Shown: positions 1 through 27,174 of the stretch, piece by piece
Numbering within the stretch: the first letter of the stretch is position 1
Layout: each line of letters begins with the position of its first letter
From: Chlamydiota bacterium
GTDB taxonomy: Bacteria; Auribacterota; JACPWU01
Reading direction: 5' to 3'
Length of the DNA stretch: 27,174 nucleotides
Assembly (NCBI GenBank): GCA_016196885.1
Contig: JACPWU010000057.1
Span: 1-27,174 of the forward strand
Notes under the pieces: model-generated
What the model was told of the DNA's origin: nothing
What the model saw: only the letters and a program-made list of their open reading frames with translations
Databases searched by the model: none
Translations under genes and position numbers: made by a program

Positions 1-26
1 GAACGTGCTAAAGATAACAGCTGGAT

Positions 27-152
27 TGGGTGGGGGGATTCATCGGGCAGCCCCATAAATGGGGCGACTACAAAATAAGGGAGGCGAGGTGAGGTAGAGG
101 CGGGCGGGGCTTTCATTGCATACGATGACCCCTAAAAGGGTCATTGAAATTA
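27..152 (+). repeat. Degenerate REP doublet plus ~80-nt G-rich/hairpin extension (copy A of a ~115-nt dispersed repeat; partner at 8984-9109)
   Basis: An intact REP unit GCCCCATAAATGGGGCGACTAC lies at 50-71. The left unit has decayed to GGGTGGGGGGATTCATCGGGC. By hand, 38-152 aligns to 8993-9109 with about 7 mismatches. A hairpin ATGACCC/GGGTCAT lies at 125-144. Confidence 0.8.
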
Positions 153-185
153 GTTTTTAACTCTTCATTCTTTATTGTGGACCCT

Positions 186-222
186 AAAAAAAGCCCCTGA
201 CGATACACGTCAGGGGCTTTTT
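186..222 (-). terminator. Rho-independent terminator of the HU gene (hairpin flanked by A-run and T-run, so potentially bidirectional)
   Basis: A 10-bp GC-rich stem GCCCCTGACG (193-202) / CGTCAGGGGC (208-217) closes a 5-nt loop. A7 at 186-192 gives a U-run on the minus strand, 22 nt past the hup stop. T5 follows at 218-222. Confidence 0.7.
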
Positions 223-243
223 GCAAGCGATAGACTTAAGAAA

Positions 244-522
244 CTAAACCCACGCCTTTAAAGCTTTACCAGGCTTGAAACCAACGGAGCGACTGGCCTT
301 GATCTGGATTTGCTCTCTCGTCTTAGGATTGATGCCCTTGCGAGCCTTTCGATTCCTGACGACGAAATTTCCAAAACCAATCAACTGAACAGCCTTATCC
401 TTTTTCAAACCTGTACGAATGGCATTGAGAACAGAATCGAGGGCTTTCTCAGCCGCAGCTTTTGAAGTAATTCCTGATTCTCTGTTCTTGACAATGGTTT
501 CTACGAGTTCCGACTTGTTCAT
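244..522 (-). CDS. hup: HU/IHF-family nucleoid-associated DNA-binding protein
   Basis: 92-aa ORF with the typical HU sequence (MNKSELV..., GFGNF, RKARKGINPKT arm). AGGAGG lies 7 nt upstream of the ATG. A terminator hairpin lies downstream. Confidence 0.95.
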   Translation of the reverse strand: MNKSELVETIVKNRESGITSKAAAEKALDSVLNAIRTGLKKDKAVQLIGFGNFVVRNRKARKGINPKTREQIQIKASRSVGFKPGKALKAWV

Positions 523-633
523 GACACGAACCTCCTTTAAAGTTTAACGGGGTCAGATTCTATAGGGCTTCCCAAATAATTTCCACAACTATTTTTAAAA
601 AAATGAGGAAAAATGCGTCAGAGCGGGTGAAGA

Positions 634-731
634 ATAAAACATAAAACATAAAACATAAAACATAAAACATAAAACATAAAACATAAAACATAAAACATAA
701 AACATAAAACATAAAACATAAAACATAAAAC
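634..731 (+). repeat. Perfect heptanucleotide tandem array (ATAAAAC)x14
   Basis: I counted 14 uninterrupted units over 98 nt. The next AT of the repeat phase plus G forms the ATG at 732. Confidence 0.97.
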
Positions 732-1397
732 ATGAAACCATCCATTCCTGACCCTCAATTTCTCAAAGGCCTTCTCTTTGATTTGGACGGTGTTTTGGTG
801 GACTCGATGCGTCTTCATGATCGGGCCTGGCGAAAAGCCCTCTTGGATTGGGGTCTAGAGGTTTCCCCAGAAGAAATATTTTTAAGAGAGGGCGAAAAAG
901 GATCCCTGACAGCTCACGATCTTTTGAAAAAGGCAGGGAGGGAGCCTCACCCAGAACTCATTGATGAACTGATTCGTGAAAAGGGGAAGTGGTTTAGACA
1001 AGGAGCTCGGGCGGAGTTTTTTGAAGGGGCTCTTTCCCTGATTCGTTTCTTACGGGGTAAAAAATATCGTCTGGGCTTGGTCACGGGTTCTTATTCGGCA
1101 GAGGTTAAGGTGCTCTTGGGAGAGGACTTTCTTTCGAATTTTGAAGTGGTTGTCACTGGCGATGACGTTCATCAAGGCAAACCCCATCCAGAGCCTTATT
1201 TGAGGGCCTTGGAAAAATTGGGGCTGGAGGCTTCTGGCGTGTGGGTGATTGAAAATGCCCCCTACGGAATTCGATCGGCCAAAGCGGCGGGACTGACTTG
1301 CTTGGCACTGGCGACTTCACTGCCGGCCTCTTACCTCGAGGAGGCGGATTTGATATTATCGAATTTAAAGGAGGTGAGGAGGCTTTTTGAAATATGA
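732..1397 (+). CDS. HAD-superfamily hydrolase, subfamily IA (phosphatase / beta-phosphoglucomutase-like)
   Basis: Motif I is DLDGVLVDS, motif II is LVTGS, the motif III lysine is in GKPHPEPY, and motif IV is VIENAPYGIRSA. No earlier in-frame start precedes motif I. No SD is visible. Confidence 0.9.
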   Translation: MKPSIPDPQFLKGLLFDLDGVLVDSMRLHDRAWRKALLDWGLEVSPEEIFLREGEKGSLTAHDLLKKAGREPHPELIDELIREKGKWFRQGARAEFFEGALSLIRFLRGKKYRLGLVTGSYSAEVKVLLGEDFLSNFEVVVTGDDVHQGKPHPEPYLRALEKLGLEASGVWVIENAPYGIRSAKAAGLTCLALATSLPASYLEEADLILSNLKEVRRLFEI

Positions 1398-1540
1398 AAT
1401 AGGCATATGCACTTGATTCCCCTAGTAGTCGCCCGATTCATCGGGCAATCCATGCAAGGGGCACAAGGCTGCCCCATAAATGGGGCGACTACAAATTCTT
1501 TCTATCTGAGGGGAATCAAGTGCATATGCCTAATATGAAA
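1392..1540. mobile_element. MITE-like element (1400-1532) with 24-bp perfect terminal inverted repeats and an 8-bp direct target duplication, carrying a REP doublet
   Basis: The TIR is TAGGCATATGCACTTGATTCCCCT (1400-1423) and its exact reverse complement (1509-1532). The direct repeat ATATGAAA lies at 1392-1399 and 1533-1540. The left copy contains the HAD stop codon. Confidence 0.8.
1425..1492 (+). repeat. REP doublet (REPIN-like): GTAGTCGCCCGATTCATCGGGC ... GCCCCATAAATGGGGCGACTAC
   Basis: Two inverted REP units are separated by a 23-nt spacer. Each unit has a GTAG foot plus a 6-bp hairpin. The outer 9-bp stem is GTAGTCGCC/GGCGACTAC. Confidence 0.85.
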
Positions 1541-1561
1541 AAGAGTAAGCCGGACGAATCT

Positions 1562-2878
1562 TTATAACGCGATATTGGGGAAAAGAGTGCTCAATGCGTA
1601 AAAGGGAATCCAACAAATGTTATCCTCTGTTGCAGCGGGATGGGATGAAACGACAAAGGCCTTCTTGGGATGAAAGACAGAGCGATACCAATGGAGGCTC
1701 TTGAGACGCCCTTTCTTATCACTTTTAACCTCCAGAGGAGCTAATGCTCCTTGATGTTCTATCAAATAATCAACCTCAGCGGCTGCTCCTCGTTCTTCCC
1801 TTTTCCAATAGAAAAGGGGTTTGGAACTTTCTGTCGAGGTATAGCTTAGAATTTCCTGTCCTACAAACTGTTCTGCCAGCATCCCTTGATAGAGAACGGT
1901 GAGATCGCTCTTTTCAGAAATTTGACTCCAATCTACTCCACAAAGATTTTGCATCAATCCGACATCGAGAAAAATGGTTTTAAAAACCTCGTCAGAGGCA
2001 TGGGAAGACAAAGGGATTTGGGGATTTCGAACAGCTCGAACACGAGAAAGAATCTGTGCCCTTTCCAAAAGCGAGATCACCTCTTTTAAATAGGTCGAAC
2101 GGATTTCTCGGTCAATGTGGGCATATTTAATTTGTTGTCCAATCAATTGAGGAATTTTTTCCAAGACAGACAATAAATGGGCATAGGGAATTCTGGGGGC
2201 ATATTTAGAAAAGTCCTGTCGGTAAGTTTCGATGAGATTTTGATGATGGAGAGTGACTTCCCTCACAGAGCCTGTCTCAAGGTATATTTTAACAGCCTCT
2301 GGCATCCCTCCGATTTGCATGTATTTTTTGACAAGGCCCAGACATTTGGCGTGAATGGGGTCTTCTTCTCGGGGGAGAGGGCGATTCAAAAGATAATCCT
2401 GAAGCAGGGTTTCTCCCAGGGCCTCCAAGAACTCAAAAAAGGAGAGGGGATGCATGTAGAGATAATGAATCCTGCCGACGGGAACGGATGTTTCTCCCAG
2501 CGCAAAATCCAAAAGGGAGCCCGCCGCGATCACAGCCAAGTCCGGTTTTTTCTCATAGAAGTAACGTAAAGAGGTGATGGCCCGGGGGCATTTTTGAATC
2601 TCATCTAAAAAAAGCAAAGTTTTCCCAGGGGCAATGCGTGTCTTGAGAAGAAGTTCGATCTTTTCTAATAATAAGGAAGGATCCAGGTCGCCTTCAAATA
2701 ATTCTATCAACCCCCTTTGCTTTTCGAAATTGGCCACCACACAGCTTTCAAAATTTTCCCGTCCGAATTTTTCGATGGTGAAGGATTTTCCAACCTGTCT
2801 GGCGCCTTTCACCATCAAAGGTTTTCTGGGTGAACGGGCCTTCCATTCCTTGATTTTTATCTCAATATGACGATTCAT
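1562..2878 (-). CDS. AAA+ ATPase with C-terminal DUF4143-like region
   Basis: 438-aa ORF. Walker A is GARQVGKS and Walker B-like is LLFLDEIQ. The overall layout matches the AAA_14 + DUF4143 family as I recall it. Confidence 0.8.
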   Translation of the reverse strand: MNRHIEIKIKEWKARSPRKPLMVKGARQVGKSFTIEKFGRENFESCVVANFEKQRGLIELFEGDLDPSLLLEKIELLLKTRIAPGKTLLFLDEIQKCPRAITSLRYFYEKKPDLAVIAAGSLLDFALGETSVPVGRIHYLYMHPLSFFEFLEALGETLLQDYLLNRPLPREEDPIHAKCLGLVKKYMQIGGMPEAVKIYLETGSVREVTLHHQNLIETYRQDFSKYAPRIPYAHLLSVLEKIPQLIGQQIKYAHIDREIRSTYLKEVISLLERAQILSRVRAVRNPQIPLSSHASDEVFKTIFLDVGLMQNLCGVDWSQISEKSDLTVLYQGMLAEQFVGQEILSYTSTESSKPLFYWKREERGAAAEVDYLIEHQGALAPLEVKSDKKGRLKSLHWYRSVFHPKKAFVVSSHPAATEDNICWIPFYALSTLFPNIAL

Positions 2879-2927
2879 CTATTGATTTTTAACATATTTT
2901 TGATAAAAATCAAGGTTATTTATGTGA

Positions 2928-3338
2928 TTAAATCACCAGCAGTTTTGCATCCCTCGCCTGACTTAAAAAGGTTGTGTAGCCGATCACGCCATCCAAATTT
3001 TTGGTTTGATCTTGGGTCAATCGAAAAAGTTGAACGGACTCTGAGCAACCATAGAATTTGACAGGTCCTAATTCTTTGGCCTTTTTAAAAAGATCTTCAG
3101 CCTTTGGGAGTTTCCCGTCTTCCAGCCATTGTCTATATTTTTGATTTAACACTTCCGATTGAAAAGAAGGGGACGCTTCATGGAGCCTCTTTTCTACGAA
3201 AGAGAGTAAAGCCTCTTGAGCTAGAAAAATCTGGACCTCGCCATTGAGCGCGGTGGTTGTTGCCGAAAGCGTCGCTGTCAAATGCCACTTTTCATAAGTG
3301 GCGTGTTGGAGAATGATCGCGAGTTTACGAAATGACAT
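2928..3338 (-). CDS. DsrE/DsrF/DrsH-like family protein (function unknown)
   Basis: 136-aa ORF. The N-terminal KLAIIL strand, a GCSES cysteine segment and the C-terminal DAKLLVI resemble the DrsE_2-type family. The assignment rests on remembered family features only. Confidence 0.6.
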   Translation of the reverse strand: MSFRKLAIILQHATYEKWHLTATLSATTTALNGEVQIFLAQEALLSFVEKRLHEASPSFQSEVLNQKYRQWLEDGKLPKAEDLFKKAKELGPVKFYGCSESVQLFRLTQDQTKNLDGVIGYTTFLSQARDAKLLVI

Positions 3339-3430
3339 AACAGCAGGGTACCATTTTATGTTGTATTTTTGTTGTTAAATCTTATCGATCATGCTATCGT
3401 ATAACAATGGACTAATCGATGGAGGATTTT

Positions 3431-3637
3431 ATGGATGCGGTGACTGTTTCTCCCAAATATCAGATTGTAATTCCAAGGGCCATTCGGGTGCTTCTGAAAA
3501 TTTATCCGGGTGAGAAAGTTCAAATGGTTCCCTATGAGAATCGCCTTGAGTGCATTCCTGTTAGAAAAATAAGTCAGATGAGGGGTTTTCTTAAGGGAAT
3601 TGATACGGTGGTTAAGCGGGAGAAGGATCGTGTATGA
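3431..3637 (+). CDS. vapB: AbrB/MazE/SpoVT-family antitoxin (VapB-like)
   Basis: Swapped-hairpin motif VTVSPKYQIVIPRAIRVLLKIYPGEKV. GGAGGA at 3421-3426 favours the ATG at 3431 over 3419. The stop overlaps the PIN gene start by 4 nt (ATGA). Confidence 0.8.
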   Translation: MDAVTVSPKYQIVIPRAIRVLLKIYPGEKVQMVPYENRLECIPVRKISQMRGFLKGIDTVVKREKDRV

Positions 3638-4008
3638 ATTTAGTAGATTCATGCGGCTGGTTGGAGTATTTTGCTGATGGGCCTAATGCCCGTTTTTTCG
3701 CTCCGGTTCTTCAAAACATTCAGACGCTTCTCGTCCCCTCGATCTGTATTTTAGAGGTTTTTAAGAAAGTGATGAAAGAAAGAGGTGAGGATGCGGCGCT
3801 TCAAGCTGTTGCATTGATGCAGCAGGGCGAGACCGTCGATTTAGATGTGAAGATAGCTGTTTCTGCCGCTTTGATTGGAGTTCAGTTAGATTTGTCTTTG
3901 GCCGACAGTGTGATTGTCGCAATTGCGAGAGCTCACAAAGCGGTTATTTGGACTCAAGATTCTGATTTCAGAGGGATTGAAAGAGTCAAATACAAAGCGA
4001 AAAAATGA
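3634..4008 (+). CDS. vapC: PIN-domain ribonuclease toxin (VapC)
   Basis: The acidic PIN residues are in context: D5 (LVDS), E41 (ILEVF), D91 (LADSVIV) and TQDSDF near the C-terminus. It forms a 4-nt overlap pair with vapB. Confidence 0.88.
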   Translation: MNLVDSCGWLEYFADGPNARFFAPVLQNIQTLLVPSICILEVFKKVMKERGEDAALQAVALMQQGETVDLDVKIAVSAALIGVQLDLSLADSVIVAIARAHKAVIWTQDSDFRGIERVKYKAKK

Positions 4009-6188
4009 TTGCGAAATTTTTTCTTATTTTGGTTTTTATTTTAGAGTGCGCCTTTTCTATGTCAGATGAAATCAAATCAGAAAAATCAAACCCTCGATTG
4101 CTAGAGTCGGCGAGTGCCTATCTTCGCAGTGCTTCGCGTCAGCCAGTTGAATGGTACCCGTGGTCGGACGGGGCTTTTGAAAAGGCTCAGAAAGAGGACA
4201 AGCCGATTCTCTTAGACATTGGCGCTGTGTGGTGCCATTGGTGCCATGTGATTGACCGAGAGAGTTATGAAAATCCCGAAATTGCAAAAATTATCAATCA
4301 ATATTTTGTCCCCATCAAAGTAGACCGCGACGAAAGGCCAGATGTGGATGCCCGTTATCAGCGGGCCGTGAGCGCGATCAGGGGTCAAGGCGGCTGGCCC
4401 TTAACCGCTTTTTTAACGCCTCAGGGAGAGGTTTTTTATGGGGGCACTTATTTTCCTCCGGAGGATCGTGGGGGGCGTCCCGGGATGAAGAGTTTGCTCT
4501 TGCAAGTGGCTGAGGTGTATCGCGAAAAAAAGGCCCATGTCTATGAGGATGCCAAAAAGATTTCTCAAGCCTTGTCTTCTGCTCAGCTCACCGTTTTTAA
4601 AATGGGAAAACTTTCTCCTGAAATAGTGGATCAGGTTTTAAAGCAGATGGAGGCCAGTTTTGATGAGGAATATGGAGGCTTTGGGACGGAGCCAAAATTT
4701 CCAGCAGAGGGAGCCGTGGAATTGGCTTTGGAGAAATACAGTCAGTCGGGGGATTCAAAATGGTTGGATATTGTCTCCAAAACTTTAGGCGCCATGGCCA
4801 GAGGCGGGATTCGCGATCAATTGGGGGGTGGCTTTCACCGGTACTGCGTGGATCGCTTTTGGAAGGTTCCCCATTTTGAAATCATGTTGTACGTCAATTC
4901 GGGATTGCTCGAAAATTTTTCCCATGCCTATCAGGTGACGGGAAACCCCCTTTTTAAAGAAGCTGCGCTGGGGGTGATTCGTTATGTGACCGAAGAGCTT
5001 TCGGATCAGTCGCAGGGTGGTTTTTATGGGAGCCAAGATGCCGACTATTCCATGGAGGATGATGGAGATTATTTCACTTGGAGTTTGAAAGAGGCCCAGA
5101 AGGTTTTAGACCCTCAAACCTTGGAAGTGATGAGACGTTATTATGACATTGAGGAAAAAGGGGAGATGCATGAGGACCCTGAGAAGAATGTTCTTTTTAT
5201 TGCTCAGGAGCCCCATGCCATTGCAAAGGCTTTAGGGAAACCCATTGAAGAAATTCGAGTTTTGATTGAGAAAGGGAAAGGGGCTTTAAAAACGGCTCGC
5301 GATACGAGGGAAAAACCACCTGTGGATCAAAATCTCTATGTGAATTGGAATGGCATGATGATTCATGCCTATTTTGAGGCCTATAAAGTTTTTGGGTTTG
5401 AGGAGGTGAAAAATTTTGCTTTGAAGAGTTTGGATCTTTTGTGGAATCATGCGCATGAAAAAAGCGGTGGGATGTTTCATGTTTATTTTGATGGGAAGCC
5501 CCGATTAAAAAATTTATTGGATGATCAGGTTCAAATGGCCAACGCCAGCCTGGATGCTTATGAAGTGACAGGGGAGATAAAATATTTTTCCATGGCGAAG
5601 AGGCTTGTTGATTTTTCAATTGAAAATTTTTGGGATGTTGACGCGAAAGGGGGAGGTTTTTTAGATGCCACGCCTTCCAGTGGAGAGGGGCTTCTCTCAG
5701 GTGCTCACAAAAGCTTTGAAGATGCGCCGACGCCTTCTTCCAATGCGGTGGCTGCGCAGGTTTTGGACCGGCTTTATCGTATCACGGGAGAGAAGGAGTA
5801 TGATGAGAAGGCGCAAAAAACATTGGAGCTTTTTGCCAATACAGCACCGCAATATGGGGGTTATGTGGCGAGTTACGCAAGGGCCTTGAATTTTCATTTG
5901 GTGGAGCCTCCTCGGGTGGTCATTGTTGGAAAGAAAGACGACCCGTCTTTTAAATTTCTTCTCTGGGCGGCGCATCAGGTGTATCGGCCTGGAAAAATCG
6001 TCTTGCCTTTAGAACCGGATGCAATCCATCATCCTTCCCTGTCTGAGGATTTAAAATTGCTTCTGAAGTCGCAAGGGAAATCTGACCATCCGATGGCCTT
6101 TGTTTGTGCAGCGACGGCCTGTGCTCCACCCACGGATCAGGTGGAGGAACTAAAGAAAACGATCAAAAGTTTTGGGTTGAAAAAATAA
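4005..6188 (+). CDS. Thioredoxin-domain protein, DUF255 / YyaL (SPATA20-like) with C-terminal six-hairpin-type region
   Basis: The N-terminus PVEWYPWSDGAFEKAQKEDKPILLDIGAVWCHWCHV is typical of DUF255. The start is ambiguous: ATG 4005 overlaps the vapC stop (ATGA), while ATG 4059 would give the usual N-terminal length. Confidence 0.88.
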   Translation: MIAKFFLILVFILECAFSMSDEIKSEKSNPRLLESASAYLRSASRQPVEWYPWSDGAFEKAQKEDKPILLDIGAVWCHWCHVIDRESYENPEIAKIINQYFVPIKVDRDERPDVDARYQRAVSAIRGQGGWPLTAFLTPQGEVFYGGTYFPPEDRGGRPGMKSLLLQVAEVYREKKAHVYEDAKKISQALSSAQLTVFKMGKLSPEIVDQVLKQMEASFDEEYGGFGTEPKFPAEGAVELALEKYSQSGDSKWLDIVSKTLGAMARGGIRDQLGGGFHRYCVDRFWKVPHFEIMLYVNSGLLENFSHAYQVTGNPLFKEAALGVIRYVTEELSDQSQGGFYGSQDADYSMEDDGDYFTWSLKEAQKVLDPQTLEVMRRYYDIEEKGEMHEDPEKNVLFIAQEPHAIAKALGKPIEEIRVLIEKGKGALKTARDTREKPPVDQNLYVNWNGMMIHAYFEAYKVFGFEEVKNFALKSLDLLWNHAHEKSGGMFHVYFDGKPRLKNLLDDQVQMANASLDAYEVTGEIKYFSMAKRLVDFSIENFWDVDAKGGGFLDATPSSGEGLLSGAHKSFEDAPTPSSNAVAAQVLDRLYRITGEKEYDEKAQKTLELFANTAPQYGGYVASYARALNFHLVEPPRVVIVGKKDDPSFKFLLWAAHQVYRPGKIVLPLEPDAIHHPSLSEDLKLLLKSQGKSDHPMAFVCAATACAPPTDQVEELKKTIKSFGLKK

Positions 6189-6204
6189 AGGAATAACCCC
6201 CTAG

Positions 6205-6259
6205 CCCCCCTTAAAAAATAAGGGGGGGAAGCCCTCCCCTTATTAAGGGGGTTGGAGGG
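6205..6259 (+). repeat. Two small CCCC..GGGG hairpins with a GTTGGAGGGG tail, related to the palindromic elements at 20119-20166 and 21353-21397
   Basis: One hairpin is CCCCCCTTA-AAAAA-TAAGGGGGG (6205-6227). The other is CCCCT-TATTA-AGGGG followed by GTTGGAGGGG (6236-6259). Confidence 0.55.
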
Positions 6260-7267
6260 GTGAGTGAGCTATCTATGTCCTATTCTCATTTAGCTGAAAA
6301 AGTTTTGTCGCATCAAACTTTAACGCGTGAAGAGGCGCGTTCCATTCTTCAGGCACCTCTAGAGGATTTTCAAGAGGTGATAGAGGCGGCTTTAAAGATC
6401 CGTGAACATTATCATGGCCGCAAGGTCAAATTATGCCTTTTGCAAAATACCCGCAGTGGGTTGTGTCCGGAAGATTGCCATTATTGTTCTCAGTCCGCAA
6501 TTTCAAAAGCGAAAATCGAAAAATACAGTTTGATGGGGAAGGCGGAACTTTTGGCGGCTGCCCACAAGGCGGTGGAGGCGGGCGCGCGGCGGTATTGCAT
6601 GGTCACGAGTGGTCGGGGTCCGAGCGATCGAGACATTGAGCATTTGGAGGATGTGGTTAAAGGTGTGAAGGAAAAATATCCTGATTTAGAAATCTGCTGT
6701 TCTTTGGGGTTGATGGATTTTCCTAAGGCAAAAAAATTGAAAGAAGCCGGTGTGGGATGGGTGAATCATAATTTGAATACGAGCGAACGGTTTTATCCTG
6801 AAATCTGTCAGACGCATACCTATCAAGATCGGGTGAATACCTTGCATGCGGTGAAGGAAGCGGGGCTTTCCACGTGCTCTGGAGGAATTGTGGGGATGGG
6901 GGAAACCGACGAAGATATTCTGGATTTGGCGTTTGCGATTCAGGCTTTAGACATTGACTCTATTCCCATTAATTTTTTGCATCCCATCGGTGGGACTCCT
7001 TTGGGTCAAGCGGAGAAGTTGGATCCCATTAAGGGTTTGCTCACCTTGTCTCTTTTTCGGTTTTTAAATCCACATAAAGAAGTTCGGGCTGCGGGTGGGC
7101 GTGAGTTTAATTTAAAAGATTTGCAAGGGTTTGCCATTTATCCAGCCAATTCTATTTTTATCGAAGGTTATCTCACCACTCCGGGTCAGCAAGCGCTGGA
7201 GGCCCGTCGTATGATTGAAGACATGGGATTTGAGGTAGAAGAGCATCCGGCAGAGGCCTCTTGCTGA
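6260..7267 (+). CDS. bioB: Biotin synthase (radical SAM)
   Basis: CPEDCHYCSQS is the CxxxCxxC cluster motif, NHNLNTS is present, and the length is BioB-like. The ORF-track start is GTG 6260; the alternative is ATG 6275. Confidence 0.92.
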   Translation: MSELSMSYSHLAEKVLSHQTLTREEARSILQAPLEDFQEVIEAALKIREHYHGRKVKLCLLQNTRSGLCPEDCHYCSQSAISKAKIEKYSLMGKAELLAAAHKAVEAGARRYCMVTSGRGPSDRDIEHLEDVVKGVKEKYPDLEICCSLGLMDFPKAKKLKEAGVGWVNHNLNTSERFYPEICQTHTYQDRVNTLHAVKEAGLSTCSGGIVGMGETDEDILDLAFAIQALDIDSIPINFLHPIGGTPLGQAEKLDPIKGLLTLSLFRFLNPHKEVRAAGGREFNLKDLQGFAIYPANSIFIEGYLTTPGQQALEARRMIEDMGFEVEEHPAEASC

Positions 7268-8625
7268 AAAAAATTATCCTAGGCTCCCGTCATCGCGTAA
7301 AAATGGGGCCCTTCGTTGAGAAGGGTGAAGCCCTGGCCCAAATAGAAGGCGTGCCCCTTTATGTTTCTCGAGTGGCTCCCGGCGAAGAGGCACGCGTGTG
7401 CGTCACCGAGGTGCGTCCAAGTTTTGCCAGGGCCAGACCCGAACAAATTTTAAAGCCTTCCCCTTCTCGAATTTCACCTCCCTGTTCTTATTTTGAAAAA
7501 TGTGGGGGCTGTCAATGGCAGCATTTAAACTACGGTTATCAACTGAGGGTCAAACGCGAGAAGGTGAAAGAGGCCTTAAAGAAAATTCCAGGCTTTGATC
7601 CATCTCGGGTGAAAGAAGTTCTACCCTCTCGGGATCCTTATCATTATCGGAACAAATCTCAAAGACCCTTTGTCATGAAAAGAGGCGAGATCGTTTCAGG
7701 GTTTTTTTATCCGCTCACGCATCGTCTGATCCCGATTGAAGAATGCAAAGTCGAACAAAATTTGATCAATCAAATTTTTCGAAAAGCCATGGAACTCATT
7801 CGTTTCTATCGAATCGTTCCTTATTCGGAAAAATCCCATGAAGGATTTTTAAGATGTGTGATGGCAAGACAGGGTGTTTCTACGGGGGAGGCGATGGTGG
7901 TTTTAATGACCCAGCACAAAGAGTTTCCAGAAGGCGAGCGCTTCGCAAAGGAAATGAGAGAGGCTTTTTCAAATTTGGTCTCTGTGGTCCAAAATGTGAA
8001 TTCTGAAAAAGGCAATGTGATTCTGGGGAATGAAAACATTTTGCTTGCGGGAGAACCTTTTATTCACGAGAAAATCAAAAATTTGAAAATGAGAATTTCC
8101 GTAGGTAGTTTTTTTCAAGTTCATTCAGAGCAAGCGGTTAAGATTTGCGAGGCAGTAGAACGGATGGCAGCCTTAACGGGTTTGGAAAATGTGCTCGATC
8201 TTTATGGCGGGGTCGGTTTAATGGGTTTGTCTCTTGCCTCGGGCGCTCAGAAAATTTATGAAATTGAAAATGGAGCCTCTGCTGTAGCGGATGGAAAAGT
8301 CAATGCCCAGGCGAATGGAATCCATAATGTTGAATGGATTTGTGAAGATGTGTCGTTGGCCCTGATCCGGTTGAGGGATGAAGGAAAGTCTTTTGAGGTG
8401 GCCATCCTGGATCCTCCTCGACAGGGTTGCGGGAGAGACATGATTAAAATCCTCATGGATCTTTCTCCTCGAAAAATCATTTATGTTTCGTGCCTTTTAA
8501 AATCTTTGGTGGAAGATGTGCGTTTTTTGAAAGAAGGAGGATACGAGATTCGAGAAGTCGAGCCCGTAGATCTTTTTCCTCAGACGGCTCATGTTGAAAC
8601 AGTAACTTTGTTAGAGAAATGTTGA
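7261..8625 (+). CDS. rlmD: TRAM-domain 23S rRNA (uracil-C5)-methyltransferase, RlmD/RumA family
   Basis: N-terminal TRAM-like segment. Fe-S cysteines are in CSYFEKCGGCQWQHL plus EECK. The SAM motif is LDLYGGVGLMG, with DPPRQG and the nucleophile motif YVSC. The TTG start overlaps the bioB end by 7 nt. Confidence 0.88.
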   Translation: MLKKIILGSRHRVKMGPFVEKGEALAQIEGVPLYVSRVAPGEEARVCVTEVRPSFARARPEQILKPSPSRISPPCSYFEKCGGCQWQHLNYGYQLRVKREKVKEALKKIPGFDPSRVKEVLPSRDPYHYRNKSQRPFVMKRGEIVSGFFYPLTHRLIPIEECKVEQNLINQIFRKAMELIRFYRIVPYSEKSHEGFLRCVMARQGVSTGEAMVVLMTQHKEFPEGERFAKEMREAFSNLVSVVQNVNSEKGNVILGNENILLAGEPFIHEKIKNLKMRISVGSFFQVHSEQAVKICEAVERMAALTGLENVLDLYGGVGLMGLSLASGAQKIYEIENGASAVADGKVNAQANGIHNVEWICEDVSLALIRLRDEGKSFEVAILDPPRQGCGRDMIKILMDLSPRKIIYVSCLLKSLVEDVRFLKEGGYEIREVEPVDLFPQTAHVETVTLLEKC

Positions 8626-8703
8626 ATGATATTTGTTCAAGATGACATCTAATGCGTTTTTGTTATACTGATATAAACGTACACAAATACAAATGTTGTG
8701 ACA

Positions 8704-8736
8704 TTGTCATCCCAGAGAGTTTTAATCGGGGATCCA
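8704..8736 (+). repeat. Short palindromic element TTGTCATCCC...GGGGATCCA (short relative of 9115-9169, opposite orientation)
   Basis: It shares the termini TTGTCAT(T)CCC and GGG(G/A)ATCCA with the reverse complement of 9115-9169. Confidence 0.55.
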
Positions 8737-8801
8737 TTTTCTTTGTTATGAAACATTCATGCCGACTGAGGGCGGCACAAAGGGGGATGAAAATCACCCT
8801 T

Positions 8802-8873
8802 GTAGTCGCCCCATTTATGGGGCGGTCTATGACATTGTGGCATTGGGCATTGCCCGATGAATCGGGCGACTAC
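8802..8873 (-). repeat. REP doublet (REPIN-like), inverted relative to copies at 1425 and 8984
   Basis: GTAGTCGCCCCATTTATGGGGC, then a 28-nt spacer, then GCCCGATGAATCGGGCGACTAC. These are exact reverse complements of the two unit types. Confidence 0.85.
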
Positions 8874-8927
8874 AAGTCATGATGAGTCATTGTATAAGAA
8901 TGACTAAAGACTATTTTCAGGTGAAAG

Positions 8928-8962
8928 TGGATGATGGATCATGGATCATGGATGATGGATTC
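8928..8962 (+). repeat. Heptanucleotide array (TGGATSA)x5
   Basis: The units read TGGATGA TGGATCA TGGATCA TGGATGA TGGATTC. Confidence 0.8.
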
Positions 8963-8983
8963 CTCTCTCTCGTTCAAGCTTGT

Positions 8984-9109
8984 GTAGTCGCCCGATTCAT
9001 CGGGCAGACCCATAAATGGGGCGACTACAAAATAAGGGAGGCGAGGTGAGGGAGGGGCGGGTGGGGCTTTCATTGCACACGATGACTCCCAAAAGGGTCA
9101 TTGAAATTA
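8984..9109 (+). repeat. Compact REP doublet (8984-9028) plus ~80-nt G-rich/hairpin extension (copy D; partner at 27-152)
   Basis: The doublet reads GTAGTCGCCCGATTCATCGGGCAGACCCATAAATGGGGCGACTAC. The extension is ~94% identical by hand count to 72-152. Confidence 0.85.
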
Positions 9110-9114
9110 AAGAC

Positions 9115-9169
9115 TGGATTCCCGCTAACCCCACAGGGGCTATTTCGTTGAAACCTGCGGGAATGACAA
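9115..9169 (-). repeat. Palindromic element ATTCCCGC-N31-GCGGGAAT with an inner CCCC/GGGG hairpin
   Basis: An 8-bp outer stem ATTCCCGC/GCGGGAAT. The termini match 8704-8736 in the inverted orientation. Confidence 0.55.
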
Positions 9170-9205
9170 CGACATAAAAAACAAGCTAAACTGTTACTTA
9201 AAACC

Positions 9206-11209
9206 ATGCCACAAAACAAATTTGTTTCTCAAATTGAACATTTCAACACACGGTATAAAGAAGACATTGCTGGGGATTCCTATTTTGGGAAGCCCCTCGC
9301 TCCTGTGAAAATGGCAGAGGAAAAATTGTCTTCTAAAGGTACTCCTTCCATTGCCTATTTTTCCATGGAGTATGGCCTGGCCCCCAATATTTATAATCCC
9401 TTCCATGTAAAAAAACCGGTGCATCCGAAGGGCATGCATTACGATCACGAGGTTTTTTCTAACTTAAGAGCCATGGATTATTTTCATTATTTGAGGGTGG
9501 AGCGGCCTCCCGATCTTCCGATCTATAGCGGAGGCTTGGGGGTTTTGGCGGGGGATACGCTGAAGAGCGCTGCAGATTTAGGTCTCTCGATGGTGGGGGT
9601 GGGGATTCTCTGGCATGAAGGATATTTTGAGCAAAAATTTCTCTTTCATGATGGCCAGGTTCCCATGCCCATGCTTTGGGATCCCTATGCCTTTCCAGGT
9701 TTGATCCCTTTAAAAAATCATGTGAAGATTCAGCTCAAGGAAGATGTGATTCATTTGAGACTTTGGAAATATTATGTCTATGGTTTTGAAGATAAATCTG
9801 TGATTCCCTTGGTGCTTTTGGATTCTCATCTTCCTGAAAATACAGAAGAGATTCGAAAACTCACTTATCGCCTTTATCGCAGCGACGATGAGTGGTGGAA
9901 ATTCTTGCAAAGGACTATTTTAGGCATGGGAGGCATTTTGGCGCTCGATGAATTGGGATATTCGATTGACGAATTTCATTTGAATGAAGGGCATGCCGCT
10001 TTTGCCTATGTGGCCAAGGCTTGTGGGCTTCCAGAAGCGGAGCAGAAAAATCTCCAGAAAAAGTTTCTCTATACCTGTCACACGCCGGTGGCTGCGGGAC
10101 ACGATCGCTTTTCGATGAAGTTGGCCGAGAAAATTCTCCCCTTCGACAAAATGGAAATTGTGGCCCGGTGGGGTCAAGATCCTCATCAGTCCGAACTCAT
10201 CAATATGACATGTCTGGCGATGAATGCCTCTCGCGCGATCAATGCGGTCTCTCAACTGCATGGAAAGGTGACGCGGCTTCAGTTCCCCAATTTCAAAGAA
10301 AAATTAAAGGCCATCACCAATGGCGTTCATCATTTAACTTGGGTTTCAGAGCCCATGGCTCAGCTTTTCGATCAATTTCAAAAAGAGATCGGTTCTTGGA
10401 GGGAAGACCCCACTCTCCTCAAGAAGGCTGAAAAGTTGATGGGAAATAACGCTTTTCGAGAGGGGCTTTGGAAGGCGCATCAGGAGAATAAGCAGCGCTT
10501 GTCCCAATTTTTAAAACCCTGGAAATTGGATCCGGATCTTTTTACCATTGGCTGGGCCCGTCGCATCGCAGGGTATAAACGCCCCGGCCTTTTGCTCCAC
10601 GATGCTCAAAAATTGTTAGACATGACGAAGCGCGTGGGCCCTATTCAAGTGCTGATTGCGGGGAAGGCCCATCCCAATGACAATGTGGGCAGAGGGATTA
10701 TCAGCGAAATGCTTTCCAAGATTGACCAGTTGAACATGCGTTATGAAGATCTGAAAGTGATCATGCTGGAAAATTATGATACTTATTTTGGCAGGCTTCT
10801 CACGAGTTCCGTAGATGTGTGGCTGAACAATCCTCTGCCCCCTTTCGAGGCCTCTGGCACCAGTGGAATGAAGGCCATTTTAAATGGCGTGATTCAATTG
10901 AGCACTCTAGACGGTTGGGTGGCCGAGGCTGAAGATACGGGGATTGCTAGAATCTTTGGGTATCGATCCAAGGATGGGGCGGCGATTGCCAATGAGCATG
11001 ATTGGAAAATGGAGGAAGACAGTAAGGCGCTTTATAAAGAATTAGAAGAGCTTTTGGATCTTTATTATCGGACCCATCGAAAAGGCTCTCTCCAAACCGA
11101 TTCGCAGTGGGTGGACATGATGATTCACTGTGTCAGTCAAGCGGGATTTTTCAACACGCATCGGATGGTAAAAGAATATCAGGAAAAAATGTGGGGGATG
11201 GGGCAATAA
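9206..11209 (+). CDS. glgP: Alpha-glucan phosphorylase (GT35, short GlgP-family type)
   Basis: IAYFSMEYGL and YSGGLGVLAGDTLKSAADLG lie at the N-terminus. The PLP-lysine motif is EASGTSGMK. Length is 667 aa. The start has no clear SD. Confidence 0.9.
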   Translation: MPQNKFVSQIEHFNTRYKEDIAGDSYFGKPLAPVKMAEEKLSSKGTPSIAYFSMEYGLAPNIYNPFHVKKPVHPKGMHYDHEVFSNLRAMDYFHYLRVERPPDLPIYSGGLGVLAGDTLKSAADLGLSMVGVGILWHEGYFEQKFLFHDGQVPMPMLWDPYAFPGLIPLKNHVKIQLKEDVIHLRLWKYYVYGFEDKSVIPLVLLDSHLPENTEEIRKLTYRLYRSDDEWWKFLQRTILGMGGILALDELGYSIDEFHLNEGHAAFAYVAKACGLPEAEQKNLQKKFLYTCHTPVAAGHDRFSMKLAEKILPFDKMEIVARWGQDPHQSELINMTCLAMNASRAINAVSQLHGKVTRLQFPNFKEKLKAITNGVHHLTWVSEPMAQLFDQFQKEIGSWREDPTLLKKAEKLMGNNAFREGLWKAHQENKQRLSQFLKPWKLDPDLFTIGWARRIAGYKRPGLLLHDAQKLLDMTKRVGPIQVLIAGKAHPNDNVGRGIISEMLSKIDQLNMRYEDLKVIMLENYDTYFGRLLTSSVDVWLNNPLPPFEASGTSGMKAILNGVIQLSTLDGWVAEAEDTGIARIFGYRSKDGAAIANEHDWKMEEDSKALYKELEELLDLYYRTHRKGSLQTDSQWVDMMIHCVSQAGFFNTHRMVKEYQEKMWGMGQ

Positions 11210-11233
11210 GTTGAATTTTAATGATGAGAGATA

Positions 11234-11356
11234 CGGGTCCTGTCCCTCCCCACCCCCACCGTCGGCATCGGTGTCGGGGGGGATGATAGATGAAGGTAGG
11301 AGATTGAAGACTCCACCTGCTGGCGCACGGTGGGGGACCCCCGGTCGGGCCACCCG
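11234..11356 (+). repeat. Family P element, short copy (conserved 22-nt 5' block and 46-nt 3' block shared with 26923-27135)
   Basis: The 5' block CGGGTCCTGTCCCTCCCCACCC matches 21/22 and the 3' block CTCCACCTGCTGGCG...GGGGGACCCCCGGTCGGGCCACCCG matches ~40/46 against copy 2. An internal AAGGTAGG is shared. It ends 38 nt before the osmC ATG. Confidence 0.75.
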
Positions 11357-11394
11357 TTGCCTATGCATCACTTATTGTTAGGTTGGAGGGTAGG

Positions 11395-11805
11395 ATGGTC
11401 GAGATATCCATTGAATATGAAGGTGACCTACATTGCTCAGCTGTGCATGGGCCGAGCCAGGCGAAGCTTTCTACCGATGCGCCGGTAGATAATCAAGGAC
11501 GCGGAGAAAGTTTTTCTCCGACCGATCTTTTAGCGACGTCGCTTGGGACGTGTATGGCGACGATAATGGGGATTTTTTCCCAGAGAAAGGCGATCCATTT
11601 AAAAGGCATGAAAATTCGTGTGGAGAAGCACATGCTGGAAAATCCCCGTCGGGTTGGAAAATTGGCGGTGGATATTCATGTGCCTGTCGCGTTGGATCCC
11701 GCTCAAAAGATGGCTTTGGAGGGAGCGGCGCTTGCCTGTCCCGTTCATAAGAGCTTGCATCCGGACATTGAAAGGCCCATTCGGTTTTTTTATCCAGGGG
11801 AGTGA
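11395..11805 (+). CDS. osmC: OsmC/Ohr-family peroxiredoxin-like protein
   Basis: OsmC-type sequence (SPTDLLATSLGTCM, ACPVHKSL). GGAGG lies 5 nt upstream of ATG 11395. The ORF-track TTG at 11383 lies inside that SD. Confidence 0.85.
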   Translation: MVEISIEYEGDLHCSAVHGPSQAKLSTDAPVDNQGRGESFSPTDLLATSLGTCMATIMGIFSQRKAIHLKGMKIRVEKHMLENPRRVGKLAVDIHVPVALDPAQKMALEGAALACPVHKSLHPDIERPIRFFYPGE

Positions 11806-11809
11806 TTTT

Positions 11810-11893
11810 AGCGTACAGCGTATAGCGTTCAGCGTTCAGTAAAAAAGCGTGTTTTTCTGTACGCTATACGCTATACGCTGAACGCTGTACGCT
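11810..11893. repeat. Opposed heptamer arrays: (AGCGTNN)x4, an A6..T5 centre, then (NNACGCT)x5
   Basis: The left array reads AGCGTAC AGCGTAT AGCGTTC AGCGTTC. The right array reads GTACGCT ATACGCT ATACGCT GAACGCT GTACGCT. It lies between the convergent osmC and metH genes. Confidence 0.85.
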
Positions 11894-11897
11894 GTCT

Positions 11898-14800
11898 TTA
11901 AAGATTCGGCGAAAGCCATTTTCGAGCGGTCTCAATTTCCATCCCTTTGCGTTTTGCATAATCCTCGAGTTGGTCTTGGCCGATTTTGCCGACGGTAAAA
12001 TATTTGCTTTCGGGATGCGCGAAATAAAGACCACTGACAGACGCAGCCGGATACATGGAAAAATTTTCCGTCAGTTGAATGGATGCGTTCTTTTCGGCTT
12101 GCAAGAGATCAAAAAGAATCCGTTTCTCTGTATGATCTGGACAGGCAGGATAGCCGTGGGCAGGACGAATCCCCTGATATTCCTCTCGAATCAGGGCGTC
12201 ACGACCCAACGTCTCTTCTTTGACATAACCCCAATATTCTCTTCGGACACGTTCATGCAGGCGCTCAGCTAAAGCCTCTGCGCAGCGATCGGCCAGGGCT
12301 TTTAGCATGATGCTATTATAGTCATCATGATCCGCTTCAAATTTTTTGACGATTTTTTCAATTTCCAATCCCGCAGTGACTGCAAAGGCCCCGATATAAT
12401 CTGGGACGGTGCTTCCTTTGGGTGCAATGAAATCTGCAAGGGATAAATTCGGCTGTCCAGAATCTTTCTCTGCTTGTTGACGCAGCATGTGAAAAGTGGT
12501 GAGAACCTTGCGCTGAGAATCCTCTTTGTAAAGTTCAATGTCATCTCCAATGGCGTTGGCCGGGAAGAATCCAATAACGGCTCGAGCGGTGAGCCATTTT
12601 TCGCGAATGATTTGGTCTAGTAATTTTTGAGCATCGTCGAAAAGTTTTTTGGCCTCTTTGCCCAATTTAGGATCTTCAAAAATTTTTGGAAAACGGCCCT
12701 TCATTTCCCACGTGACAAAGAACAGGGTCCAGTCTATGTATTTTCGAATTTCAGAAAGGGGATAATCCGAAAATGATTTGAGGCCCAGGAATGAAGGGCG
12801 GGTGATCTCTTCGAAATTCAATTTGGCTTTCCTTTTCCGGGCTTCCTCGAGGGATAAAACATTTTTAGGGGTTCTCGCTGCATGCATTTTACGAAGCTCT
12901 TCATACTCTTCATCCGTTTTTGCAGTAAACCCTTTTTTCTCTGCTGCGTTTAAGAGATTCGAAACCACGCCCACGGCCCGTGAAGCGTCCAGGACATGGG
13001 TGGTAGACCCCTGATGATAAGCGGGTGCAATTTTAACGGCGGTATGAATTTTAGAAGTGGTGGCGCCTCCAATGAGAAGCGGAATTTCAAAACCTTCGCG
13101 TTCCATTTCCTGAGCCACATGCACCATTTCATCGAGGGAAGGCGTGATGAGGCCGCTCAGACCAATGATGTCTACCTTTTCTTTTCGGGCGGTTTCTAAA
13201 ATCTTTGCGCAGGGCGTCATCACGCCTAAGTCCATGATTTCATAATTGTTGCACCCCAGGACAACGCCCACAATATTTTTCCCAATATCGTGGACATCTC
13301 CCTTCACGGTGGCCAAAAGAATTTTTCCAGCATGGCTCCTTCCCGTTCCTGCTTTTTCAGCCTCCATAAAAGGGAGCAAATAGGCCACAGCCTTTTTCAT
13401 GACACGTGCACTTTTCACCACTTGAGGCAAAAACATTTTTCCAGCGCCAAAAAGATCTCCCACCACATTCATTCCGGCCATGAGTGGCCCTTCAATAATA
13501 GAGAGAGGTTTTGGATATTTGAGGCGGGCTTCTTCCATGTCTTTTTCGATATGGTCTACAATCCCCTGAACCAGGGCATGAGAGAGACGTTCCTCTACGG
13601 AGGCCTTTCGCCAAGATTCTTCCTCGACGGTTTTGCCTTCTTTCTTCTTGAACCGGTCTGCAAATTGAATCAGCCGTTCCGTTGCATCTTTTCTGCGATT
13701 CAAAAGAACATCTTCTGCAAGTTCCAATAAATCCTTCGGGATTTCTTCATAAACAGCGAGTTGTCCTGCATTGACAATGCCCATATCCAGACCCGCCTGA
13801 ATGGCATGATAAAGAAAGGCCGAATGCATGGCTTCTCTTACCGCATTGTTCCCGCGGAATGAAAAAGAAATGTTGCTGACACCTCCACTGACGTATGCGT
13901 AGGGGAGTGTTTTCTTGATTTCTCTTGTAGCCGTGATGAAATCCACCGCGTAATCGTTGTGCTCTTCCATGCCGGTGGCCACGGTTAAAATATTGGGATC
14001 AAAAATAATATCCTCAGGAGGAAATCCCACCTGCCTTGTGAGAATCTCATACGAGCGCCGGCAAATTTCAAGCTTTCGCTTGCTGTCTGCGGCCTGTCCC
14101 TCTTCATCAAAGGCCATGACCACGGTGGCTGCCCCATAGCGGCGAATTTTTTTGGCATGGGCGATCAAGGCAGCCTCTCCTTCCTTGAGGCTGATCGAAT
14201 TTACAATGGATTTACCCTGAACACATTTCAGACCTGCCTCAATGACCGACCCTTTGGAAGAATCAATCATGATGGGGACTTTCGAAATGTCGGGTTCGGC
14301 CGCGATTAAGTTTAGGAACCGCATCATTGTCTTTTCAGAATCCAACATTCCTTCGTCCATGTTGATGTCAATGATTTGGGCTCCATTTTCCACCTGTTGT
14401 CGGGCAATGGAAAGTGCCTTGTCAAAGTCTCCCGCCAAAATGGCCTTTGAAAAAAGGGGTGAACCCGTGATGTTAGTCCTTTCGCCGATGTTAATGAAAT
14501 TCAGTCCGGGGCGAACGTTCAGAGCCTCTAGGCCGCTCAGGCGAAGCATACGCTCCCGCTCCGGGATTTTCCGAGGCAAGCAGTTTGACACAACTTCCGC
14601 AATTTTCTGAATATGGGCCGGTGTGGTTCCGCAACACCCTCCCACAATATTCACAAAGCCACTTTTGGTAAAATCCAAAATATACTGAGCCATTTCCTCA
14701 GGTGTTTGGTCATATTGCCCAAATTGATTGGGGAGTCCCGCATTGGGATAGCAGCTTACGAAGCAATTTGCGAGGCCGGACAGTTCCTCGAGATAAGGCC

Positions 14801-15743
14801 TCATCTCTTTGGCCCCCAGGGCACAATTGATTCCGATGCTGAAAAGATTCGCGTGAGAAACGGAGTTCCAAAAGGCTTCGATGGTTTGACCCGACAGCGT
14901 TCGCCCGCTGGCATCTGTGATCGTGACCGAGGCCATCACGGGAAGACGGATGAGCTTGTCAGAAAAATATTGGTCAATCGCAAAAAGGGCCGCTTTTGCA
15001 TTTAACGTATCAAAAATCGTTTCCACAAGAAGAAGATCCACGCCTCCTTCTACGAGCCCGTGAATTTGATCGTAGTAAGCCTTGACCAAGAGGTCAAAAG
15101 TCACGGCCCGGAATCCGGGGTCATTCACATTCGGGGAAAGAGAGGCTGTGCGATTCGTGGGGCCCAGGGCTCCTGCCACCCAGCGGGGCTTCTGGGGATT
15201 TTTAAGGCTATATTCTATCGCCACTTTTTTGGCGAGACTGGCCGCGGATTGATTGAGCCTGAAAATCAGGTTTTCCATTTTATAATCAGCCATGGAAATG
15301 GCATTCGAACTAAACGTATTCGTTTCAATGATGTCGGCCCCGGCCTCGAGATAGCCGCAATGGATGGCTTCAATGATGTGCGGTTGGGTGATGGAAAGAA
15401 GATCATTGTTCCCTTTCAAATCGCAAACATGATTTTCAAATTCCTTCCCTCGATAATCCTCTTCACTGGGCCGATAGGTTTGAATCAGGGTCCCCATGGC
15501 ACCATCCAAAATTAAGATTCGTTTGGAAAGGATTTGGGTCAGTAGTTGAGTTAAACCTCGATACCGAAGTTGGGATGCGGCATTCGACGAAAGATCTTGG
15601 CCATCTTGGCTTTCAGAAATACTCGACAGGCATTTTTTATGCCTGCCTGCGTTTTCTTCAAGCCAATCTGGCTCAAGCTTTTTCGTCTCGGTGCTCGCAC
15701 CGAACTTCGGTATCGAGGTTAAACCGTCGGCCTTCTCTACCAT
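11898..15743 (-). CDS. metH: Cobalamin-dependent methionine synthase
   Basis: Full-length similarity to E. coli MetH as recalled ([18 protein letters not shown], the B12 motif GDVHDIGKN, the C-terminal activation domain). I moved the start to ATG 15743. AAGGAG lies 6 nt upstream of it, and a TTGACA-17-TAGGCT promoter lies inside the longer ORF that extends to 15848. Confidence 0.93.
15550..15725 (-). mobile_element. Family M palindromic element inserted in frame in metH (168 nt including one target-repeat copy)
   Basis: Perfect 15-bp inverted ends lie at 15557-15571 and 15703-15717. The direct repeat GTTAAACC lies at 15550-15557 and 15718-15725. The core matches 26672-26807 in reverse complement. 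Confidence 0.75.
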
Positions 15744-15777
15744 GAATAGCTCCTTGGAGGAGGATGATATGCAACCT

Positions 15778-15806
15778 AGCCTATCCCAAGGGGTAAAGCT
15801 TGTCAA
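15778..15806 (-). promoter_or_regulatory. Candidate sigma70-type promoter of metH
   Basis: On the minus strand it reads TTGACA (15806-15801), a 17-nt spacer, then TAGGCT (15783-15778). It lies about 35 nt upstream of ATG 15743. Confidence 0.45.
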
Positions 15807-15895
15807 TCTGTCTTGGCAGATAGATTTTTGGGCAGAAAAAATGTTCATTTTTGAACTATTAAAAGCTTTAAATGGGCCTTAATTATCCCAGTTTC

Positions 15896-15924
15896 TTGAA
15901 AAGCGAGCTTTCAAATGTTATATT
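15896..15924 (+). promoter_or_regulatory. Candidate extended -10 sigma70-type promoter of the large surface-protein gene
   Basis: TTGAAA (15896-15901), a 17-nt spacer ending in TGT, then TATATT (15919-15924). It lies ~130 nt upstream of ATG 16058. Confidence 0.5.
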
Positions 15925-16057
15925 GAGGAAGGAATATAAGTACATCTCTGAACGGTACTTGTTGAAGAGATGCCCAGTTTTGAAAGTAATTAATGAACTG
16001 ACTTGTAAGAAAGGATCCGTGTTAGAAAATGACAGAGAGGGGGAGAGGTCGTGAATC

Positions 16058-19000
16058 ATGCAGACATCTCACATCCCCAGCCATTCCATAAAAAACCTCT
16101 GTGTATTTGTATGCCTTATTTTTTCCTTCCTTTTTATCAGTCTTTCTTGTTTAGAGGCGGCTACCCTCACCTGGGATGGAGAGGGCTCTACCACTGAATG
16201 GAGCGATTGTTCAAATTGGTCTAGCAACACATGCCCGGGTGCAAGTGATATCGCTACGTTTGATTCAACCTCGACAAAGAATTCTACCCTTGACGGAAAT
16301 TTTGGAGGTTCTGTGGCCGGAGTCAATATCGGCTCAGGTTACACGGGAACGATTACGCAAGCACATTTTCTGATTGTAGGTTCCAGCAATTACGTTCAAA
16401 GCGGCGGAACTTTCACAGGGGTCACCAACTATAATATCACCATCAATGGAGATTTTACTGTTACAGGAGGGACCTTTGGTGCGACTCCCAGTACGATGAC
16501 AGTCTCAGGAAATTTTACGCAGACCGCAGGAACCTTTAATGCCCAAACGGGAAAGGTCGTTTTGAATGGGACGAGTTCTGTAACGGTTGATGTGAATACA
16601 ACCGAAACCTTTTATGAATTAGAAATTAATAAAACCTCCAGCACGGATGCAGATGACAATGTGACGCTAACAGGAACGGATAGCTTGATTGTCACAAGCA
16701 AACTCACTTTGACAGATGGTCAAGTATATGGGGGAGACAGCACGGCCGCCCTGGATGCTCAGGGAGATGTGACTGTCGGTTCTTCATACAGTGGAGGGAC
16801 GAGCGCCCTTAACTTTTCGGGAGGCAATTCGCAATCCTTTGATCTTACGGGAGGCACGAACCGATTTGATTCAACGGTGACAATCAATAAAACAGCAGGT
16901 TCGACCGTGACCCTTGCTTCCGATCTCATTCTGGATAATACGGGGCAGGATTTGACCTTGTCGCAAGGAACACTCAATATTTCAACAAAGAATCTGACGG
17001 TTCTTGACGACTTCACCTTCACGGGAGGGGCCTTCACCAATGGAGGATCGAATTCGATTTCCATTGGGGATTTTGCCATGACGGGCAGTAGCAGCATCAG
17101 TTTCAGTGGCCAGAATTCTTCGATGACCCTCACTTCGAGTTTCACCTTAGCAAATGCGAATGCTACCTTTACTTCTACGAGCGGGACCCTGACCCTCACG
17201 GGAGATTTCACAAATTCGTCTGGAACATTTACCCATAACAGTGGGACTGTCACTTTAGATGGAACGAATCAAACCCTTTCAGGGGCGACGACCTTTTACA
17301 ATCTGACGAAAACACCTTCCACGGCTGCAACCCTGACTCTTCCTGCAAGTACGACTGTCACGATTGCAGGTACGACCACGTTGAAAGGGGCATCTGGGGG
17401 AGCCTTACTCTCCTTGAGAAGCAGTACGTCAGGGACGCAGACGAAAATCAATCCTCAAGGGACTCGGAGCCTTCAGTATTTGGATGTGAAAGACAACAAC
17501 AACACGAATTCCACAGTGATGTCCTGTACCACGGGCTGCACGGACAATGGGAACAATACGAACTGGGAGTTTGGTCCCACCGTTCAGTTTGCCTCTACCT
17601 CCTCCAGTGGTTCTGAGAGTTCTACCTCCGTGAGTCTGTCTGTCAGCCTCTCCAGTTCTAGCAGTTCGGATGTGACCGTGAACTATGCTGTAGGCTCAGG
17701 GACGGCCACCAGTGGAGGAACAGACTTCACGTTGAGCGATGGGACGCTCACCATTACAGCTGGCAGTGTCAGCGGAAGTATTTCCATCACGGTTGTGAAT
17801 GACACCTTGGATGAAAATGATGAAACAATCATTGTCACTCTTTCCAGCTCCACGAATGCCACTTTAGGGACGAACACCACCCACACTTATACCATCACGG
17901 ATAATGATGATCCTCCTTCCGTGAGTTTCACGAGCTCCAGTCAGAGTGGGGCTGAGAGTGTTGGAACGATGACAGTGACAGCACAGCTTTCTACGGCTTC
18001 GGGGCTGGCCGTGAGTGTGCCTTATACCATCACAGGTACTGCAACAGGAAGTGGGACCGATTATACCATTACCTCTAGCCCTGTGAGCATCTCTGCAGGT
18101 TCTACCACAGCGACCGTGACCATTACCGTGGTGAGTGATGCCCTTGATGAAGCCAATGAAACAGTCATCCTCACCATGGGATCTCCCACGAATGCCTCTC
18201 AAGGGAGTACCACCACACATACGGCGACGATTACAGATGATGATTCTTCAACCATTACCTATACCTGTGACAACACGTGCTCCATTTATGTGGATGGGAC
18301 GCTCATTGTAACAGATACAAATTGGAGGACGGCGGACAGCTACAGCATGGATCTAACCATAGGAACAGGCTCAGATGATGGAAGCCTCATTGCGGCAAAA
18401 GTGGATGACACAAGCTGGGTGGGAGGTTTTGCCTGCCGAATTGATGCGGGCGGAAGTCGAACTCAAGGATCAGACTTTGTGTGGAAGGTGTTGGCGATTG
18501 ATGACAACAATCCGCCTTCGAACTGGAATCAAACCAGTTACAGTGACTCTAGCTGGTCGGGGGCTACTGAAAAAGCCATTGTCGGTCAAGGCCGATGGGG
18601 TTCGATGAGTTCATTCAGCAATTCTGACAGCAAGGCCAAGTGGATTTGGAGCAGCAAATGGTACAAGAACGATCATGTCCTCTTTCGAGCGAGAGTGAAT
18701 CCCTCCACAAATGGTCTCATCATAGTGGGTGCGGACAACCGGTGTGAAGTCTATCAAAATGGGACTCGAATGGGAGCAGGAACAGATTGGTCGCAGCCTA
18801 TCTTCATCCCCGCGGTCATTCAAACCGGGGATGTGATAGCAGTGCATGCAACAGATGAAGGAGGGATCGCAAGCCTGATCAGTGAAATCACATGGGAAGA
18901 GAATGGGACGAGGAGAACCGTGGTGAGCGATGGGACATGGAGGCTCTCGACAGAGAACGTCTCAGGGTGGGAGAGTAGCTCCTACACGGATACCTCATGG

Positions 19001-20029
19001 GGGACAGCCCATGTGACGAGTAGCCTAGGAAGCGGGCCGTGGGGAACGACTGGGACATTAGAAGAGCTATCGAGGGATGCGAAATGGATCTGGGATAGCA
19101 ATACAGAAGGGACCAATGAGGTCTGGGTGAGAAAGAGCATTTCTGCAAGCCCGAATGCGACCCTAACATATAGCTGTGACAACAGTGCAGAAGTCTATGT
19201 AAATGGGGTCTTGATGAGTAGCCTCAGTGAATGGGGGACGCCCCAAAGCACCTCCCTAAATCTATCGAATGGAGACGTCATCGCCGTCAAGGGGATGGAT
19301 GCAGGGGGGATCGCAGGATTCATAGGATCCATATCCTACAACGGGTCAACCCTCCTGACGAACTCGACCTGGAAAGTCTCGAAGGGGACCTACAGTGACT
19401 TATCGTGGGCCCAGAAGACATATGATGATAGTGGTTGGGGTTATGCTGTAGATCATGGGGGAAATGGAATCAGCCCCTGGGGGAATCTGACAGCAATCAG
19501 CTCAGATGCCCATTGGATATGGACAGGGGACAACAACAGTGATGACACCGTTTACTTTAGATTCACGATAGGGAACAGCAACACACCTGTAGGACAGACG
19601 ACCCTATACGCAAGTGCCGATAACAGCTTCAAGCTCTATAAGAACGGGGTCTTGATTGCCAGCGGGAGTGAATGGTCTCAGCCACAGAGTGTGATCACAC
19701 CATTATCGTCAGGGGATATCTTGGCCATAGAGGCAGATGATCTTGGGTATAAGGCAGGGATGCTCTTTTATTCGACAGGGACCTACTCTATGGTATCAGA
19801 CACGTCATGGAAGATGAGTACCGTAGAACAGGCCAATTGGAATACCTCCACATTTGATGATTCATCGTGGGAGGGTGCGACAGATTACGGGGCGTATGGG
19901 GTGAGCCCTTGGGAGAACCATATCTCGGGATGGCCTTCGACGTCTAGCCATTGGATCTGGTCCCGCAACAATGTGACCGGTTCTTCCTCTATCGATTCAA
20001 AGGTGTTCTTTAGAAAAAGGGTGCTGTAA
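16058..20029 (+). CDS. Secreted/surface repeat protein: signal peptide, beta-helix-like region, 2 Calx-beta domains, 4 C-terminal ~150-aa jelly-roll-like modules
   Basis: Signal peptide aa 1-34 (cleavage predicted at CLEA|ATLTW). GxFTxTGGTF-type repeats run through aa ~35-505. Calx-beta signatures (VNYAVGSGTATSGGTDF...DENDET; PYTITGTATGSGTDY...DEANET) lie at aa ~507-729. Four modules span aa 732-1323, each with ADNxxxxYxNG, GDxxAxxxxDxGG, DSSW and WIW. Confidence 0.85.
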   Translation: MQTSHIPSHSIKNLCVFVCLIFSFLFISLSCLEAATLTWDGEGSTTEWSDCSNWSSNTCPGASDIATFDSTSTKNSTLDGNFGGSVAGVNIGSGYTGTITQAHFLIVGSSNYVQSGGTFTGVTNYNITINGDFTVTGGTFGATPSTMTVSGNFTQTAGTFNAQTGKVVLNGTSSVTVDVNTTETFYELEINKTSSTDADDNVTLTGTDSLIVTSKLTLTDGQVYGGDSTAALDAQGDVTVGSSYSGGTSALNFSGGNSQSFDLTGGTNRFDSTVTINKTAGSTVTLASDLILDNTGQDLTLSQGTLNISTKNLTVLDDFTFTGGAFTNGGSNSISIGDFAMTGSSSISFSGQNSSMTLTSSFTLANANATFTSTSGTLTLTGDFTNSSGTFTHNSGTVTLDGTNQTLSGATTFYNLTKTPSTAATLTLPASTTVTIAGTTTLKGASGGALLSLRSSTSGTQTKINPQGTRSLQYLDVKDNNNTNSTVMSCTTGCTDNGNNTNWEFGPTVQFASTSSSGSESSTSVSLSVSLSSSSSSDVTVNYAVGSGTATSGGTDFTLSDGTLTITAGSVSGSISITVVNDTLDENDETIIVTLSSSTNATLGTNTTHTYTITDNDDPPSVSFTSSSQSGAESVGTMTVTAQLSTASGLAVSVPYTITGTATGSGTDYTITSSPVSISAGSTTATVTITVVSDALDEANETVILTMGSPTNASQGSTTTHTATITDDDSSTITYTCDNTCSIYVDGTLIVTDTNWRTADSYSMDLTIGTGSDDGSLIAAKVDDTSWVGGFACRIDAGGSRTQGSDFVWKVLAIDDNNPPSNWNQTSYSDSSWSGATEKAIVGQGRWGSMSSFSNSDSKAKWIWSSKWYKNDHVLFRARVNPSTNGLIIVGADNRCEVYQNGTRMGAGTDWSQPIFIPAVIQTGDVIAVHATDEGGIASLISEITWEENGTRRTVVSDGTWRLSTENVSGWESSSYTDTSWGTAHVTSSLGSGPWGTTGTLEELSRDAKWIWDSNTEGTNEVWVRKSISASPNATLTYSCDNSAEVYVNGVLMSSLSEWGTPQSTSLNLSNGDVIAVKGMDAGGIAGFIGSISYNGSTLLTNSTWKVSKGTYSDLSWAQKTYDDSGWGYAVDHGGNGISPWGNLTAISSDAHWIWTGDNNSDDTVYFRFTIGNSNTPVGQTTLYASADNSFKLYKNGVLIASGSEWSQPQSVITPLSSGDILAIEADDLGYKAGMLFYSTGTYSMVSDTSWKMSTVEQANWNTSTFDDSSWEGATDYGAYGVSPWENHISGWPSTSSHWIWSRNNVTGSSSIDSKVFFRKRVL

Positions 20030-20034
20030 AGACA

Positions 20035-20100
20035 GGCGTGAGTCGTGAGTTTTAAGGGCATTCTTTTTTTGTTCACCACTCACCTATCACCCCTCACGAC
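20035..20100. repeat. Opposed heptamer arrays: (GNCGTGA)x2 ... (TCACNNN)x4
   Basis: The left array reads GGCGTGA GTCGTGA. The right array reads TCACCAC TCACCTA TCACCCC TCACGAC. It lies between two convergent genes. Confidence 0.7.
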
Positions 20101-20118
20101 TGTTTTCTTTGAGGAGAG

Positions 20119-20166
20119 CCTCCCCTCTTTAGTTTAAAGAGGGGTTGGGGGAGTTAATTTCTTTTT
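20119..20166 (+). repeat. Small palindromic element: CCCCTCTTTA-GTT-TAAAGAGGGG plus tail TTGGGGGAGTTAATTTCTTTTT
   Basis: A 10-bp stem. The 20-nt tail GGGGGAGTTAATTTCTTTTT is identical to 21378-21397, which lies inside the next gene. Confidence 0.8.
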
Positions 20167-20173
20167 GATGATT

Positions 20174-22036
20174 TTATTCTTTGTCTGCAGAAGAAGGGGC
20201 ACTTTTTAGTTCTTGAAACAGATTTTTTAAATCTTGAACCAATCCATCCGCAACCACAAAGGTCAATCCTTTTTCCCCAACTCGAATCAGGTGTCCTTGG
20301 CGCTCCCTTGTTTTACTGATTCTCCATTCTATGGAGTTCGTTTCGGGAAGGGTCATAGACAAGACCCATCCGATATCTCCCTCTTTCCAACTTTCAGGAT
20401 TTTCAGATAAATCCAGGGCATGAAGATTTGAAAGTTGGGAAAGGAGAGGACCTATTTTTTGATATTCCATGGTTTGGTTTTTACCCTCGAGCGTCCAGAG
20501 AGATTCATTTTCTTCCGTGTGTTTTAGAACGGTTGTATTCTCCCCCTCTTTTAAAGTGAAAGAAGTGACGTCCTTGATTTTAAAATGAGAAAGGGTTAAG
20601 TCAAAAAGAACGCTGATGGACGGAAGAATTTTTTGAAAGCTGTCTCTTGAAACAGTCCAAATCTCTGGGGCTTTGTCGATTTGAATAAAGCGATGACCTG
20701 AGGTGAGAGGGACCTCTTTTCCAAATCGCAGCTTGTGAGACGATCCATCTCTTAATGTGATTTCTGCAGTCGGAGCCAAGTCTGAAAGTCCAAGGGTTTC
20801 TGGTGAGTTTAGGTAAGAGCGGTCTACCCTTTTGACTTGGGAGATGGTGTTTAGCAGGGTCTCGATTGTTTCTGGATAGAGGGGAAGTTTGTCAAAGGGT
20901 GGATGCGCCACCCATTTTTTCTCTTTGAGTTCAAATTCTAAAGTGTGCCTCCCAGTCCGAAGAGAAATTTTTTGAACCTCTTCTTTCTTCCAAGAAGGTG
21001 AGGGAAGTTCTATGAGTTCTGAAAGGGGGATCAAGGTGTTTTCCACTTTCCATAGGGCAATTTTGAAAACGAGATCATGGTCATTCACCTTCATGTAACA
21101 AATACCAGAGCCTTCTGGAGAGGATTCTCCGACATCTAAACGGTTTGTTTTTCCATCTCTGTCTTTGATCCAGCATTGAGCTGCCGGCTTCTCAAGCCCA
21201 TATTTCTTGAAGTTCCCGCGGTCCACGATCCCACTTGCAGTCAGATGAGACAGATTTTCTAAAAGTTTATTCAAACCCTCTTTTTTAAGAGCCATCTCCT
21301 TGGGTTCCAAGAGAACCCATTCTTTGGTTGCAGATAAACTGAAAGGGAGGATCCCCCCTCTTAGGATCAGAGGGGAGGGGGGAGTTAATTTCTTTTTCTC
21401 CAAAATCAATTTTCGATAGGGAAAGATCATTTCAACTCTCTCTATTTTTTCTTGAGAAAGGGTCCAGAGGGCCGTCTCACACCAAGGATCGCTGGAAGGA
21501 TCTGTCTGATCTGAATCTTCGGAAATATTAAATCTAGCGAGAAGAGGATCCTGGGCCAGGAATACATCAGGGTTTCCTTCTTGTCTCACGAAATTTTCAT
21601 TCCGGTTTGGGCCGCGTTTCCCAATGAGAAGATGTTCTTCCATTTTACCTTTCTCGTTCATCAACACGAGATGCAGGGCGTTTTCGTCGTCCAATCCGTA
21701 ATCACCCAAAACGGCTGGGCTTGAAGATCGAAGCTCTCCTTCTAAAGAAGTCAGGGCCGATAAAAGCTCATCCACCTTTTCATGAATGGCAGGGGCATCG
21801 AATTTGCTTTGGACAGTCCATGTCCCATTTTTCTCTTTAAGCCGCACGCCTTTGTCTTCTGATTTTTGACGGAAGCATTTGATTTCTCGAACGGTGTCAG
21901 CAGAAAAATTCTTACCCAGAATCCTTTCATAACGAAGACCGAAAACGGCCACCGGTTGTTTTGATTTTTGGTAGAAATAAAGGACGCTCAAAGAGCCAAA
22001 CGCAAGAATCAAAAAAAGGATTTGCTTGACCTTCAT
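20174..22036 (-). CDS. DUF4340-like membrane-anchored protein, third gene of the GldA/F/G-type ABC operon
   Basis: 620-aa ORF with an N-terminal TM helix (ILFLILAFGSLSVLYF). It starts 1 nt after the GldFG stop. The DUF4340 assignment rests on its position after a GldG-like gene and its general character, not on a computed match. Confidence 0.6.
   Translation of the reverse strand: MKVKQILFLILAFGSLSVLYFYQKSKQPVAVFGLRYERILGKNFSADTVREIKCFRQKSEDKGVRLKEKNGTWTVQSKFDAPAIHEKVDELLSALTSLEGELRSSSPAVLGDYGLDDENALHLVLMNEKGKMEEHLLIGKRGPNRNENFVRQEGNPDVFLAQDPLLARFNISEDSDQTDPSSDPWCETALWTLSQEKIERVEMIFPYRKLILEKKKLTPPSPLILRGGILPFSLSATKEWVLLEPKEMALKKEGLNKLLENLSHLTASGIVDRGNFKKYGLEKPAAQCWIKDRDGKTNRLDVGESSPEGSGICYMKVNDHDLVFKIALWKVENTLIPLSELIELPSPSWKKEEVQKISLRTGRHTLEFELKEKKWVAHPPFDKLPLYPETIETLLNTISQVKRVDRSYLNSPETLGLSDLAPTAEITLRDGSSHKLRFGKEVPLTSGHRFIQIDKAPEIWTVSRDSFQKILPSISVLFDLTLSHFKIKDVTSFTLKEGENTTVLKHTEENESLWTLEGKNQTMEYQKIGPLLSQLSNLHALDLSENPESWKEGDIGWVLSMTLPETNSIEWRISKTRERQGHLIRVGEKGLTFVVADGLVQDLKNLFQELKSAPSSADKE
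21353..21397 (+). repeat. Intragenic copy of the small palindromic element (inside the DUF4340-like CDS)
   Basis: It reads CCCCCCTCT-TAGGATC-AGAGGGG plus AGGGGGGAGTTAATTTCTTTTT. On the minus strand it encodes ...EKKKLTPPSPLILRGGI.... Confidence 0.75.
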
Positions 22037-22037
22037 G

Positions 22038-24593
22038 TTAGGAGAAGTTCCTTCGTAAATATCGTTCTCTCTTGAAGCGGCGTAAACTCAGTCGGCCGAC
22101 TCCTAAGAGAATGAGAAAAAGGGGAATGATCCCTGTTCCTAAAAAGCGGTATAGCATTTTTTGGTTGCCTGAAAGTTTCGGAATTAAACGGGCCATTTTT
22201 TCTTTGGTTCTGAGATGAATCAGTTCATCCCCCAGGGTGAGCGCATCCACACTGTTGATGAAGAAATCGCCGTTGTTGCCATATTCAATCACATGGTCAT
22301 TCCAGATCATGGCGCAGGCAACCATGAAGAGCCGCGCAGGCTGAGCAATGGAAGGAGGAGATGTCTTCTCGTCTTGGGGTGCTGAAGCCGATTTTTCTTC
22401 CACTCCTTTTTCCCATCTCGGTTTTTTCTTGTCTTTGAAGGCGTCTGGAAATGTACCCTCGATTAAAAGGGCCAAAGGTTTGCCGGGTTCAAAGTGATCA
22501 GGCGGCTCAATATCTTCTCTTTTCAATTCCCCCTCGCGAAAAGGGTGCGTCCAACTTTCTTTCCCTGAAGAAAGAAGGGTCGTGGTTTTTAAATGATTCT
22601 TCAAGATTTTTTCCGTGTCCGGGATAAGCACAGTTCCCCATAAATAAAAGAGGGAGCTCAGGCGGTTGGAAATGGAAATATCCGGATTCATGCTGTCCCC
22701 TGTCAGAATCACATGGGTGGGAAGATGGATAGGCATTGCCACTTCAAAGGGTCCGTAGCGTTCCTCTGTTTGAATACTCAGGGTTTCTGATTGACGGTCC
22801 ATGAGAAAATCCGAACTCACTTGAACGCCATATTTTTTAAGAAGGCCGTCAAGGCCGGTATTGATTTTAAGACTGCTGGCATGAGGTCCCTCTTGATCGC
22901 TGGTATAATTTTGCTGATAAGATTGGATGGCCAGAATCACGGATTTTCCGCTTAGAAGGGCATGGTTGAGCTCCCAGATTTCCCGCTTATTCCACCTTTG
23001 GGGATTCACAATCACAACGGTGTTCACATTTTCGGGGATAGACTCGTTTTTTTCAAAATCAATGGGAATGATTTCGTATTCCTCACTTTCTAGAATTTTG
23101 GGAAGATACTTGAAATGATCCTTTTCTTCTGCAGTGGCGATGCCACGCGCCTCAAAAAGCTCTTTTATCTGAGGATCCATGCGGTCTTTGGGAGTTATCA
23201 AGGCAATTCGGGGTTTGGGGTCGCGGGTGAGGTGAAAAATGCGGGAGATGAGTTCATATTCGAGGCTGCCAAAATTTTGTGGGGTGAGTCTTGGGATGGC
23301 CTCAGGTTTTTTCTCTTTATAGGCCAGGGTCATCCCGGAATAAATGCTCACGATCGTACGCTCGTCGGCTTCAATGCTTTGCACTTGAAAGGGAACCACC
23401 CCTTTTTTCATGAGCTCTTCGGACAATTTTTGCGATTCTGTTTCTTCGGCTTTTTCTGCCTCACCGAGCAATTGCTTGGCGGCATCCTCTCCAAGGCGTT
23501 TGGAGAAAAGCTTTCTCATTTCTCGTCTTTGAATGTTGAGGGCGTCCATGGCCTCCACATGATGGACTTGAAATTGTAGATTTCCGTTAGATGCAATTTC
23601 AAACTCCTGAATCTTATCCACCACCTCTTCTTCAAAGGTCTTCATGAGAGAAGGCATTTTTTCAGGGGGGGAAATGTAGAAATCTACTTTCACGGGAACT
23701 TTTAATTGGGAAAGAACCCCTTTGGCTTCAGGTGAGACGGTATAAATTTTTTCCTCTGTTAAATCAAACCGCTCACGGGTGAATCCATCCGCGACCCCAT
23801 TAAAAAAAAGGATGAGACAAGTATATACAAATGTATATACGATCAATTGCCGCTTGGCATGAGGTTTCATACGGCTCTCAAGATAAAAGACATTCAGTCC
23901 CAGAAAAAGGGCTGTCATCGAGAGAAAATAAATCACATCTCGGGCATCCAGGAGGCCGCGCTCCACGCCTTCGAAATGAGGGGTCATCGCGACAAATTTT
24001 AAAATGCGTGTGCCCAGTGCAAGCGTCCCGGTCCATCCGTCCAGTTGGAGAGCTACGAGCGGCATCCCCAAAAGATAGAAGGAGAGACAGGTCATCATGG
24101 AGACGACGAAGGCCAGAATCTGATCCTTACAGAGGCCCGACACAAAAAGTCCCAAACCGATAAAAAAACTCCCGCAGAGAAAAGATCCAAAATAACCTCC
24201 CAGGATTGGGCCCCAGTCGGGTTTCCCTAACAGCTTGAGCATCAGGGGAATCGAAGCCGTGGTGCCCAGCGCAATGGCATAAAAGGCAAGGCTGGCGAAA
24301 AATTTTCCAAGCACCAAGTCACGTGTTTTGAGTGGCAAGGTCAGCAAAAGTTCAAAGGTCCCCTCTTTTCTTTCCTCGGCCCAGAGGCGCATGGTGATCG
24401 CTGGAATAAAAACCACAAGCATGATGGGAAGGCCAGAAAAAAAGGAACGCATTTCAATGCGGCCCGCCAAGAAAAAAGAGAGAAGATAGAGGCTGCTTGT
24501 CACGAGTGAAAAAACAATCAAGAAAATGTAGGCAATAGTGGAATTGAAATAGGCCCCCCATTCTCGGCGAAAAAGGATGAGGATGTTTTTCAT
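22038..24593 (-). CDS. Fusion of an ABC-2 permease (GldF-like, aa ~1-245) and a GldG-like auxiliary ABC component (aa ~250-851)
   Basis: The N-terminus has about six predicted TM helices (not mapped individually) with a typical ABC-2 start (FRREWGAYFNS). A TM helix then precedes RFDLTEEKIYTVSPEAKGVLSQLKVPVKVDFYISP, which is typical of GldG. There is a C-terminal TM anchor. The start overlaps the ATPase stop by 4 nt. Confidence 0.8.
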   Translation of the reverse strand: MKNILILFRREWGAYFNSTIAYIFLIVFSLVTSSLYLLSFFLAGRIEMRSFFSGLPIMLVVFIPAITMRLWAEERKEGTFELLLTLPLKTRDLVLGKFFASLAFYAIALGTTASIPLMLKLLGKPDWGPILGGYFGSFLCGSFFIGLGLFVSGLCKDQILAFVVSMMTCLSFYLLGMPLVALQLDGWTGTLALGTRILKFVAMTPHFEGVERGLLDARDVIYFLSMTALFLGLNVFYLESRMKPHAKRQLIVYTFVYTCLILFFNGVADGFTRERFDLTEEKIYTVSPEAKGVLSQLKVPVKVDFYISPPEKMPSLMKTFEEEVVDKIQEFEIASNGNLQFQVHHVEAMDALNIQRREMRKLFSKRLGEDAAKQLLGEAEKAEETESQKLSEELMKKGVVPFQVQSIEADERTIVSIYSGMTLAYKEKKPEAIPRLTPQNFGSLEYELISRIFHLTRDPKPRIALITPKDRMDPQIKELFEARGIATAEEKDHFKYLPKILESEEYEIIPIDFEKNESIPENVNTVVIVNPQRWNKREIWELNHALLSGKSVILAIQSYQQNYTSDQEGPHASSLKINTGLDGLLKKYGVQVSSDFLMDRQSETLSIQTEERYGPFEVAMPIHLPTHVILTGDSMNPDISISNRLSSLFYLWGTVLIPDTEKILKNHLKTTTLLSSGKESWTHPFREGELKREDIEPPDHFEPGKPLALLIEGTFPDAFKDKKKPRWEKGVEEKSASAPQDEKTSPPSIAQPARLFMVACAMIWNDHVIEYGNNGDFFINSVDALTLGDELIHLRTKEKMARLIPKLSGNQKMLYRFLGTGIIPLFLILLGVGRLSLRRFKRERYLRRNFS

Positions 24594-25564
24594 TTCTCAC
24601 CCTCCTTTTTTTCCTTCTCTTTGAATCGCAGGGATCGCGTCAGTCCCAGGAAAGTTTCCTCTAAAGACAAACGATGGGGGCCAAAGGATTGCAAGGCCCA
24701 ATTTTTTTCTTTAATCATTTGATCTGCTTCGTTCCAGAGTTCTGGGCCAAAAGGTCCTCTCAATTCAAAGGTGGAAAGAAGATCCCCCCTCCCCGTCTCT
24801 AAAAAAGAGAAAGAGCCAAGAGCTGAAAGTCCTCTCAAGGCATTCTCCACCTCTTCACGAGAGGCCCTGACCGTCAGGTGATAACAGTCTTGGCCCATTG
24901 CCGTTGCCTGAAGTTCTTCCAGGGTACCGTCCGCTATTTTTTTTCCTTCATGGATGATGAGGATGCGATGACTTAAAGAGTCGGCCTCTTGCATGATGTG
25001 CGTGCTGAAGAGAATGGTTTTTTCTTGAGCCAGTTTCCGGATCAATTCTCGAATCTCAATGATTTGAAAGGGGTCGAGCCCTGCCGTGGGTTCATCCAGA
25101 ATCAAGACCTTTGGATCGTGCATCAAGGCCTGGGCCAATCCCACCCGTTGGCGATAGCCTTTGGAAAGTTCTGAAATGGTTTTCTTGAGAACCTCTTTCA
25201 AGGAAAGATTTTCGATCACCCAGGTGAGGCGTTGCCGAGCCATCTTTGCTTGGAGATGGCGGGCCTGGGCGATAAATTTTAAATATTCATCTACCTGCAT
25301 CCCCAAATAAAGAGGGGCCGTTTCGGGTAAATAACCCATCAGGCGGCGGACCTCGAGGGGCTTTTGGAGAATGTTGAACCCATCCACAGTGGCCGTTCCG
25401 CAAAGCGGGGTGAGAAAAGTGCTTAAGATACGCATCAAAGTCGTTTTTCCCGCCCCATTGGGTCCCAAGAGACCCAAAATCTCTCCGGGTTTAGCCTTGA
25501 AGGACACGTGGTCTAAGGCCACCGTGAAACCGTAACGCATCGTGAGTTCGCAAGCTTCGATCAT
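24590..25564 (-). CDS. ABC transporter ATP-binding protein (GldA/CcmA-like)
   Basis: Walker A is GPNGAGKTT, the signature is LSKGYRQRVGLAQAL, Walker B is LILDEPTAGLD, and the H-loop is STHIM. Confidence 0.93.
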   Translation of the reverse strand: MIEACELTMRYGFTVALDHVSFKAKPGEILGLLGPNGAGKTTLMRILSTFLTPLCGTATVDGFNILQKPLEVRRLMGYLPETAPLYLGMQVDEYLKFIAQARHLQAKMARQRLTWVIENLSLKEVLKKTISELSKGYRQRVGLAQALMHDPKVLILDEPTAGLDPFQIIEIRELIRKLAQEKTILFSTHIMQEADSLSHRILIIHEGKKIADGTLEELQATAMGQDCYHLTVRASREEVENALRGLSALGSFSFLETGRGDLLSTFELRGPFGPELWNEADQMIKEKNWALQSFGPHRLSLEETFLGLTRSLRFKEKEKKEGEK

Positions 25565-25568
25565 AAAT

Positions 25569-25649
25569 ACAGTTTTAAGTTATAAGTTGTAAGTTTTAAG
25601 TTTAAAAGGAATTTATTTTTTACTTACAGCTTACAGTTTATAGCTTATG
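25569..25649. repeat. Opposed heptamer arrays: (TAAGTTN)x4-5 ... (RCTTAYN)x4
   Basis: The left array reads ACAGTTT TAAGTTA TAAGTTG TAAGTTT TAAGTTT. The right array reads ACTTACA GCTTACA GTTTATA GCTTATG. The right arm overlaps the grxD stop codon. Confidence 0.75.
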
Positions 25650-25962
25650 ACTGCTTTAACATTTCTTGCAATTCCCCGCGCTCGTACATTTCGGTGACGA
25701 TGTCGCAGCCGCCGATAAACTCTCCATGAATGAAAATTTGGGGAACGGTAGGCCATTGGGTGTAATCCTCCAAGGCATCCCACAGCTCGTCATTTGCGAG
25801 GACATTGACAGATGCCAGGTCCTTCGCGCCTGCGGCCCGAAGCACTTCACAGGCACGGGCTGAAAATCCGCATTGAGGAGCCTCAGGGGTACCCTTCATA
25901 AAAATAATCACAGGACTAGATTTTACTTTTTCTTCGATTTGGGATCTCAAGGGATGTGACAT
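25645..25962 (-). CDS. grxD: Monothiol glutaredoxin (Grx4/GrxD family, CGFS active site)
   Basis: FMKGTPEAPQCGFS and WPTVPQIFIHGEFIGGCD. AGGAG lies 7 nt upstream of ATG 25962, so the longer ORF to 26001 is not needed. Confidence 0.92.
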   Translation of the reverse strand: MSHPLRSQIEEKVKSSPVIIFMKGTPEAPQCGFSARACEVLRAAGAKDLASVNVLANDELWDALEDYTQWPTVPQIFIHGEFIGGCDIVTEMYERGELQEMLKQS

Positions 25963-26059
25963 TGTGATGCTCCTTTTTTTAAAACAATTTCCAAGGGTCA
26001 ATGTCTAATTGGACATTTGAAAATTGGAAATTAATTTGACATTGGGTATTGTAAATTTG

Positions 26060-26302
26060 TCATTTTTTATATTGCTCTGGCGTATAAGTTTTTAAAGTCA
26101 GTGCGTGCAATTCTCCGGAGGCAATTTCATGTTCGAAAATCTTGTAAATCATGCGATGTTGAGCAATCATGAGTTTACCCTTAAAGGTGGGAGAAATCAC
26201 CACTGCCTGGTAATGGTCTTGGGTTCCTGTGAGATCGGTTACCTCTGCCTGTGTCTGGGGAGCCCATTTTTCTATTTTTGACTTAATTTGTTCCGCGTTC
26301 AT
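26060..26302 (-). CDS. bolA: BolA-family protein
   Basis: An 80-aa version starting MNAEQIKSKIE has BolA length and features (DLTGTQDHYQAVVISPTFKGK, HRMIY, HALTLKTYTP). The longer ORF begins at a GTG (26362) and adds 20 non-homologous residues. Confidence 0.85.
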   Translation of the reverse strand: MNAEQIKSKIEKWAPQTQAEVTDLTGTQDHYQAVVISPTFKGKLMIAQHRMIYKIFEHEIASGELHALTLKTYTPEQYKK

Positions 26303-26379
26303 AAAGTTAGTTTTTTTACACCAGAACTTCCATATTAATGGTAAAATCCTCCCCGAGTCCACTTAAAAAAGGGGGGTCT

Positions 26380-26598
26380 ATGGACACCAAAAGCTGTATC
26401 GTTTGTAAGCTATTGGGTCTTCTGGTGGTGATTGGGGCTTTGAATTGGGGTTTGATCGGGATTTTGAAGTTGGATTTGGTGGCAAAGCTCTTGGGGGACA
26501 TGACGATTGCTTCCCGGGTCGTTTATACCTTGGTGGGGATTGCAGGCGTGGCGAAGCTCATTTCTTGTTTTAGAGATTGTCCGGCGTGCAAGAAATAG
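26380..26598 (+). CDS. DUF378-family small membrane protein
   Basis: The core VVIGALNWGLIGILKLDLVAKLLG...SRVVYTLVGIAG is typical of DUF378. A G-rich SD lies just upstream of ATG 26380. Confidence 0.8.
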   Translation: MDTKSCIVCKLLGLLVVIGALNWGLIGILKLDLVAKLLGDMTIASRVVYTLVGIAGVAKLISCFRDCPACKK

Positions 26599-26620
26599 CT
26601 TTTGTACTTTAAATTTATTC

Positions 26621-26852
26621 AAAGGCTCTTTCCTTCCTATACATACCCAAGGACAGAGATAGGAAATGAGAACCGAGACGCAAAAGCTTGAGCCAGACAG
26701 GCCTTTGCAGTCCCTGTGGGATTGACCTGAAGAAAACGTAGGCATACACTGACAGGTGTCTGTCGAGGCTTTCTGAAGGTCAAGATGGCCAAGATCTTGC
26801 GTCGAATTCCATTTTCCTATCTCTGTCCTTGGGTACATAGGAAAGAGCCTTT
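26621..26852 (+). mobile_element. Family M element, non-coding copy, nested in two layers of inverted repeats
   Basis: The outer 14-bp IR is AAAGGCTCTTTCCT (26621-26634) / AGGAAAGAGCCTTT (26839-26852), followed by a T-run. The inner 22-bp IR is ACCCAAGGACAGAGATAGGAAA (26645-26666) with its reverse complement at 26813-26834. The core 26672-26807 matches the metH insert. Confidence 0.75.
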
Positions 26853-26885
26853 TTTTGTTCCCTGTGGGTAGCACGTCAAGATGTC

Positions 26886-27170
26886 GATCGTGTATTTAAA
26901 AGTGTGTCCTTTTAAGAGGAGGCGGGTCCTGTCCCTCCTCACCCAGCAAGGTAGGTTTTTCTGCCGGTGGCAGAAAAACCTTCCGCGGTAGTAAATGTTA
27001 TTTCTCGTTTATCAACTGACGGCACAGAGGTTATAGCCCCCGTGGGGTCGATATCGGTTGGGTTGTGAATGTAATGAGAGGGTCCATGTCTCCATCTGCT
27101 GGCGATCAGCGGGGGACCCCCAGTCGGGCCACCCGCATCCATAAAAGGACACACTTTTAAATACACGATC
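26886..27170 (+). repeat. Family P element, long copy (26923-27135), enclosed by a 29-bp perfect inverted repeat
   Basis: The IR is GATCGTGTATTTAAAAGTGTGTCCTTTTA (26886-26914) with its exact reverse complement at 27142-27170. The P blocks lie at 26923-26944 and 27090-27135. An internal 13-bp hairpin is AGGTTTTTCTGCC/GGCAGAAAAACCT. Confidence 0.8.
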
Positions 27171-27174
27171 CGCA

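Follow-up and report, generated by a model that had tools for sequence, protein, structure and literature searches.

A probably new and rare palindromic element of the RPE/MITE kind in frame in metH of a PVC-group bacterium

In-frame fusions between MITEs and genes have been called "not unusual", and they are frequent for the Rickettsia palindromic elements, the RPEs (PMC10969869). For instance, 526 RPEs have been counted in R. bellii, 53 of them in genes (PMC1458961). For the RPEs as well as for the CGTC repeats, a dedicated transposase is lacking (PMC3733652). Other small repeats resemble regulatory structures, such as SPRITE, which is similar to a rho-independent terminator (PMC10969869). 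Here, we describe a segment of 56 codons in metH, the gene for the cobalamin-dependent methionine synthase, and its relatives in other genomes. The segment was found in a stretch of 27,174 nucleotides, the whole of which was analysed and is called the window in the following. It is probably a new, rare palindromic element of the RPE/MITE kind that lies in frame in metH and belongs to a non-autonomous, hairpin-forming family with members of about 165-190 nt. The family is small, apparently rare and previously undescribed, and it represents a known kind of element.

The insert in metH and the start signals of the gene

The following features are relevant for the metH locus:
11898-15743, minus strand: metH, which encodes cobalamin-dependent methionine synthase; 1281 codons with the insert counted; product 100% identical to the NCBI protein P0001
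15750-15755, minus strand: Shine-Dalgarno-like AAGGAG, read from the sequence, 6 nt upstream of the ATG at 15741-15743
15549-15716, minus strand: 56 inserted codons (SIPKFG...RYRGLT), MetH residues 10-65; stop-free and lacking in the 29 closest homologues read
15557-15717, minus strand: body of the palindromic element with type-A arms; one long arm-to-arm hairpin (inverted repeat I15 and fold)
15550-15557, no strand assigned: first copy of the direct repeat GTTAAACC, a candidate target-site duplication that shares its last base with the inverted repeat
15718-15725, no strand assigned: second copy of the direct repeat GTTAAACC, at a distance of 168 nt from the first

On the minus strand, metH reads MVEKADGLT[SIPKFG...RYRGLT], followed by the rest of MetH. 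The initial annotation had described the bracketed part as an in-frame insert of 168 nt that adds 56 residues and is bounded by perfect 15-bp inverted ends and by a direct repeat of 7-8 bp, and all three features were recovered. The 56 codons at 15549-15716 are free of stops. The ends CTCGATACCGAAGTT (15557-15571) and AACTTCGGTATCGAG (15703-15717) are perfect inverted repeats; in fact, the perfect match comprises 16 bp and grows to 25 bp in the repeat finder, at 92% identity with two mismatches. The direct repeat is a perfect 8-bp GTTAAACC at 15550 and 15718. Since its two copies lie 168 nt apart, the net insertion in metH amounts to 168 nt (3 x 56). The direct repeat is nearly palindromic (GGTTTAAC versus GGTTAAAC) and is one base off a plain extension of the inverted repeat. 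Moreover, the GGTTTA to the right of the metH copy is also found at a copy in another genome (L001, see below), so part of the apparent duplication in metH may belong to the element itself. Folding of the segment gives one long hairpin with -101.6 kcal/mol (z = -14.05), and none of 200 shuffled sequences folds as well. This hairpin begins at codon 7, 18 nt after the AUG, and a structure of about -100 kcal/mol at this place could impede translation or attract RNase III. When the insert is removed, the reconstructed target in metH has no significant structure (z = 0.48). An example of a putative empty-site allele at metH is ATGGTAGAGAAGGCCGACGGTTTAACTCAACTACTG.

The 56-aa segment is peculiar to this MetH. 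The protein has 1281 residues, while all 119 other listed homologues have 1205-1250 and are thus too short for the segment. There is no trace of the segment in the 29 closest homologues whose N-termini were read, in which 10-27 residues, and in many cases only 10-15, precede the conserved (R/K)I(L/V)(I/V)LDG motif. Deleting the 168 nt from metH leaves 18 residues ahead of RILILDG, which lies within this range and agrees with the earlier count of 18 residues. Alignment with MetH orthologues had been suggested as a check on the insert, and it includes the closest listed homologue, P0002, a MetH with 76% identity that also lacks the 56 residues. P0002 is encoded by the syntenic relative L008, which shares the gene order metH-OsmC-phosphorylase-radical SAM-DsbH with the window. 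Copies of the element are absent from the metH gene of L008 and the 21 kb around it, and a search with nhmmer (E <= 10) in the metH loci of the three relatives L008, L009 and L010, 58 kb in total, likewise gave none. As the segment is missing in the homologues and has dispersed copies elsewhere, the insert is foreign to MetH and not a MetH-specific domain, in line with the initial annotation. The nearest relative available, at only 76% identity, is too distant to date the insertion.

The gene appears intact in all other respects. All five MetH Pfam domains are present in the product, and the NCBI annotation gives the same protein of 1281 aa. Both zinc-site motifs, NCALG and GGCCG, are preserved, as is the B12 motif GDVHDIGK, and the terminal stop is the only stop. 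The AAGGAG and the ATG that had been reported upstream of the insert are both there, with a spacing of 6 nt. Between codons 1 and 79 there is no in-frame ATG, GTG or TTG, and codon 79 is already located inside the conserved first strand ILILDG. Thus, the sole conventional route to MetH is to initiate at 15743 and to read through the element. The upstream Shine-Dalgarno site and ATG, together with the lack of a downstream ATG, GTG or TTG, suggest that metH is indeed translated in this way. The proposed promoter TTGACA-17-TAGGCT fared less well: the letters are present, but the -10 hexamer matches the consensus at only 3 of 6 positions and a consensus scan made no call, and the motif upstream of metH hints only weakly at a promoter.

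The position of the insert may explain why it was kept. The palindromic repeat is located in frame in the gene, at a position in the N-terminal tail that the modelled fold tolerates. In an AlphaFold model of MetH residues 1-429, which was built with 33 homologues, the barrel is predicted with confidence (pLDDT >90), and a helix at residues 49-74 runs into strand 1. The pLDDT is <50 for residues 1-48, and within the insert the low values are partly due to the absence of aligned sequences. The insert is hydrophilic, with a GRAVY of -0.96 versus -0.19 for the remainder of MetH. The element was inserted into the non-conserved N-terminal tail, 9 codons past the start of metH. With a length of 168 nt, which is a multiple of three, and an open frame, it leaves the downstream reading frame intact. 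The likely product is full MetH in which 56 extra residues, hydrophilic and probably without structure, precede the first helix of the barrel that binds homocysteine. The insertion was probably kept since it would be nearly neutral at this N-terminal position, and to judge from the preserved sequence the enzyme has presumably retained its activity.

Further copies of the element

The second copy in the window and the core that unites the family comprise the following features:
26646-26833, plus strand: second copy of the element with type-B arms (CCCAAGGACAGAGATAGGAAA...); repeats I1, I2 and I16
26640-26645, no strand assigned: direct repeat TACATA to the left of copy 2, candidate target-site duplication; abuts CCCAAGG
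26834-26839, no strand assigned: direct repeat TACATA to the right of copy 2; abuts CCTTGGG
26621-26856, plus strand: intrinsic terminator that follows the DUF378 gene (26338-26598) and is interrupted by copy 2; the two sides of the stem occupy 26621-26634 and 26839-26852, and a T-run comes next
26697-26720, plus strand: about 24 nt of extra sequence, found in copy 2 only and absent from the other four copies
15582-15692, minus strand: conserved core common to all copies (ACCGAGACG...CGTCGAAT); alignments A1, A2 and A5; 76-90% identity between copies

The recurrence of the core in reverse complement at 26672-26807 had been estimated by hand at roughly 85-90% identity, and the measured value is 87-89% in two blocks. 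As had also been stated, the frame that corresponds to metH meets stop codons in this second copy. The nhmmer search gave an E-value of 6.7e-64 for copy 2, the copy itself being part of the query alignment, and the region from 26620 to 26860 folds with -117.6 kcal/mol (z = -11.2). Copy 2 shares only the core with the metH copy, and the outer arms of the two differ in sequence. When copy 2 and one TACATA are removed, a terminator with a 14-bp stem, a 10-nt loop and a T7 run is restored (-21.3 kcal/mol, z = -6.3). In the relative L009, the orthologous DUF378 gene has a terminator of the same build in the same place, with no interruption. The restored terminator and its intact counterpart in L009 come close to an empty-site comparison, and copy 2 is a clean insertion into the terminator loop.

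Copy 2 also carries a patch that may have a different origin. Of the 25 bases at 26700-26724, 23 agree with the metH sense strand at 12366-12390 (I14), where the codons AFAVTAGL form part of a conserved MetH motif. All other matches of this quality within the window are located in obvious repeat families, and none of 40 simulated windows yielded one. At its right junction, the patch shares GATTG with the core. The extra segment of about 24 nt therefore looks like a templated copy from metH.

Including the two copies in the 27 kb window, five DNA copies are known, and their host contigs range from 39 to 55% GC. The other three lie on contigs from other uncultured bacteria: L001, a contig of a Candidatus Auribacterota MAG that also belongs to the PVC group, L004, a JGI metagenome contig, and L011. 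L001 and L004 were identified by core-pattern scans and nhmmer. The genome collection, which does not include the source assembly, yielded one hit in these scans (L001), and the metagenome collection yielded two, of which only L004 is real and L003 is a chance match. The hits in the viral collection (L005-L007) were dismissed as chance matches of about 20 nt, and BLAST searches with the element against plasmids and phages gave no match. At the protein level, the 56-aa insert was the query of an exhaustive HMMER search in 1.84 billion representative proteins, which returned P0121 (76% identical over 41 aa) and P0122. These are short predicted peptides and translations of two further copies known from the peptides only. 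Seven further proteins from this search, with an RPDWFE repeat or the WD40-like SPDGQTLASG, were discarded as chance or low-complexity matches. A profile search led to P0130, which is encoded by the copy in L011, and the L011 contig holds a complete copy. The six-frame translation of both window copies, concatenated, was compared with 5.8 billion proteins and returned nothing except MetH; in these protein searches, no real protein other than this MetH carries the segment. The term "dispersed element" used in the initial annotation is thus apt, given copy 2, L001, L004, L011 and the two peptides.

The architecture of the family is unusual in that the interior is better preserved than the margins. 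The core spans 111 nt with 76-90% pairwise identity across the five copies, and the ends are less conserved. The arms fall into two types, namely type A (AACCTSRATACYGRRGTT) in the metH copy, L001 and L011, and type B (CCCAAGRACAGAGATAGRAAA) in copy 2 and L004. With this grouping, the idea that the outer arms are specific to each copy was dropped. Types A and B have an ungapped identity of about 45-59% by hand count, and they may be diverged homologues or unrelated contexts. Of the 64 consensus pairs in the alignment of the five copies, 27 remain paired through changes on both sides, and ten of these are inside the core. The copies measure 161-241 nt and each has inverted ends of 16-25 bp. The frame is not conserved, for indels at the apex shift it and stops occur in copy 2, L001 and L004. 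Both strands of the window copies have about the same folding energy, so the structure that matters may be that of the DNA or that of the RNA; only in L001 and L004 is the sense strand favoured. No Rfam family matches the window as a whole at the gathering score or either of the two copies at E <= 10; the hits below threshold (miRNA, snoRNA and CRISPR-repeat families) are noise.

Direct repeats flank both window copies, and they differ in length (8 bp at metH, 6 bp at copy 2) and are nearly palindromic in both cases. Elsewhere, L011 has at most 5 bp (AAAAC), L001 has no clear repeat and L004 has only a displaced GTATAT. The "TIR + TSD architecture" of the initial annotation therefore holds in part: direct repeats are present at both window copies, but they are unclear at the other three, and the ends are of two types. 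The ends are also the least conserved part of the element, which is the reverse of what would be expected if a transposase bound to terminal repeats. A transposase or an autonomous element with matching ends was found neither in the window nor in the fetched loci. The element is probably mobile by transposition. The copy in L001 is located at the apex of a 27-bp hairpin that is followed by T9, between convergent genes. A general preference for hairpin apexes was considered and rejected, as it applies to copy 2 and L001 and the metH target is unstructured (z = 0.48).

Alternative readings of the locus

Several explanations differ from a translated mobile element at the level of metH itself. The insertion may have crippled the gene, either through the hairpin, which might stop translation or be cleaved by RNase III, or because the extended protein is inactive; metH would then be a young pseudogene or strongly down-regulated. 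With -101.6 kcal/mol, the hairpin, which begins at codon 7, is very stable, and its near-perfect outer stem of 25 bp is long enough for a typical RNase III substrate. Moreover, the near-perfect arms and the perfect flanking repeat point to a recent event, so decay is perhaps not yet visible. We nevertheless consider this outcome unlikely. All 1281 codons are open with intact zinc and B12 motifs, selection for function would be expected to leave an insert of just this type, free of stops and with a length divisible by three, and the insertion point lies in a non-conserved tail ahead of the barrel. In addition, the rickettsial genes that bear RPEs are regarded as compatible with function (PMC10969869). 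It is very unlikely that the element is an untranslated 5' leader and that MetH starts at a non-canonical codon just behind it, for instance at CTG codon 68 or ATC codon 71. Near-cognate codons do occur at positions 68, 71, 76 and 78, and many homologues have just 10-15 residues before the conserved strand. However, the stretch between the element and ILILDG contains no ATG, GTG or TTG, and the right arm GGTATCGAGGTTTAAC lacks a visible purine-rich Shine-Dalgarno site, whereas a good AAGGAG is located 6 nt ahead of the upstream ATG, in frame with the rest of metH. An open insert with a length that is a multiple of three would also be an unexplained coincidence, as by a rough estimate only about 6% of random 56-codon frames are open. 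Finally, an assembly artefact that joined two repeat-bearing loci and gave metH the start codon and first 9 codons of another gene is hardly credible. The source is a metagenome-assembled genome and differs from the public record at 8825-9008, so repeats do disturb this assembly. However, the element and both junctions are identical in a second assembly, L002 (contig JACOUD010000020.1, GCA_016178005.1), which is near-identical to the window and differs from it elsewhere, at the repeat cluster at 8825-9008; the identity of the element in two assemblies argues against an artefact. Furthermore, a perfect 8-bp repeat brackets the element, its removal gives an N-terminus of normal length and character, and metH without the upstream part would be without a start codon.

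Other explanations concern the nature of the repeat. It might be a functional structured nucleic acid, such as a terminator, an mRNA-stabilising hairpin or a HUH-type single-stranded DNA hairpin, which spreads in a hairpin-dependent manner and landed in metH by accident. The conserved core, the variable ends and the many compensatory pairs are in favour of this idea, as is the location of copy 2 and L001 downstream of genes of the same orientation, where each occupies the apex of a terminator hairpin with a T-run behind it. Moreover, GTAG-type REP doublets, which are linked to IS200/IS605-like RAYT transposases (PMC3733652), exist in the same genome. We regard it as quite unlikely, however, since there is no Rfam match even at E <= 10, the two strands of the window copies are about equal in folding with no evident strand-specific signal, and the reconstructed metH target does not form a hairpin (z = 0.48). 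The flanking direct repeats at two copies are better explained by transposition with staggered cuts, and the idea is based on five DNA copies only. A riboswitch, a ribozyme or another cis-regulatory RNA of metH was rejected, as there is no Rfam match, the sequence is missing at the metH loci of the relatives and the other copies lie in unrelated contexts. An intein or a self-splicing intron was rejected as well, for 56 aa or 168 nt are too small, no Rfam intron was hit and the same sequence occurs in non-coding DNA. There is a small chance that the element is mobile but depends on its hairpin, with a conserved core and freely covarying outer stems, and is not a MITE driven by terminal repeats. 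It may then have spread among distantly related uncultured bacteria (39-55% GC). It would land where AT-rich DNA is unpaired, for example in the loop of a terminator, and it may pick up templated patches, for instance the 24-nt segment in copy 2 that appears to derive from metH. Such an element would move as a single-stranded hairpin with the help of a HUH/RAYT-like or other enzyme, or through RNA, and its open frames and its length in multiples of three would be an evolved way to survive inside genes.

Significance and comparison with known elements

Rickettsia is the best-known host of selfish palindromes that lie in frame in essential genes, and a palindromic element of the RPE/MITE kind in metH of an unrelated bacterium of the PVC group would broaden the phenomenon. 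MetH is a large and well-understood enzyme, and the locus therefore provides a testable example of how 56 extra N-terminal residues are tolerated and of how a hairpin of about -100 kcal/mol at codon 7 affects expression. Moreover, the conserved core, the two types of arms, the strong compensatory evolution, the insertion into a terminator loop and the wide range of GC contents could illuminate how palindromes without a transposase, such as RPEs and CGTC repeats, are moved. For the annotation of metagenome-assembled genomes, such inserts are a source of error, as predicted proteins become too long and spurious short ORFs arise; examples are P0121, P0130 and the start annotated for a glycosyltransferase in L011.

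Among the described families, the GTAG-tagged REP sequences and REPINs, which are mobilised by RAYTs, are also palindromic, dispersed, often located downstream of genes and sometimes intragenic (PMC3733652). However, a REP is a stem-loop of 20-40 bp with a terminal GTAG or CGTC tag (PMC3733652), whereas the element described here measures about 170 nt and has another consensus. Its ends read AACCT... and CCCAAG... and carry no GTAG tag. The window also holds a true GTAG REP family (GTAGTCGCCC...), which is separate from the metH element. ERIC/IRU and SPRITE resemble the element in that they are about 100-130 nt or more in length, form one long hairpin and are usually found in transcribed intergenic regions near gene ends (PMC10969869). 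These are enterobacterial and pneumococcal families, with which the element was compared by description, and in the present case the terminator is part of the target site, not of the element.

The likeness to bacterial MITEs such as Correia, RUP, Nezha, QMITE1 and the in-frame MITEs of Anabaena is closer, for these are small, non-coding, multi-copy sequences with terminal inverted repeats at each copy. As in MITEs, direct repeats flank two of the copies, and insertions are intergenic and sometimes genic and in frame (PMC10969869). In contrast to MITEs, it is the interior and not the terminal repeats that is conserved across the family, and a single hairpin of the entire element is kept by compensatory changes. 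Moreover, the direct repeats are of different lengths or lacking, and a parent insertion sequence was not found.

The parallel with the Rickettsia palindromic elements that had been drawn in the initial annotation is apt by features. RPE-1 to RPE-10 are likewise palindromic repeats of about 100-170 nt that are dispersed in the genome and have no known transposase (PMC10969869, PMC1458961, PMC3733652). They are often found in frame in housekeeping genes, which they do not break, and they also encode a hydrophilic peptide. However, one intragenic copy is known here as against dozens in Rickettsia, and the host is a metagenome-assembled genome of the PVC group and not an alphaproteobacterium, the comparison being one of features and not of sequence. 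Unlike the RPEs, the element occurs in several genomes that look unrelated and range from 39 to 55% GC, with two types of arms around one core.

Extra sequence within copies of the palindromic element

The second copy of the element in the window, which lies in the terminator loop after the DUF378 gene, contains about 24 additional nucleotides (26697-26720) that are absent from all other element copies. The sequence at 26700-26724 is identical to the metH sense strand at 12366-12390 in 23 of 25 bases, where the metH codons specify AFAVTAGL. None of 40 simulated windows yielded a comparable match. One junction of the additional stretch displays a GATTG microhomology. The stretch may be a templated patch.

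In the copy on contig L004 (572-650, minus strand), about 85 additional nucleotides separate the core from the right arm. Two small, perfectly paired hairpins, TGCCGTGCA...TGCACGGCA and GTAAGGACT..AGTCCTTAC, lie in this additional sequence; their presence suggests that the element copy itself has received insertions of other small palindromes. On contig L011, a copy with type-A arms (2094-2270) begins immediately 3' of the TGA stop codon of an acyltransferase gene. The next gene encodes a GT2 glycosyltransferase, whose annotated N-terminus reads MRRIPWPNFGIEV... because the annotated TTG start codon (2227) is located within the right arm of the element. This N-terminus is probably a gene-calling artefact; alternatively, it is a second element-derived extension.

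Gene order and simple repeats around metH and other genes

A comparison of window 16058-26362 with the metH loci of two relatives, L009 and the syntenic L008, revealed that bolA and the glutaredoxin gene are located upstream of metH in both. The two genes directly precede metH in L009 and are separated from it by two or three genes in L008. In the window, by contrast, bolA and the glutaredoxin gene are separated from metH by the gene for a Calx-beta protein of 1323 aa, together with a DUF4340/ABC-transporter operon. This arrangement indicates a local rearrangement or insertion beside the 5' end of metH.

Where the OsmC gene and metH converge, the intergenic space is occupied by a palindrome (11807-11895), which is composed of heptamer repeats (TAGCGTACAGCGTA and CTGTACG units), has 35-nt arms that are 86% complementary and is probably a bidirectional terminator. 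Elsewhere, a HAD-family hydrolase gene has its ATG at 732, and 15 tandem copies of the heptamer ATAAAAC (634-738) extend directly into this start codon; a simple-sequence tract so placed could be variable in length.

Further repeat families in the window

A third repeat family with GC-rich conserved blocks (CGGGTCCTGTCCCTCCNCACCC ... CTCCAYCTGCTGGCG..GGGGGACCCCC.GTCGGGCCACCCG) is present in two copies, for which no Rfam match was found:

11235-11356, first copy
26918-27136, second copy, carrying a 90-nt insertion and lying between two inverted repeats of 29 bp (26886-26914 and 27142-27170) that match perfectly

GTAG-tagged REP-like stem-loops (TGTAGTCGCCC-CATTTATG-GGGC and TGTAGTCGCCCGATTCATCGGGCA) occur as intergenic inverted doublets:

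37-152, GTAG-tagged REP-like stem-loops
1400-1535, GTAG-tagged REP-like stem-loops
8797-9109, GTAG-tagged REP-like stem-loops

The sole difference between the window and L002, the public record of the same contig from another assembly, is found at 8772-9025. Here, the window is longer by about 184 nt (8825-9008) within the REP cluster and a few substitutions are present. This difference is either a true presence/absence polymorphism of REP repeats or an assembly collapse. The same GTAG family is also present in the syntenic relative L008 (763-830). It fits the GTAG REP superfamily that has been reported for the PVC group (PMC3733652).
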